From NCBI GenBank assembly GCA_965229645.1, contig OZ245893.1:534965-598964 (forward strand): DNA of 64,000 bases, in the 5' to 3' direction. The DNA comes from Alphaproteobacteria bacterium. GTDB taxonomy: Bacteria; Pseudomonadota; Alphaproteobacteria; UBA7985. This document shows positions 1 to 64,000 of this stretch, piece after piece. The position numbers and the translations under genes are program-made. How positions within the stretch are numbered: the stretch's first letter is position 1; every line of letters starts with the position of its first letter. The notes below the pieces were generated by a model. The model was not told where the DNA came from, did not search any database, and saw nothing but the letters and a program-made list of their open reading frames with translations.

Positions 1-399
1 TTGTTGGGCCGTGCCGTAAGTCAGATAGAGTTCCTGATCGGTAGCGATGCCGTTCACCGAGTATAGGGTCTCACTTTCGCGATCGAGCGTCATGCGTTCG
101 GCCTGCGTTGCAAAATCCTGATCGCGATAGGTAACGCGACCCTCGAACTGGGCCGTCTTCGGATCAATGAATCCGTGATCGGCATAGAAATTAAAGGTGT
201 CGAACCGAATTTGGACACGGCCCAAAAAGTCCAGTCGTTCCCGTTCGACGCTGCCGCGAATCTGCTCGGCGAGAATCAGGCCAGGGTTCTCGGCTATGGT
301 GCTGATCACCTGCGGCGGTGAAGATTGACTGCGGCTTGGTTGCACAAAAACCAGGGCCACGCACGCCGTAGCGAGCAGTCGTCTAAGTGAGAAGGGCAC
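1..399 (-). CDS. lptD: LPS-assembly protein LptD, N-terminal part (runs off the window edge)
   Basis: Manual translation from GTG at 399: MPFSLRRLLATACVALVF... (signal peptide) followed by OstA-like beta-jellyroll sequence; lies directly after lptF-lptG, the usual alphaproteobacterial order. Confidence 0.7.
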   Translation of the reverse strand, partial: MPFSLRRLLATACVALVFVQPSRSQSSPPQVISTIAENPGLILAEQIRGSVERERLDFLGRVQIRFDTFNFYADHGFIDPKTAQFEGRVTYRDQDFATQAERMTLDRESETLYSVNGIATDQELYLTYGTAQQ

Positions 400-410
400 T
401 TGGCGAGTTC

Positions 411-1505
411 TTAGTTTCGTCGACCTAAGGCGAGGTGCCAGATTAGATCGCGCCCGGCGATGAGCAAAAGGCTCAAACAGGCCAAAGCAGCCGGCGTTCC
501 CCACGCCGCTAGGATGGGCGGGGACTTGCCGTTGATCCCAAAGGCATGGGCGACGACGTACAACGAGTAGATGAGGACCACGAACCCCAGCGTCGAAGCG
601 ATTAGCCGCCCCATCGATTGGCGGGTTCCGACTTCCACACACAAAAACCCTGCCAGTATGACGAGAACGGCGGACAAGATCGGCTCAGCAACTGCGCGCT
701 GGATCAGGTAGCTTAGGTGTCGGGGCGTGAGGGCCGCGCGATCGGGAGTGTCGATCCAACCCAACAAGTAGATCAGAGGCAGATCAAAGTTGGGACTCTT
801 AGGCAGCATGACTTTGGGCGGATGGTCCAGATGCAATTCTAGAGGTTCGGTAGCGCCAGCGATCGTGGCGGTTAAGATCGGACCGCTGGACGATTGAGAG
901 GGGGTCAATTGAACCTGATGCGCAACTAGGTAGGCCCTCGATAGGTCGGTTGCGAGCGTATCGAGCAGATAGAGCGCATCGGCCTCCCTTGTTATGAGAT
1001 TGAAGCCGTCGAGGCGGCCCTGGTGTTGGCCTGCATTGGCGGAGAACCAGGCTACCTGGGTGTTTCCGTCCAGGCGGCTGGCGGCACGCGCCTTGGGTGA
1101 GAGTTTCTGGTCGGTCCACTGTAGGGCCTCGTATGCCAGGGGGCGCACGACCAAGGTGATTGCGAGCGTCGCGAGAACGGTCACAAACGCGAGCTTGGAC
1201 AGAATGCTGGTGGCGGATTCCCCCGCCCCACGAATAACGTGCAGTTCTGCACGCCGGCCGAGCGTCGTGAGCGTTGCGACCGACGCCAGCATGAAGATGA
1301 CGGGGAGGAAGTCGAGGAGGTCAGGGCTGGACCGACCGAGCGCAATCAGGATTTTTTCCTGGCTGCTTAGCGCGGCAATATGGGCTTTGGTCGAATCGCC
1401 CGCCAAGCCAGTGATCCGGTCCAAAAACGCGATCAGCCAGAGCAGCAGCGCCATGATGGCCGCGTTCCGAAGCATATTGCGGCCTAAATATCGTAAAAGA
1501 ATCAT
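411..1505 (-). CDS. lptG: LPS export ABC permease LptG
   Basis: MILLRYL start at 1505 overlaps the lptF stop (ATGA); YjgP/YjgQ motifs (RRAELHVIRGAG, PILAAWG); 6-TM layout. Confidence 0.8.
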   Translation of the reverse strand: MILLRYLGRNMLRNAAIMALLLWLIAFLDRITGLAGDSTKAHIAALSSQEKILIALGRSSPDLLDFLPVIFMLASVATLTTLGRRAELHVIRGAGESATSILSKLAFVTVLATLAITLVVRPLAYEALQWTDQKLSPKARAASRLDGNTQVAWFSANAGQHQGRLDGFNLITREADALYLLDTLATDLSRAYLVAHQVQLTPSQSSSGPILTATIAGATEPLELHLDHPPKVMLPKSPNFDLPLIYLLGWIDTPDRAALTPRHLSYLIQRAVAEPILSAVLVILAGFLCVEVGTRQSMGRLIASTLGFVVLIYSLYVVAHAFGINGKSPPILAAWGTPAALACLSLLLIAGRDLIWHLALGRRN

Positions 1506-2650
1506 GCTGTTAGGCCCTGAGTTGGGTCGGTCTTTGTCGGCGCACTTGGTTGAATAGAACTCCTGTGTCGCCAGTACAAATGGCGGCCCAGGCACACAAG
1601 CGGGCCAGCGAAGCTCAACAGCAGTACGAAGACGCCGAAACTGGTAATGCCGCCCCAACCCGAGCCAGCATATAGGCTCGGCGTTTCTACGAGGATCAGG
1701 ACTGGAACGAGGGAGGTTGGACCGACCAGCGCAATCGAAAGACCGTGACTGCGCAGGCGTCGAGCCTCAAGTTGCCAAAACAAGATCCACATGGGGACGA
1801 GAAAGATAAAGAACGGCAGGATCATACGCCTGGCGATCTCCTCCCAGTTTTGTCGGCGCGCCTTCGCACTAATCCCCTGGGCGCCAAAAAGGGCAAGGAG
1901 GCTCTGTTCCTCTGGTTTGGTGCCCCTGTACGTCGCGGAGTCGTTCGTGATCAGGGGGCTGAGGTCCACTAAGACCTCATCAAACTTCTGAATGCTCAGG
2001 GGCTTTTGATCGCGCAGCTGGAAAATTTGCCCTTGAACCATGGCAAGCGAAACACCTGCAGACGTGTGGATAAAATCTGCCGTATCGGCGGAAACAAAAA
2101 CTTCCTGCCCCTGATCGGAGGCCAGAAACAGTTTCATGCCCGACAACCCCGAACCACTGGTCTCGTCAACCAAAATTTCTACCGACCCAACGCGCGTTGG
2201 TTCCCCAGGGTTGATCAGGGTGTTTTGCGCTACGAGCTCGCGGCTTTCCCGTTCAATTTGATTGAGGCTGCGCATGGCCCAGGGGGCAATCTCAAACGCT
2301 AAGGGCGTGTAGCAGATCGCCAGAACCAAGCCCACCAGAACCGCAGGCGCGAAAAAGGACGATTGTTCGACGCCTGCAGCGCGCAAAACCGCATATTCGC
2401 CAGCATTGGAGATACTGGAAAAAACCGAGGCACTCGCGGCAAGGAGGCAAAGCGGCAGGAGCGATGTCAGTTGGATCGGGATTTGAAACAGGACAAATTC
2501 AAAGAAGACCAGGGCACTCAACCCGCTTTCTAAGGTCAGCGACAAGAACGAAGCAGACTGCGCAATCACCAATAGCGTCATCACCAACAATAGAATCGTC
2601 AGAAACGACAAAAATAAAGCGCCCGCTTGCTGAAAATAAAGACTGTTCAT
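1502..2650 (-). CDS. lptF: LPS export ABC permease LptF
   Basis: YjgP/YjgQ motif GEYAVLRAAG; tandem with lptG. Confidence 0.8.
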   Translation of the reverse strand: MNSLYFQQAGALFLSFLTILLLVMTLLVIAQSASFLSLTLESGLSALVFFEFVLFQIPIQLTSLLPLCLLAASASVFSSISNAGEYAVLRAAGVEQSSFFAPAVLVGLVLAICYTPLAFEIAPWAMRSLNQIERESRELVAQNTLINPGEPTRVGSVEILVDETSGSGLSGMKLFLASDQGQEVFVSADTADFIHTSAGVSLAMVQGQIFQLRDQKPLSIQKFDEVLVDLSPLITNDSATYRGTKPEEQSLLALFGAQGISAKARRQNWEEIARRMILPFFIFLVPMWILFWQLEARRLRSHGLSIALVGPTSLVPVLILVETPSLYAGSGWGGITSFGVFVLLLSFAGPLVCLGRHLYWRHRSSIQPSAPTKTDPTQGLTA

Positions 2651-2707
2651 TTACGAATCTTTCCTGTATGTGCGGCGCACAACCTTTCTAACCTGTGGAT
2701 ATATCTT

Positions 2708-2980
2708 ATGATTGACGAAGCAAACTTATCAAAGGGCCACATGCGCAAATTAGTGGCTTTGCGCAAGTCTTTGGGCGACGAAATTGCCGACAAGGCTTTT
2801 GTCGAGTGGCAAAAGAAGCAAAACTCAACACCAGAACAAAAACCCGATGCAACGGCTGCGGCCCTGCTTGACGCTGTAACGCCCGTTGTGGACTCCCTGA
2901 ATTTGGGACGTTACGGCTATACAATTCGCCGATCTCGGGCGGGCTTGACGATTTCTCGCAACGAGTCTCTGCCTAAGTAG
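2708..2980 (+). CDS. Small hypothetical protein (90 aa)
   Basis: ATG at 2708; MIDEANLSKGHMRKLVALRKSLGDEIA...; natural composition; divergent from lptF. Confidence 0.7.
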   Translation: MIDEANLSKGHMRKLVALRKSLGDEIADKAFVEWQKKQNSTPEQKPDATAAALLDAVTPVVDSLNLGRYGYTIRRSRAGLTISRNESLPK

Positions 2981-3100
2981 GCTTGTTTTTCCCGCGCGTT
3001 CGGGCAGCGGCAGTAGGTCGATTCCGTTGTGCATTTTTGGGCTAGTTTGCGACCATAGGCAATGAGGTGCCTTGGTTTGGACTTATCCTCTATTTTTAAG

Positions 3101-3129
3101 GAGAGCGCCTTTGGGCGCTCTTTTTTTTT
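3101..3129 (+). terminator. Rho-independent terminator
   Basis: AGAGCGCC-tttg-GGCGCTCT stem followed by a T run. Confidence 0.8.
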
Positions 3130-3348
3130 GCGTCTAGCGATCATGGCTCCATACGTCCGCGGTGCCCCAGGGCAGCGTTGGAGACGAGGCTTAAGCAAAA
3201 ACAGTGGATCCTCACGCAACCTTGATTGAAGGCGCTGGGATTGGGGGCTCTAGCCTTCGCCTAAAGTCTCTCTATTTAGAGCCGAGTGTCACGATCACGG
3301 GTCTTCATCTTGCGTAAGTGCGGGGGCGAAGGTCGGGGAAGGAGTTTT

Positions 3349-5253
3349 ATGCGAATTTTATGGACAACCCTGGCGGCGCTCGGCTTGACGGGCGCGGCGG
3401 CGTGGGCGCAGTTGCCAGATTTTGAGGCTTATCCCAAGCTGCATGCCTATAACGAGTTTGGTCAGGATCCCCTTTACGGCCCCGACTATCGTCACTGGGG
3501 CTATCGCAACCCCGATGCGCCCGACAATGGCGCAGAGAAGCGGGCGTTTTCGGTTGTTTGGCAGAGCTTTCAGGGATTCGGCAACGGCTTGGGACAGCCC
3601 GCGCCAGGCATTCGCGCCAATACCTACGACTCGATGCTGGTGACCAACAGCGATGAGCTCTTCACTGCTTACGTCTATTTGGCCGACTACTATCAAATTG
3701 CCGAAGATCGTTCCTGGATTTTGTTCAAGATTCGCGATGATGCCCGCTGGTGGGATGGCGAACCCGTCAAGGCGAGCGACGTGGTCTTCTCCTACCAGAA
3801 ATTCTTCGACGAAGGGTTTGAGGGTCTCAAGGAGTCGTTCTTCGCCCATATCGAAAGCTGGGAGGCCTTGTCGGACGAACGATTTTTTGTGCGCTTAAGG
3901 CCAGAAGGGGCGGCGCAGCGAGAGTTTCCGTTCCGCCTCAGCTCCTCCATCGCCATAATTCCACAGCACTACTGGCAGGACCGATCCTTCTCGGAGGTCT
4001 TGCTAGAACCGCCCTTGGGTTCGGGACCCTACCGTGTCGCGGACTTTGAATTGGGCGAATCCCTGACTTACGAGTTCGTCGAGACCTATTGGGGCATGGA
4101 CCATCCCGCCAACGCGGGCGCGGCCTTTAAGGACACGATTTCCTATGAGACCATCCGCGATCCAGAGGCGCGGCGCATTGCCTTTTTGGCGCGCGATACC
4201 GACCGTTTTCAGGAAACCACTATGGAGCGGTGGGTCAACGCCTACGAACGGCAGACCCCCTTGATCGACGCGGGCGTGATGAACAAGGAAGCCATCGCCA
4301 CCAACGGTTTGCTCGGCGCGCAAATGGCGTTCTTCAATTTGCGCAACCCCAAATTTGCCGACCCACGGGTGCGGCGGGCGCTCGCGCTGGCCTTTGATTT
4401 CGAAACCATGAACGAACAGTTTTTCTACGGCCAGTATCGACGCAACAACTCCTACTACATCAATTACCCACCCCTTACAGCGGTTGACGCGCCGTGGGGG
4501 CGGGAGTTGGACATCTTAAACGAGTTGGCAGATTTGCAGAGTACCGACGCCCTGGCCGTCAATCTGGCGGGGGTCTATAGCAATCCTGTCACCAACGGCG
4601 GCGGCGACAACCAAGCGCAGCTGGAGCAGGCCTTCGCCCTGCTGCTCGAGGCAGGCTATAGCATCGACGGCGATACCATGCTGGACCCGAGCGGCGCGCC
4701 CTTTGTGATCGAGGTTTTGTACGATCTGCCAGCGTTCGAGCGGATTTGGCAAGCCTACGCGGACTCCCTGGCCTTGCTCGGGGTTCGACTTGACTTGCAG
4801 GTGGTTGATCGCGGGGTTTGGTTTGAGAAGGTACGGAACCGCGACTTTGAGATGGTGTCCTTCGCCTACCAAGGCTCACAAACGCCTGGGTCCGACATGG
4901 AGGCTTACTTCTCCACCGAATTTTCCAACATCGAAGGCTCCTATGGGTTCGCGGGTCTATCCGATCCTTTGATCGATGCCTTGTACGTGCGGGCCAAGGC
5001 CTCCGAAGATCTTGAGGAAATTGAGGCCATCGGGCGTGTTTTTGATCGGCACATGCGCAATCAAAACTACAACATCTTGTTCTGGCATTCGTCCGAGACC
5101 CACTTGCTGTGGTGGGACTACTATGGACGCCCGTCCGACCTAGGGATCCGCCTGCCGCTTGAGGGCGCAGGCACCGCGGGGTGGTGGACCGATGCGGCCC
5201 TCGTAGAAACCTTACCCGCGCGTTTGGAAGCCGCTGGCGGCCTTCAACAATAG
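3349..5253 (+). CDS. yejA: Peptide ABC transporter substrate-binding protein (YejA family)
   Basis: Signal peptide; NPDAP, ARWWDG, PLGSGPY and DPRVRRAL motifs; AGGAG RBS before ATG 3349. Confidence 0.85.
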   Translation: MRILWTTLAALGLTGAAAWAQLPDFEAYPKLHAYNEFGQDPLYGPDYRHWGYRNPDAPDNGAEKRAFSVVWQSFQGFGNGLGQPAPGIRANTYDSMLVTNSDELFTAYVYLADYYQIAEDRSWILFKIRDDARWWDGEPVKASDVVFSYQKFFDEGFEGLKESFFAHIESWEALSDERFFVRLRPEGAAQREFPFRLSSSIAIIPQHYWQDRSFSEVLLEPPLGSGPYRVADFELGESLTYEFVETYWGMDHPANAGAAFKDTISYETIRDPEARRIAFLARDTDRFQETTMERWVNAYERQTPLIDAGVMNKEAIATNGLLGAQMAFFNLRNPKFADPRVRRALALAFDFETMNEQFFYGQYRRNNSYYINYPPLTAVDAPWGRELDILNELADLQSTDALAVNLAGVYSNPVTNGGGDNQAQLEQAFALLLEAGYSIDGDTMLDPSGAPFVIEVLYDLPAFERIWQAYADSLALLGVRLDLQVVDRGVWFEKVRNRDFEMVSFAYQGSQTPGSDMEAYFSTEFSNIEGSYGFAGLSDPLIDALYVRAKASEDLEEIEAIGRVFDRHMRNQNYNILFWHSSETHLLWWDYYGRPSDLGIRLPLEGAGTAGWWTDAALVETLPARLEAAGGLQQ

Positions 5254-5265
5254 GACGGGGGGGGC

Positions 5266-6408
5266 GTGAACTCAACCCTGCGCTATGTCCTGGTGCGGCT
5301 CGGCCTGGTCCCGGTCACCCTGATCGCGATTTTCACGGTCAATTTCGTTGTGGTCATGCTCATGCCAGGTGGCCCCGTCGATCAGTTGCTGTCGCGTCAA
5401 CTGATCGGCAGCGACGCGGGGTCCTTAGCGGAACGGGCGATTCAGTTTGGTTCCCAAGGTGACGCAGGCGTCACAAGTCCCAGCCCGCAAGAGGGGGCGG
5501 GGGCAGGCGACGATCGGGCGCCGATTTCTCTGGAGGCGCGCCGGGTCGATGATATTCGCCGACAATTCGGTCTCGACCAGCCCCTGTGGCGTTCCTACGT
5601 ACAAACGCTTTGGGCCTACGTGCGGTTCGACTTTGGCAACTCGCTGACCTACGGGCGGCCCGTCATGTCCCTGATCGGCGAACGAATCCCCGTCCTATTT
5701 GGCCTTGGGGTCGTGACCTTTGTGATCGGCACCTTCATCACCTTTTTCTTCGGCATTACCAAAGCCTATCGGCAGAATACGCGCTACGATGCATGGACGA
5801 CCACGGGCTTTATTGCCCTCGACGCGGTTCCCAACTTGGTTCTCGCCATCGGTCTCTTGACCCTGTTCGCTGCGGGCGGCGCGTATTTTCAACCCGAGGG
5901 GCTGATCCCGCGCGGCGGCATTGTTTCGGACAATTGGGCCGAGCTGGGTTGGTGGGGTAAGATCAAGGACTACCTCTGGCATCTCGCGGCCCCCGCCATC
6001 GTCCTGCTCGTGGGCTCCTACGCTGCGGGCACCAATTTTCTGCGCAACGCCTACGCGGACCAACTCAGCCAGACCTACGTTATGACGGCGCGGGCCAAGG
6101 GCCTGTCAGAAAACCAGATCTTTTGGCGGCACGTCTTCCGCAACGGCGGCATTTTGATCATCCCGAGCATTCCCGCGACCCTGATCGGTCTTCTGTTCAC
6201 GGGGTCGATCATTGTGGAGCGGATCTTCAACATCGAGGGGCTGGCGCTGCTCGGCCTCGACGCCTTGTCGGATCGGGACTTTAAGACCTTCCTAGCCACC
6301 ACATGGGTCTTCTCGCTCTTGGGCTTGCTGCTGTCCATCGTCGGGGACCTTATGTTGGTGGCCGTCGACCGACGCATCAGCTTTGGCAGGGCAGGGGCGC
6401 GCGCATGA
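5266..6408 (+). CDS. yejB: Peptide ABC transporter permease YejB
   Basis: PGGPVDQ, FGLDQP and TARAKGL motifs. Confidence 0.85.
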   Translation: MNSTLRYVLVRLGLVPVTLIAIFTVNFVVVMLMPGGPVDQLLSRQLIGSDAGSLAERAIQFGSQGDAGVTSPSPQEGAGAGDDRAPISLEARRVDDIRRQFGLDQPLWRSYVQTLWAYVRFDFGNSLTYGRPVMSLIGERIPVLFGLGVVTFVIGTFITFFFGITKAYRQNTRYDAWTTTGFIALDAVPNLVLAIGLLTLFAAGGAYFQPEGLIPRGGIVSDNWAELGWWGKIKDYLWHLAAPAIVLLVGSYAAGTNFLRNAYADQLSQTYVMTARAKGLSENQIFWRHVFRNGGILIIPSIPATLIGLLFTGSIIVERIFNIEGLALLGLDALSDRDFKTFLATTWVFSLLGLLLSIVGDLMLVAVDRRISFGRAGARA

Positions 6409-7463
6409 GGGGGCTGTGGACATCGCCCATCGCCCAGCGGCGTTGGCGGGTGTTTCGCGACAATCGCCGCGCCTACGTGTCGCTCTATGCTTTGCTCGGC
6501 CTTGTGCTGGTTTCCCTGTGCGCGCCGCTAATCGCCAACGACAAGCCGCTCTTCATTCGCATGGGCGGTCAATCCTATTTTCCTTTGCTAAACGACTATA
6601 GCGGCCAGGATTTTGGGTTCTTGCTGCCAGGGCTCGACTACAAGTCATCCAGTTTCCAATCTAAGCTCAAGACCGAAGAGGCGCTGGCGCTCTGGCCGCC
6701 GATCCCCTATCGCTTCGATACGATTGACAAGTCGCTGGGACGTGTGCCGAGCCCGCCCGACGCCAGTCATTGGCTCGGCACCGATGATACGGGCCGCGAC
6801 GTGATAGCACGGTTTCTCTGGGGGCTGGGGGTGTCCTTCTTGTTTGGCGCGTGCTTCGTCACGCTAACCTCGATCATCGGCATCACGGCGGGGGCGGTGC
6901 AGGGGTACTACGGCGGGTGGGTCGATCTCACCTTTCAGCGCGTGCTCGAGGTCTATGGCGGCTTGCCCGCGCTCTATATTATTATCGCCTTGGTAATCAT
7001 TTACGGGTCTTCCTTCGGGCTCATGCTAGGGATTTTGGTGTTTTTCGGCTGGACGGGGTTTGTCGGCGTTACGCGTGTGGAGTTTTTGCGCGCGCGCAAT
7101 TTTGACTATGTGCGCGCCGCGCGGGCTTTGGGGGTCCGTGACGGCAAGATTATGCGCCGCCACATTTTGCCCAACGCCTTCATTGGCCCTATTTCTTCCT
7201 TGCCGTTTGTGTTCGCAGGCTCGGTGACGATTTTAACGTCGCTCGACTACTTGGGCTTTGGGTTGCCCAAAACCTGGCCGTCCTTGGGGGAGATGGGCGC
7301 GCAGGCCAGCCGATACTACTACAATTGGTGGCAGGTCGTGGGCATTGTCGCGCCCTTGTCGCTCCTGACTTTGCTGATCGTCTTCGTCGGCGACGGGGTG
7401 CGCCAAGCCCTCGATCCGCGTGCGATCTTCCAGATCAAGACCCAGGTCAAGGCGGCGGCCTGA
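6405..7463 (+). CDS. yejE: Peptide ABC transporter permease YejE
   Basis: IANDKP, HWLGTDDTGRDV and RAARALG motifs; ATGA overlap with yejB. Confidence 0.85.
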   Translation: MRGLWTSPIAQRRWRVFRDNRRAYVSLYALLGLVLVSLCAPLIANDKPLFIRMGGQSYFPLLNDYSGQDFGFLLPGLDYKSSSFQSKLKTEEALALWPPIPYRFDTIDKSLGRVPSPPDASHWLGTDDTGRDVIARFLWGLGVSFLFGACFVTLTSIIGITAGAVQGYYGGWVDLTFQRVLEVYGGLPALYIIIALVIIYGSSFGLMLGILVFFGWTGFVGVTRVEFLRARNFDYVRAARALGVRDGKIMRRHILPNAFIGPISSLPFVFAGSVTILTSLDYLGFGLPKTWPSLGEMGAQASRYYYNWWQVVGIVAPLSLLTLLIVFVGDGVRQALDPRAIFQIKTQVKAAA

Positions 7464-7465
7464 TT

Positions 7466-9043
7466 ATGAGCCTGCTTCGGGTTCGCAACCTTTCGATCGA
7501 CTACAAGACCCCAACGCAGGTGGTGCCGGCGGTTCGGGACGTGAGTTTTGAGGTCGCGTCGGGGCGCACCTTGTGCTTGATCGGGGAATCGGGATCGGGC
7601 AAATCAACGGCGGCCTTGTCGATCCCGCAGTTGCTGCCGTCGCCGCCCGCGGTTCTCAGCGCCGAAAGTTCCATCAAGCTCGACGGTCAAGAGCTGACAA
7701 CCCTTACGAACCAGCAGCTACGTCGAGTACGCGGCGCGTCGATTGGGGTGATCTTTCAAGAACCCATGACCTCGCTGAACCCCTTGCAGCGGGCGGGCAA
7801 GCAAATTCTGGAGGCGCTCAAGGTGCATCAGCCGCACCTGCGCCGCCGCGCGCGCATCGACAAGGTGCGGGGTTTGCTGGCGCAGGTCGGTTTGGAGGAC
7901 CCGCGTATCCCCGATTCGTTTCCCCACCTGCTATCAGGCGGGCAGCGGCAGCGGGTTATGATCGCCATGGCGCTTGCCAATAATCCCGCGCTCCTGATCG
8001 CCGATGAGCCGACGACGGCGCTGGATTTAACGACGCAAGAGCAGGTTTTGGATCTGCTCAAGCGCTTGCAGGACGCGCGCAATTTGGCCATTTTGCTGGT
8101 GACCCACGACTTTGGGGTCGTGCGCTATATGGGCGGGGATGCGGTGGTGCTGCGCGACGGGCAGGGGGTCGAAGCAGGTCCCGTGACCCAAGTCCTATCG
8201 GCACCTGTCGCCGACTATACGCGCGCGCTCTTGTCTGCCGAACCAGGGGATCCGCCCCCTCGATCGACGTCGCCCGCCCCCCCCGTCTTGTCGGTGCAGG
8301 ACCTGCAGGTTTCCTATCCTGGTACGCGCGGTCATGGGGACGTGGAGGCGGTGAAGCCGATCAGCTTTGACCTCGCCCCAGGGGAAACTTTGGGATTGGT
8401 CGGGGAGTCGGGGTCGGGCAAGTCATCGCTTGCGCTGGCGGTTCTGCAACTCCTGCCCCACGGCGGGCAAACGCGTTTGGCGGGGCAGGTCTTGGAAACA
8501 CTGAAGGATCGCGAGTTGCGCGCGCGCCGCGCCGATGTGCAAATTGTATTTCAAGATCCCTTTTCCAGTCTGTCCCCGCGCCTAAGCGCCGCCGAAATCG
8601 TTGCCGAAGGGTTGGAAGTGCATCAGCCCGATTTGTCGGCGGCGGATCGCGATGCCCGCGTCGAAGACATGCTGGAACAGGTGCAGCTGGATCCCCGCGA
8701 CAAGTACCGATACCCGCATGAGTTTTCGGGCGGTCAGCGCCAGCGCCTCGCTTTGGCGCGGGCCTTGATCCTGGCCCCGAAAGTCGTGATTTTGGACGAG
8801 CCGACGTCAGCCCTCGACCGCGCGGTCCGCGCCGAGTTCTTGACGCTGCTGCGTACCTTGCAAACGTCAAAAGGTCTGGCCTACCTGTTCATCAGTCACG
8901 ACCTGGCGGTGGTTCGATCCCTCGCGCATCATCTGATCGTGATGGCGCAGGGGCGGGTGATGGAACAGGGCCCAAGTGCGGATCTATTCGCAAACCCTAA
9001 CCACCCCTATACCCAAAACCTGTTCAAGGCCTTGCTAACTTGA
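7466..9043 (+). CDS. yejF: Peptide ABC transporter double ATPase YejF
   Basis: Two Walker A motifs (GESGSGKS) and two signature motifs (LSGGQRQR, FSGGQRQR). Confidence 0.9.
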   Translation: MSLLRVRNLSIDYKTPTQVVPAVRDVSFEVASGRTLCLIGESGSGKSTAALSIPQLLPSPPAVLSAESSIKLDGQELTTLTNQQLRRVRGASIGVIFQEPMTSLNPLQRAGKQILEALKVHQPHLRRRARIDKVRGLLAQVGLEDPRIPDSFPHLLSGGQRQRVMIAMALANNPALLIADEPTTALDLTTQEQVLDLLKRLQDARNLAILLVTHDFGVVRYMGGDAVVLRDGQGVEAGPVTQVLSAPVADYTRALLSAEPGDPPPRSTSPAPPVLSVQDLQVSYPGTRGHGDVEAVKPISFDLAPGETLGLVGESGSGKSSLALAVLQLLPHGGQTRLAGQVLETLKDRELRARRADVQIVFQDPFSSLSPRLSAAEIVAEGLEVHQPDLSAADRDARVEDMLEQVQLDPRDKYRYPHEFSGGQRQRLALARALILAPKVVILDEPTSALDRAVRAEFLTLLRTLQTSKGLAYLFISHDLAVVRSLAHHLIVMAQGRVMEQGPSADLFANPNHPYTQNLFKALLT

Positions 9044-10544
9044 TCGGAAATTTGGCGCGGATCTGCTGGTCGCGCGCGGGATCGATGTAGGTGGGGCGAT
9101 GGTTTGCGAAGATGTCGCGCACGCGCGCCTTGGCGATGCCCCAGGCGTCGGGCGCGCCCATCTCATTCCATAGATTGGGGGCCGAGCGGTCGGCGAGGCT
9201 GGGGTAGTAGTAGTCGCGTTCCATGGCCGCCATGGTATGCGCCCCGCCCAAGAAGTGACCTTCGCCAAATACCGCCGCCTTGATCGCCTCAAACGCCAGC
9301 GTTTCTTCGCGCACTTCCACGCCGCGAATGGCGCGGGTGGCATGGGCCAGCATCTCATTGTCGAGGACCATGGCCTCAAACGAGACCCCGAGTAGGCTCG
9401 CCATCATGCCCGCGCTCTCATAAATCATATTGGCCCCCGCCAAGCCCGTGAGGGCGGAGGTCAGGGCTTTCTCTGCGCCCATTTGCGCATCGACTGCTTT
9501 GGCGTCGGCCATGCTCGCCGCAACGCCCGAGGGCAGGCCAAGGGCGTTGGACACTTGCGCGGAGGCGGCGTTCATGAGGGCAATTTCGCCGCCCGACCCG
9601 CAAAAGGCGCCAGAACGCAGGTCGATCACAAAGGGCCAGTTGGAAAAGATCATCGGGTGCCCAGGGGCGAACAGTTGGACCATGGCGAGCGCTGCTAGAG
9701 TTTCCGCTGTCCCCGCCACCACCATGCCGGCGACGGTGGCGGGCGCCGTCGCGCCCGACTGCGCGGCGATAATGGCGTTGATCGGCATTCCCACCTCAAT
9801 CGCCGCGAGCGCGACGTCAAAGGCGTCTTCGCCGTACTTCAGCGGCGAGATGATCGGGGAGATGTGGACATTGCAAAATGGCCGTTCGCGAAACCGCCCA
9901 GGGCCTCCCAACACGAGATCAAACATGTCCACCACAGGTTGAACATACGACCCGAGAAAGAAGGAGGTGCCGACGGGCTTTTCGGTGCCCGCGAGCAGGG
10001 CGTAGGCCGTATTGATGTCGAGGTCGTAATTGTCGGGCAAGTCCGTCGCGACGCAGATGCGGGTAAAGACGCTGATCTGGTCCATCTTGTCTGCGAGGCG
10101 GGTGAAGTCGTAGAGGTCTTGCAAGGTCGAGGCACGATAGAGTCCTGTGTCCATATCCAGGGTTTGCACGCCCGCCCCGCCCGTGCAGTAATAGGTGCCC
10201 GTGCCGACCTGAATATCAAACTTGGGATTGCGTCCGTGGAAGGTATAGGTGCTGGGTGTGCCCGCGACGAGGGCTTCCAGCATGGCTCGGGGAAAGCACA
10301 GCCGCCCAGCCTTCAGGAACGCGCCGTGCCTGAGGGCTTGGTCTTGTAGGCGTGCGGGCACCTGGCCCATGCCGATCTCTGCTAGCACGCGGTAGGCTTC
10401 GTCGATGATGCGCACGACCTCTTCGTCGCTCAGGGGCCGATACTGCCCGCCCACTTGCCCTGGGGGAACGGGATTTATGTCCTGCTCAACGGCCCGTCGC
10501 GCCGCGACACGGCCCGCACGGCCGCCAGTAGATCGTCTTGACAT
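9024..10544 (-). CDS. Trimethylamine/glycine-betaine methyltransferase family protein (MttB, non-pyrrolysine type)
   Basis: Arg/Gly-rich N-terminus; ISPLKY and SGATAPAT motifs; E-x-GHFLG C-terminal motif; no in-frame TAG. Confidence 0.85.
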   Translation of the reverse strand: MSRRSTGGRAGRVAARRAVEQDINPVPPGQVGGQYRPLSDEEVVRIIDEAYRVLAEIGMGQVPARLQDQALRHGAFLKAGRLCFPRAMLEALVAGTPSTYTFHGRNPKFDIQVGTGTYYCTGGAGVQTLDMDTGLYRASTLQDLYDFTRLADKMDQISVFTRICVATDLPDNYDLDINTAYALLAGTEKPVGTSFFLGSYVQPVVDMFDLVLGGPGRFRERPFCNVHISPIISPLKYGEDAFDVALAAIEVGMPINAIIAAQSGATAPATVAGMVVAGTAETLAALAMVQLFAPGHPMIFSNWPFVIDLRSGAFCGSGGEIALMNAASAQVSNALGLPSGVAASMADAKAVDAQMGAEKALTSALTGLAGANMIYESAGMMASLLGVSFEAMVLDNEMLAHATRAIRGVEVREETLAFEAIKAAVFGEGHFLGGAHTMAAMERDYYYPSLADRSAPNLWNEMGAPDAWGIAKARVRDIFANHRPTYIDPARDQQIRAKFPIKLARP

Positions 10545-10556
10545 GGGCGCGACTTA

Positions 10557-10605
10557 TAGCAACGGCCAAAAAAGTTGACCCTTTTTTGGCCGTTTTTGTG
10601 TCTTG
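10557..10605 (-). mobile_element. Truncated terminal hairpin of the ~195-bp repeat, inverted and abutting copy A
   Basis: TAGCAACGGCCAAAAAAGTTGACCCTTTTTTGGCCGTTTTTGTGTC matches the reverse complement of the element's right end. Confidence 0.85.
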
Positions 10606-10609
10606 TTTA

Positions 10610-10804
10610 ATACCAGCGGCGACTGAAAATGACTCTTATGTTCGCTGGTATAAGGGCCGCGACTGCGGCCCCCGTAGCGGCCCCGAGAATAGCGCGAAAG
10701 CGCCTCGGGGTAAAGCGAAGGCCCCGTCGGAGGCGAAACGCGAAGCGTTTCTGCCGTGAGACATAAAACGGGCAAAAAAGTGTCAACTTTTTTGCCCGCT
10801 GGTA
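10610..10804 (+). mobile_element. MITE-like repeat, copy A (195 bp, flanked by TA...TA)
   Basis: ATACCAGCG...CGCTGGTA; near-identical to four other copies in the window. Confidence 0.9.
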
Positions 10805-10861
10805 TAAGGGGATACGAGCCTTTTCTTACCCCGTGCGTGATCATGTGCGGTGAGGTTGAAG

Positions 10862-11065
10862 CGTCGATTTTGGGGTGGCCACCCCAAAATCGACGGCGGG
10901 GCTGGATCAAGTGTGTCTAGGCGCTGCGTTGCAGGCACCGTTCGTGAGTTTGATCACCCCGTCTTTCCTCCAAGTGGCCTGAATGGATACTAAGAAGCCA
11001 CCTGAGCGTCCCGTATGACAAGAAACGGAACGGAAAGACATCCTTCCTTACCATCGGAATTGGTG
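10862..11065 (-). ncRNA. Candidate structured RNA (sRNA or mttB leader)
   Basis: Three-way junction, second stem-loop and a 34-bp palindrome; three mismatches become G-U pairs only on the minus strand; TTGACA at 11099-11094. Confidence 0.4.
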
Positions 11066-11095
11066 TTTCAAAAGCCCCATTTGAAATTTTTTGTG

Positions 11096-11947
11096 TCAAA
11101 TAGCCAAAACTGGCGCTGGCCCTGTTGCTATGGGTGTCATGGCGGCGGGGTCGCCCCATTGGGCCCAGGACCCGTCGAAGACGCGCACGCTTGCCGCGCC
11201 GCGACGTTCGAGGGCAAGGGCCAAGCCCGCGGCGGTAATGCCAGAACCACAAGTGGTGATGAGGGGGCGACGCAGATCAACGCCGCCTAGGTCAAAGGTT
11301 TGGCTGAATCGACCTTCCTCCACGACCGCATTGTACGGTAAGTTGAGCGATCCAGGGATGTGGCCGCCGCGCAGCCCTGGCCGAGGTTCGGGGTCCATAC
11401 CCTGAAAACGGCCTGGCGGTCGGGCGTCAACGATTTGGAGGTTGGGGTCGAGGGACAGATGTTCAACGATTGAGGACATGGGGCAAACGTCGCGGAGGGG
11501 TTTGGGCAAGGGGGTCGCCGTCTTGGGTGGGGCAGGCGCGACGACCTGGGTCCCAGGTACGGTCGCCAATCCCGCCGCTTCCCAGGCAGGCAACCCCCCT
11601 GCGAGCAAGTAGATCGGGTCTTCAACGCCGCGCTTACTCAGCTCCCAGGCTAGGCGCGGCGCGGAAAAGAGACCGAGTTGATCGTAAACGCAAATCGGTT
11701 GGCCGCGTTCCCACCCCGTACCCGCCCAAAAGTGCGCGAAAACGTGATCTGGCGCGAACATGTGCGGCAGGGTTGAATGCGGATCGGCGCAGGCGTTGAT
11801 GTCCCAGAATTTGGCCCCTGGAATGGCCCCGTGCGCGAACTGTCGGCGTGCCTTCGCCGTGCCGCCGTCCAGGTAGTAGGACGCATCAAGAATCAAGCAG
11901 GCGTCGAGGGCGGCGAGGTCAGGGGGGGTCAGAAATTCTATAGCCAT
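11096..11947 (-). CDS. sseA: 3-mercaptopyruvate sulfurtransferase (tandem rhodanese)
   Basis: IPGA, DARP..RF, GHIPGS, CGSGITA and FDGSWAQWG motifs. Confidence 0.9.
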   Translation of the reverse strand: MAIEFLTPPDLAALDACLILDASYYLDGGTAKARRQFAHGAIPGAKFWDINACADPHSTLPHMFAPDHVFAHFWAGTGWERGQPICVYDQLGLFSAPRLAWELSKRGVEDPIYLLAGGLPAWEAAGLATVPGTQVVAPAPPKTATPLPKPLRDVCPMSSIVEHLSLDPNLQIVDARPPGRFQGMDPEPRPGLRGGHIPGSLNLPYNAVVEEGRFSQTFDLGGVDLRRPLITTCGSGITAAGLALALERRGAASVRVFDGSWAQWGDPAAMTPIATGPAPVLAI

Positions 11948-12933
11948 GGCGGGATCGGCAGCCCTTTGCTTTCGAGGAAGGCCCTATTGAAAAGTTTGGA
12001 CGCGTAGCGCGCGCCGTGGTCGCAGAGGATGGTCACAATTGTGTGGCCAGGCCCCAGGGCGCGCGCCACGGCGATTGCGCCCGCCACGTTGAGCGCGCCC
12101 GACCCGCCCAGGCAAAGCCCCTCCTGCGTCAGCAGGTCGATCAAGACCTGCATCATGGTTGTGTCGGGCAAATTGAAGGCGAGGTCGGGGCGAAACCCCT
12201 CCAGATTCGCGGTGATGCGCCCCTGGCCGATGCCTTCGGTGATCGAGGACTTGCCGTTGGTCTTGAGCGTACCTTCGCTATAGTACCCATAGAGGGCCGC
12301 CCCGTCGGGATCGACGAGGCCGACGCGGACCCCGCGTTCTTGCAAAAAACTGCCCGCGCCTGCGAGGGTTCCCCCTGAGCCGACAGCGCAGATAAACCCA
12401 TCGACGCGTCCCTCGGTCGCCGCCCAGATTTCGGGGCCCGTCGTGCTGTAGTGCGCGTCGCGATTATCCCGATTGTCGAATTGATTGGCCCAAAACGCCG
12501 TGCCAGGGGCGGCTGCATTCATGTCCTCGGCCAAGCGCCGACTGGCATGGACATAGTTGCCAGGGTCTTTGAACGGGACGGCGGGAACTTCGATCAATTC
12601 GCCGCCGTAGAGGCGAACCGCGTTCTTTTTTTCCGCGCTTTGGGTCTCGGGGATCACAATTTTGCACTTATAGCCACGGGCACAGGCCACCATGGCCAGG
12701 GCGATGCCCGTGTTTCCCGCCGTGCCCTCGACGAGGGTCGCACCAGGTCGCAAGTCCCCGCGCGCCTCCGCACCCTCGACGATCGCCAGGGCGGCGCGGT
12801 CCTTCACGCTGCCGCCAGGGTTCATCATTTCGGCCTTGCCAAGGATGGTGCAGCCCGTTTGCGCGCTGGGGCCTTCCAACTTGATCAGGGGCGTTTGACC
12901 AATGGCGGCGAGGGTATTGCGTCTAAACTTCAT
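11938..12933 (-). CDS. cysK: Cysteine synthase A
   Basis: NPGGSVKDR (PLP lysine), EGTAGNTG, GSGGT, TEGIG; true start MKFRRN at 12933, since the ORF-track extension is repeat-derived. Confidence 0.9.
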   Translation of the reverse strand: MKFRRNTLAAIGQTPLIKLEGPSAQTGCTILGKAEMMNPGGSVKDRAALAIVEGAEARGDLRPGATLVEGTAGNTGIALAMVACARGYKCKIVIPETQSAEKKNAVRLYGGELIEVPAVPFKDPGNYVHASRRLAEDMNAAAPGTAFWANQFDNRDNRDAHYSTTGPEIWAATEGRVDGFICAVGSGGTLAGAGSFLQERGVRVGLVDPDGAALYGYYSEGTLKTNGKSSITEGIGQGRITANLEGFRPDLAFNLPDTTMMQVLIDLLTQEGLCLGGSGALNVAGAIAVARALGPGHTIVTILCDHGARYASKLFNRAFLESKGLPIPPWL

Positions 12934-12943
12934 ATCTTGCTTA

Positions 12944-13191
12944 TACAAACGGCCAAAAAAGTTGACACTTTTTTTGGCCGTTTTGTGTCTCACGGCAGAA
13001 ACGCTTCGCGTTTCGGCTTTTTTGGGTTGCGGTCTCTACTCGCTCGCTCCGCTTACTCAGCCCGACCGCAGGACGGGGCCTTCGCTTATACCCCGAGGCG
13101 CTTTCTTAGCTTGTCTCGGGGCCGCTGCGGGGGCCGCAGTCGCGGCCCTTATATCAGCGACATAGGAGTCATTCTGGGTCGCCGCTGGTAT
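12944..13191 (-). mobile_element. MITE-like repeat, copy B (248-bp long variant, flanked by TA...TA)
   Basis: Reverse-oriented copy with an extra ~55-bp internal hairpin module; inserted in the hemH TAA stop codon. Confidence 0.9.
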
Positions 13192-14204
13192 TATAGCCAC
13201 CCAGCGAGGTTGCGACGAACCAAAGTTTCAATCAGGTCGATGGCGGCATCGCTGGCGTTGAGGCAGGACAGGGCGGCAAAATGCGTGCCGCCGTTGGCGT
13301 GCCATTCTTCGGCGAGGCCAATCCCCACCTCCTCCAGCGTTTCCAAACAATCGACCGAAAACCCGGGCATGGTGACGGCGACCCTTCGCATCCCCGCCTT
13401 GGCATGCGCCGCAAGGGTTTTGTCGGTATAGGGCTGGAGCCATTCGGCGGGGCCGAAGCGCGATTGAAACGTCACCTCAAGCGGCGGCGCGTCTTTGGGC
13501 AATCGCTCGGCCAGCAAACGGGTCGTCTTATGGCACAGGCAATGGTAGGGGTCGCCTTTGATCAGGTAGGATTTGGGCACGCCGTGGTAGGAGGTGATGA
13601 GGCGTTCGGGGTCAAAGTCCAAGCCCTCAAGTTGCCGCAAGGTGTCGCTTGCGAGAGCGTCGATATAGGCGGGATCGTCGTGATAGGCGGGCAGAGTGCG
13701 CACGGCAGGCTGCCAGCGCAAGGCCATGAGGCAGCGGAATACTTGGTCGTAGGCGGTGGCGGTCGTTGAGGCCGCGTATTGCGGGTAGAGGGCGGCGCAC
13801 AAAATTTGTTGGCACCCCGCCGCAACCAAGTGCTGCACCGCGCTGCGGGTCGAGGGGTTGCCGTAGCGCATCCCGACGGCGACTTCGACCTCGGGCAGGC
13901 GCATGCGCAAGGCCTCGGCTTGATCGAGGCTAATCAGGCGCAAGGGACTGTCGCCGCGCTGGCGATCCCAAATCTCGGCGTAGGCACGGCCTGACTTGCG
14001 TGGACGAAAGGTCAGGATCGGACCGTAGAGGATGGGCAGCCACAGGGCGCGCGGCAGGTCGATCACGCGCCGATCGGACAAAAATTCCCGAAGATAGCGC
14101 CACATGGCCGCAAATCCCGTGCCGTCGGGGGTGCCAAGATTGAGCAGCAAGACCCCCGTCTTGGGCGCTTTGACAGGGGGATGGTCAGCGGGCAAGCGTG
14201 GCAT
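13191..14204 (-). CDS. hemH: Ferrochelatase
   Basis: LLNLGTP, LYPQY, SYHG, FQSRFG, WLQPYT and DCLETLEE motifs. Confidence 0.95.
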   Translation of the reverse strand: MPRLPADHPPVKAPKTGVLLLNLGTPDGTGFAAMWRYLREFLSDRRVIDLPRALWLPILYGPILTFRPRKSGRAYAEIWDRQRGDSPLRLISLDQAEALRMRLPEVEVAVGMRYGNPSTRSAVQHLVAAGCQQILCAALYPQYAASTTATAYDQVFRCLMALRWQPAVRTLPAYHDDPAYIDALASDTLRQLEGLDFDPERLITSYHGVPKSYLIKGDPYHCLCHKTTRLLAERLPKDAPPLEVTFQSRFGPAEWLQPYTDKTLAAHAKAGMRRVAVTMPGFSVDCLETLEEVGIGLAEEWHANGGTHFAALSCLNASDAAIDLIETLVRRNLAGWL

Positions 14205-14289
14205 GGGCCCTAACTAGCGTCGCCCGAACGGATAGCAAGACGCCACCAATTTGTTGCGGATGCGCGGCCGAGAGTTTAGGTCAGGCCGA

Positions 14290-14485
14290 ATACCAGCGGC
14301 GATTGAGAAGGGCTCTTTTGTTCGCTGGTATAAGGGCCGCGACTGCGGCCCCCGTAGCGGCCCCGAGAATAGCGGACACGCGCCTCGGGGTATAAGCGAA
14401 GGCCCCGTCGGAGGCGAAACGCGACGCGTTTCTGCCGCGAGACATAAAACGGCCTTAAAAACGACAGTTTTTAGGGCCGTTGGTT
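14290..14485 (+). mobile_element. MITE-like repeat, copy C (most diverged)
   Basis: ATACCAGCG...CGTTGGTT in the hemH/mgtE divergent region; flanks GA/TA. Confidence 0.85.
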
Positions 14486-14500
14486 TAGGAGGGAACGATT

Positions 14501-15925
14501 ATGGATCCAGCGAATACCAAGGTCCTGGAGTCCGACACAGGCGTGGAGGACACCCAGGCGTTGATCCGGGAAAAAACGCCCGCCCAACGCCTGGTTGGTT
14601 TGGTGCGTCAGGCGGTGCAGGAAGGGTTGCTGGCCGACTTGCGGTCCAACCTCGCCGCCCTGCACCCCGCCGACTTTGCCGACCTGATCGAATACCTAGA
14701 CCGCGAGGACCGCCGAGCTCTGGTCGATCAAGTCGGAGAAATGTTTGTGCCCGAGGTCTTGGCCGAACTGCATGAGGATGTGCGCGAGGCGGTTGTGGAC
14801 TGGTTGCCCGATCAGGTGGTTCAGACGGCGTTGCAAGCGCTCGAGGTCGGGGAAGCCGCCGAAATCGCCGAAGAGTTGAGCGCGGCGGACCGCAGCAAGT
14901 ACCTAGAGGGGATGGAAGCGGGGGACCGCGCCGCCCTAGATCAGACCTTGGCCTACCCCGAATACTCGGCGGGTCGCCTGATGACCCGAGATTTTGTGGT
15001 GGTCCCCCAGGGTTGGACCGTGGGCCAAGCCATCGATTTTTTGCGCGCCGAGGACAGTGAGGAACTGCCCAAGGATTTCTATCTGGTCTATTTGGTCGAC
15101 CCTGGCCATCGCCCCGTCGCGGCGGTGACGCTGAGCCGTATCATGCGCGAACCGCGCGCAGCAAGGCTAGAGGCCTTGGCCCTTGCGGAATTGCGCTCTT
15201 TCGTGCCTACCTTCGATCAAGAGGACTTGGCCTTCAAGTTTCGTCAGTACGGCCTGGTCGAGGCCCCTGTGGTCATGGAAGGGACGGGTCAGATCCTCGG
15301 CGTCGTGCGCGTCGATGATGTGATTGAGGTCATAGAGGAAGAGGCGGAGGACGACCTCCTAAAGCTGGTCGGCCTTCGCGGCGGCGAGCTCGACGTTCAA
15401 GAAAGCTGGTGGCGCACCTCGCGCTCGCGCTTTGTTTGGCTGTTCGTCAACTTGATCACGGTGGTCATCGCCGCCGCCGTGATCGCACAATTTTCGGACT
15501 TGATCGAGGCCTACGGCACCTTGGCGGTGTTGTTGCCCATCGTCGCGTCCATGGGCGGAAACTCGGGCACGCAGACTCTGGCGGTGGCGGTCCGCGGCCT
15601 GGCGACCAAGGAACTTTCCCTGCAAAACGCTGGCGTCTTTGTGCGCAAAGAACTGCTGGTCGGCCTGATGAATGGCTTGGCCTTCGCCGTCCTTACCGCG
15701 GCGGCGGTCATGGCGATTTACGGTGAACCTGCGCTCGCCCTCACAATCGCCCTTGCGATGGTGTTGAACTTGATCGTCGCGCCCTTGTCGGGGACCCTGA
15801 TTCCCATAGCCCTTGAGCGCCAAGGGATTGACCCTGCTAATGCCAGTACAGTTTTTTTGACCACCATTACCGATGTGGTCGGCTTTTTTGCCTTCCTGGG
15901 GTTGGCGGGTCTCCTGTTTCTTTAG
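14501..15925 (+). CDS. mgtE: Magnesium transporter MgtE
   Basis: LHPAD, SAGRLM (CBS pair), SMGGNSGTQ, IDPA and TTITDVVG motifs. Confidence 0.95.
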   Translation: MDPANTKVLESDTGVEDTQALIREKTPAQRLVGLVRQAVQEGLLADLRSNLAALHPADFADLIEYLDREDRRALVDQVGEMFVPEVLAELHEDVREAVVDWLPDQVVQTALQALEVGEAAEIAEELSAADRSKYLEGMEAGDRAALDQTLAYPEYSAGRLMTRDFVVVPQGWTVGQAIDFLRAEDSEELPKDFYLVYLVDPGHRPVAAVTLSRIMREPRAARLEALALAELRSFVPTFDQEDLAFKFRQYGLVEAPVVMEGTGQILGVVRVDDVIEVIEEEAEDDLLKLVGLRGGELDVQESWWRTSRSRFVWLFVNLITVVIAAAVIAQFSDLIEAYGTLAVLLPIVASMGGNSGTQTLAVAVRGLATKELSLQNAGVFVRKELLVGLMNGLAFAVLTAAAVMAIYGEPALALTIALAMVLNLIVAPLSGTLIPIALERQGIDPANASTVFLTTITDVVGFFAFLGLAGLLFL

Positions 15926-15979
15926 GCACATGGCGCAAAAGACCTGACATCTTGAGGAACTCGCGTATAGAATGGCCCT

Positions 15980-16570
15980 ATGCAACAAACGATCGACTTC
16001 TATTTCGACTTTTCCTCCCCCTACGCCTACTTCGCCAGCTTGTTTGTCGATGACTTAGGCGTGGAAACGCGCTGGGTTCCCTACTTAATGGGCGTCGCCA
16101 TGAAGGAAACGGGCCTGCCTGCCTTGATCGAGATTCCGTACAAGCGGGACTATGCCTTGCGCGATATTCAGCGCACTGCACGGCTTTACGATGTGGCCTT
16201 TTCGATTCCAGACTACTTTCCGTTCAGTTCCGTTGCGGTGTGCCGTGCCTTCTATGCGCTGGAACAAAGCCAGGGGCATGCTGTTGCCAAGGCGTTCGCG
16301 GCCAAGGCCATGGTCGCCGCCTGGAGCGGCGGTGGCATCGATTTGCGAGACCCGTCGGTTCTTGCCAATCTCTCTGGAGTCGCGGACCTTGCCCATGCCC
16401 TCCAAGATCAGACCATTAAGGACAAGCTGCGCGATGTGACCGCACACGCCATGGCGCGGGGGTGCTGGGGGTCTCCGCACTTTTTCGTCAACTCGGGCGA
16501 GACTTCAGAGCATTTTTGGGGGTGCGATACGCGTTGGCAAGTGCAGAAGTGGTTGGAGCGGCCTTGGTGA
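15980..16570 (+). CDS. DsbA-like 2-hydroxychromene-2-carboxylate isomerase / GST-kappa family protein
   Basis: [21 protein letters not shown] and FWG.D motifs. Confidence 0.85.
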
Positions 16571-17940
16571 CGCACCCTGAACCAGCCTCGCGGCCTATGC
16601 GCCAGGCCCCGTCCCTCGACACGCAGGGGGCAGGGTATCAGCCTGGATTCGGCAATGACTTTGAAACCGAGGCGTTGCCAGGGGCGCTGCCGCAAGGGCG
16701 CAATAGCCCGCAACGACCCGCCTATGGGCTTTACGCCGAACAGCTCTCGGGCACCGCGTTCACCGCCCCGCGTGGCCACAATGAACGCACCTGGTGCTAC
16801 CGCCTGCGCCCCTCGGTGCGGCATGTCGGGGAGATGCGGCGCCTTGACATGCCAGGCTGGAAGACGGCGCCCCACATCCTGGACGATTTGACATCGCTGG
16901 GCCAGTATCGCTGGGACCCAGTTCCCTATGGCAGTGAGGATCAGACCTTCATCACGGGATTGCGCACCATGACGACGGCGGGGGATGTCAATACCCAGAT
17001 CGGCATGGCCGCGCATGTGTATGTGGCCTCGGCGTCCATGATCGACGACTATTTCTATTCTGCGGACAGCGAATTGCTGGTCGTCCCTCAGGAAGGACGG
17101 CTGCGGTTTTTGACTGAGTTGGGGATCCTCGACCTCGAGCCTCAAGAAGTCGCCCTGATCCCGCGCGGGCTCGTGTATCGGGTTGAGGTCGTGGACGGGC
17201 CTGCGCGCGGCTTTGTCTGCGAAAACTACGGTCAGACTTTCGATTTGCCCAATCGGGGGCCCATAGGGGCCAATTGCCTCGCCAATCCGCGCGATTTCAA
17301 GACGCCTGTTGCCGCCTTTGAGGATCGCGAACAATCCTCTTCGGTCACCATCAAATGGTGCGGCCAGTTCCATCAATCTTGGATTGGCCATTCCCCCCTC
17401 GACGTCGTGGCCTGGCACGGCAACTATGCCCCGTGCAAGTACGATTTGCGGACCTTTAGCCCCGTCGGCGCCCTCTTGTTCGACCATCCTGATCCGTCGA
17501 TTTTCACCGTTCTCACCGCGCCGTCGGGGGTGGCGGGAACGGCCAATATCGACTTTGTGCTGTTTCGCGATCGCTGGATGGTGGCCGAAGATACGTTTCG
17601 CCCGCCTTGGTACCACAAGAATATCATGTCCGAACTCATGGGCAATATCCACGGCATCTACGATGCCAAACCCGAAGGTTTTGTGCCAGGCGGCCTGTCC
17701 TTGCACAACATGATGCTGCCGCACGGCCCCGATCGCGCGGCCTTTGAGAAAGCGAGCGCCGAGCCCCTGCATCCTGCATTTTTGGCCGACACCATGTCTT
17801 TCATGTTTGAAACGCGCTTTCCCCAACACTTGACCGAATTTGCCGCCAAACACGCGCCGCTGCAAAAGACCTACAGCCAGTGCTGGGCGGACTTGGAGAA
17901 GCGATTTACGGGGCCTCGCGATGGGGGCACAAAGCCGTGA
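16567..17940 (+). CDS. hmgA: Homogentisate 1,2-dioxygenase
   Basis: [38 protein letters not shown] and PHGPD motifs; start GTG 16567 (GTGA overlap) or ATG 16597. Confidence 0.95.
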
Positions 17941-19196
17941 CCGCACGCTTGCAGTCGTGGGTCGAGAGCGCCAATAGCGCTCAAACAGATTTTCCCCTCA
18001 ACAACTTGCCCTACGGCGTGTTTTCCCTGGACGGGGAAACCCAAAGACGGTGCGGCGTCGCTATCGGCGATCAAGTGTTGGACCTTACCCACCTGGAGCG
18101 GCAGGGGGCGCTGACGCTGGGCGCGCCTTTGTTGCAATCGGGAACTTGGAACCCTCTCATGGCTGCAGGCCCTCTGGTGTGGAAACAACTGCGCGCTGAC
18201 CTGACCCAGGCCCTCTCAGTTGAAAACGACCGTCGCGAGGCGCTGGCCTCCGCCCTCGTTGCGGCCCAAGCGGTGCGGTTGCATCTGCCCTTCGCGGTGA
18301 GCGAATACACCGACTTTTACGCGAGCCGCCATCATGCCGAAAACGTCGGCACCATGTTTCGCGGCGCGGATCAGGCTTTGCCGCCCAACTGGCTCCATAT
18401 GCCGATCGGGTACAACGGGCGGGCCTCGTCGGTCTATGTGTCGGGCACGGACGTCGTTCGCCCGCACGGCCAGTTGAAACCGCCGACCCAATCTGCCCCA
18501 CATTTTGCGCCCTCGGCGCGGTTTGATTTTGAATTGGAACTGGGGGCCATCGTTGGCACGCCCTCGCGCGGGCCGCTGTCAGTGGCGCAAGCGGATCAGC
18601 ATATTTTTGGTTATGTGCTGCTCAACGACTGGTCGGCGCGCGACATTCAGGCCTGGGAGTATCAGCCTTTGGGACCGTTTCAGGCCAAGGCAACGGCCAC
18701 GAGCCTCAGCCCCTGGATCGTGACAGCGGCGGCTCTGGAGCCATTTCGGGTAGCCGCGCCTGCGCGCGAGCACGCCTTGTTGACGTACCTGGAAGAACCT
18801 GGACCCATGCTCTACGATATGGACCTTAGCGTGGATCTGCGGCTCGCGGGCACGACCAGCGCGCACCGCATTTGCGAGACCAACGCTCGGCATCTTTACT
18901 ATTCATCCGCGCAGCAACTTGCCCACCATAGCGCGAGCGGTTGCCCCATGCGGGTCGGCGATCTGCTCGGTTCTGGCACGATCTCGGGTCCCACACGTCC
19001 CGAATGGGGCAGCATGCTGGAATTGAGTTGGGGCGGGCAGCAACCGCTGAACCTTGGCCAGGCCACGCGCACATTCCTAGAGGACGGCGACCAAGTCACC
19101 TTGCAGGGCGCGGCGAGGGGCCCCGATTTTCGTGTTGGTTTCGGGGCCTGTTTAGGCACCGTCGTCCCTGCGCAGGCTTCCACGCGCGAACCATGA
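17937..19196 (+). CDS. fahA: Fumarylacetoacetase
   Basis: [40 protein letters not shown] and GSGTISG motifs. Confidence 0.95.
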
Positions 19197-19366
19197 CGGC
19201 GGACGCCAAAGAAGCGGAGTCGGAGACTTGGCTGATCAGCAACGGGTTAATTTACGGCAATCGTCATGAAAGGGGCTCCATCTTTCAGGAATTGGTGTAA
19301 GGCTCTTGACGTTTGCACGTCAGGCAAAGGATGTCACAGGCGTGCCTTAGCTTTGGGAGACATGCC

Positions 19367-20320
19367 ATGAACAGAAGAAGTTTTATTTCAACCTCGGGCG
19401 CGCTGGGATTGTCGGCGACCTTACTACCCCACGCGGCGGGTGCGGCGGGCCTCGCGCAAGTCAGTGCGGTACAGAGATTCCGCGTTGGGGACTTTAGCGT
19501 TACCACCATATCTGACGGCTATTTGGATTTGGTCGCGGACCTTTTCCCCACCGTTGACCAGGGCAATTTCGACGCCGCGCTTGAACAAGCGTTCCTAAGG
19601 CCTGGTGCCTATCAGGCCGCCGTCAATGTCTTTGTCCTAGACGATGGTAAGGACGTTCATCTGATCGATGCGGGCGGCGGGCCTATGGCCCCGACCGTTG
19701 GGCAGATCGAAACGCATCTTTCGGCGGCAGGTTATGGCTCAGATCAGATTAAAACCCTCATCATGACGCATCTTCATCCCGACCATGTTGGCGGGGCGGT
19801 CAAGGACGGCGTGCCGCGTTTCGCAAATGCGGAAATGGTGGTTCACGGCGCTGACCTCGGGTTTTGGACCGATGCGGCCATCAAAGCGCAAGTTCCCGAT
19901 GACGTGCAGGTGTTCTTTGACATGGCGACTGCCGCCGTCACGACCTACGGGGATCGGGTGCGTCAATTTGATAGCGAGACCGAGATCGTCCCAGGCCTTC
20001 GCGCCATGCCTCTGCCTGGCCATACCCCAGGGCATACGGGCTATGTCTTAAGCTCAGGCGACGAAACGCTGATGATTTGGGGCGATATTGTCCATGCTGC
20101 GCCCGTGCAGTTGCCCAATCCTAGCGCCAGTATCGCCTTTGACATCGACGGCGCGGCGGCAGTTGCAACCCGCGCGCGGGTTTTGGACATGGTCGCGACG
20201 GATCGGCTCATGATTGCGGGAACCCATATGCCGTTTCCTGGTGTCGGTCACATTGTGAAGTCAGGCGATGGATATGGCTTTGAGCCTGCGTCGTGGCAAT
20301 ATTTGACGCAGCAAACTTAG
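19367..20320 (+). CDS. Tat-exported MBL-fold metallohydrolase (MPH/AHL-lactonase-like)
   Basis: MNRRSF twin-arginine signal; THLHPDH, GHTPGH and WGDIVH motifs. Confidence 0.85.
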   Translation: MNRRSFISTSGALGLSATLLPHAAGAAGLAQVSAVQRFRVGDFSVTTISDGYLDLVADLFPTVDQGNFDAALEQAFLRPGAYQAAVNVFVLDDGKDVHLIDAGGGPMAPTVGQIETHLSAAGYGSDQIKTLIMTHLHPDHVGGAVKDGVPRFANAEMVVHGADLGFWTDAAIKAQVPDDVQVFFDMATAAVTTYGDRVRQFDSETEIVPGLRAMPLPGHTPGHTGYVLSSGDETLMIWGDIVHAAPVQLPNPSASIAFDIDGAAAVATRARVLDMVATDRLMIAGTHMPFPGVGHIVKSGDGYGFEPASWQYLTQQT

Positions 20321-20350
20321 ACCCTAGCCTTGCGGGGGTCAGGGAGGTTG

Positions 20351-21175
20351 GTGGACGTCGGTTCAAGTTCGTTGACTGTCGGGCGGCGCTGGGTCACGCG
20401 GGCGTTCTGGGGTGGTTTTTTCTCCCTCGTATTGCTCGCTTGGGGCGTTTTGTTTTACCAAAGCCAAGGCACTCCAAGCGCTGGTTTAGGGGCCTTCCAT
20501 CCGGGTTTCGCGGCGGGACTCCATAACGGGTTTTCGCCCGTCCAAATCCTGGGCATGTGGATGCTCATGGTTTTGGCCATGATGCTGCCAACCTTGGTGC
20601 CAATGGTAAGAACCCTGAATGATCTGGTCGCGCGCGAACCTCAGCCTTGGATCTTCCCAGCCGCCTTTGTTTTGGGCTACGTCCTTGTTTGGGTCGGCTT
20701 TTCCCTGATCGCTGGCGCTGGGCAGATGGCGCTTGCGGCACTGGGCCTGCTAGATGCAGGCGGCATCCTACTCTACCCTGGTGCCACGGTCTTCTTGCTG
20801 TTGCTCGCGGGCTTGTATCAGTTCAGCGCCCTAAAGCAGGCCTGCCTTCGGTTTTGCCAAGCACCGTTGCTCTTTTTTGTTGCGCACTGGCGGGCGGGGG
20901 GGGTTGGTGCGGCGGGAATGGGCCTTCGCCATGGTTTGATTTGCGTTGGGTGCTGTTGGGCGCTCATGGCGCTGGGCTTCGTCGGCGGGGTCATGAATTT
21001 GCTTTGGATGGGGCTGGCAACCGCCCTCATGATCCTGGAAAAACTCCCCGCCATCGGCGTGCCTGTGCGCCCGCTAATCGGAAGTGTTTTGTTGGCTTTG
21101 GCCGTCGCCTATGCTACGGTCTTTTTGGCCGATTGGGTACATCTTGGAAGGAGTCTCTATGGCTTGGCATCTTAA
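20351..21175 (+). CDS. DUF2182 predicted metal-binding membrane protein
   Basis: MWMLMVLAMMLP, YQFS.LK.ACL..C and C.GCCWALM motifs; GGGAGG RBS. Confidence 0.85.
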   Translation: MDVGSSSLTVGRRWVTRAFWGGFFSLVLLAWGVLFYQSQGTPSAGLGAFHPGFAAGLHNGFSPVQILGMWMLMVLAMMLPTLVPMVRTLNDLVAREPQPWIFPAAFVLGYVLVWVGFSLIAGAGQMALAALGLLDAGGILLYPGATVFLLLLAGLYQFSALKQACLRFCQAPLLFFVAHWRAGGVGAAGMGLRHGLICVGCCWALMALGFVGGVMNLLWMGLATALMILEKLPAIGVPVRPLIGSVLLALAVAYATVFLADWVHLGRSLYGLAS

Positions 21176-21761
21176 GGGCGAACTGATCCTCAACTGCAAT
21201 TGCACGGTGTTTTGCCCCTGCGTCGTCTCCCTCGGCGATCATCCGCCAACAGAAGGGTACTGCCAGGCTTGGCTCGGCGTGCGTATCGACGAAGGCGACT
21301 TTGACGGTCTTGCCCTTGGCGGTTTGAACATCGCCATGATTATGGACATTCCAGGCAAGATGGCGCGCGGCAATTGGACCGCGGGTCTGTTCATCGATGA
21401 TCGCGCTAACGACGCGGCCTACGCAGCGCTGGAGAAGATTTTTTCGGGACAGGCGCGCGGCACGACGGGTCTGTTTCGCTTGCTGGTGAGTAATTTCCTG
21501 GGTGCCGAGCGCCAGCCGATTTCTTACGCGACAAGCGGCAGCAATCGCCGTCTCACCGTGGGCAAAAAGATCATTGGCGAAGTGGCGCCGATTGGCGGCA
21601 AAACCCCAGAGCAGGAGGTGGTGGTGTCCAATACGGAGTATTGGATGGGTCCTGACATTACCATCGCCAGCGCGTCGAAGGGGCGGGTGCGGGCCTTTGG
21701 TCGGGTGTGGGACTTTGATGGCCGCAGCGCTGAGATCTGCCAAATCAACTGGCAGGGGTAG
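21159..21761 (+). CDS. DUF1326 protein
   Basis: CNCTVFCPC...PTEGYC motif; paired with DUF2182. Confidence 0.85.
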   Translation: MAWHLKGELILNCNCTVFCPCVVSLGDHPPTEGYCQAWLGVRIDEGDFDGLALGGLNIAMIMDIPGKMARGNWTAGLFIDDRANDAAYAALEKIFSGQARGTTGLFRLLVSNFLGAERQPISYATSGSNRRLTVGKKIIGEVAPIGGKTPEQEVVVSNTEYWMGPDITIASASKGRVRAFGRVWDFDGRSAEICQINWQG

Positions 21762-21788
21762 CCCTGTTCTGATCGCAGAGGTTCGGGG

Positions 21789-22925
21789 ATGACCGCCGCC
21801 CGCATCACGCCGTCCCGCCGTGTCCGCCTTACGCCTTGGTTTCGGCAGGTCGAGGCGGCGGGGGTCAAGGCCTATACCGTCTATAACCACATGTTGTTGC
21901 CAACCCAATTCGCAGGCGCGCGCGAGGACTATGACCACTTGGCGCAACACGTGCAGGTCTGGGATGTGGCGTGCGAACGCCAGGTGCGATTGCATGGCCC
22001 CGACGCGTTCGCGCTGCTCCAGCTCATGACGCCGCGCGACATGACCAAGTTGCGCGACCAGCAGTGTTTTTATGTGCCCCTGGTCGATGATGAAGGACGC
22101 TTGATTAACGATCCCGTGGTCATGCGCGTGGACGCAGACACGTACTGGCTGTCAATTGCCAGCTCTGATGTCGGCTTGTTCGCCAAGGGGCTCGCGGCAG
22201 GGCGCGGTCTGGAGGTGAAGATCGATGAACCCGACATCAATCCCCTTGCCGTTCAGGGGCCAAAAGCAGAGACTTTGATGGCGCGCATTTTTGGCGATGA
22301 GGTCAAGGCGATCAAGTTCTTTGGGTTTGCTTGGTCACCCTATCAAGGGGTCCCCCTGCTCGTGGCGCGCTCGGGGTTTTCGGGGCGCGGCGGCTTTGAG
22401 ATTTATGTACCAGGCCCCCACCATGCGCAGGGGGCCTATCCCAAGTTAGCGACCGATTTGTGGGATGACTTGTTCGACAAGGGCGAGGATTTGAAGGTTG
22501 CGGCAGGATGCCCAAACTGGATCGACTTTATGGAGGCAGGGCTGCTCAGCTACGGCAACACCATCGACGCCAGCCATACGCCTTTTGAGGCAGGCTTGGG
22601 TAAGTACTGCGATGGACTCGAGACCTGCGTGGCGCACGAGGCCCTGGCGAAAGCGGCCGAGGAAGGGCCCCAACGGTTGGTCACGGCGCTGATTTTTGAC
22701 ACCTCCGATTTTTCCCCTCAGGTTTATCAGGACTGGGACATCGAAGACGAAAACGGCACTTGGGTTGGGCGTCTTACGGGTGGATCACCGTCGCCCCATT
22801 GCGGCACCCATATCGGGGTCGGAACCCTAGAGAAATCGCACTGGCACGCTGGTGCCCGCGTAGTCGTGCAAACGCCCGAGGGACCGCGCCGTGCCAAAGT
22901 CGCCCCCATGCCGTTGCGCAAATAA
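21789..22925 (+). CDS. dmdA: DMSP demethylase DmdA (GcvT family)
   Basis: VEAAGVKAYTVYNHMLLP, HVQVWDVACERQV, LINDPV and LLSYGN motifs; DUF1326/DUF2182 context. Confidence 0.8.
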   Translation: MTAARITPSRRVRLTPWFRQVEAAGVKAYTVYNHMLLPTQFAGAREDYDHLAQHVQVWDVACERQVRLHGPDAFALLQLMTPRDMTKLRDQQCFYVPLVDDEGRLINDPVVMRVDADTYWLSIASSDVGLFAKGLAAGRGLEVKIDEPDINPLAVQGPKAETLMARIFGDEVKAIKFFGFAWSPYQGVPLLVARSGFSGRGGFEIYVPGPHHAQGAYPKLATDLWDDLFDKGEDLKVAAGCPNWIDFMEAGLLSYGNTIDASHTPFEAGLGKYCDGLETCVAHEALAKAAEEGPQRLVTALIFDTSDFSPQVYQDWDIEDENGTWVGRLTGGSPSPHCGTHIGVGTLEKSHWHAGARVVVQTPEGPRRAKVAPMPLRK

Positions 22926-22968
22926 AGTTGGAAACTACGGCCTGGAATCTGCGATGGAGGACCCAAGC

Positions 22969-24579
22969 ATGACCGACTTTCCACCCGTTGCGGCCAATTT
23001 TGTGCCGCTAAGTCCTTTGTCGTTCTTGGCGCGCACGGCGGCGGTGTTTGCAGATCGCACGGCAGTGGTCTATGGACAGCGGCGCTATTCCTGGGCCCAG
23101 GTTCAGGATCGGGCCGCTCGCTTGGCGGGCGCGCTCAAGGCCTTGGGGGTTGGCAAGGGGCATGTGGTGTCGGTGATTGCCACCAATACGCCCGAAATGA
23201 TCGAAGCTCACTACGGGGTGCCTTGGTCAGGGGCAACGCTCAATGCCATCAATGTACGGCTGGAGCCCGAAACGCTGGCCTATATACTCGACCATGCCGA
23301 GACCAAAGTTCTGATCACCGATACGGCCTTCGCGCCTTCTGTAAAGGCGGCCCTGCACCTTGCGGAAAATAAGAGTTTACGCGTCATTGATATTTGTGAC
23401 CCCGAAGCGGTGGGGGAGACCCTGGGCGAACAAGACTATGAGGCGTTCCTCGCCGCCGCAACGCCCGCGCCCTTTGCCCTGCCAGTCGACGAGTGGGACA
23501 ATTTGGCGCTCAACTATACCTCGGGCACCAGCGGGCGGCCTAAGGGTGTCTTGTATCATCATCGCGGCGCGTACCTCATGGCGATGGGCACGATTCCGTG
23601 CTGGGGGGTGTCGCTGCACCCGCGCTATCTCTATTGCGTGCCCTTGTTCCACTGCAACGGCTGGAACCACGTCTGGGCCATGACCATTTTGGCGGGGACC
23701 ATCTACTGTATCCGCGACTTGTCCCCCGCGAACATCTGGCGACAGATCGATCGCAACCAGATTAGCCACTTTGGCGCAGCCCCGATCATTCTGGGAAACT
23801 TGGTCAATGCGCCGTCGCAAGACGTTTATCCCCTGGGCAGGACCATCGAGGTGGTGACGGCAGGGGCGCCGCCGCCTGCGGCGATTTTGGCCGCATGCGC
23901 GCAACTGGGCATGAACGTCGTCCAGGTCTATGGTCTTACCGAAACCTATGGGCATACGGTGGTGTGCCAGCCCCAGGATCATTGGGCCGAGCTGGAGGCG
24001 GAGCCGCTCGCCGCGCTAAAGGCGCGCCAGGGGGTCGCCTTTCCCATGACCGAGGACGTGCGCGTTGTCGATGTGGTAAGCCGCGAGGATGTGCCTGCGG
24101 ACGGGGTCAGCGAGGGGGAGATCTTGATCCGTGGCAATACGGTCATGAAAGGCTACTTCAAAAATCCCGAGGCGACCGCGGCCGCCTTTGCCGACGGCGC
24201 CTTTCGCTCGGGCGACGTGGCGGTCAAGCACCCCGACGGGTACATTGAGATCCGCGACCGGCTCAAAGACGTGATCATCTCTGGGGGCGAGAACATCTCC
24301 TCAGTTGAAGTCGAAGGGATTCTCTATACCCACGCGTGCGTCGCGGCGGCGGCGGTCGTCGCCATGCCCGATCCCAAGTGGGGGGAAGTGCCGTGCGCTT
24401 TCATTGAACTGAAAGATGGGATGACGCCGCCAGATCCAGACCTGATGCGCGAGTGGTGTCGAGCGCGAATGGCAGGGTTCAAAACCCCTAAGCGCTTTGA
24501 ATTTCAGGCCTTGCCCAAAACCGCGACGGGAAAAATCCAAAAGTTTGAACTGCGCAAAATCGCCGCGAACTTAGGTTAA
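22969..24579 (+). CDS. Acyl-CoA synthetase, probable MMPA-CoA ligase (DmdB-like)
   Basis: NYTSGTSGRPKGV, YGLTE and ISGGENISS motifs; directly after dmdA. Confidence 0.8.
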   Translation: MTDFPPVAANFVPLSPLSFLARTAAVFADRTAVVYGQRRYSWAQVQDRAARLAGALKALGVGKGHVVSVIATNTPEMIEAHYGVPWSGATLNAINVRLEPETLAYILDHAETKVLITDTAFAPSVKAALHLAENKSLRVIDICDPEAVGETLGEQDYEAFLAAATPAPFALPVDEWDNLALNYTSGTSGRPKGVLYHHRGAYLMAMGTIPCWGVSLHPRYLYCVPLFHCNGWNHVWAMTILAGTIYCIRDLSPANIWRQIDRNQISHFGAAPIILGNLVNAPSQDVYPLGRTIEVVTAGAPPPAAILAACAQLGMNVVQVYGLTETYGHTVVCQPQDHWAELEAEPLAALKARQGVAFPMTEDVRVVDVVSREDVPADGVSEGEILIRGNTVMKGYFKNPEATAAAFADGAFRSGDVAVKHPDGYIEIRDRLKDVIISGGENISSVEVEGILYTHACVAAAAVVAMPDPKWGEVPCAFIELKDGMTPPDPDLMREWCRARMAGFKTPKRFEFQALPKTATGKIQKFELRKIAANLG

Positions 24580-24581
24580 GA

Positions 24582-24620
24582 CCTCACCGCTAAAAGACAC
24601 GGTGCCTTTCGGCGGTGAGG
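24582..24620. terminator. Stem-loop between convergent genes
   Basis: CCTCACCGC...GCGGTGAGG. Confidence 0.55.
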
Positions 24621-24638
24621 GGTGGATTGAGTGCCAAG

Positions 24639-25286
24639 TTAGAAGCTGACGGATGCCCCTAGGGTGAAGAACGGCAGGAAGTCGCCGTCGAGGTCGTCGT
24701 TAACTTCCGCGAGATCGGCCTCGTAGGCGGTACGGTCGGCAGCGCTCAGCGCGTCCTGACCTGTGGTGGTCAGCTCCAGCGTATTGAAGCGTAGACCGCC
24801 CTCAACGAAAAATGAGACCTGGCTCGATTTTCTAACGTAACCAAGGCCAAGGACGGGGGCGATCGAGTCCCGCTCTTGCAAAGTGAGGCTGAAGTCAGTC
24901 TCATATGTGGTGCCGTCGAAGGTGAGCTCGTCCACGTTGCCCGTGATTTCGTAGCCCCCCGATACCAGGCCAGCGGAGATGCGGAAGTTATCCCCCGATG
25001 GGTAGTAGTCGAGCATGGCACCAAAGGACTCTGTGGAGATGGAGGCAGAAAAAGAGTTTCCATCTACGGATTCGGTCTCGCTCACGTCGCCAAAGGTGAA
25101 GAGTCCGCGGACGCGTGCATTGTCGCTGATTCTGGTTTCGGGCGACACTTGAAGGCCAAGGGCGGAGACCCCAACCTCAATCGATATGTCCTCGCCGAAC
25201 TCAAAGTTGCCGCCCAGTTGCGCGGTGGACAGGGGGGAAAGCATCAAGGCGCCGAGGCCCAGAACCGTGCGAAGAAGGGAGGTCAT
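24639..25286 (-). CDS. Outer-membrane beta-barrel protein
   Basis: Signal peptide; alternating beta-strand pattern; C-terminal Phe (LGASVSF). Confidence 0.7.
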   Translation of the reverse strand: MTSLLRTVLGLGALMLSPLSTAQLGGNFEFGEDISIEVGVSALGLQVSPETRISDNARVRGLFTFGDVSETESVDGNSFSASISTESFGAMLDYYPSGDNFRISAGLVSGGYEITGNVDELTFDGTTYETDFSLTLQERDSIAPVLGLGYVRKSSQVSFFVEGGLRFNTLELTTTGQDALSAADRTAYEADLAEVNDDLDGDFLPFFTLGASVSF

Positions 25287-25377
25287 GAGATGAGTCTTTT
25301 TTAGTTTGAATGGATTGATTTTTCGCCCCTAGGACGCAAGCCTTAGTATGTAAAGCCATTTTTGGGGACTTTGCGCC

Positions 25378-26010
25378 ATGGATATAGACATTTGGTTGCC
25401 CTTCGTCGGGACCGTCTTTGGCCTCTTTGCGGTGCCAGGACCGACGATTATGATGATCGTGGCACTGACCTTGAGGTTCGGCGGGGCGGGCGTGCCCTAT
25501 TTGGTGCTGGGCGTGAACTTGGCGGACTTCTGTTTCGTTGCCTTGGGGCTGGGCGGGATGGCGGCGCTTCTGCGTGCCTATCCCTCGCTCGAGTGGGTCT
25601 TGCGCCTGATCTCGCTGGCCTATGTCGCCTTTTTGACGGTGAAACTGTGGCGGAGCGACTCGCCCAACCTGAACGCCGCGCAGACGCAACCAGCGCCGTC
25701 CAAGCCTGGTTTTGCCCTGACGCGCCATGCCTTCTTAACCACGATCACGAACCCCAAGGGCATCGTCTTTGTTTTTGGCGTTTTCCCCACCTATATGCCT
25801 GGGCCCGACCAATCGCAGGCTGCGGCGATTGCGATTTTGACTTTGACTTTTTTGGCCCTATCCGCCACTGTGGCGACAACTTGGGGTTTGCTGGCGTCAA
25901 CGACGTTCGCGCGCCTGGCGCGTTGGCCGCACTTGGGTAAGCTGTCGGCGATGATCGTTGCCCTATCGGTCGCCTGGGTCTGGGCTAAGGCCTTGGACCT
26001 CCTGCCTTAA
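25378..26010 (+). CDS. LysE/RhtB family translocator
   Basis: PGPT and TNPKG motifs; hydrophobic, 210 aa. Confidence 0.85.
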   Translation: MDIDIWLPFVGTVFGLFAVPGPTIMMIVALTLRFGGAGVPYLVLGVNLADFCFVALGLGGMAALLRAYPSLEWVLRLISLAYVAFLTVKLWRSDSPNLNAAQTQPAPSKPGFALTRHAFLTTITNPKGIVFVFGVFPTYMPGPDQSQAAAIAILTLTFLALSATVATTWGLLASTTFARLARWPHLGKLSAMIVALSVAWVWAKALDLLP

Positions 26011-26142
26011 CGTCAGTCGCATTGATGTGGTTGAATGGCTTTTGGCCGTTTTTGGGCGAGGATGTTCCCAGCGTCGATGGTTCCAATCGACTTGGAGTCC
26101 GCATGAAATTTACCTCTTGTCGCGGCGGCGGGAAGCGGCGAT

Positions 26143-26781
26143 GTGAGGGCTATGCAACCAGACCAAGACCTCCCCAGACCCGCGCGTCGGCAGCAGATTC
26201 ATCGGCGTACCTACGTTGGCGACATGTTTGAGCGCGACGATGGTTTGTTCGATGTCGATCTGGAGATGCGCGATACCAAGCCATTTTCGTTCGACAATCA
26301 AGATCGAGGCTACGTTGCGGCGGGGGAGGCCCTGCACCATATGAAAATGCGTGTTACGGTGAACGACCAACTCGAAATTGTTGATGTGGAGGCGCGGACC
26401 CTGGCCAGCCCTTTCCATCTTTGCGCAAGCATTACCCCGCAGTACAAGAACTTGATCGGGCTACGCATCACCGCAGGGTTCGTGAAGAAAGCTCAAGAGA
26501 TCACGGGACGCACCGCAGGTTGCACGCACTTAAACGACATGCTGAAAATTATTGGCACGACGGCCTTGCAAGGCTTTTGGTCGGTCATGGCGCGGCGACG
26601 GCGGGCGCAAGCTGCCCAAAACGGACAAGACCAAGCCGCCGACCGCCAGGCGGTCCTCGCTGCGGCGCAGGCGGTGATCGGCACTTGCCACGCTTACGCG
26701 CGCAGTTCCCCCATCGTCGCGCGAGAGTGGCCAGAGTTGCATGTGTCAGATGCCACGAATGGACCGCCGCTTGACTCCTAA
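26143..26781 (+). CDS. DUF2889 protein
   Basis: RRQIHRR, RDDGLFDV, DTK, LHHM, GCTHL and TCHA motifs; exact start uncertain. Confidence 0.8.
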   Translation: MRAMQPDQDLPRPARRQQIHRRTYVGDMFERDDGLFDVDLEMRDTKPFSFDNQDRGYVAAGEALHHMKMRVTVNDQLEIVDVEARTLASPFHLCASITPQYKNLIGLRITAGFVKKAQEITGRTAGCTHLNDMLKIIGTTALQGFWSVMARRRRAQAAQNGQDQAADRQAVLAAAQAVIGTCHAYARSSPIVAREWPELHVSDATNGPPLDS

Positions 26782-26875
26782 AAAATTCCCCCCCCAACGG
26801 GGGTGGTAGGCGAAGCCTTACGGGGCCCTCATTCTTTGCGCGGACAACTCAATCGACGCACGAGTGATCCCAATT

Positions 26876-27814
26876 TTAAGTCAGCGAACCCGATTTGATC
26901 TGAACGCCTCTCGAATCGATTGTCACGACTTGAACCTGGCCCTGGTGAACCCCGCGCAGTACTTGATCGGTAACGCCTGCGAGAATGAGTCTAGTGCGAG
27001 GACTCGCCAAGTCCGTCGCACCATAGACGCGGTCTAGGGTGCCTAGGTCGAGCCGATCCGCGCGAGCCTGCTCAGCGGCGTTGGTGGCCCGCAAGCGCCC
27101 GAAGAAGGCACCGCCCAAATGCTGCAAGCCGCAGGCGGCCAAAACTCCTTCGGGCGCCCCGCCCGTGCCCCAATAGAGATCAAAGGCAGGGTCTTGGCTT
27201 TGGGTCTCAAGAGGGTCCTGGTTTAGTGCGGTTTGCAGGCAGGCCATGACGTCGCCGTCGGCGATCAGGCTTAGATGCGCGCCCGCGGCCCTTACGGCGC
27301 TCATCTGCGCGGCGTGGCGCGCCCGATCCAGCATCAGCACGCGGGCGGGGCGGCCGCGCAAGGCAGCTATTCGGGCAAGCAAAGGTGCAAGGGGGCAATC
27401 TAAGTCGCAGGGCGCAAGTGGTAGGCCCCGTCCCACCGCGATCTTATCCATATAAATGTCGGGGGCATGGAGCAAGCTGCCCCGCGGGCCGTAGGCCAGG
27501 ACGCAGAGCGCGCCAGGGCGGTTTTCAGCGCATAGGGCCGTGCCCTCCAGCGGGTCAACCGCGATGTCGATTTCGGGGCCTCCCGTGCCCAAGGTCTCGC
27601 CGATGTGCAACATGGGGGCCTCGTCGCGCTCGCCCTCGCCAATCACGATGTGCCCGTCCATGGGCAAGGTGTTTAGATGAGCGCGCATGGCCGTCACCGC
27701 TGCGGCGTCGGCGGCGGTTTGGTCGCCCTTACCGATCCAGGGTTCGCAAGCTCGCGCGGCCTCTACCGCAGCACGCTCCAAACCCTGGGCCAGGGCGTCG
27801 GGTAGGGTCGCCAT
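26876..27814 (-). CDS. glpX: Fructose-1,6-bisphosphatase class II
   Basis: VIGEGERDEAPML, DIAVDPLEGT, APDIYMDK and GGAPEGVL motifs. Confidence 0.95.
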   Translation of the reverse strand: MATLPDALAQGLERAAVEAARACEPWIGKGDQTAADAAAVTAMRAHLNTLPMDGHIVIGEGERDEAPMLHIGETLGTGGPEIDIAVDPLEGTALCAENRPGALCVLAYGPRGSLLHAPDIYMDKIAVGRGLPLAPCDLDCPLAPLLARIAALRGRPARVLMLDRARHAAQMSAVRAAGAHLSLIADGDVMACLQTALNQDPLETQSQDPAFDLYWGTGGAPEGVLAACGLQHLGGAFFGRLRATNAAEQARADRLDLGTLDRVYGATDLASPRTRLILAGVTDQVLRGVHQGQVQVVTIDSRGVQIKSGSLT

Positions 27815-27816
27815 GG

Positions 27817-28740
27817 CTAAGCTGCCAGGCGGGCAGGGCGCTGGGTGTAAATGTCCATAAGGTCGTGGAGTAACCTGATGGCCTCGGTCTTGGGCCGCTG
27901 GAAGGCGTTGCGCCCAATGATCGACCCAGCGCCGCCGCCCGCCGCGATGGCACCGATTTCGGCCTTCATCTCGGCGTCCGACTTGGCAGCACCCCCCGAA
28001 AAGATCACAAGTCGGCGGCCATCAAAGGCCGACTGAACGACATGGGCGACCCGTTCCTTTAAGGCTGACCAGTCGCGCTGGGCGTAGAGCGACTTGGCCT
28101 CATCTTGTTCTATATGATCGGTCGGAAGTTTCACTTTGATTATGTGAGCATTCATGAGCGCGGCCATGTGGGCTGCATAGGCGACGACGTCGAGCGCCGT
28201 TTCGCCCGCCTTTGACAGGTTGCCGCCACGCGCGTATGACCAGACAAGGACCAGGAGTCCCGCCGCGCGCGCCTCTTGGCTCAATTTTTGCAGCTCTTCC
28301 ATCATTTCAAACTGCTGATCGGCCCCAGGATATAGCGTATAGCCGATGCCGATGCATCCAAGGCGCAAGGCGTCTTGCACGGACCCTGTAACGGCCTGGT
28401 CCAGGCATCTAGCATGGGAGTTGGCGCTGTTGATCTTCAAAATTGTCGGAACCTGACCCGCAAAATCGGGCGCGCCTGCTTGCAGCAATCCCAGAGGCGC
28501 TGCAAAAGCCGAAAGGCCCGCGTCGATGGCCAACCGCCAGTGATACAAAGGGTCATAGGCGGCGGGGTTCATCGCAAAGGAGCGGGCAGGGCCATGCTCC
28601 AAACCTTGATCGACGGGCAGAATCATAAGCTTGCCCGTGCCACCCAAGCGGCCATGGGTGAGCAAGGTATAGAGTTTGGCCAAAACTCCAGGGGTTTCAG
28701 CGCGATAGGCGTCGAGAAGTGTTTGTATGGTGGGCGTCAT
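27817..28740 (-). CDS. fbaB: Class I fructose-bisphosphate aldolase (DhnA type)
   Basis: ILPVDQGLEHGP, IIKVK and IIGRNAFQR motifs. Confidence 0.9.
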   Translation of the reverse strand: MTPTIQTLLDAYRAETPGVLAKLYTLLTHGRLGGTGKLMILPVDQGLEHGPARSFAMNPAAYDPLYHWRLAIDAGLSAFAAPLGLLQAGAPDFAGQVPTILKINSANSHARCLDQAVTGSVQDALRLGCIGIGYTLYPGADQQFEMMEELQKLSQEARAAGLLVLVWSYARGGNLSKAGETALDVVAYAAHMAALMNAHIIKVKLPTDHIEQDEAKSLYAQRDWSALKERVAHVVQSAFDGRRLVIFSGGAAKSDAEMKAEIGAIAAGGGAGSIIGRNAFQRPKTEAIRLLHDLMDIYTQRPARLAA

Positions 28741-28758
28741 GGGGTCGTCATAGGCACA

Positions 28759-28783
28759 ATGTTCATATTTGTAAAGTGAACAT
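28759..28783. promoter_or_regulatory. Inverted repeat, candidate operator upstream of fbaB-glpX
   Basis: ATGTTCA-N11-TGAACAT, 18 bp before the fbaB ATG. Confidence 0.4.
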
Positions 28784-28957
28784 AGAGAAATCGCACTTGA
28801 ACGAACTCTGGCCCAATTCCCCTGCCCAGAACAGGGCTTTCAGGCCCGTCGGTGTGTTTTGAAACTCCCGAAAGTTCGCCAAAAACCGCGAAATTCAGCA
28901 CATTACCTTGTTTCCGCTATTTTCCGCCTGGCCGTTTGCGCTTGGCCGACCGCAGAA

Positions 28958-29566
28958 CTAAGCTCCCAAAACCGCAATGGGACGGAACAGGCCTTGAGAA
29001 TCGACAGAATCGACCGTGCCTTTAGCGATATGATAGTACCAACCATGGAGGTGCAGATCGCCGCTGGCAACGCGGGTCTGGACGAAATCGTAGGTCATGA
29101 GATTGCGCAGTTGGGCGCGGATGTTCGCGAGCGTCAGCTCCCTTAGGCTCGACCCAGGCCCCACTTGGTCTCGTGCCTCGTGTCCGTGGCGGATCCAGGC
29201 CTGCACAAGTGGCATCGCCTCTGGGGCGCCGTCTTTCAAGGCCTTCATCGCGCCGCAGTCGCTATGACCGAGGATGACCATATGTTGGACGCCCAGGCCT
29301 AGGACCGCGTACTCCAACGTCGCGGCGGTGCCCTCAACGAGTCCCTCGACACAAGGGGGCACAAAGTTTCCTGCATTGCGCGCGATGAAGAGGTCACCTG
29401 CCTCGGCCTGGCTCATGACCTGGGGCGTCACGCGCGAATCAGCGCAGGCGATGACAAAGGTGTCAGGGCTTTGCCCCTTGGCGAGGGCGGCAAAGTGCGC
29501 CGCTTTGCGACGGTGCTCGCCGCGTTGAAATTCGCCGATTCCAGCAACTAAATCGTCAAAAGCCAT
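28958..29566 (-). CDS. Beta-class carbonic anhydrase
   Basis: CADSR, RNAGN and GHSDCGA motifs; start MAFDDL at 29566. Confidence 0.95.
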   Translation of the reverse strand: MAFDDLVAGIGEFQRGEHRRKAAHFAALAKGQSPDTFVIACADSRVTPQVMSQAEAGDLFIARNAGNFVPPCVEGLVEGTAATLEYAVLGLGVQHMVILGHSDCGAMKALKDGAPEAMPLVQAWIRHGHEARDQVGPGSSLRELTLANIRAQLRNLMTYDFVQTRVASGDLHLHGWYYHIAKGTVDSVDSQGLFRPIAVLGA

Positions 29567-29720
29567 GGGTCCTGTCCTAAATGTGCGCCTGCGCCTTAAC
29601 CTAACCGAAAAGTGACGGACAGAGAAGGGATGGCCGCCACAAGACTTGTGATTGATCCCCAAGATTTGTCTGCTAAGGGCCGTGCGACCCTTCCCTCCGA
29701 CCTTGTTTTGTGCCCGCGCC

Positions 29721-30443
29721 ATGCGTTTTTTCCTCGTCCTAATCGCCTGCCTTAGCCTCAGCGGGTGCCTTGCGTCCTTGGGCACGGCGACGTCTTTTGG
29801 CGTGCTGTTCGGGGGCGTGTCGGCGAGTTCGGACAACTTATCGTCCCGATCAGCCTTTGGTCCAACACGCCTTGTTGATTACCAAGCCATGTGGGATGGA
29901 TACGTTGCCCCTGATGAGGCCTATACGGGCGAGGACTTGACCCGCATTACGTTGCGGGAGCTGGGGTATCTCGACAACGATTTTTATGCCCTGACCCCTC
30001 GCGACCTACGTTTCTGGTGCCCGAGCTATCGTCGTCAATCTTTGGAGGGGCGCAAGGCGTTTTACCTCGGTTTGATTTCTGGGATCGCTCGCTACGAGAC
30101 CGACTTTCGCGCCCATGTGAAGTATTTGGAGGCGGGCGGCCATTACTCTCGGGGTTTGCTGCAGCTCGGGCAGCAATCTCTTTCTTACTATCCCGAGGGG
30201 ACGCGCTGCGATGTGTCAGGCGACCCGCGTCAACTGCACGACCTGCAGGAAAATATCTCGTGCGGGGTCATGCTGCTCGACCATTGGATTCGTCGCGACG
30301 GCTATATCGCTTCGGGCGGTAATGAAGGGGAGGGAGACGCCCGCTACTTCGGCGCCGCACGCTACTGGTCCACCTTGCGCCTCGATCGCCGAGGTCGCGA
30401 CGACATCGCCGCCTATACCCGCAGTTTGCCCGTTTGCCGCTAA
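29721..30443 (+). CDS. Lipoprotein with a lysozyme-like/SLT transglycosylase domain
   Basis: Lipobox LSGC; ARYE, SRGLLQL, NISCG and ARYWS motifs. Confidence 0.7.
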   Translation: MRFFLVLIACLSLSGCLASLGTATSFGVLFGGVSASSDNLSSRSAFGPTRLVDYQAMWDGYVAPDEAYTGEDLTRITLRELGYLDNDFYALTPRDLRFWCPSYRRQSLEGRKAFYLGLISGIARYETDFRAHVKYLEAGGHYSRGLLQLGQQSLSYYPEGTRCDVSGDPRQLHDLQENISCGVMLLDHWIRRDGYIASGGNEGEGDARYFGAARYWSTLRLDRRGRDDIAAYTRSLPVCR

Positions 30444-30656
30444 CTTGAAGATCGAGGACTCCCTCCGTCCATGTTAGCTTGAAAAAGTACTGTTTCCGCA
30501 ATTCGATCCCAACAAAGGGATTTTCGAATCGAGTGCCTCGTATCGAGTCTTATTTATGGGATGACCGAGCGACGCATTTCAAGCGAGAAGAATTTGCTTG
30601 GTTCTGAATTAAGAGTGTTGTTTTCCAGTAACATAGTCTAAGGACGCAACAAAGAA

Positions 30657-31319
30657 ATGAAAGTGACGTTCATTGTGGGGAAACCTGTGTTTGCACAGCA
30701 ACGCATCGCCATGGTTGATGGCCAGTTGCGGACCAACAAGATCATCGATCCAACGGTGATCGACCTGTTTTTGTCGACGCCGCGCGAAGCCTTTGCACCC
30801 AAGGGCCGCGAGAACGCGGCTTATGTCGATGAAGACGTGGCCTTGGGGCACGGGCGCAGCCTGATGGAACCCTTGGTCGCCGCGCGTTTGTTGCAAGCTG
30901 CGGACTTGCGCGCGGGTCAACGGGCCCTGGTGATCGCGGGCGGCAATGGCTACTTGCCCCGTTTGCTCTGCGACACAGGCCTCCTCGTCACGGTCGTTGA
31001 ACCCGTCGTCGAATTGGCGGCGCAGGGCAAAGATCAGGTTCCCGAGGCGCAATGGGTCGATGGAGGGTTTGAGTCCATGCCGTTAGGCCCTTTTGAGCGC
31101 ATTTTTGTCGGCGGGGCGGTAACGCAGATTCCCAAAGCGTGGGCGGAGCTTCTCACCGACGATGGGCGGATTTTGACCCCCGTTTCTGGGCACAGCGGCA
31201 ACGACGGCGCGATCGTGGCGGCGCACCGGTCTGCCACGGGCCTTTCGCACCAAACTTTAGCCAACGCTGCAGTCCCCACTTTGCCAGAGTTTCAAAGTTC
31301 CGCCCAATTTGAATTTTAG
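30657..31319 (+). CDS. pcm: Protein-L-isoaspartate O-methyltransferase family
   Basis: RIAMVDGQLRTN, PREAF and AYVDED motifs; precedes tolC. Confidence 0.85.
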   Translation: MKVTFIVGKPVFAQQRIAMVDGQLRTNKIIDPTVIDLFLSTPREAFAPKGRENAAYVDEDVALGHGRSLMEPLVAARLLQAADLRAGQRALVIAGGNGYLPRLLCDTGLLVTVVEPVVELAAQGKDQVPEAQWVDGGFESMPLGPFERIFVGGAVTQIPKAWAELLTDDGRILTPVSGHSGNDGAIVAAHRSATGLSHQTLANAAVPTLPEFQSSAQFEF

Positions 31320-31329
31320 AAGTACCCCT

Positions 31330-32727
31330 ATGATCCGTTCCCTTAAACCTTCCCTTGCATTCCTGCGTAACTTTGTTGTGGGCGGCTTGATCTCCTTGGC
31401 CCCCACGGGCCTCGCCACGGCCCAGTCGCTGGGCGAGGCGCTGGTGCAAACCTTTGAAACCAATCCAGATTTGATCGTCGCGCGCGCCCAGGCGATTCAG
31501 GCGGTCGAGACGTACAACGATTCGGTCGCGCAAACGCGTCTGCGCATCGACGGCAGCTTCAGCGGCAATGCTGCGACCAGCAACAGCGTCAGCACGTCGA
31601 ATCCGAACGGCGATTCCCAGTCGGACGAAAGTACCGAGGTCTCACTCTCCTTTTCCCAGCACCTCTTTCAAGGCTCCTTTGACGGGATTCCCGCTGGATT
31701 GCGCATGGCCCTAGGCGACGTGACCGCGGCGCATGCCACCTACAAGGCCGCTGAGATGAGTGCCCTGTCCTCGGCGGTGTCCGCCTACATGGCCGTTGTC
31801 CGCGACGAAGGCGCCTTAGCGGTCGCATTGTCGGGCGTTGGCACGGCGGAGCAGGAATTGGAGGCTGCGCAAGCGCGGTTGAGCGCGGGGGAGGGGACCC
31901 GTACCGATTTGGCCTTGGCCCAAAGCGGATTGGCGCAAGCCCAAACCGTCGCAACGCTGGCCCGAGCCACTTTAAGCTCGACCAAAGCAACCTTCGTGCA
32001 AGTGATCGGCCAACCCCCGGAACAACCGCGCGATCCTGGATTTCCTGCTTTGCCCGCGACGCTTGATGCCGCTTTGCAAACGGCCTTGAGCGACCATCCT
32101 CAGATCCAAGCGGCGGAGATCAATTTGAACATCGCGCGAGATCGGGTCATTACCATCCGCGCCCAGTACGGCGTCAACGTCTCGGCCCAGGGCAGCCTTA
32201 GCAAGTCTTGGGACGGGATCGGCAGCGGCGAGGATACGGATGCGAGTTCCATTGGGTTTACCGCGTCTCTGCCGCTCTATACCAGCGGCCAGCGTGAGGC
32301 GGCGCTGGCGTCGGTCGAACAGGGCGTGCTGATCGCCGAAGCGAACTTGACGGGGCAAAAGGCCGCGATTGAGGCGCAAGTGCGCGCCGCCTGGGCCAAC
32401 GCAGACGCCCAGTTTGAAAACCTCAACAGACGCGTGACCATCACCAACGCGCAAGAACTGGTCTTGCGCGCCACCGAAGCCGAATTTGACGCGGGCACAA
32501 CCACATTCCTGGCCGTTCAAAACGCCCAGCAGGACTATCTGGAGGCCCAAGATCAGTACGTCAGCGATAAGTCCAACGCCGTGACGGCCGCCTATACCTT
32601 GCTCGCGGCCATTGGGGGGATGACCACAGAGGCGCTTGACTTGCCCGTCCCCCATTTTGATACGTTGGCGGTATTGGATGAAAACCGTGTGCGGTCGTAC
32701 CCCCAACTCCTCTTTGGTGTGAAATAG
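31330..32727 (+). CDS. tolC: TolC family outer-membrane protein
   Basis: Signal peptide, QSLGEAL..., GEGTRTD, PLYTSG; pcm-tolC synteny. Confidence 0.85.
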   Translation: MIRSLKPSLAFLRNFVVGGLISLAPTGLATAQSLGEALVQTFETNPDLIVARAQAIQAVETYNDSVAQTRLRIDGSFSGNAATSNSVSTSNPNGDSQSDESTEVSLSFSQHLFQGSFDGIPAGLRMALGDVTAAHATYKAAEMSALSSAVSAYMAVVRDEGALAVALSGVGTAEQELEAAQARLSAGEGTRTDLALAQSGLAQAQTVATLARATLSSTKATFVQVIGQPPEQPRDPGFPALPATLDAALQTALSDHPQIQAAEINLNIARDRVITIRAQYGVNVSAQGSLSKSWDGIGSGEDTDASSIGFTASLPLYTSGQREAALASVEQGVLIAEANLTGQKAAIEAQVRAAWANADAQFENLNRRVTITNAQELVLRATEAEFDAGTTTFLAVQNAQQDYLEAQDQYVSDKSNAVTAAYTLLAAIGGMTTEALDLPVPHFDTLAVLDENRVRSYPQLLFGVK

Positions 32728-32786
32728 TCGCGCAAATCCTGATTGCTGTTTGAAAAACCCCTGCTGGGGGTGAGAGGGCCAGCGCT

Positions 32787-35450
<2,664 letters not shown>

Positions 35451-35486
35451 AGTCCCTGCGCCAAGGCTAAGCAGGCCAGCACAAGT

Positions 35487-36335
35487 TCAGCCTTCGCGGG
35501 CACGCACCTGATCTCTTAAGAGGGTGTCTTCGCAAACCGCAGCGGCATCCATATGGTCAAAATAGGCCCAGTTCTTGGCCCCATCGGCGTCGGGATTGGT
35601 CGCGGAACCGCGGGACATTTTGACCTTCTCAAAATACTCGCGGCTTTGGATGACGTAGTGGTTCAGCTGCAGGGTGTCGTTTTCGAAGGAAACTCTTGCC
35701 GAGTTCACCGAATAAACCTTATGCAGTCCAAACGATCGGAAGTGGCAGAGTTTTCGCGACCGACATAACCATTTTGTGTTTTCGAACTGGCCCAGGGACT
35801 GATGGCATGAGGTGAAACTCTTGCGAATCGAAGCGGGTTGCTCCTGGAGCCCGTTGCTACCAAAAATCTTCCATCGCAGATATAGGAGATCAATCTTCGG
35901 GTTGAGGCGGGTCAGGTAGTTGGCCAGTCTGCCGCCCGCTTTCACAAACCAAAACTCGTCCAAATCGGCGATCAATATCCATTCAAACCGACGCCGAAGC
36001 TCAAACCGCTTAATCGCGCGCCAGTAGTGACCCGCTTGGTTCCACTTTTGCGTCCATTGAATGCAGGAGACACGCCCTGTTTGAGCGCGTGATGCCGCGA
36101 TCTCGAACGATCTATCGGTACTTCCGTTATCGATCAAAACGATGTGGTCAGCACCCTGTTCCAAGTAGTGGTCGATCCATTCTTCAACGATGAACGCCTC
36201 GTTTTTCATGATGCCGACAACGACGAGTTGCCCCTCCTGCGTGGCTGCGCGCCGTGCGGACAGGGCCTTGTTGTATTGATCGCGCTTTGCGCGAAACCAA
36301 AGTCGTAGCCAGCGTCTAAGCGGGGTGTTTTTCAC
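35487..36335 (-). CDS. Glycosyltransferase family 2-like protein
   Basis: MKNEA..EWIDHY, DNGSTD, DLDEF and LNHY motifs. Confidence 0.8.
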   Translation of the reverse strand: MKNTPLRRWLRLWFRAKRDQYNKALSARRAATQEGQLVVVGIMKNEAFIVEEWIDHYLEQGADHIVLIDNGSTDRSFEIAASRAQTGRVSCIQWTQKWNQAGHYWRAIKRFELRRRFEWILIADLDEFWFVKAGGRLANYLTRLNPKIDLLYLRWKIFGSNGLQEQPASIRKSFTSCHQSLGQFENTKWLCRSRKLCHFRSFGLHKVYSVNSARVSFENDTLQLNHYVIQSREYFEKVKMSRGSATNPDADGAKNWAYFDHMDAAAVCEDTLLRDQVRAREG

Positions 36336-36408
36336 TGTGGGTTTGGGGCCAAGTTACGCGGGCACAGCGAAATGCGGGCTCGCGATCCAAGATACGGCAC
36401 GCCTAATC

Positions 36409-37092
36409 TTAATCGCGTTCATCGCGCAAATAGAGCTGCCCACGAATATCGCCAAAGAAGGTTTGTCCCGCGGTATGAAGGTTGAAATAGAGTTCGTTCT
36501 GAAGCCCGATTTGCGCCATACCCGCGACGGTTTTGACCTTGCCCCCGGGTGCCGTCGGCACGATGGGGCACCCACTGGTGAAGGCGCCAACGAGCCCGTG
36601 GCCATGTTCGCTGGTTGCGACAATCAGGTCGTTGTCGATCGTCGCGGTGAAAACTCCATCGGCAAATTCCGCGCTCAAATCGCGGCCGAGGCCCAGGTCC
36701 GCAATGATCGGCCCCAGTTGGCCTGGGCGTCCGCAGTGGATGTGAAACATGACGACCTGATCGGCGGGGACATGTTCGACGTCAAGGCGCACGCGCGCGT
36801 GGCTCAAGTCCCGATCGAAAACGACGACGCCATGGCCCCGCGAAGCGCGCTCGGCGCGGGGTATCGACGGGGCGGTGGACCGAAAGACTCTCGGGGTAAG
36901 TGCTGGCGTATCTTCCTCTTCTGCGGGTTCCTGATGCGGGGATAAATAAGCCTCAAAAACCAACCCTGGCAAATCGCCATCGGCGGGATTGAGCGGGAAA
37001 TTCGCCAGCATGTCGTCGGCATGGACAAGCGCACTGCCCATGGTCATAAACATCGATACACCCCAGGCCAGAAGCGAGTCTTGTGGTTTCAT
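36409..37092 (-). CDS. Exported CHRD-domain protein
   Basis: Signal peptide; FHIHCG, LYFNLHT and GDIRGQL motifs. Confidence 0.8.
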   Translation of the reverse strand: MKPQDSLLAWGVSMFMTMGSALVHADDMLANFPLNPADGDLPGLVFEAYLSPHQEPAEEEDTPALTPRVFRSTAPSIPRAERASRGHGVVVFDRDLSHARVRLDVEHVPADQVVMFHIHCGRPGQLGPIIADLGLGRDLSAEFADGVFTATIDNDLIVATSEHGHGLVGAFTSGCPIVPTAPGGKVKTVAGMAQIGLQNELYFNLHTAGQTFFGDIRGQLYLRDERD

Positions 37093-37274
37093 GATCGGGC
37101 TCCTTTGAAAACTCAGCCAATCTTAGACCTAAACTCGGGTTCTGATTTGGCGTCAAGGACGAAATTCTTCATTGGTCCTTGAGCAAGTTTAATGCCATTT
37201 TGCGTGTTTTGAATGGGTCGAATCGACTTCATCCCAGACGGCATGTCGGCGGGAAGAGTTTGTCACACTTGCGG

Positions 37275-37754
37275 TTAGTTTTGCAGGTTCCTCGAAGCCT
37301 CTCCCCGTCGATCCTTGAAAAACTTCTCCAATAGTTTCTCCGCTTTCCCTGCGCCCATGCCTGAGGAAACGTCGGGGCGATGATGGCACGTGGGGTGGTC
37401 AAAGATTTGCGGGCCGAACAAGACGCCGCCAGACTTGGGATCGCTCGCGGCGAAGACGAGCGCAGCGACGCGGGAATGGGCGATGGCAGCAGCGCACATG
37501 GGGCAAGGCTCTAGGGTAACCCAGAGGGTGCAGCTGGGGAGGAATTTGGTCTTGAGGGCCGAGCTGGCCCTTTCTATCGCCAGTATTTCGGCGTGGTGGG
37601 TTGCCTGACCGTGGGATTCGACCTCGTTATGGGCTTCCGCGATGATGCCGCCTTTGTACGTCACGACCGCGCCAACGGGAACTTCGCCGAAGCGGGCGGC
37701 CCGCTGCGCCAGCGCCAAGGCGCGTTGCATAGGGGGGGCGAGTTGCGTGGGCAC
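37275..37754 (-). CDS. tadA: tRNA adenosine deaminase
   Basis: GEVPVGA, HAE, TLEPCPMC and DPKSG motifs. Confidence 0.9.
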   Translation of the reverse strand: MPTQLAPPMQRALALAQRAARFGEVPVGAVVTYKGGIIAEAHNEVESHGQATHHAEILAIERASSALKTKFLPSCTLWVTLEPCPMCAAAIAHSRVAALVFAASDPKSGGVLFGPQIFDHPTCHHRPDVSSGMGAGKAEKLLEKFFKDRRGEASRNLQN

Positions 37755-37787
37755 AGGCCGTGTTGTGGACCGGGCTGAACGCGCGCC

Positions 37788-39215
37788 CTATCCAGTGCCG
37801 CCGACGGTCATGGCGTCGATTTTGAGCGAGGGTTGCCCAATACCTACGGGAACGCCTTGGCCCGCTTTGCCGCAGGTGCCAACCCCAGAATCGAGGGCAA
37901 AGTCGCCACCGACCATGGAAACACGTTGCATGGCCTCGGGACCGTTGCCGATCAAGGTAGCACCCTTGACGGGTTCGGCGACCTTGCCCCCCCGAATGCG
38001 GAACGCTTGCGTGCATTGAAAGGTGAATTGGCCTGAGACGATATCGACCTGGCCGCCACCAAAATTGGTCGCGTAGAGGCCGTCGTCGATAGAGGCGATC
38101 ATGTCCTCTACCTGATGGGGTCCCGCGGTCATGAAGGTGTTGGTCATGCGCGGCATGGGTTGGTGCTGGTAGGATTGGCGACGCCCATTGCCCGTCGCCG
38201 CCATGCCCATGAGACGGGCGTTTTGCCGATCCTGCATATAGCCGACCAATACGCCGTCTTCGATCAAGACATTTTCCGCTGTTGGGGTGCCTTCATCGTC
38301 AATGTTGAGGGACCCGCGCCGATCGGGCATGGTCCCGTCGTCGATCACGGTGACGCCGTCTGCGGCCACTTGCTGACCGATTTGACCACTGTAGATCGAC
38401 GTGCCTTTGCGGTTGAAATCACCCTCCAAGCCATGACCGACAGCTTCGTGGAGCATGACGCCTGGCCAGCCCGCGCCGAGCACAACTGGCAGTTCGCCCG
38501 CGGGAGCGGGGGCCGCGTCGAGGTTGAGGCGCGCTTGTTCCAGCGCCTTGGCAAGGGCGGCGTCCCACTTGTCCTGGCCCATGTAGGCATCGAGGGCGCG
38601 GCGACCGCCCCAGCCGTAGCTGCCCAGTTCGCGCTTGCCGTGTTTTTCCAAAGTCACGGACAGATTGATGCGGCACAGCGGGCGTAGATCAGCGACGGCA
38701 TCGGCGTTGGGGCGTTCGATCCGAACAGCCTGGAAACTGGTTAGGATGCTCGCGGACACCTGCACCACCGCAGGGTCGGCAGCGCGGGCCTTGCGGTCAA
38801 AGTTACTAAGGGCCTCGATTTTGTCCGCCAAGTCCCAATCATTTGGGGCGATGGGGCGCACGGGGCGTTGATTGGTGCCTGCAGGGGGCAGCGCGTAGGT
38901 GCCGCTGCGCCCCGCAAACAGGGCCTGCGTTGTTTCGCCCGCCCGCTTGAGCGCGGCGTCGGTCAAGGCACCCGCATGGGCGTAGGTGGTTTGGGCGCCC
39001 AAGACGCCCCTTAGACCAAAGCCTTGATCCTGGCTGTAGGCCGCGGTGCGAATCTCGGAGTTTTCCAAGATCAACGTATCTTGGTCGCGCCATTCGAAGA
39101 AGATCTCGCCGTCGTCGAGGTGGCCGAGGCGATCTGCGGCCACGCGCCGAACGGAGGCCGGATCGAGGCCAGGGCGGGTGTAGAACAGATCAAAGGTATG
39201 TGCCAGCGCGTCCAT
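37788..39215 (-). CDS. tldD: Metalloprotease TldD
   Basis: LHEAVGHGLEGDFNRKG, PMPRMTNT and CGKAGQGVPVG motifs; start MDALA at 39215. Confidence 0.95.
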   Translation of the reverse strand: MDALAHTFDLFYTRPGLDPASVRRVAADRLGHLDDGEIFFEWRDQDTLILENSEIRTAAYSQDQGFGLRGVLGAQTTYAHAGALTDAALKRAGETTQALFAGRSGTYALPPAGTNQRPVRPIAPNDWDLADKIEALSNFDRKARAADPAVVQVSASILTSFQAVRIERPNADAVADLRPLCRINLSVTLEKHGKRELGSYGWGGRRALDAYMGQDKWDAALAKALEQARLNLDAAPAPAGELPVVLGAGWPGVMLHEAVGHGLEGDFNRKGTSIYSGQIGQQVAADGVTVIDDGTMPDRRGSLNIDDEGTPTAENVLIEDGVLVGYMQDRQNARLMGMAATGNGRRQSYQHQPMPRMTNTFMTAGPHQVEDMIASIDDGLYATNFGGGQVDIVSGQFTFQCTQAFRIRGGKVAEPVKGATLIGNGPEAMQRVSMVGGDFALDSGVGTCGKAGQGVPVGIGQPSLKIDAMTVGGTG

Positions 39216-39464
39216 AGTGAGGCATATAAGTGGAGGCGCGCAAAACCCCAAGAGTTTCCCCGATGGCCGTAAATTTACGAGGCCACTAAAGTCGTTTAAC
39301 CGATTCAATCCAAATGCTTGTGGCTTTCGGGCATGGTCGGTTGGGAAACCAAACGCCGCTGTAGTGTCCCCATTTTTGCAAAAGTCTCACGTCTGTTTCA
39401 TATTCCCTTTGGTCCTGCCTTACGATAGAGTCCGCGCAGTCGATACCGTGCGAGATTCGGAAGG

Positions 39465-40565
39465 ATGCCCATGCGCCTAGTTTTTGTCTTTTTTGGGACC
39501 TTAGCCAGCCTTTGGCCGGGCCAAGTTCTGGCCCAGTTGGCCACGGTGGATGGCCCCAATCTTGGCTTTGCCAGTCCGCAAGGGCTGTTGTTCGGGACCG
39601 AGGCGAGCGAAGAAATGCAGTCGCTGGTCGGCATTGCCTTGCCGATTCTTTGGGTCATGATGCTAATCTGCGCCTTTGTCCTGCTGCTCTTGCTTTGGGT
39701 TGCTATACGCTACAATCGGCGCGCCAATCCCAACCCATCCAAGACAACGCATTCCACAATTCTAGAGGTGTTGTGGACGGGCATTCCCACGATCATTGTG
39801 ATCACCATCGGGTTTTTCGGCGTGCGGCAGGTCTTGGAGTTTGAGCGCACTCCCGCCTTAGGTATGGTCGCAGCCGACGGCAGCTACGATCCTGCCCAGA
39901 CGGTTCTCGACATCAATGTCCATGGCATGCCGTCGTGGAACTGGGAATACGAACTGACCTACTTCGGCGACGCCCAAACTTTGGCGGACCATCCCGAATT
40001 CTACGACACGGACTTGGGCGAAGGCGTGCTTAGGTCGGGTTTCCGCTACGTTTCCAACATGTTGGAGCATCCTGAAAAGGAACGCCGTCAAGCGGTTCCT
40101 GCGGGCGATATTGAGGCCACGCTGGCCCTATGGACGCAACCTGGGCGCGATCTTGATTTCTATCAATTCGACGTTGACCATCGCCTTGTCATCCCCTCGG
40201 GCGTCCGCGTCAATGTGAATGTCCAAGGGCCTTTAGATTCGGATAAGCAGCATGCTTGGGCAGTGCCAGCCTTCGGGGTAAAGCGAGATTTCTGGCCAGG
40301 CCGTGTGAATCCTGCGCACTTCCGTGTCCCCGAAGGCAACGAGGGGCTGTACTTTGGCCAATGCAGTGAGTTTTGCGGTGCCTACCATGCCTATATGCCC
40401 ATTGCGGTTCATGTGGTGACGCTGGAGCAATATCGCACCTACTTTGCCGCCCAAATGGCCGCAGCCCTTGCGGCGGCAGAGACAGGGGGCCTATTCGCCC
40501 CTGACTATCTGCCCGTCAATTTGCCCGCCCCCTACGGCACAGCGGGCAGTCTCGCGGCTCGCTAA
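39465..40565 (+). CDS. coxB: Cytochrome c oxidase subunit II (with loop insertions)
   Basis: LEVLWT; CuA ligands HAW and CSEFCGAYHAYM. Confidence 0.9.
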   Translation: MPMRLVFVFFGTLASLWPGQVLAQLATVDGPNLGFASPQGLLFGTEASEEMQSLVGIALPILWVMMLICAFVLLLLLWVAIRYNRRANPNPSKTTHSTILEVLWTGIPTIIVITIGFFGVRQVLEFERTPALGMVAADGSYDPAQTVLDINVHGMPSWNWEYELTYFGDAQTLADHPEFYDTDLGEGVLRSGFRYVSNMLEHPEKERRQAVPAGDIEATLALWTQPGRDLDFYQFDVDHRLVIPSGVRVNVNVQGPLDSDKQHAWAVPAFGVKRDFWPGRVNPAHFRVPEGNEGLYFGQCSEFCGAYHAYMPIAVHVVTLEQYRTYFAAQMAAALAAAETGGLFAPDYLPVNLPAPYGTAGSLAAR

Positions 40566-40610
40566 GGCACCCCTGCCAACGACAAGGAACAGAGGAAAGG
40601 TCCAGACAGC

Positions 40611-42215
40611 ATGAGTGCAACCCACGCCGACCCCCACGATCACAAGCCCAGCTTTATTGCGCGGTGGTTTTTCTCCACCAACCATAAGGACATCGGGACG
40701 CTTTATCTGATTTTCTCGCTCGTCGCCGTGCTGTTCGGCGGCGCCTATTCGGGCCTTATTCGCTTAGAACTTTTCAATGAGGCAAGCGTAGCGGGCGCGC
40801 TGAGCCAGTGCGTTGGCGGGGCGTGCGGGGATGTATTTAACCAGTGGATAACGCTTCACGGCTTAATCATGATTTTCTTTGTGGTCATGCCTGCGCTGAT
40901 CGGCGGTTTTGGCAATTGGTTCGTCCCGCTGATGATCGGCGCACCCGACATGGCCTTCCCACGGCTCAACAACATCTCGTTCTGGTTGCTGGTACCTGCG
41001 TTCATTTTGCTCATGTACTCGGGCGCGAACAACTCCTGGGTGTTCTATCCGCCGTTTTCGTCCAGCGCCGCGCAGGCCGATTCCACGCCTTGGCTCATTT
41101 TTGCCCTCCACCTTGCTGGGGCCTCCTCAATTCTCGGCGCGATCAACTTCATTACCACCATATTCAACATGCGCGCGCCGGGCATGAGCCTTATGAAGAT
41201 GCCGCTGTTCGCTTGGTCCATGCTGGTAACGGCATTTTTGCTGCTGCTCGCGGTCCCCGTGTTGGGCGGGGCAATTACCATGCTGCTGTTCGATATTTTA
41301 TTTTCAACCGACTTCTTCAATGCGGCCGAGGGCGGGGACCCCGTTTTGTTCCAGCATTTGTTTTGGTTCTTCGGCCACCCAGAGGTTTACATTATGATCC
41401 TTCCTGGCTTCGGGATCGTCTCACACATTGTCTCGACCTTTTCGCGCAAGCCCATCTTCGGGTACGCGGGCATGGTGTTTGCCATGGTCGGCATTGGATT
41501 TATCGGGTTCATTGTTTGGGCGCACCACATGTACACCGTGGGCCTAGGGTCGACGGGGCTCGTTTATTTCACTATCGCCACCTTGGTGATCGCGGTGCCG
41601 ACAGGGATCAAAATTTTCTCCTGGATCGCCACCATGTGGGGCGGTTCCATCACCTTCAACACCCCCATGCTCTGGGCCGTTGGGTTCATCTTTCTCTTTA
41701 CCGTCGGCGGCGCGTCGGGGGTCATGCTCGCGGTGGCGTCCAGTACTCGGGCCTATCACGACACTTACTTCGTGGTCGCGCACTTCCACTACGTGCTGTC
41801 CATGGGGGCCGTGTTCGCGATTTTTGCAGGGTTCTACTACTGGATCGGCAAAATGTCGGGCCGAACGTACCCCGAATGGGCGGGAAAGCTGCATTTTTGG
41901 CTATTCTTCATTGGTGTCAACGTCACCTTCTTTCCCCAACACTTCGTCGGCTTGCAGGGCGGCCCGCGCCGCTATTCCGAGATGCTCGGGCCCTTTGAGT
42001 TTTGGAACCAAATCTCTTCCTATGGCGCTTTTGGGACCTTGCTGGTTACGGGCCTATTTTATATCCTCGCCATCTATATCGTCACCGCAGGTCGCCGCGT
42101 CGGGGCAGCTTATTGGGGGGAGGGTGCCAAGACCCTGGAATGGACGGTAAGCTCACCGCCACCCTTCCACACCTTTGACACCTTGCCAGTGATTGAGGGT
42201 GACCCCAATCACTAA
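40611..42215 (+). CDS. ctaD: Cytochrome c oxidase subunit I (A1 type)
   Basis: [33 protein letters not shown] and PRR motifs. Confidence 0.97.
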
Positions 42216-42263
42216 GGCCCCGCTCCGTCCGTCCAATTCGTTGCAGACTCTAAGGTTTCGGTC

Positions 42264-43178
42264 ATGACTGCCGCAACGGCTTCCCTAGCGTTCGGGCGAG
42301 AAACTGAGACCACCTTGGGCACTTATTTTGATCTGTTTAAGCCCCGGGTCATGTCCCTTGTGGTCTTTACGGGGTTCGTTGGTCTGTGGATGGCCCCTGG
42401 CAGCATTTCGATCGGCGATACCCTTATCGCCATTGCGTGCCTCGCCGCCAACGCAGGCGCGGCGGGGGCGATCAATATGTGGTACGACGCCGACATCGAC
42501 GCGATTATGGAACGGACGGCGTCCCGCCCGATCCCCACGGGCAAGGTGCAGGCGCGAACCGCGCTTTACCTAGGGATTTGGGTCAGCGGGTTTTCGGCGC
42601 TGATCATGGGGCTTATGGTCAACTGGCTCGCGGCGGGTCTGCTGGTTGCCGCCAACTTTTACTATGTGGTTATTTACACCCTGTGGCTGAAGCGGCGCTC
42701 GGCGCAGAATATTGTGATCGGCGGTGGGGCAGGGGCGTTCCCGCCCCTGATCGGCTGGGTTGCGGTCATGGGTACCTTGGATTGGACGCCCTTCGTGCTG
42801 TTTTTGCTGATCTTTGTCTGGACCCCGCCGCATTTCTGGGGGCTGGCCCTGTATCGCATGGGGGACTATGCGGCGGCAGGGGTGCCCATGTTGCCCAATG
42901 TGGCCGGACGTTGGGTGACGCGAGTCCATATTTTTGCCTACACGCTCCTATTGCTCCCCCTCGCAATCGCCCCCTTCTTCATGGGCGCGGCAGGGACGGT
43001 CTATGCGATTGGCGCGGGCATCCTGAGCCTTGCGTTCGTGGCCTTGAGCGCGCAGCTGCTGTTGCAGGACAGCGACGGTAAGGCGCGAGCCGTCTTCGGG
43101 CTGTCGATTGCTTACCTATTTTTGATCTTTGGGTTGCTGGTCCTCGATGGGCGCGGCGTCAGTTTCGCAGGTCTATAG
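42264..43178 (+). CDS. cyoE: Protoheme IX farnesyltransferase
   Basis: KPRVMSLV, DADIDAIMERT..RP, QNIVIGG and WTPPHFW motifs. Confidence 0.95.
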   Translation: MTAATASLAFGRETETTLGTYFDLFKPRVMSLVVFTGFVGLWMAPGSISIGDTLIAIACLAANAGAAGAINMWYDADIDAIMERTASRPIPTGKVQARTALYLGIWVSGFSALIMGLMVNWLAAGLLVAANFYYVVIYTLWLKRRSAQNIVIGGGAGAFPPLIGWVAVMGTLDWTPFVLFLLIFVWTPPHFWGLALYRMGDYAAAGVPMLPNVAGRWVTRVHIFAYTLLLLPLAIAPFFMGAAGTVYAIGAGILSLAFVALSAQLLLQDSDGKARAVFGLSIAYLFLIFGLLVLDGRGVSFAGL

Positions 43179-43182
43179 TCAG

Positions 43183-43455
43183 ATGACCGACCCAGCGCAA
43201 CGCAAGCAGCATGACGCCAGCGCTTACTATGCCAGCCGCCGCACGGGCAACTGGCTGATTTTGGTCGCCATACTGGTCTTTGTCGCCTTTACCCTTGGGG
43301 TGACCATGGCCAAGTTCGACGTCGCCGAATTTATGAGTCTGACCCATGAATACGAAGCCCAGCAGCAGAGCCAGGAGGCACAGCGCACCTTAGAGCAAAA
43401 CCTGGACGCCGCGCGCCAGTCGGTTGCGGGTGAGGGCGGCCAGGGCGGGCAATGA
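43183..43455 (+). CDS. Small single-TM protein in the cox operon
   Basis: RR..N followed by one TM helix; sits between cyoE and ctaG, where small ORFs are common. Confidence 0.7.
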   Translation: MTDPAQRKQHDASAYYASRRTGNWLILVAILVFVAFTLGVTMAKFDVAEFMSLTHEYEAQQQSQEAQRTLEQNLDAARQSVAGEGGQGGQ

Positions 43456-44042
43456 TGACGCCTGCGACGAACCTCATCACCCCGCCCAACCCTTCGGATT
43501 CGGGCAAAGGTAGGACCCTGGCCCTGTTGATCGGCATTTTGGCGACCATGATCGCCTTCGTTGCGGCTTCGCCGACCCTTTACGATCTGTTTTGCCGCGT
43601 CACTGGTTACGGCGGCACCGCCGCAACTTTGACGGTGTACGAACGACCCGACGCCCAAATCACGGGGCTTGCGGTGCACGATCGCCCCTTTCAAGTCCGG
43701 GTCGAAGCGCTGGTGGGCGGGGACGCGCCCATCGAATTTGTTGCCAAGCAAGGTAAGGTTGAGGGATTTCACATCGGCCAGCGCCTTTTGCTGGAGTTCA
43801 GCGTCCAGAACACATCGAGCGAACCCATTGTCGCCCAGGCCATTCACCAGGTTTTGCCCGAGGTAATCGCGCCCTACTTGCAGGTTCAGGAGTGTTTTTG
43901 CACCTCCGAACAAACCTTGTATCCAGGCGAATTGCACGAGTATGCCTTGGTCATGCGCTTTGACCCGCGCGCGGTCGAACAACCCGATGTTTTGCGCGAG
44001 GCCGCCATTCGGGTTCGATACGAATACCTCAAAAAATCCTAG
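43452..44042 (+). CDS. ctaG: Cytochrome c oxidase assembly protein Cox11/CtaG
   Basis: LYDLFCRVTGYGGT and ECFC motifs. Confidence 0.9.
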   Translation: MMTPATNLITPPNPSDSGKGRTLALLIGILATMIAFVAASPTLYDLFCRVTGYGGTAATLTVYERPDAQITGLAVHDRPFQVRVEALVGGDAPIEFVAKQGKVEGFHIGQRLLLEFSVQNTSSEPIVAQAIHQVLPEVIAPYLQVQECFCTSEQTLYPGELHEYALVMRFDPRAVEQPDVLREAAIRVRYEYLKKS

Positions 44043-44186
44043 CGCGAGCGCTGCCTGCTTGGCATTTGAAGGGAACTCGTAACCCCTTGTTGTTGAGGGT
44101 GATTTCCCTCAATCGCGCCGTTGCGCCCGCGCTTGGGCCGCGATAAGGGTCGAAGCCGAACGTCTGAGACCACGAAGGGGAGACTT

Positions 44187-45455
44187 ATGTCCGACGCTGC
44201 AGCGACCGCAGATGCGCATCACGGCCCAAACCACGACTACCATCTGGTCGACCCTAGTCCTTGGCCTTTGGTAACTGCTTTTGCCGCCATGATCATGGTG
44301 ATCATGGTCGTCGTCACCTTTCAGAACAAGGGCGGCGTCTATACGGGCTACGCAGGGAATGTATGGACCGATGCGCATAGCCATGCCCTGACCGCAGCCA
44401 ACGCTTCCATTGCCGCCAAGGCCAATGATTTCACCCTGATCGACGCGGTCATGGACGGTGGCGCGCGCGATCAAGACGGCGCATTGCTCGCGCCCGTGGC
44501 GGCCCTGTGGGACGATCAAGCGGCGGCAGCTCTGGCCGATTTCAACGCAGGTGCGATGGACGAAGCCAGGGCGGTTGACGTCATCGAAGCGATTGCAGGT
44601 GCGGGCGCGGTGTCGGTCGCCGACGGGGTCATGACGGTTTCCAACACGGCTGCGATTCCTTGCGGATTGGGCAAGTTTTTGGCCTGTGACCTTTCCGCCG
44701 ACGGCGCGTTTGTGTCGGTTGGGGCGGCCTTTGGGTTTGGAATAGCGCCCTTTGTGCTCGGCCTCATGCCGCTCTTGTTCTGTATGGGCATGTGGTGGCG
44801 CGACGTCGTGCGCGAGGCGCATGTTGAGGGACATCATACGCCGATTGTGCAGCTGGGTCTGCGCTACGGCATGCTGCTCTTTATCGTCTCGGAGATTTTC
44901 TTCTTCGTCGCTTTTTTCTGGGCCTTCTTTGCCAACTCCTTGGTCGATCCCTGGCCCAGTCAGGAATTCAAAGATGCGCTGATCGCGGCGGGGAAGGACC
45001 CCGAGCTTGCGGCCTTCCATCCGCTCGGAATTCCCCTCTACAACACCGTGATTTTGCTGCTGTCGGGCACCACGGTGACGCAGGCGCACGAGGCCCTGCG
45101 TGAGGACCGGCAAGGTTCTTTTCAGGTCTGGCTAGGGATCACGGTGCTGCTGGGCATTTTGTTCACGGGCGTTCAGGTTTACGAATACACGGTCTTGCCC
45201 TTTGGTTTCGGTACCTTTGACTATGGATCGACCTTTTTCGCGGCGACGGGCTTTCACGGCTTTCATGTGGCGGTGGGCACCATCTTTTTGACCGTATGTT
45301 GGTTTCGCGCCCGCGCCCGTCAATTTACCGCCGACCATCATTTTGGGTTTGAAGCTGCGGCCTGGTACTGGCATTTTGTCGATGTTGTGTGGGTCTTTCT
45401 CTACGTGGCGATCTACTGGGGCCTGTTCGTGACCAACTCGACCTTTCACCACTAG
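44187..45455 (+). CDS. coxC: Cytochrome c oxidase subunit III with a large insertion (422 aa)
   Basis: [25 protein letters not shown] and [12 protein letters not shown] motifs. Confidence 0.93.
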
Positions 45456-45515
45456 GGATCGTTGAGAAGGGGTGACGGGAAAACCGTTGACCGTGCCAAG
45501 GTTTTGAGACCGTCC

Positions 45516-46271
45516 ATGACACGCGGTGCTTTTCGCGGTTTTTTTATCTTCACGGCCTGCGTGTCGCTCGCGTGCATCGCCTTGGGGATTTGGCAGTTGC
45601 AGCGTCATACGTGGAAGGCAGGGCAAATTGCGGCTGCGAACGCTGCTGCGGACGCGCCGCCAATCTCGCTGCCCGAAGGGGCCATGCCTACGGTGCCTGC
45701 CTTCACCCGCCTGCGCCTGGAGGGTCGATTCCTCGCGGGTCGCGATGTCGTGATCCGCGGCTTTGCCGTCCAGGGCATCTCAGGCAGCCGCTTGTATGCG
45801 CCCTTTGAATTGCGCGACGGGCGGGTTCTCATTGTTCAGCGTGGTTGGACCTCGCGCGGGGGTGAGAGCTTGAACGGGGTCGCCGACCAGCAGATCCAGC
45901 AAATTGAGGGCGTTTGGCGGCCCGTAGATCCGCGCCCGTCGGGCAGCGGCCTGTTCCAGCTCGACAACGAACCCGCGCAAGATCTATGGACTCACGTTCA
46001 TCCCGCCGAAATGGCCGAGGCGTGGGGCTTGCCGAGGTTGATTTTGGGGGGCTATGTAGAATTGCGAGGGCCCGCCAGCGCAGCGGCAAATCTGTTGATC
46101 GAAGATTTTGCGCCAAACTTGTTCAACCGGCACTTGGAGTATGTGGCGACGTGGTGGTCCTTGGCGGCGGCGCTGATGGGGATTTTCGGCCTGATTTGGT
46201 GGGACCAGCGCCGTCACAGCAAGGCCCGCGCAGCAAGGACACAGGTCCAAGACCCGCGAGAAGGGCTCTAG
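45516..46271 (+). CDS. SURF1 family protein
   Basis: LGIWQLQR..WK, VQRGW and NRHLEYVATW motifs. Confidence 0.9.
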   Translation: MTRGAFRGFFIFTACVSLACIALGIWQLQRHTWKAGQIAAANAAADAPPISLPEGAMPTVPAFTRLRLEGRFLAGRDVVIRGFAVQGISGSRLYAPFELRDGRVLIVQRGWTSRGGESLNGVADQQIQQIEGVWRPVDPRPSGSGLFQLDNEPAQDLWTHVHPAEMAEAWGLPRLILGGYVELRGPASAAANLLIEDFAPNLFNRHLEYVATWWSLAAALMGIFGLIWWDQRRHSKARAARTQVQDPREGL

Positions 46272-46297
46272 TGCCAAAGACTGACTAAAGACATCGT

Positions 46298-47818
46298 ATG
46301 GCTCGTTCCACACCACCCAAGTCCTCAGCATACGAAACCCTAAAATCGCGCTGGCATGAGGCGGCGCGATTTGAGGAGATTGCGGGCCTGTTGCATTGGG
46401 ATCAGGCCGTCCTCATGCCCCAAGGCGGGGCGCGAGCGCGGGCTGATCAGCTCTCGGTCCTGGCGACCCAGGCGCACCATCTGCGCACGCAGGCGGATAC
46501 GCAAAAGCTGCTGGACGCCGCAGCCGATGAAGATTTGGACCCTTGGGATCGCCGCAATTTGTCCCTTATGCGCGATGCTTGGCGCAAGCAGGCCCTGGTT
46601 CCCGCCGCCTTGGTGGAGACGCTGACAACCACGGCCCAGGCCGCTGAAATCGCCTGGGGCCAGGCCCGCGACGCCGATGATTTCGCGCTGGTTCGGCCTG
46701 CCTTGCAGGCGAGTTTTGCGGCGACGCGGCAGCGCGCGCAACTTTTGTCCGACGCCCTCGATCAGGACCCCTATGATGTCCTGCTCGATGATTTTGAACC
46801 TGGCTTGACGCAGGCTTTGATCGATCCCGTTTTTGCCGACTATGCGGCCTTTCTGCCAGATTTTTTGGCCGCCGTCCAAGCCAAGCAGGCAAACGAGCCT
46901 GATGTCCTTCGGCCAACGGGTCCCTTTCCTGTCGATACGCAAGAAACCTTGGGGCGGGACCTTATGGGGTGTCTGGGCTTTGACTTCACCAAGGGGCGGC
47001 TCGACGTATCGCGGCACCCGTTTTGCGGCGGGCATCCCGCGGACATTCGTATGACAACCCGCTACGATCCGAACGATTTTACCTCTGCGCTCATGGGCGT
47101 TTTGCACGAAACAGGTCACGGTTTGTACGAGGCAGGTCTGCCGCAGGCGTACCTCACGCAACCCGTCGGCGCAGCGGCGGGTTTGGCGGCCCATGAGAGT
47201 CAATCGCTGCTGATGGAAATGCAGGCCTGCCGCAGCGACGCCTTTCTCGGGTTTTTGGCGGCAAAGGCTCGGGAAGCCTTTGACGGGCGCGGCGCAGCTT
47301 GGGAAACCGACAACCTAATCCGCCTCTATCGTCAAGTGCGGCCGGGAACCATTCGGGTTGACGCCGATGAAGTGACCTATCCCGCCCATGTCATGCTGCG
47401 GTACGACCTAGAGCGCGCCCTCTTCGCGGATGACCTCCGCATCGCAGACTTGCCCTCGGCCTTTGCCGATGGCTTAGCGGCGCGCTTGGGCGTTCGCCCT
47501 CAATCGGCGTTTGACGGGGTCTTGCAAGATATTCACTGGTATTCAGGCGGGTTTGGATATTTTCCCACCTATACCTTGGGGGCCATGGCGGCGGCGCAGT
47601 TCTTCGCGGCGGCGCAGAGGGACATGCCAGATCTTGACCAGGACTTGAGCCAAGGAGACTTTTCCGCCCTGCTTGGGTGGCTGCGCACCCATGTTCATGG
47701 GCAGGGATCTTTTCAGGGCACCCAAGCCATGTTGGTGGCGGCAACCGGACGCGCGCTTGACCCCGCCTGTTTTCGCAGGCACTTGCAAACCCGGTATACC
47801 AACGGCCAAAAAAGTTGA
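46298..47818 (+). CDS. Carboxypeptidase M32 (last six codons supplied by repeat copy D)
   Basis: HPF, HETGH, HESQ, IRVDAD, QDIHW and GYFPTYTLG motifs. Confidence 0.93.
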   Translation: MARSTPPKSSAYETLKSRWHEAARFEEIAGLLHWDQAVLMPQGGARARADQLSVLATQAHHLRTQADTQKLLDAAADEDLDPWDRRNLSLMRDAWRKQALVPAALVETLTTTAQAAEIAWGQARDADDFALVRPALQASFAATRQRAQLLSDALDQDPYDVLLDDFEPGLTQALIDPVFADYAAFLPDFLAAVQAKQANEPDVLRPTGPFPVDTQETLGRDLMGCLGFDFTKGRLDVSRHPFCGGHPADIRMTTRYDPNDFTSALMGVLHETGHGLYEAGLPQAYLTQPVGAAAGLAAHESQSLLMEMQACRSDAFLGFLAAKAREAFDGRGAAWETDNLIRLYRQVRPGTIRVDADEVTYPAHVMLRYDLERALFADDLRIADLPSAFADGLAARLGVRPQSAFDGVLQDIHWYSGGFGYFPTYTLGAMAAAQFFAAAQRDMPDLDQDLSQGDFSALLGWLRTHVHGQGSFQGTQAMLVAATGRALDPACFRRHLQTRYTNGQKS

Positions 47819-47991
47819 CACTTTTTTTGCCGTTTTATGTCTCACGGCAGAAACGCTTCGCGTTTCGCCTCCGACGGGGCCTTCGCTTTACCCCGAGGCG
47901 CTTTCGCGCTATTCTCGGGGCCGCTACGGGGGCCGCAGTCGCGGCCCTTATACCAGCGAACATAAGGGTCATTCTCATTTGTCGCTGGTAT
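47797..47991 (-). mobile_element. MITE-like repeat, copy D (195 bp, flanked by TA...TA)
   Basis: Reverse-oriented copy inserted in the 3' end of the M32 gene. Confidence 0.92.
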
Positions 47992-48008
47992 TATTTGGGG
48001 GGTTGTGC

Positions 48009-49418
48009 ATGAAATTTATCTCTACCCGGGGGCAGAGCCCTGCCCTAGGTTTTGAAGATACGCTCCTGTCTGGTCTCGCCCCCGACGGGGGGCTCTACTT
48101 GCCGGATGCCTGGCCGCTCTATTCCCAGAGCAATCTGTTGGAGTGGCAGCATTTGGGCTATGCAGATTTGGCGAAGGCGGTACTCGCACCTTTCATTCAG
48201 GAGGATGTGGGGGTGGACGCTTTTGCCACCCTGGTCGATCAGGCCTATGCAGGTTTTGACCATCCCGCCATCGCGCCGATGAAGCAGCTCGATCACGACC
48301 TCTGGTTGATGGAACTGTTCCATGGGCCAACCTTGGCCTTTAAGGACTACGCCTTGCAGCTGGTGGGTCGCTTGTTCGACCATGTGCTCACAAAACGTGA
48401 GCAGCGTTTGACCATCGTCGGGGCGACCAGCGGCGATACAGGTTCCGCCGCCATTGAGGGCGTGCGTGGCTGCGATGGGGCAGATATTTTTATCCTTTAT
48501 CCCGATGGCCGTGTTTCTGAGGTGCAGCGTCGCCAAATGACGACCGTGGGGGACGCCAACGTTCATTGCTTAGCAATCGACGGCACCTTCGATAGCTGCC
48601 AGGATTTGGTCAAGGCGCTGTTTGCGGACCCCAAGGCGCGGGCGGAATTGAACCTTTCGGCGGTCAATTCCATCAACTGGGCGCGGATCATGTCCCAAAT
48701 CGTCTATTACTTTTGGGCGGGTTTGCAGTTGGGTGCGCCGCAACGGGTGGTGAACTTTACCGTGCCGACGGGAAATTTCGGCAACGTTTTTGCAGGCTAT
48801 GCTGCCCGAAAAATGGGGTTGCCTATCGACTGGCTCGGCGTTGGATCGAATCGAAATGACATTTTGTATCGGTTCTTTGATAGCCAGGTCATGTCTCTGC
48901 GCGATGTGGAACCGTCGCTGGCCCCGTCCATGGATATTCAAGTCTCGTCCAATTTTGAACGCCTCCTATTCGACCTGTGCCAAGGCGATGGCGCGGCCGT
49001 CGCCAAAATTGTGACCGACTTTCGCGCCACCGGTCGCATGACCTTGCCCCACGGCGCAGCGGAGGAGGTGGCGCGGCTCTTCACGGGGTTCCGCTACGAT
49101 GACGATCAAATTCTGGCCGAGATGTCGTCGGTCCTGACCTCGTCTAGCGAAGTCCTGGATCCCCATACGGCCATTGCTTTTGCCCAGGCGCGTATTCAGG
49201 GGCAGGAGCGCGACCATTGCAATGCACCGACCGTGGCGCTGGCAACGGCGCACCCAGCAAAGTTCCCCGATGCGGTGCAGCGAGCAACGGGCCTGCACCC
49301 CGCCTTGCCCAGTCGGTTGAGCGATCTGCACGAGCGGCCCGAGCGTTTTGTGCGCCTGCCCAACGACCTCGCCGCGGTGCGCGCCCATCTCATGGCCAAG
49401 GCGCGGATCAGGGGGTAA
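48009..49418 (+). CDS. thrC: Threonine synthase
   Basis: MKFISTRG, FHGPTLAFKD, ATSGDTG, NSINWARI and ATAHPAKF motifs. Confidence 0.96.
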   Translation: MKFISTRGQSPALGFEDTLLSGLAPDGGLYLPDAWPLYSQSNLLEWQHLGYADLAKAVLAPFIQEDVGVDAFATLVDQAYAGFDHPAIAPMKQLDHDLWLMELFHGPTLAFKDYALQLVGRLFDHVLTKREQRLTIVGATSGDTGSAAIEGVRGCDGADIFILYPDGRVSEVQRRQMTTVGDANVHCLAIDGTFDSCQDLVKALFADPKARAELNLSAVNSINWARIMSQIVYYFWAGLQLGAPQRVVNFTVPTGNFGNVFAGYAARKMGLPIDWLGVGSNRNDILYRFFDSQVMSLRDVEPSLAPSMDIQVSSNFERLLFDLCQGDGAAVAKIVTDFRATGRMTLPHGAAEEVARLFTGFRYDDDQILAEMSSVLTSSSEVLDPHTAIAFAQARIQGQERDHCNAPTVALATAHPAKFPDAVQRATGLHPALPSRLSDLHERPERFVRLPNDLAAVRAHLMAKARIRG

Positions 49419-49422
49419 GCCT

Positions 49423-50715
49423 TTGACCCTCGCAAGCCTCCACCATCTGCCGAACGGCTTGCAAATCGTCCTCGACCCCGTGGCAGCGGTCGAGAGCTTG
49501 ACGCTCGGCGTTTGGATCAAGGTCGGCGCCCGCCACGAACCCAAAGCTCTCAATGGCGTTGCACACTTGCTCGAACACATGGTGTTTAAGGGGACCAAGG
49601 CCCGCAGTAGCTTTGAGATCGTCAGTCAAATTGAGGGAACGGGTGGGTCGATCAACGCCTATACGAGCCGTGAAAATACGGCCTACTACTGCCGCCTCTT
49701 GCAAGAGGACTTGGGATTGGGTTTAGACGTTTTGTCCGACGTGATCGGGGCCGCAACTCTCGATGCGGAGGATTTGGACAAGGAACGCCATGTGATCCTC
49801 TCAGAACTGCACCAGGCGCACGACACGCCCGACGACATTATTTTTGACCATTTTCAAGAAACAGCCTTTCCAGGGCAAGGGCTGGGGCGCTCCGTCCTTG
49901 GTACCGAAACCGTTTTGAATACCATAGAGGACCACGAGTTGCGCCAGTTCCGCGATCAAACCTACGGGGCCGCGGCCATGACGCTCGTGCTATCGGGGCG
50001 ATTCGATCAGGAACGGGCCTTGGATGAGATTGCGGCGCGTTTTAGCGCCTTGCCCCAGGGTCGCGCGACGCCCTTTACGCCCGGCACCTACCGCGGCGGC
50101 CAGTACGTGGATGTGCGGCAAGATTTGGAGCAATACCACGTGCTGATCGGGTGGCCTGGGGCGGCTCTAGAAGGGCCAGGGTACTATGTGCAAATGCTGC
50201 TCGCGACCATTTTGGGCGGCGGCATGTCCTCGCGTTTGTTTCAGGAAGTGCGGGAAGCACGGGGATTGGCGTACAGCGTGTCGGCCTATTTGAGCGCCTT
50301 TCAGGACTGCGGTCTCTTTACGGCCTACGCGGCGACGGAACCCGAGCAGCTCGACGAGTTGTTGCCCACCATGGCCCACGCCATGACCCAGGTCGCCCAG
50401 GATTTGGATCAGAGCGAACTAAAGCGTGCCAAGCAACTGATTCGTGCTGGCTTGCTGATGAGCCAGGAATCCACTTTGGCGCGCGCCGAATCCTACGCAG
50501 GTCAAATGCAGGTGTTTGGAAAGTTAATGAGCAACGCCCAACTGCTCGCGCCCTTGGAGGCGGTGACCGTCGATCAAGTTCGCGCCGCCGTGCCCAAGCT
50601 CCTGTCCGCGCCCATGACCCTAGCCCTGATCGGCCCGCAAGACTCGGGCTGGACAGTGGGACGAGTGGAGGCGCTGTTTCGGGACAAGTTGATCGACGCT
50701 GGCAGTTCTAAATGA
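49423..50715 (+). CDS. M16 family zinc peptidase
   Basis: HLLEH inverted zinc motif; NAYTS and GGGMSSRLFQEVRE motifs; TTG start inferred. Confidence 0.92.
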   Translation: MTLASLHHLPNGLQIVLDPVAAVESLTLGVWIKVGARHEPKALNGVAHLLEHMVFKGTKARSSFEIVSQIEGTGGSINAYTSRENTAYYCRLLQEDLGLGLDVLSDVIGAATLDAEDLDKERHVILSELHQAHDTPDDIIFDHFQETAFPGQGLGRSVLGTETVLNTIEDHELRQFRDQTYGAAAMTLVLSGRFDQERALDEIAARFSALPQGRATPFTPGTYRGGQYVDVRQDLEQYHVLIGWPGAALEGPGYYVQMLLATILGGGMSSRLFQEVREARGLAYSVSAYLSAFQDCGLFTAYAATEPEQLDELLPTMAHAMTQVAQDLDQSELKRAKQLIRAGLLMSQESTLARAESYAGQMQVFGKLMSNAQLLAPLEAVTVDQVRAAVPKLLSAPMTLALIGPQDSGWTVGRVEALFRDKLIDAGSSK

Positions 50716-50842
50716 GGGTCCCTCGAAGCGCAAGATAGCAGGTTTCGGGTCGATTGGAACAATTAGCCCTGGGAACATCTGCGCCAACAATGCCAGCGGC
50801 GGGATCAATTGACGCGTATCCTACTTCCAGGGCAATCGCACT

Positions 50843-52133
50843 TCAAAATCCTTGAATGAGTGTCTTTAAGAACTCGTTGCTCCATCCCGCGCGTTTGAAC
50901 TTGACGCGATTTGAGGACTTGTCGTTGTTAGCCTTTATGATGTTCAAAGCAATGCGCCGTAAGGCAGCAAAGTTTGCAGGTGCGTTGCCCTTTCTCGCAC
51001 GATGGAAATCCTCGTTCATCACGACATCTAGGGACCAATGTAAGCTATTTTCAATCTGCCAATGACCACGGATTAGATTGGCAGCCTCCTGAGCGTTGCT
51101 CTGCTTTGACATAAGATAAATTCGCTCTTCTTGGCTAACTTTCCCATCAATTTCACGCTTATACAACACGTGGACGAAAGCAGAAAGGTGGGGCCAATTA
51201 TGGGTTTGTGTCACATAATCTGGGACTTCATAAACTCTATAGCGGCGCTCCTCAATACGGCCGTGGTCAGCATCTGTGGAACTGTACTCATTCGCCCAAA
51301 TCGTTTGTGGGTCTGCAATAAAGGTCTGAATATCGTTCATCAATCCCTTTTGGTTGGCCTTGAGTTGTATGCAATACTCTGCACCTTGAGCGGCGATCAG
51401 TTCGCAGGTCTCGCGTTGGCAGTGCAGGGCGTCGGCGGTAAGAGTGATACCACGAATATCAAGCAAACTCACGCAGCGCTAAAATCTCACTGCCTGCCTT
51501 AGCGCTTTGAGTAATACCAAGACTTAACCGCGCCCCATGGGCAAACGCCGTGACCAGGTTAAGGTTTGACTTCTTGGCAGCTTTATCAAAGCTCCCACGC
51601 AACTCCTTACCATCAATAGCAACGGCCTTTTGCTTTTCATCAGTGTTTGCAAAATCAGCTCGAAACTTTTCAAAAAACGCCTGAAAACTGTCTGGCTTCA
51701 TCAACTGAAACAGGCGTGAAAATGCGTCGTGACTGGGTAAACCCAGAGGAAGTTCCAGAAACTCGCGCAAAAAATCCTCCTTGCTGCGAGCAAAATGTTC
51801 CATGTCAACTGCCGTTTCACCCCCACATAGGGCGCACAAAAGGCTTATCGTCATCAAGTCGCAGAACTTGTGATACCAGCGGCGAATGAGAATGACTCTT
51901 ATATTCGCTGGTATAAGGGCCGCGACTGCGGCCCCCGTAGCGGCCCCGAGAATGGCGCGAAAGCGCCTCGGGGTATAAGCGAAGGCCCCGTCGGAGGCGA
52001 AACGCGAAGCGTTTCTGCCGTGAGACATAAAACGGCCAAAAAGGTGTCAACCTTTTTGGCCGTTGGTATGACGTGGGGCATTGCTCGTTCGAGGATCATC
52101 TAACTCGTTGAAATAATTGACTAGTAAGGGCAT
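50843..52133 (-). pseudogene. ISAs1 transposase pseudogene
   Basis: DDPR, PSHDAF, AIDGK, TADALHCQ, HGRIE and HWQIENSLHW motifs; interrupted by repeat copy E and frameshifted near 51465. Confidence 0.9.
51873..52068 (+). mobile_element. MITE-like repeat, copy E (196 bp, flanked by TG...TG)
   Basis: Inserted in the transposase gene; removing it plus one TG restores ...NAPRHKFCD... Confidence 0.92.
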
Positions 52134-52210
52134 GTGTCGGCTCCATCTCGTGATGGAGACCGCCGAGTCCCTTTAGAACAAATTGTCAACTCTCAAGTGC
52201 GATTCCCCTG

Positions 52211-52615
52211 AACGAGACAGACCGCCAATCCCGCTGCGGCGACAAGGGCGTTTGGACGCCGGTCAACATCGCCCTAATGGTAGGTGGGTTCATTTTCTTC
52301 ACCCCCCTTGGCTTTGTTATTATGATCGGCCTGATCATGGGGATCAGCCCCTGGCAGCTGCCCGCGCGCATCGCCGAATGGTTCCAAGGCATGCGCGATC
52401 AGTTTGAAACGACAGGCAAGTCCTACGCGCGCGGACGGTCTGGCAACCATGTGTTTGATGAATATCAGCAAACCCAGCTGGACCGCATTGAGGAGATCAA
52501 AACCGAAGTGCGCGACCGCGACCGTCAGTTCAAAACCTTCAAAACCGACGAGCAACGCGCCAAGGACCAGCGTCAATTCGACCGGTTCATGGGCCGCGAC
52601 GGTCAGGACGACTAA
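52211..52615 (+). CDS. DUF2852 protein, 5' end abutting the IS (native start probably lost)
   Basis: WTPVNIALMVGGFIFF.PLG, SGNHVFDEY and AKD..FDRFM motifs; frame open back to the IS end; first ATG (52277) lies inside the domain. Confidence 0.75.
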   Translation, partial: NETDRQSRCGDKGVWTPVNIALMVGGFIFFTPLGFVIMIGLIMGISPWQLPARIAEWFQGMRDQFETTGKSYARGRSGNHVFDEYQQTQLDRIEEIKTEVRDRDRQFKTFKTDEQRAKDQRQFDRFMGRDGQDD

Positions 52616-52624
52616 ACCCTAAGG

Positions 52625-52651
52625 CTAGGCGGGTCGCAATGACCCGCCTAG
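52625..52651. terminator. Stem-loop after the DUF2852 gene
   Basis: CTAGGCGGGTC-gcaat-GACCCGCCTAG; no T tract. Confidence 0.5.
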
Positions 52652-52843
52652 ATAAGGACCTTGGATGCGCGGCCCAGACCGCTGTTGCCTGACGGGGAAA
52701 TTCGGCGCTGAACAGCGGTCCCCGAACGCAGGCCTCCATGGTCGATCCCGCAGCCCTCCCGCCCCAAGGGGCTCGCCTCCAAAGGAGGAGGAGCGTTCGT
52801 TGCAGGGAGAAGCCTTCCGTTCCGTCCGCTGCCCGTCAGTGAT

Positions 52844-53015
52844 GGATTCTGCGACCTCGCTTCACTCGGTTTAGAATGACATTTATCTTTGACGTCGTTG
52901 ACGTGCTGGATGCTCGCATTGCACGCCCAGGAGAAGAGCGGACCTGCGGTCGCAAAAGGCACAAGCCCTCATTCTGATGTCATCTAGCGCGCAGCGAAGC
53001 GAAGTCGCAGGATCC
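52844..53015. repeat. Inverted pair of degenerate GTCAT-type REP-like sequences
   Basis: GGATTCTGCGACCTCGCTTC...ATGACA (52844-52881) and TGTCAT...GAAGCGAAGTCGCAGGATCC (52978-53015). Confidence 0.55.
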
Positions 53016-53182
53016 CGCACTGACCGGGGGCAGGAAGTCCAGACGGCACGACCTTTGTGCCGTGCCAAACGACCCCCGACAGGTATGCCTCCAAGGGGAG
53101 GGCAGACATAAGGGTCATTTAATTTTTCCACGGGTATTTGCTATACTGAGGCCTCAGCATAAATCAAAAAACTGAAAATTGA

Positions 53183-53230
53183 CCACAAAATATGGTGTCT
53201 TTCTCACTCAAGCAATGCTACATATTGTGG
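53183..53230. promoter_or_regulatory. Tandem NrdR-like boxes
   Basis: CCACAAAATATGGTGT (53183) and ATGCTACATATTGTGG (53215); 13/16 and 12/16 matches to acaCwAtATaTwGtgt; starts 32 bp apart. Confidence 0.6.
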
Positions 53231-53379
53231 CTTGTTGATCCGAAGTTGAATTATGCTTAGGTCTCATACTCTTTATCAGCGTTCGGCTTTTCCCCGAAAG
53301 TCTGACCATTTTGAGGGGGCCTGGCTATAGTGTCCCTTGTTTGTCGTGCAGCATGAAGGCAAATGAAGTAGAAACTAAC

Positions 53380-56007
53380 ATGCCCGAGAATCGTATCGAA
53401 ATTGACACCGCTTTTGTGTTTGGAAATTTTGTCATTTCCAATAGCGAGGCCCCCAATGCCGTTGCGCCAAGATTGGATTGGGGCGAACCTTCCTATATTA
53501 TGCAAGGCGGTGAACCCAATTTGTTTTTGGCTTTGCAATGGCGCTACAACTTGGCGCCAACCTTGCGGGGCAGAGATCGGGAGCTGCAATCCCTTATGGA
53601 GTGGGCAGAGGACGGCGAATCTAACATTCAAATCCGATTGCTTACTGGCGGGGGTGGCAGCGGCAAAACACGGTTGGCGGCGACCGCGGCAAGAGAGTTA
53701 CGCACGCGCGGTTGGGCCGCAGGGTTCTTGCCTCGCGACGCTGACGCGACGCATGTCATCATTAGTCCAAAGGGCGAAACCCTGCGCAAGCTGTTTCTCA
53801 TCATGGATTACCCCGAGGAACGGATGAATGTCGTTGAAAAACTGATCCGCGCGGTCAGCGATATCAGCGACACTCTTGTCGATTTTCCGATCCGCATTTT
53901 GCTGGTCTCACGCCGTGGCCTCGACGGTTGGCAACAGATTATGGATCATATGGGCCATCGCGCGGGTCGTCAGGCCCTAGCTGAGCTTGATGCGCTCAGT
54001 GTGGACCAAGCCCATGCCCTATTTGTCGAGACAGCGAGTGCCTTCGCCCAACTTACGGGCAAGTCTCAGCCCGATCTGGTCGGGGTGCGGGATTGGCTAT
54101 CGGTGGACAAGGGCCATCGAGTGCCGCTGGTATCCATGGCTGCTGCTATCCATCAGGTGATAACGGGTGACTCTGGATTTGGCTTGGGCGCGCATGGGGT
54201 GATCACAGCACTGGCCAAGTTTGAATGTGTTCGGGCAAAGAAGGTGTCACGAGATCAAGACTTGGGCGAGATGGCAATTCCCCGCTTGTTGGCATTGGCC
54301 GCCATGAGTAGCGACGGACTTTCAGATGATCAGTGCATCCAACTTGCGGGATTGGGCGTCGGTGAACAGAGCAATCAAAAGTTCATCGACCGCCTTGCAA
54401 ATACGCCCTGGCATCACCGAAAAGAAGATGGAACAGGCTATATCACAAGACCCGAACCTGACCGGATGGCGGCGGTGTTCATGGGTTTGATATTGCTTGA
54501 TAGGGTCGAGAGCAAGTTGCCAGAATGGATAGCTGTGGCGGTTGAACCTGACGCAGAGCAATTTGGCGCCAATCTTAATCGCATTGGTTTTGATTTGATT
54601 AGCGCACCGCCAGCTTGGTCACAAAGGTTAGAAACAACCCTCGCCAAGATGATTGAAGCAAGCCCTGAGCGCGCAGCCCATTTTATGGGTATGGCGATGC
54701 AGGAGGCGGGGGTATTCTCGGCAGGATTCGCGACGGTTATTTTGCAAGGATTGCTCAATTTGGAAGTTGGAGGAGCTGAATTTCGCAGCACTTTGCTAAA
54801 CAATTTCAGTGGGCACCTGTCCAAAATTGGCCGCCGCGAGGAGGCCTTAGATGCCGCCCAGGAAGCGGTCAGAATTTATCGAGAATTGGCAAAGTCCCGG
54901 CCCGATGCCTTTACCCCTGATTTAGCCATGTCGCTTAACAATGTGGCAACCATGCTCTCTGAGTTAGGCCGCCGCGAGGAGGCCTTAGATGCCGCCCAGG
55001 AAGCGGTTACGATTCGCCGAGAATTGGCAAAGTCCCGGCCCGATGCCTTTACCCCTGATTTAGCCATGTCGCTTAACAATGTGGCAACCATGCTCTCTGA
55101 GTTAGGCCGCCGCGAGGAGGCCTTAGATGCCGCCCAGGAAGCGGTTACGATTCGCCGAGAATTGGCAAAGTCCCGGCCCGATGCCTTTACCCCCTATCTA
55201 GCTGGCTCGCTTAACAATTTGGCAAATAGGCTCTCTGAGTTAGGCCGCCGCGAGGAGGCCTTAGATGCCGCCCAGGAAGCGGTTACGATTCGCCGAGAAT
55301 TGGCAAAGTCCCGGCCCGATGCCTTTACCCCCTATCTAGCTGGCTCGCTTAACAATTTGGCAAATAGGCTCTCTGAGTTAGGCCGCCGCGAGGAGGCCTT
55401 AGATACCGCCCAGGAAGCGGTCAGAATTTATCGAGAATTGGCAAAGTCCCGGCCCGATGCCTTTACCCCTGATTTAGCCATGTCGCTTAACAATGTGGCA
55501 AATAGGCTCTCTGAGTTAGGCCGCCGCGAGGAGGCCTTAGATGCCGCCCAGGAAGCGGTTACGATTCGCCGAGAATTGGCAAAGTCCCGGCCCGATGCCT
55601 TTACCCCTGATTTAGCCATGTCGCTTAACAATGTGGCAACCATGCTCTCTGAGTTAGGCCGCCGCGAGGAGGCCTTAGATGCCGCCCAGGAAGCGGTTAC
55701 GATTCGCCGAGAATTGGCAAAGTCCCGGCCCGATGCCTTTACCCCTGATTTAGCCATGTCGCTTAACAATGTGGCAACCATGCTCTCTGAGTTAGGCCGC
55801 CGCGAGGAGGCCTTAGATGCCGCCCAGGAAGCTGTGACAAAGCTGCGTCCCCTGTTCCTGGACTCGCCATTGGCGTTCATGTCATGGATGGGAACTATGG
55901 CGCAAACATATATTAGGCGATGCCAAGACACAAAAACAGAACCCGATATTCAACTTCTCCAACCCATTTTCGAAATCTTTGAAAAATTCAACTCTCAACC
56001 CAAGTGA
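53380..56007 (+). CDS. NLR-like protein: short N-terminal motif, STAND-type P-loop NTPase and TPR array
   Basis: LRGRDREL..L..W, Walker A GGGGSGKT, Walker B LFLIMDYPE, ILLVSR; 46-aa TPR-like repeats; alternative ATG at 53353. Confidence 0.85.
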   Translation: MPENRIEIDTAFVFGNFVISNSEAPNAVAPRLDWGEPSYIMQGGEPNLFLALQWRYNLAPTLRGRDRELQSLMEWAEDGESNIQIRLLTGGGGSGKTRLAATAARELRTRGWAAGFLPRDADATHVIISPKGETLRKLFLIMDYPEERMNVVEKLIRAVSDISDTLVDFPIRILLVSRRGLDGWQQIMDHMGHRAGRQALAELDALSVDQAHALFVETASAFAQLTGKSQPDLVGVRDWLSVDKGHRVPLVSMAAAIHQVITGDSGFGLGAHGVITALAKFECVRAKKVSRDQDLGEMAIPRLLALAAMSSDGLSDDQCIQLAGLGVGEQSNQKFIDRLANTPWHHRKEDGTGYITRPEPDRMAAVFMGLILLDRVESKLPEWIAVAVEPDAEQFGANLNRIGFDLISAPPAWSQRLETTLAKMIEASPERAAHFMGMAMQEAGVFSAGFATVILQGLLNLEVGGAEFRSTLLNNFSGHLSKIGRREEALDAAQEAVRIYRELAKSRPDAFTPDLAMSLNNVATMLSELGRREEALDAAQEAVTIRRELAKSRPDAFTPDLAMSLNNVATMLSELGRREEALDAAQEAVTIRRELAKSRPDAFTPYLAGSLNNLANRLSELGRREEALDAAQEAVTIRRELAKSRPDAFTPYLAGSLNNLANRLSELGRREEALDTAQEAVRIYRELAKSRPDAFTPDLAMSLNNVANRLSELGRREEALDAAQEAVTIRRELAKSRPDAFTPDLAMSLNNVATMLSELGRREEALDAAQEAVTIRRELAKSRPDAFTPDLAMSLNNVATMLSELGRREEALDAAQEAVTKLRPLFLDSPLAFMSWMGTMAQTYIRRCQDTKTEPDIQLLQPIFEIFEKFNSQPK
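54829..55832 (+). repeat. Intragenic tandem repeat, 7 x 138 bp plus a partial unit (TPR-coding)
   Basis: Units start at 54829, 54967, 55105, 55243, 55381, 55519, 55657 and 55795 (partial). Confidence 0.97.
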
Positions 56008-56025
56008 TCCAACGAGGAAAATACC

Positions 56026-56439
56026 ATGGATGATCTCATTTTCACCGCCGTTGCCACCATGGCAACGGTCCTAACCAACAAAGTCGGCGAGGATGCTTAT
56101 GGTTCGCTAAAGACCTATCTTTGTGACAGACTGGGGCTTCGGCCAAGTTTGCGGGTTTTTGAACGCCAGCCTGATAGTGATGAACAACAGAAATGGCTTG
56201 CCGAAGACTTGAAGGACTCGTCCGCCGCCACAGACCCAGAGTTCGAAAGGCTCGTGAAAGTCGTGCAAGGGGAGCTGGAAAGCCGCAACCTGGATTTTCA
56301 AAACGCTTTGCGTATTAAGGCCAATGAAGGTGCATTTATCACGCTTGGCAAGGTAGATATTGAGGGATCTGCTGGCGTGGATATTTCTGGAAACCCCAAA
56401 GCAACGATTAAGGTAAAGAACATAAAAGTCCGCGCCTAA
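56026..56439 (+). CDS. Small Bell/HeLo-like helical protein with a beta-rich C-terminal tail
   Basis: Hydrophobic N-terminal helix; DAYGSLK..L..RLG, E..PDS, LAEDL...AA.D pattern; GAGGA RBS; starts 18 bp after the NLR stop. Confidence 0.65.
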   Translation: MDDLIFTAVATMATVLTNKVGEDAYGSLKTYLCDRLGLRPSLRVFERQPDSDEQQKWLAEDLKDSSAATDPEFERLVKVVQGELESRNLDFQNALRIKANEGAFITLGKVDIEGSAGVDISGNPKATIKVKNIKVRA

Positions 56440-56710
56440 ACCATTGACAGGAACTCATACCAAGGGTCGTTTTCAACGACGTTTCGCTGCTTTCAAGCGC
56501 CACGCAAGCGGCGCACCCACTTGGTCGCTCGTCCTTCATAAATACTGAATTTCCAGTTCTGTATTTTTCGTGACCATCAAAGGCTCGACGAATCAAGCGT
56601 TCCCGCCGCTAAAAATATGGCGGATGCTAGGTCGGCACAGCCGAAAAAAATGTCAAAATTCTGCAAGTTTGGCCCTATAAGGGCCGCATGGCCAGGACCC
56701 TCAAGCCGAC

Positions 56711-58204
56711 ATGAGAGCGGATAGGACCATCGCCGCGTATCGGCGCATGCGCGATCAGCCCTTGTGGCGGTTGCTGGCCGCTGACAAGGGGCCAACCATT
56801 ATCGGGTTGCTGCAATCGCACCTCTACGAGCAGGACCGCAGCCTGCCAGGCTCAATCCTGTTCGAACGCTTGACGCGGGATTTGGAAGAGTTGCGGGCCC
56901 AGGGCGAAGAATTGCCGCAGACAGCGCAGGCCTATGTGGCCAGTTGGCTCGGGGCGGGGTACCTGAAGCGCCGCTTTCCCTCGGGGGCAACAGAGGAGGA
57001 ATATGAGCTTTCGACCGCCACGGTGGAGGCCATTCGCTTTCTTTCTGCCATCGCCAAACCCCATTCGACGGCGACCGAGAGCCGTCTGTCGCTGGTGATT
57101 CAGGCGCTCGCGGCCTTGGCCGAGGATACGGATACGGATCAGTCCCGCCGGATCGAGCGATTGATGGCCGAACAGGCCCGCATCGATCGGGAAATCGACG
57201 CCATCAAAACCGGTCGCATGCGGGTGCTGTCGCACCATGCCGCCCTTGAGCGCGCGCGCGAAATTATCTCGCTCGCTGACGATTTAACGGGCGACTTTCG
57301 CCGGGTACGCGATCAGTTTGAACAACTGAATCGCGAGTTGCGCGAGCAGATCATGGACAATGACGGCAATCGCGGCGAGGTGCTCAACTCCTTGTTCGCA
57401 GGGATCGATCTGATCACGGAGAGCGAAGCGGGTCGGACTTTCTCCGCTTTCTGGCGCTTGCTCACCGATCCCGAGCAAGCAGCGGTGTTGGAGGAGGCAT
57501 TGGACAGCGTCGTATCCCGCGCCTTTGCGCAGGATTTGGCCTTGCAGGAACGGCGTTTCCTTTTGCGGTTGACCCGAAATCTATTGGAGCAAGGCGGGGG
57601 TGTCCACGACGTGTTGCAGACCTTCGCGCGCAGCCTCAAGCACTTCGTGCAAAGCCGCGAATACCTAGAGCAGCGTCGCGTGACCCAGTTACTCCGAGAC
57701 GCGCAGCGCGCCGCCCTTAGGATTAAGGACGGGGTTAAGACCACCGAAACGCTCGACTATGGGTTGGAACTGACCAGCAGTCGCGTGCGTTCCCTCGCCC
57801 AATGGGTGCTTTACGACCCGTCAGCGCAGGCCGAGCCTGAGGCGATGCGCAAAGGTCCGCCGCCGCCCGTCGATCTGGACACGGTCGGGGAGCTGGTAGC
57901 GCAGTCGGAAATCGATTTTCGCACTTTGAAGGCGCATGTTCGCTCGGTTCTGGAACAGCGTGCCCAAGCCTCAATCGCCGATGTTCTGGAGGCCTTTCCT
58001 GCCGAACAGGGCTTGGGCAGTATTGTTGGGCTCATTGCCTTGGGCAGCCGCCACGGGGTTCGCGGCGTCGAACAACACGAGGGGGCGGCGGCCGTTGCGA
58101 CGATTGAAACCGTCGCTTGGGTAGGGGATGATGCGCAAGGGCGCAGCGCGCGAATTCCAAAAATCTACTTTTTGAGGGATCGCGTTGATGAATTGGTTGG
58201 ATAG
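56711..58204 (+). CDS. jetA: Wadjet protein JetA (DUF3375)
   Basis: PLWRLLAAD, ATESRL, DFRRV, SEAGRTF.AFW and QGLGS motifs; first gene of a four-gene operon. Confidence 0.88.
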   Translation: MRADRTIAAYRRMRDQPLWRLLAADKGPTIIGLLQSHLYEQDRSLPGSILFERLTRDLEELRAQGEELPQTAQAYVASWLGAGYLKRRFPSGATEEEYELSTATVEAIRFLSAIAKPHSTATESRLSLVIQALAALAEDTDTDQSRRIERLMAEQARIDREIDAIKTGRMRVLSHHAALERAREIISLADDLTGDFRRVRDQFEQLNRELREQIMDNDGNRGEVLNSLFAGIDLITESEAGRTFSAFWRLLTDPEQAAVLEEALDSVVSRAFAQDLALQERRFLLRLTRNLLEQGGGVHDVLQTFARSLKHFVQSREYLEQRRVTQLLRDAQRAALRIKDGVKTTETLDYGLELTSSRVRSLAQWVLYDPSAQAEPEAMRKGPPPPVDLDTVGELVAQSEIDFRTLKAHVRSVLEQRAQASIADVLEAFPAEQGLGSIVGLIALGSRHGVRGVEQHEGAAAVATIETVAWVGDDAQGRSARIPKIYFLRDRVDELVG

Positions 58205-58889
58205 GGTCGAGGACGAAGAAGGGCCAGCAATTCAGGCGGACGAGGCGGAACCCGAGCAGGCGCTGTATCAGGGGGATCAAGGGGTTTTAACGTTGGACAC
58301 TCGCCGTGTGCTGGTCCAGCTTCTCACGGGTCCGTCCTTGGAATCGCGGCGTCATTCCAAGCTGTGGCCAGTTTTGATTCGGGAGGAAACAGCGATCCGT
58401 AGCCGCCTGTCGGAACTATTTTTGCAGTTGGTGATCGATCGCGATATGCAGGTCGCCTTTACCCGACAGGCCGATACGGGCGACCTTGAGGTTCCTCGGT
58501 TGTTGCGTCGGGCCAACTTAACTTTTTTGGACTCGCTCTTGTTGCTGCAATTGCGCGGACGCCTCACCCAGGCCGACGCCCATGGCGACCGGGCCGTGGT
58601 ATCGACCAGCGAGATCGTGGAGTTTCTCCAGGTTTATGAACAGGCGAGCAATACGGATCAGGCCTTGTTCGAAAAGCGCATTCATGCGTCGATCGAGAAA
58701 ATCAAAAAGCACAGTATCTTGCGCAAAATCCGCGCCAGCGAGGACCGTTTCGAGATTTCTCCGACGCTAAAATTGCTGTTTTCGGCTGAAGATATCCAGG
58801 CCTTAACCTCGATCTATCACCTTCGGCACAGCGCGGGCGCCTCACCTGAACATCAGGAAGAGGCGCAAACCGACGAGGATCGGGAATGA
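58188..58889 (+). CDS. jetB: Wadjet protein JetB (DUF4194)
   Basis: RRVLVQLL.GP, RSRLSELFL.L, LTFLDS.LLL.LR and ISPTLKLLF motifs. Confidence 0.88.
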   Translation: MNWLDRVEDEEGPAIQADEAEPEQALYQGDQGVLTLDTRRVLVQLLTGPSLESRRHSKLWPVLIREETAIRSRLSELFLQLVIDRDMQVAFTRQADTGDLEVPRLLRRANLTFLDSLLLLQLRGRLTQADAHGDRAVVSTSEIVEFLQVYEQASNTDQALFEKRIHASIEKIKKHSILRKIRASEDRFEISPTLKLLFSAEDIQALTSIYHLRHSAGASPEHQEEAQTDEDRE

Positions 58890-61800
58890 GCGACGCCGAG
58901 GGCATGTCATATCTGTTTGCGCAGGAACAGTTCCGCATGGTCAAGCTGCAGGTATTTAACTGGGGCACCTTTTCCGACGTTCATACCATCCCGATCACCG
59001 AGCAAGGCTTTTTATTCGTCGGTCGCTCCGGCGCAGGCAAATCGACCTTGCTCGACGCCTTTTCCGCCCTGCTGGTGCCGCCGCGCTGGGTCGATTTCAA
59101 TGCTGCCGCGCGGGAGGCGGAACGGACGGGGCGGGATCGCAATCTGGTCAGCTATATTCGCGGCGCCTGGGCGGAACAAAAGGACGAGGCCTCGGGCGAG
59201 ATCGCAACGCGCACCCTGCGCGCGGGCACGACCTGGTCGGCGCTGGCCCTTAGCTACCGAAACGCCTCGGATCAGTATGTGGTCTTGGTGCAAGTCCTGT
59301 GGTTGCGCGGCGGCGCAAACGGCGCGGGTGACGTCAAACGCCATTTCATGATCTTCGAACGGCCCTTTGACCTGGAGGAATTGGAAGTCTTTGGGCAGTC
59401 CAACCTCGATGTGCGCAAGCTCAAGCAGAGTCTTGAACAGGCCTTTCATGGCAGTGATTTCAGCGCCTATGCCGCGCGGTTTCGACGTTTGCTCGGCATC
59501 GAGAATGAGATGGCCCTGCGCCTGCTGCACAAGACCCAATCGGCCAAGAACCTCGGAGACCTCAACACCTTTTTGCGCGATTTTATGCTCGATAAGCCCG
59601 CGACCTTCGACGTGGCGGATCGTCTGGTCAGCGAATTTGACGAACTCAATGCCGCGCACCAGGCGGTCGTCAACGCCCGCAAGCAAGTGGAGACCCTGGT
59701 TCCTGCGCGCGAGGCCTACGCGGCGCGGACGGCGATTTTGCAGGACCAAAGCCATCTGAGTGACTTGCTCGCGGGAATCGATACCTATGGCGCGCGCTGT
59801 CGCGTCGATCTGCTCACGGCAGAGATCGAGCGCTTGGTCGTTCAAGCGGAGGGATTGCAGGGCGAGAAGGACAGGCGGAAAGCGACGCTTACCCAGCAAC
59901 AAGATGTTTTGCGTGACCTGGAGCGGCGCCATCGCGAGGTCGGCGGCGATCAAGTGGAAACCTGGCAAGCGGAAAAGGCATCGCTGGAACGGCGGCGGGA
60001 TCAGTGCCTTAGAAAGCAACAGCAAGCGAAGGGGGCCTTCGAGCAGCTCGACTGGGTGGTTCCGCAATCGCCTCACGATTTTGCCGCGCGGATTGGCGAG
60101 GCGCGGCAAGTCCTTGAGAGTTGGGAGCGGCGCAGAAACGAGATTCGCGAGCAACGGGACCGGTTGGTGATCCGTCGGCAGGAAGCCGAGGCGGCCCTTG
60201 TCCAAACCCGCGAAGAGGTGACGGCCCTGGCGCGGCAACCCTCCAACATCCCTGCGCGCATGTTGGCCTTACGAACCGAGATTTCTAAGGCCATCGGGGT
60301 GTCGGAGCGGGCCTTGCCGTTCGTTGGAGAACTGATCGAGGTGAAAGCCGATGAGGGCGCATGGCAAGGGGCCATAGAGCGGGTGCTGCACGGATTCGCG
60401 CTCTCGCTGTTGGTCGATGACCGTCACTACGCCGCCCTTTCCACTTACCTGAACGGTCGTCATCTGGGCCAGCGATTGGTCTATTACCGCACAGGGCAGG
60501 GCGATCACCCGCCTGCCAAACCCGTGGGAACCGACTCCCTGGTCCTGAAACTCACGATTGGGGAGGCCAATCAAGCAGAGTGGTTGCGTGCGGAGCTTCG
60601 CCGCCGCTTTGACTACCTCTGCGTTGACTCCCTGCAAGCCCTAAGGCGTGCGGACCGCGCCCTCACTCGCGAAGGTCAAGTCAAACACAGCAAGACCCGC
60701 CACGAGAAAAACGACCGCCGCGCGGTCGCTGACCCCAAGCACTGGGTCTTGGGATTTGACAATCAGGAGAAGTTGGCGCTCTACAAGGCCCAAGCCCAGA
60801 CGCTGGCGACGGAACTTTCCGATTTGGGCGACCAACTGCAGAACCTAACGAACCAAGAAGGTGCCCAATCCGACCGCGCCATGCATTGTCAGACCTTGGT
60901 CAATTTGCAGTGGCAAGAGGTCGATGTTGCGCCGCTGCTCACGGGGATCGAACAATTGGAGCGCCAGATTCGCCGCACACTGGACGGCGATAGCGGCTTG
61001 AAGACCATCGCCGATCAAATCACGCGACAAGAAGGGGTTGTGGAGCGGGCCGATGCGACTTTGCGCAAGGCGCGCATCGACCATGAGAAAATCGTCGGGC
61101 GGATCGATGACCACGAAACAAGCCTCAAACGCCTGCAAGATGATGCTGCTTTGGTCGCTTTGACACCTGACCAAATGCAAGGGTTGGACGCGCAGTTCGC
61201 GCTTTTGGAATCGCCAGCGCGGCTGGAAAATTTGGATAAGCAGCTCCGGTCGGTCGAGAGGACGATCCGCGAGAATATCGGCGCCTTGGCCCGCGAGGGG
61301 GGCAAGTGCGACCAGCTTATCGTAAGACAGTTCGATACCTTCGTTCGCGAATGGCCCCCAGAATCGGAAGGCCTGGATGCGACCTTAGCGGCGGCATCAG
61401 ATTTTTTTGCCAAGTTGACGCGCCTGGAGGCCGACGGCCTTCCCGCGCACGAACGACGCTTTTTTGAACTGCTTGAGCGGCAGAGCCACCAAAACCTCGC
61501 GGCGCTTTCGACCTATCTAAGCGATGCGCGCAAGCAAATTTTGGAACGTATGGACCTGGTCAACGAGAGTCTTGCCCAGGTGCCCTTCAACCAGAGCGCG
61601 ACCCAAACCACCTTTCTACAAATCGATCCCAGCGAGCGGCAACTGCCCGACGTGCGCGAATTCAAGCAGGAAATCCAGCAGGCCCTGAGCCATGCCTGGA
61701 GCCAAGATCGAGATCTGGCGGAATCGCGGTTTTTGGCCTTGCGTGGTCTGGTTCAGCGTCTTTCCAGTCAAGAACCCGAGAACAAGCGCTGGCGCCAGGC

Positions 61801-62260
61801 CGTGCTCGATGTCCGCCAGCATATGGAATTTATCGGCCGCGAAACCGATGAGGGCGGCGCAGAGGTGGAAGTTTATCGCAGTGGGTCTGGGAAGTCGGGC
61901 GGTCAGCGGCAGAAACTCGCAACGACGTGTTTGGCGGCCGCCTTGCGCTACCAACTCGGCGGCGACGATCTAGGGGTGCCTTTGTACGCGCCCGTTGTAC
62001 TGGATGAGGCCTTTGATAAGGCGGACAACGAATTCACCGCGCTGGCCATGAATATCTTTAAGAACTTTGGATTTCAGATGATTGTTGCGACGCCGCTGAA
62101 GTCGGTCATGACACTGGAACCTTTTATCGGCGGCGCTTGCTTTATCGACATTAGCGAACGGCGAGTTTCAGGGGTCTTGATAATCGAGTATGATCAGCAA
62201 GCCCAGCGCCTGAAGCTGCCCGCCCACGCACGTCGGGAAACAGGTCTTGAAATTTCCTGA
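58886..62260 (+). CDS. jetC: Wadjet SMC-like ATPase JetC
   Basis: NWGTF, Walker A GRSGAGKST, long coiled coils, SGGQRQKL and LDEAFDK motifs. Confidence 0.92.
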   Translation: MSDAEGMSYLFAQEQFRMVKLQVFNWGTFSDVHTIPITEQGFLFVGRSGAGKSTLLDAFSALLVPPRWVDFNAAAREAERTGRDRNLVSYIRGAWAEQKDEASGEIATRTLRAGTTWSALALSYRNASDQYVVLVQVLWLRGGANGAGDVKRHFMIFERPFDLEELEVFGQSNLDVRKLKQSLEQAFHGSDFSAYAARFRRLLGIENEMALRLLHKTQSAKNLGDLNTFLRDFMLDKPATFDVADRLVSEFDELNAAHQAVVNARKQVETLVPAREAYAARTAILQDQSHLSDLLAGIDTYGARCRVDLLTAEIERLVVQAEGLQGEKDRRKATLTQQQDVLRDLERRHREVGGDQVETWQAEKASLERRRDQCLRKQQQAKGAFEQLDWVVPQSPHDFAARIGEARQVLESWERRRNEIREQRDRLVIRRQEAEAALVQTREEVTALARQPSNIPARMLALRTEISKAIGVSERALPFVGELIEVKADEGAWQGAIERVLHGFALSLLVDDRHYAALSTYLNGRHLGQRLVYYRTGQGDHPPAKPVGTDSLVLKLTIGEANQAEWLRAELRRRFDYLCVDSLQALRRADRALTREGQVKHSKTRHEKNDRRAVADPKHWVLGFDNQEKLALYKAQAQTLATELSDLGDQLQNLTNQEGAQSDRAMHCQTLVNLQWQEVDVAPLLTGIEQLERQIRRTLDGDSGLKTIADQITRQEGVVERADATLRKARIDHEKIVGRIDDHETSLKRLQDDAALVALTPDQMQGLDAQFALLESPARLENLDKQLRSVERTIRENIGALAREGGKCDQLIVRQFDTFVREWPPESEGLDATLAAASDFFAKLTRLEADGLPAHERRFFELLERQSHQNLAALSTYLSDARKQILERMDLVNESLAQVPFNQSATQTTFLQIDPSERQLPDVREFKQEIQQALSHAWSQDRDLAESRFLALRGLVQRLSSQEPENKRWRQAVLDVRQHMEFIGRETDEGGAEVEVYRSGSGKSGGQRQKLATTCLAAALRYQLGGDDLGVPLYAPVVLDEAFDKADNEFTALAMNIFKNFGFQMIVATPLKSVMTLEPFIGGACFIDISERRVSGVLIIEYDQQAQRLKLPAHARRETGLEIS

Positions 62261-63422
62261 TGATATTCGCCAAGCGCTAAAGCGGCGCTACAAAACCCAG
62301 CACCGCGAGTGGCTGCAAAGCGGCCTTAAGTGCGACGAGCCCCTGAGCGCTGACACCTGGCCCCTCGAGGTAGCCTTGGGGGTTCCCACCGAACGCCAAG
62401 CCCAAAAGCAGTTGGCCGACGTGCGTGCTTGGGTTGCGGTTTGGCAAGCCTGGAACGGGGCGGGATCGCTGCGCTGGGGCGTGCGGCGGTGGCGCACACT
62501 TGGAACGCAGACCGTTCCCGAAAAACTGCTGCTGGCGGATCCCAGGGACGTCGCATCGTGGATCGGGGAAGCCGAGCGTTGGGCGCGCGCGCAGCGCCGC
62601 TATGGGGATCTGAGGGCGCGCTGGCCGCAGCTAAGCGGCGCGCTGCCGCGCCATTTCGACATGCTCGCGGACTACAGCGAGCAAGACTATGGCCGTCTGA
62701 TCGCTCTCCTCGATTGGATCCAACGCAATCCCACCTCCAACCTCTATCCCAGACAAGTGCCCGTGAGTGGGCTAGACAGCAAGTGGTTTGAAGGGCGCAA
62801 AGGGGTGCTGGCGGACTTGGTCGAAGCCGCGCTGCGCGGCCCGGTGATCGAAGGGGATCCTTTCCAGCGGTGCGGCCTCAAGGCCCCGCCGCGCCTAGTG
62901 CGTTTGCGCATCTTGGACGCCAGCCTAAGGCAGCGGCTGGGCGGTCTCGGCGACATCAGTGCGCCCTGGGAGCAACTGGCCGATCTTGATCTGCCCGCGC
63001 GCCACGTTTTCGTCGTTGAGAATCTGCAAACGGGTCTGGCCTTTGATGATTTGCCAGGGGCGGTGGTGCTGATGGGCCTTGGGTACGGGGTCGATCTGCT
63101 GGGCCGCCTGCCCTGGGTTGCCCAGGCCCAAGGCCTGTACTGGGGAGATTTGGATACCCATGGTTTTGCGATTTTGAACCGCGCGAGAGCCCATGTCCCC
63201 AGCCTGAAATCGATCTTGATGGACGAAGCCACCCTGCGAAGCCATGCGGAACTGTGGACGCAAGAGAAGGTGCCGCATACAGCGGAGGCCTTGCCCCTGT
63301 TAACGCAGGCCGAGCAGTCGGTGTACCAAGCCCTCAAACGCAACATCTGGGGTCAGAATGTCCGTCTCGAACAAGAGCGGATCGCCTGGGACGTGGCGTG
63401 GCGGGTTTTGCGCGACCTGTAG
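62247..63422 (+). CDS. jetD: Wadjet Toprim nuclease JetD (DUF3322/DUF2220)
   Basis: YPRQ, GLDSKWFE, VVEN, G.GY, YWGDLDTHG and RLEQERI motifs; TTG start. Confidence 0.9.
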   Translation: MKFPDDIRQALKRRYKTQHREWLQSGLKCDEPLSADTWPLEVALGVPTERQAQKQLADVRAWVAVWQAWNGAGSLRWGVRRWRTLGTQTVPEKLLLADPRDVASWIGEAERWARAQRRYGDLRARWPQLSGALPRHFDMLADYSEQDYGRLIALLDWIQRNPTSNLYPRQVPVSGLDSKWFEGRKGVLADLVEAALRGPVIEGDPFQRCGLKAPPRLVRLRILDASLRQRLGGLGDISAPWEQLADLDLPARHVFVVENLQTGLAFDDLPGAVVLMGLGYGVDLLGRLPWVAQAQGLYWGDLDTHGFAILNRARAHVPSLKSILMDEATLRSHAELWTQEKVPHTAEALPLLTQAEQSVYQALKRNIWGQNVRLEQERIAWDVAWRVLRDL

Positions 63423-63427
63423 AACTT

Positions 63428-63739
63428 TCAGTGCGTCCAGCGCAGGACGCGGTCGGCGGCGAAGTTGTCGGAGTAGGACTTGGGCTTGATTTTGCGGGGC
63501 AGGGCCGCTCTGTCGTCGACCTGGACCATGAGACCTGCCTGCGCCGCGTAGGCGAGGCCCGCGTCTTTGCTGTCAAACTCTAGTCTGACTTGGGTCAGGG
63601 TGTCATCGGCTGCTGTCCAACCCATCAGCGGCTCGATGGATCGAGCGGAGGCGGGAACAAACTCCAGCACCCAGGCCTTGGTGTTGCCGCGGCCTTGCTG
63701 CATGGCGGTGCGGGCAGGTTGATAGAGACGCGCGGACAT
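63428..63739 (-). CDS. ETC complex I subunit (NDUFS4-like)
   Basis: ARLYQPARTAMQQG, PLMGWT and KSYSDNF motifs. Confidence 0.92.
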   Translation of the reverse strand: MSARLYQPARTAMQQGRGNTKAWVLEFVPASARSIEPLMGWTAADDTLTQVRLEFDSKDAGLAYAAQAGLMVQVDDRAALPRKIKPKSYSDNFAADRVLRWTH

Positions 63740-63751
63740 GGGTCAGGCCTT

Positions 63752-64000
63752 TCAGTCGAGGTTGAGGCAAATGTACTTGAGCTCGGTAAATTCTTCTAAG
63801 CCATGGCGCGATCCTTCGCGCCCCAAGCCCGACTCTTTGACGCCGCCGAACGGCGCGACCTCGGTTGAAATCAGGCCCGTGTTGACCCCAACCATGCCGT
63901 ATTCCAGGGCTTCAGCCACCTTAAAAATTCGGCGCACGTCCTTGGCATAGAAGTAGGAGGCGAGGCCGAACTGAGTATCATTGGCTTGGGCGATAACATC
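63752..64000 (-). CDS. gabD: NAD-dependent succinate-semialdehyde dehydrogenase, C-terminal part
   Basis: [24 protein letters not shown] and [14 protein letters not shown] motifs; runs off the window edge. Confidence 0.85.

Follow-up and report, generated by a model that had tools for sequence, protein, structure and literature searches.

The analysed stretch of alphaproteobacterial DNA (the window, 64,000 nucleotides) contains two adjoining genes that probably constitute an accessory NLR/Bell cell-death module, likely to function in abortive infection through templating or recruitment by a β motif, a reading to which we give a probability of roughly 0.55. The domain anatomy of both proteins, the double repeat in the tail of the smaller one, its relationship to Bell/HetE-N proteins, the conserved linkage of the two genes and their accessory distribution are all established by the analysis.

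The receptor and its N-terminal motif

The receptor gene (53353..56007, forward strand, with an alternative ATG at 53380) encodes an NLR-like protein of 884 residues made up of an N-terminal motif, a STAND NTPase module and a TPR array. A consensus scan places a promoter-like site (CTGACC, an 18-nt spacer and TATAGT; 9/12 matches) upstream of it on the same strand at 53302..53331, which, if real, would exclude a start at TTG 53311; with five such sites in the region compared with 2.8 ± 1.9 in shuffles, this is weak evidence. The protein matches TPR_10 (E = 6.1e-59) and TPR_12 in Pfam, with AAA_16 scoring 27.7 bits over residues 71-156, under the cut-off of 32.6 bits, and no match to the Pfam NB-ARC and NACHT models. 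The P-loop GGGGSGKT (residues 99-106; 53647..53670, forward strand) is well conserved, with G99, G101, G102, G104 and K105 invariant in an alignment of 20 sequences (A5). Residues 1-470 were predicted by AF2 with a pLDDT of 86.2 and Foldseek matched the model to plant NRC3, EfAvs5, MalT, Apaf-1 and NLRC4 at E values of 4e-7 to 1e-5. Neither the Pfam scan nor the AF2 model contains an N-terminal effector domain. The receptor is a STAND NTPase with TPRs that lacks an effector domain of its own and, in agreement with the sequence-only reading, carries a short β-prone peptide in its place. The receptor has 52 homologs at E<=1e-3 and matches no known defence-system model, the top PADLOC hit being mad8 at E = 0.011.

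The TPR array is nearly identical from repeat to repeat, Tandem Repeats Finder giving 7.3 copies of a 138-bp (46-residue) unit with 95% matches at 54829..55832 on the forward strand. Homologs 96-99% identical to the 884-residue receptor have 838 and 1022 residues, differences of one and three units of 46 residues respectively, showing that TPR repeat number differs among near-identical strains.

The conserved β-prone motif at the N-terminus, IEIDTAFVFGNFVISN (53395..53442, forward strand), was delineated from a 10-sequence alignment, in which the family consensus is hydrophobic-x-hydrophobic-x-N-hydrophobic-hydrophobic-A-F-G-N-hydrophobic-x-hydrophobic; G24 is invariant and A22, F23 and N25 reach at least 90% conservation. 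AF2 gives residues 1-18 pLDDT values below 50 and models residues 20-29 as a hairpin of low confidence (strands 20-23 and 26-29, pLDDT 39-60) with no confident packing; the fold becomes confident from about residue 41 onward. Other homologs have different short G/N-rich motifs or an α/β-hydrolase domain at the same position, and in P0017 the motif is found at residue 163, after an N-terminal extension. The conservation of AFGN, the replacement by other motifs or a hydrolase and the unpacked state of the motif in the model together suggest that the N-terminus is a slot for interchangeable signalling elements. The residues KANE, proposed earlier to be common to the receptor and the first effector repeat, fall in a leader that is missing from P0006, a 69%-identical homolog, and this correspondence was not upheld.

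The small protein and its double-repeat tail

The second gene (56026..56439, forward strand) starts 18 bp after the receptor gene, at the position given by the sequence-only reading, and a Shine-Dalgarno-like GAGGA can be read at 56014..56018 on the same strand, 7 nt 5' of its ATG. It encodes a Bell/HetE-N-type putative effector of 137 residues. The helical domain (56026..56289, forward strand) is predicted by AF2 with DSSP to have five helices, at residues 2-18, 22-36, 39-47, 52-64 and 71-86, with pLDDT values of 84-96 over residues 1-80 and of 83.7 for the whole protein. At the N-terminus, MDDLIFTAVATMATVL, a hydrophobic helix follows M-D-D, with the acidic residue at position 2/3 that is typical of 'MEPIS'-type regions; the family consensus here is MDPxxxIVxALAxGA, and Y25, K29, E46 and P49 form a family signature conserved at 90% or more across 129 sequences.

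There are three close homologs of the small protein, each of 137 residues. A profile built from the four closest sequences and searched against 1.84 billion sequences retrieved 145 proteins at E<=1e-3 (P0059, for instance, with 4.3e-8), mostly of 115-160 residues with MDPIT/MEPIS-type N-termini. Pfam PF20701 (HetE-N) is matched by 34 of the 129 aligned family members, at best with 4.7e-10; the window protein itself has no Pfam match, HetE-N included, at E<=0.1. In the nearest ESM-Atlas clusters HetE-N is present in 14-37% of members, one cluster also having RHIM in 19%. Seven of the ten profile matches longer than 200 residues that were scanned contain another Pfam domain (NACHT, three CHAT, iSTAND, metallophosphatase and TPR), including P0127, in which NACHT is fused to HetE-N (30.1 bits, cut-off 25). 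These profile matches assign the small protein to the Bell/HetE-N family. Structural comparison brought up no clear counterpart among solved HeLo, MLKL or Bell-type domains: Foldseek against the PDB returned nothing at E<=0.001 and the best Z in the wide VIA-align search was 5.4, for generic helical bundles only. Of the earlier description of a Bell/HeLo-like effector, the Bell part and the helical N-terminus are retained, the Bell link coming from sequence profiles, while the HeLo part found no Pfam match at E<=0.1.

The tail that follows is made up of two pseudo-repeats, as had been noticed in the first inspection. Repeat 1, LRIKANEGAFITLGKVDIEGSAG (residues 95-117; 56308..56376), is predicted to contain strands at 93-99, 104-107 and 110-113 and repeat 2, VDISGNPKATIKVKNIKVRA (residues 118-137; 56377..56436), strands at 117-122, 127-130 and 133-136, both on the forward strand. 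When the tail is compared with itself over a 12-sequence alignment the sole positive offset is 23 residues, and its score of 19.3 was reached by none of 2000 column shuffles, in which the maximum was -8.5 ± 3.5; the two pseudo-repeats, 23 residues apart, are real. Compared with the helical domain the tail is enriched in I (12.5% versus 4.5%), V (9.7% versus 6.5%), G (9.5% versus 5.6%) and N (4.5% versus 1.5%) and depleted in L (4.9% versus 12.0%) and P (0.2% versus 3.1%). With its β propensity, this G/N/V/I-rich and P/L-poor composition is that of BASS motifs, K (7.9%, not depleted) and Q (2.8%, not enriched) aside. The resemblance of repeat 1 to the first repeat of HET-s, suggested earlier, did not hold: when the tail was searched with phmmer against the PDB, which presumably includes HET-s(218-289), two rows came back at E<=10, an adenoviral fibre (0.92) and a polygalacturonase (3.5), and HET-s was not among them.

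Linkage, surroundings and distribution

In all five loci of the receptor family with DNA at hand, the NLR gene is followed by a Bell-like ORF on the same strand. In addition to the window these are Novispirillum itersonii (L002), where the genes overlap, a metagenome contig (L030), a plasmid of Rhizobium sp. SL42 (L033, 10-bp gap) and pRlX3 of R. ruizarguesonis (L034, 57-bp gap). The same order, with a 3-bp gap, is seen in L007, a more distant STAND relative in a proteobacterial MAG, and over the six loci the spacing ranges from overlap to 135 bp. Receptor identity among the linked loci falls to 32% and effector identity is about 25-30%. Three more pairs are inferred from matching contig sizes only (P0002/P0006, 4028 bp; P0062/P0011, 4321 bp; P0064/P0014, 6217 bp). 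Adjacency of the NLR and Bell-like genes is conserved across genomes, which bears out the linkage that the earlier reading had proposed to check. On L034 there is a second Bell-like gene beside an ATP-binding protein, the annotated N-terminus of which has no evident matching motif.

The pair lies in a defence islet. Downstream, on the forward strand, is a Wadjet system consisting of JetA (56711-58204; PADLOC, 1.4e-197), JetB (58185-58889; 4.7e-92), JetC (58886-62260; E = 0) and JetD (62247-63422; Pfam DUF3322 and JetD_C), so that both the Wadjet neighbour and the defence setting recognised from the letters stand. The upstream edge is formed by an IS remnant on the reverse strand (50843..52028), two adjoining ORFs with pieces of a DDE transposase (DDE_Tnp_1, 2.6e-12; DDE_Tnp_1_assoc, 1e-16). 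Wadjet does not adjoin the pair at L002, L030, L033 or L034; at L033 the neighbours are caspase and EAD1 genes, and the L033 and L034 pairs are carried on conjugative rhizobial plasmids. The receptor was found in none of 40 relatives searched at E<=1e-10, two from the same genus included, and the distribution of the module is accessory. Searches of phage records and viral contigs gave no match to it.

Motif matching and possible mechanism

The receptor peptide and repeat 1 had been read as having a common 'RI...AF..G...I' pattern. This alignment needs gaps, and no significant similarity between receptor motif and effector tail was detected in the window pair, for which local alignment (SW) scored 14, the shuffles averaging 17.7 (p = 0.91; p = 0.70 with background N-termini as the reference). 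HMMER profiles of motif and tail gave at most 6.6 bits, with the window receptor at rank 715 among about 8467 N-termini and the window tail at rank 485 among about 8470 C-termini. Profile-profile comparison at the family level scored 10.74 against 7.05 ± 1.1 (p = 0.01) for motif and tail rung and 8.08 against 4.89 ± 0.83 (p = 0.006) for the stacked rung, the reversed-profile controls scoring 7.76 and 6.37; the column-shuffle null breaks the alternation of β-strands, and p values of about 0.01 may reflect shared β-arc grammar only. The likeness of motif and rung at this level is weak. Four of seven pairs gave p<0.05 against background N-termini and three were not significant, the pairs being mutually related and not independent. 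Among Bell-like proteins 14 of 125 have the 6-mer hydrophobic-x-hydrophobic-G-[ND]-hydrophobic in the tail, and among NLR homologs 13 of 52 have it at the N-terminus, compared with about 0.5% of background termini, and where one tail has two copies (5 proteins) they are spaced by 23 or 24 residues. The best register of the motif varies from pair to pair and, because the motif (about 17 residues) is shorter than the 23-residue rung, a whole rung cannot be stacked in register. In contrast, the L007 pair has 10 of 24 positions identical and scores 59 against 22.8 ± 4.8 in the same test, a score reached by none of 2000 shuffles and none of 8456 background N-termini, and both of its proteins share a textbook motif. 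Of the earlier proposal of an amyloid-signalling NLR and Bell pair, the anatomy, the double-repeat tail, the conserved linkage and the defence setting are supported; motif identity, though clear in L007, is undetectable in the window pair.

The analogy to HET-S/NWD2, Bell/BASS pairs and Bab/Agp leads us to infer oligomerisation, templating, membrane attack and a defence role. The STAND NTPase would sense a trigger through its TPR array and then oligomerise, clustering its short, flexible N-terminal β motifs with their AFGN core. The cluster may then recruit or template the two-rung tail, with its 23-residue period, and the folding or stacking of the tail would free the hydrophobic helix at the start of the Bell-type five-helix domain to damage the membrane. 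Besides the missing motif similarity in the window pair, points that count against this reading are the position of the motif in P0017, the second Bell-like gene of L034 with its unmatched neighbour, the K and Q content of the tail and the outcome of the structural comparison. A more specific version, which we put forward tentatively and think rather unlikely to be right in full, is that the tail forms a HET-s-like β-solenoid in bacteria, with two rungs and a 23-residue period, nucleated by a receptor motif that corresponds to a fraction of a rung (the [ND]-hydrophobic-x-A-x-G arc and the strand after it), with templating by shared β-arc geometry and almost no sequence identity.

As described by Dyrka et al. 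(2020, 10.1101/2020.01.06.895854), Bell/BASS-NLR pairs resemble the window pair in having a small protein of ~120-140 residues with an all-α five-helix domain, an acidic residue 2/3 before a hydrophobic helix and a β-prone C-terminal tail, and a close, collinear STAND/TPR receptor gene in which a short N-terminal motif replaces the effector domain. Double pseudo-repeats in Bell proteins were already described there for BASS1 and BASS6, in which, as here, the effector repeats are set against a single receptor motif. Unlike those pairs, the window has the receptor gene first, contiguous repeats lacking a proline-rich linker, no detectable match between receptor and effector motifs, a tail in which K is not depleted nor Q enriched, an alphaproteobacterial lineage (plasmids included) and an NTPase that is not Pfam NB-ARC/NACHT, which would place the pair outside the reach of the published pipeline. 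Amyloid signalling outside filamentous bacteria was already shown for Bab/Agp (BASS11) of E. coli ECOR25 (Ibarlosa et al. 2024, 10.1101/2024.11.07.622273), so the earlier framing of it as mainly a feature of filamentous bacteria is outdated. Bab/Agp is likewise proteobacterial and located in a defence island, and consists of a small Bell-related helical executor, with a conserved 'MEPIS'-type N-terminal helix region and an amyloid-type C-terminal motif, beside a TPR sensor that has the motif at its N-terminus. It differs in that Bab is shorter (109 residues, four helices cupping helix 1) and in a motif that is clearly common to both proteins and has been demonstrated to form amyloid. The likeness to fungal HET-S/NWD2 (HRAM; 10.1101/2020.01.06.895854, 10.1101/2024.11.07.622273) is one of design only: one motif at the N-terminus of the NLR and, in the effector, a helical domain that targets the membrane and two pseudo-repeats, each with three predicted strands. 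No sequence relationship was found (no HeLo in Pfam at E<=0.1, HET-s missing from the PDB rows with E<=10), and the window repeats have a period of 23 instead of 21 residues and lack a flexible loop between them, with a receptor motif shorter than the rung.

Some of these observations would also fit a functional NLR/Bell pair that works without amyloid or prion-like templating. The tail would then be a native two-rung β cap that keeps the Bell domain shut, the oligomerised receptor binding by β-strand addition or another surface and activating it by induced proximity. The AF2 monomer, with its tail folded at pLDDT 64-79, is consistent with such a cap, as are the short motif of ambiguous register, the lack of significant motif identity in the window pair and the wide conservation of the two-repeat tail in Bell-like proteins, where a matched tag might diversify. 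The clearly matched motif of the related L007 pair in the same layout, the G-[ND] β-arc grammar enriched at both termini and the templating by which published Bell systems act (10.1101/2024.11.07.622273) argue the other way, and we regard this explanation as possible, with odds well against it.

A small protein that regulates or inhibits the NTPase, or is merely co-transcribed with it while the receptor signals otherwise, would agree with the failure of the receptor to fit any known defence-system model, but seems improbable given the adjacency kept in the five loci and L007 despite low sequence identity, the fusion of the same family to NACHT NTPases at the effector position and the receptor's want of an effector domain. 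It is just as doubtful that the module serves kin or self recognition, plasmid addiction or a stress or developmental switch instead of phage defence: conjugative rhizobial plasmids carry it, its fungal relatives function in allorecognition (10.1101/2024.11.07.622273) and phage records and viral contigs gave no match to it, but Wadjet or caspase and EAD1 genes lie beside the window and L033 pairs, the distribution is accessory with a variable number of sensor repeats and Bab/Agp is an Abi system (10.1101/2024.11.07.622273).

Published screens that filter on NB-ARC/NACHT would miss the window pair, as Pfam calls neither in its NTPase. Its reversed gene order, receptor before effector, is a further feature that makes it useful. 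If low-identity β-arc templating were true, screens that match sequences would miss a whole class of amyloid-signalling pairs on alphaproteobacterial chromosomes and rhizobial plasmids. The matched L007 pair and the barely matched window pair, with the same layout, offer a natural test of the degree of sequence identity that is needed for amyloid-type signal transfer, and the compact candidate defence gene pair beside Wadjet is useful for phage-challenge work. If the pair is active, unicellular Alphaproteobacteria and conjugative rhizobial plasmids would join the settings in which NLR/Bell cell-death modules occur.

The receptor and its N-terminal motif

The first gene of the pair lies on the forward strand and ends at 56007, with in-frame ATG codons at 53353 (MKANEVETNM...) and 53380 (MPENRIEID...) and a weak consensus match to a promoter upstream at 53302-53331. 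Alignment of homologs does not settle the start, as P0006 begins where the second ATG lies and the gene calls of P0004 and P0005 begin at the first, and the N-terminal motif is retained from either. In Pfam the 884-residue product has eight TPR_10 stretches (6.1e-59), sub-threshold P-loop matches only (AAA_16 at 27.7 bits, cut-off 32.6; nSTAND_NTPase5 at E=5.2e-4) and no match to NB-ARC or NACHT, and no PADLOC or NCBIfam model gave a meaningful score for either it or the small protein encoded downstream. The AF2 model of residues 1-470, built from a 20-sequence alignment (pLDDT 86.2, pTM 0.86), resembles plant NRC3, EfAvs5, a wheat resistosome, MalT, Apaf-1, NLRC4 and NLRPs (Foldseek E 4e-7 to 1e-5), so that the predicted fold identifies the receptor as an NTPase of the STAND/NLR type. 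Residues 1-18 are modelled with pLDDT below 50, residues 20-23 and 26-29 as a low-confidence hairpin, and the confident fold starts at around residue 41.

A total of 52 receptor homologs were found at E<=1e-3 from 7999 scored candidates. In the alignment of ten of these, with 37-66% identity across the N-terminal 110 residues, the motif has the conserved form hydrophobic-x-hydrophobic-x-N-hydrophobic-hydrophobic-A-F-G-N-hydrophobic-x-hydrophobic, with Gly24 invariant and Ala22, Phe23 and Asn25 at least 90% conserved. Among distant homologs the NTPase module is right at the start of P0016 and P0020, other short G/N/Q/H-rich motifs precede it in P0022, P0023, P0025, P0028, P0030 and P0031, and the N-terminus of P0024 is an alpha/beta-hydrolase domain (PF12697), with similar N-termini in P0026 and P0027. 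Judged from these alignments, the N-terminus of the receptor is a slot for a motif that is conserved yet swappable. In the homolog P0017 the motif is internal (residue 163), behind some 150 additional N-terminal residues, and the different motif of P0023 and P0025 reads GNFA[VI]GV[QE]GNVTQ.

The TPR array (54829-55832) consists of a 138-bp unit in 7.3 copies with 95% identity. Homologs with 99% and 96% identity across the N-terminal 480 residues have lengths of 838 and 1022 residues, compared with 884 here, differences of one and three units of 46 residues; near-identical strains carry one TPR unit fewer or three more. The seven 46-residue units are themselves near-identical, with only about seven variable positions (R/T, Y/R, D/Y, M/G, V/L, T/N, M/R) in a few combinations. 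The array looks like a sensor diversifying through repeat shuffling, as in fungal NLRs.

A small Bell-type protein with a repeated tail

The effector gene (56026-56439, forward strand, 137 residues) follows the receptor after an 18-bp gap and is preceded by GAGGA at 56014-56018. It has no direct match in Pfam, PADLOC or NCBIfam, and a word-indexed search returned only three relatives (93, 60 and 55% identity, all of 137 residues). A profile of these four sequences matched 145 proteins at E<=1e-3 among 1.84 billion representatives, mostly of 115-160 residues. Their start (MDPIT, MEPIS or similar) leads into a hydrophobic helix, and they have the family signature DAY..LK ... LE..P.S in common. 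PF20701 (HetE-N) was matched by 34 of the 129 aligned members (best E=4.7e-10), and seven of the ten scanned matches longer than 200 residues have a second Pfam domain (NACHT, CHAT in three, iSTAND, metallophosphatase, TPR), P0127 having NACHT together with HetE-N at 30.1 bits. In the nearest ESM-Atlas clusters HetE-N is found in 14-37% of members, and RHIM in 19% of one cluster. In 10.1101/2020.01.06.895854 Bell domains are described from proteins of ~120-140 residues that form a bundle of five helices, have an acidic amino acid second or third in the chain, are rarely found fused N-terminally to NLRs and also occur as Bell-RHIM proteins, and the family here agrees with this description in size, helices, acidic start, NLR fusion and RHIM link; its features also agree with the 'MEPIS' region described in 10.1101/2024.11.07.622273.

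The AF2 model of the effector (129 sequences, pLDDT 83.7) has five helices up to residue 86 and six strands thereafter. Against the PDB the model gave no Foldseek match at E<=0.001, the best hits of a wide VIA-align search were generic helical bundles (Z 5.4), and the best match of the family profile to PDB sequences was a designed protein (E=0.027). A full-text literature search for HetE-N, Het-eN or PF20701 returned no paper on the Pfam family, as judged from the titles and abstract openings shown.

The sequence-only reading had described two pseudo-repeats in the tail at an offset of 23 residues. Within-protein column scores over a 12-sequence alignment are positive at that offset only (19.3) and negative at all others from 8 to 29, with a null maximum of -8.5 +/- 3.5 and the observed value reached by 0 of 2000 column shuffles, and the repeat alignment is therefore correct. 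The modelled strands form two sets of three, ~23 residues apart (93-99, 104-107, 110-113 and 117-122, 127-130, 133-136), a pattern that, as secondary structure, would fit two rungs. The tail contains more I, V, G and N and less L and P than the helical domain; K is not depleted. The resemblance to HET-s suggested for the first repeat is unsupported by a search of the tail against PDB sequences, which gave two non-significant rows. Bell-like tails come in several other recurrent types in addition to the 2 x 23 arrangement, such as the G-rich 'GGGAIAQG...GGVxIGGNVxGG', 'KYxIxxxGxxIGVIGDxxxIEGGIHF' and 'GDGNIQIQGSGNVTI'-like tails, and each may be the mark of its own receptor class.

Linkage, distribution and surroundings of the pair

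At all five loci of the AFGN-type receptor family for which DNA was examined the receptor is followed by a Bell-like ORF on the same strand, confirmed in each case by a local scan with the family profile (E 1e-24 to 1e-39). Beyond the window, with its 18-bp spacing, the order recurs in Novispirillum itersonii (L002), where the genes overlap, on a metagenome contig (L030; spacing up to 135 bp, start unclear), on a conjugative plasmid of Rhizobium sp. SL42 (L033; 10 bp, with caspase-family and EAD1 genes nearby) and on R. ruizarguesonis pRlX3 (L034; 57 bp). Three further pairs are putative, deduced from the equal lengths of the contigs on which receptor and effector lie. At L033 (8942-12505) the pair adjoins the caspase-family protein and an EAD1-containing protein, which form another conflict-system pair. 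On pRlX3 two receptor/Bell-like pairs stand back to back (L034 1-3886 and 5001-8771); in the second the Bell-like gene (3431-3886, minus strand) precedes a large ATP-binding protein in the classical effector-first order, no matching motif is obvious where the annotated receptor begins, and a predicted AAC(3) gene lies ~2.4 kb away.

Searching genome contigs with the receptor N-terminal alignment gave at least 28 loci of more distant STAND relatives; among the listed matches only L002 covered most of the query length, and among the 28 listed loci a Bell-like ORF (E<=0.01) was present only in L002 and L007, being absent from the fetched flanks of the other 26. The same alignment gave ten stretches and no relatives in viral contigs, and 86 stretches and one locus in metagenome contigs. 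The receptor was found in none of 40 relatives searched at E<=1e-10 (same genus 0/2, same family 0/14), and the Bell-like profile matched one of 400 other genomes of the class, weakly and with stop codons (E=3.2e-4). The window's genome has a single copy of the effector gene; searches with the effector gave 62 pattern stretches and no relatives in genome contigs, no match in phage records and, in plasmids, only the second Bell-like gene of pRlX3.

Upstream of the pair are housekeeping genes (COX3, SURF1, M32 carboxypeptidase, threonine synthase) and a putative M16-like peptidase ORF, followed by an IS remnant (50843-52028) and a DUF2852 gene. The remnant, which marks the islet's edge, comprises two adjacent minus-strand ORFs with DDE_Tnp_1 and DDE_Tnp_1_assoc pieces and looks like a single IS transposase broken into two parts. 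Downstream is a complete Wadjet JetABCD system. At none of the other loci is Wadjet linked to the pair, which makes them two separate modules sharing an islet.

Receptor motif, effector tail and the proposed mechanism

A positive control for motif sharing was provided by L007 (7845-11006), from an uncultured proteobacterium MAG, in which 3 bp separate the gene of a 922-residue STAND/TPR receptor from a Bell-like gene of 129 residues downstream. Receptor (...SVPGSGNTIVQVVGDGNVV) and effector (...NVPGVHNKVTQIAGSGNQV) have a motif in common with 10 of 24 residues identical, and the local alignment scores 59 compared with 22.8 +/- 4.8 for shuffles, a value that none of the 2000 shuffles and none of the 8456 background N-termini of the window's genome reaches. 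By its sequence L007 is a clean, receptor-first pair of the amyloid-signalling type. The same test was applied to seven AFGN-family pairs. For the window pair it gave p=0.913 against shuffles and 0.705 against background N-termini, so that the shared motif claimed in the sequence-only reading is at chance level and the similarity within this pair alone is nothing beyond chance. The gapped 'RI...AF..G...I' alignment is likewise rejected as chance, as is the 'KANE' match, the receptor KANE not being conserved in homologs. For the other pairs (named as receptor/effector) the values against shuffles and against background N-termini are 0.065 and 0.008 for P0006/P0002, 0.769 and 0.538 for P0008/L030, 0.230 and 0.278 for P0011/P0062, 0.034 and 0.001 for P0013/L002, 0.008 and 0.002 for P0015/P0202, and 0.017 and 0.042 for P0204/P0203. 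Fisher-type pooling was rejected because the seven pairs are related to each other.

With HMMER, tail profiles against receptor N-termini and the reverse gave at most 6.6 bits; among ~8470 background termini the window receptor ranked 715 and the window tail 485, and the AFGN family as a whole lay in the upper ranks (6, 18, 27, 33, 74 and so on). Profile-profile local alignment of receptor and tail scored 10.74 against 7.05 +/- 1.1 (p=0.01), and of receptor and stacked rungs 8.08 against 4.89 +/- 0.83 (p=0.006), with reversed-profile controls at 7.76 and 6.37. The best register places x-hydrophobic-x-hydrophobic-x-N-hydrophobic-hydrophobic-A-F-G of the receptor on the last two rung strands (hydrophobic-x-hydrophobic-x-[ND]-hydrophobic-x-A-x-G), and the second-best diagonal is this register shifted by 23 residues. 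Of 125 Bell-like proteins, 14 have the strict 6-mer hydrophobic-x-hydrophobic-G-[ND]-hydrophobic within their C-terminal 60 residues and none has it in the helical part, and 13 of the 52 receptor homologs have it within their N-terminal 40 residues, compared with 0.56% of background C-termini and 0.48% of N-termini; the five tails with two copies space them by 23 residues (four) or 24 (one). The window effector itself does not have the 6-mer. These comparisons suggest a weak, register-consistent likeness of receptor and tail across the AFGN family and indicate that receptor N-termini and effector tails follow the same beta-arc grammar.

It is most likely, by analogy, that the pair is an NLR/Bell cell-death module working like fungal HET-S/NWD2, the Bell/BASS pairs and Bab/Agp of E. 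coli. The TPR array would sense a trigger and the NTPase oligomerise, clustering the N-terminal motifs, which may then recruit or template the two-rung tail, with release of effector helix 1 leading to membrane damage. What the analysis shows is the anatomy, homology and linkage of the genes; all of these steps are inferred. That the two proteins are a functional receptor-executor pair is given a probability of about 0.8; the full statement, in which the signal also passes through the beta motifs, is only modestly favoured. In the main rival the pair is functional too, and the receptor would simply bind a tail in its native fold where the first reading has templating. In favour of the rival are the chance-level score of the window pair and the length of the receptor motif (~17 residues, shorter than the 23-residue rung); against it is the beta-arc 6-mer enriched at both termini in the family. 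A predicted complex of tail residues 85-137 with receptor residues 1-45, which scored 0.05 with a mark of 0.32 in a run without controls, speaks neither for binding nor against it.

The kind of system is already known, two papers reporting pseudo-repeated Bell tails (10.1101/2020.01.06.895854) and proteobacterial amyloid signalling (10.1101/2024.11.07.622273). What is new is an alphaproteobacterial and rhizobial-plasmid subfamily of NLR/Bell pairs, with the receptor gene first, a receptor NTPase that neither the NB-ARC nor the NACHT model of Pfam recognises, an effector tail of 2 x 23 contiguous residues and very low motif identity between receptor and effector.
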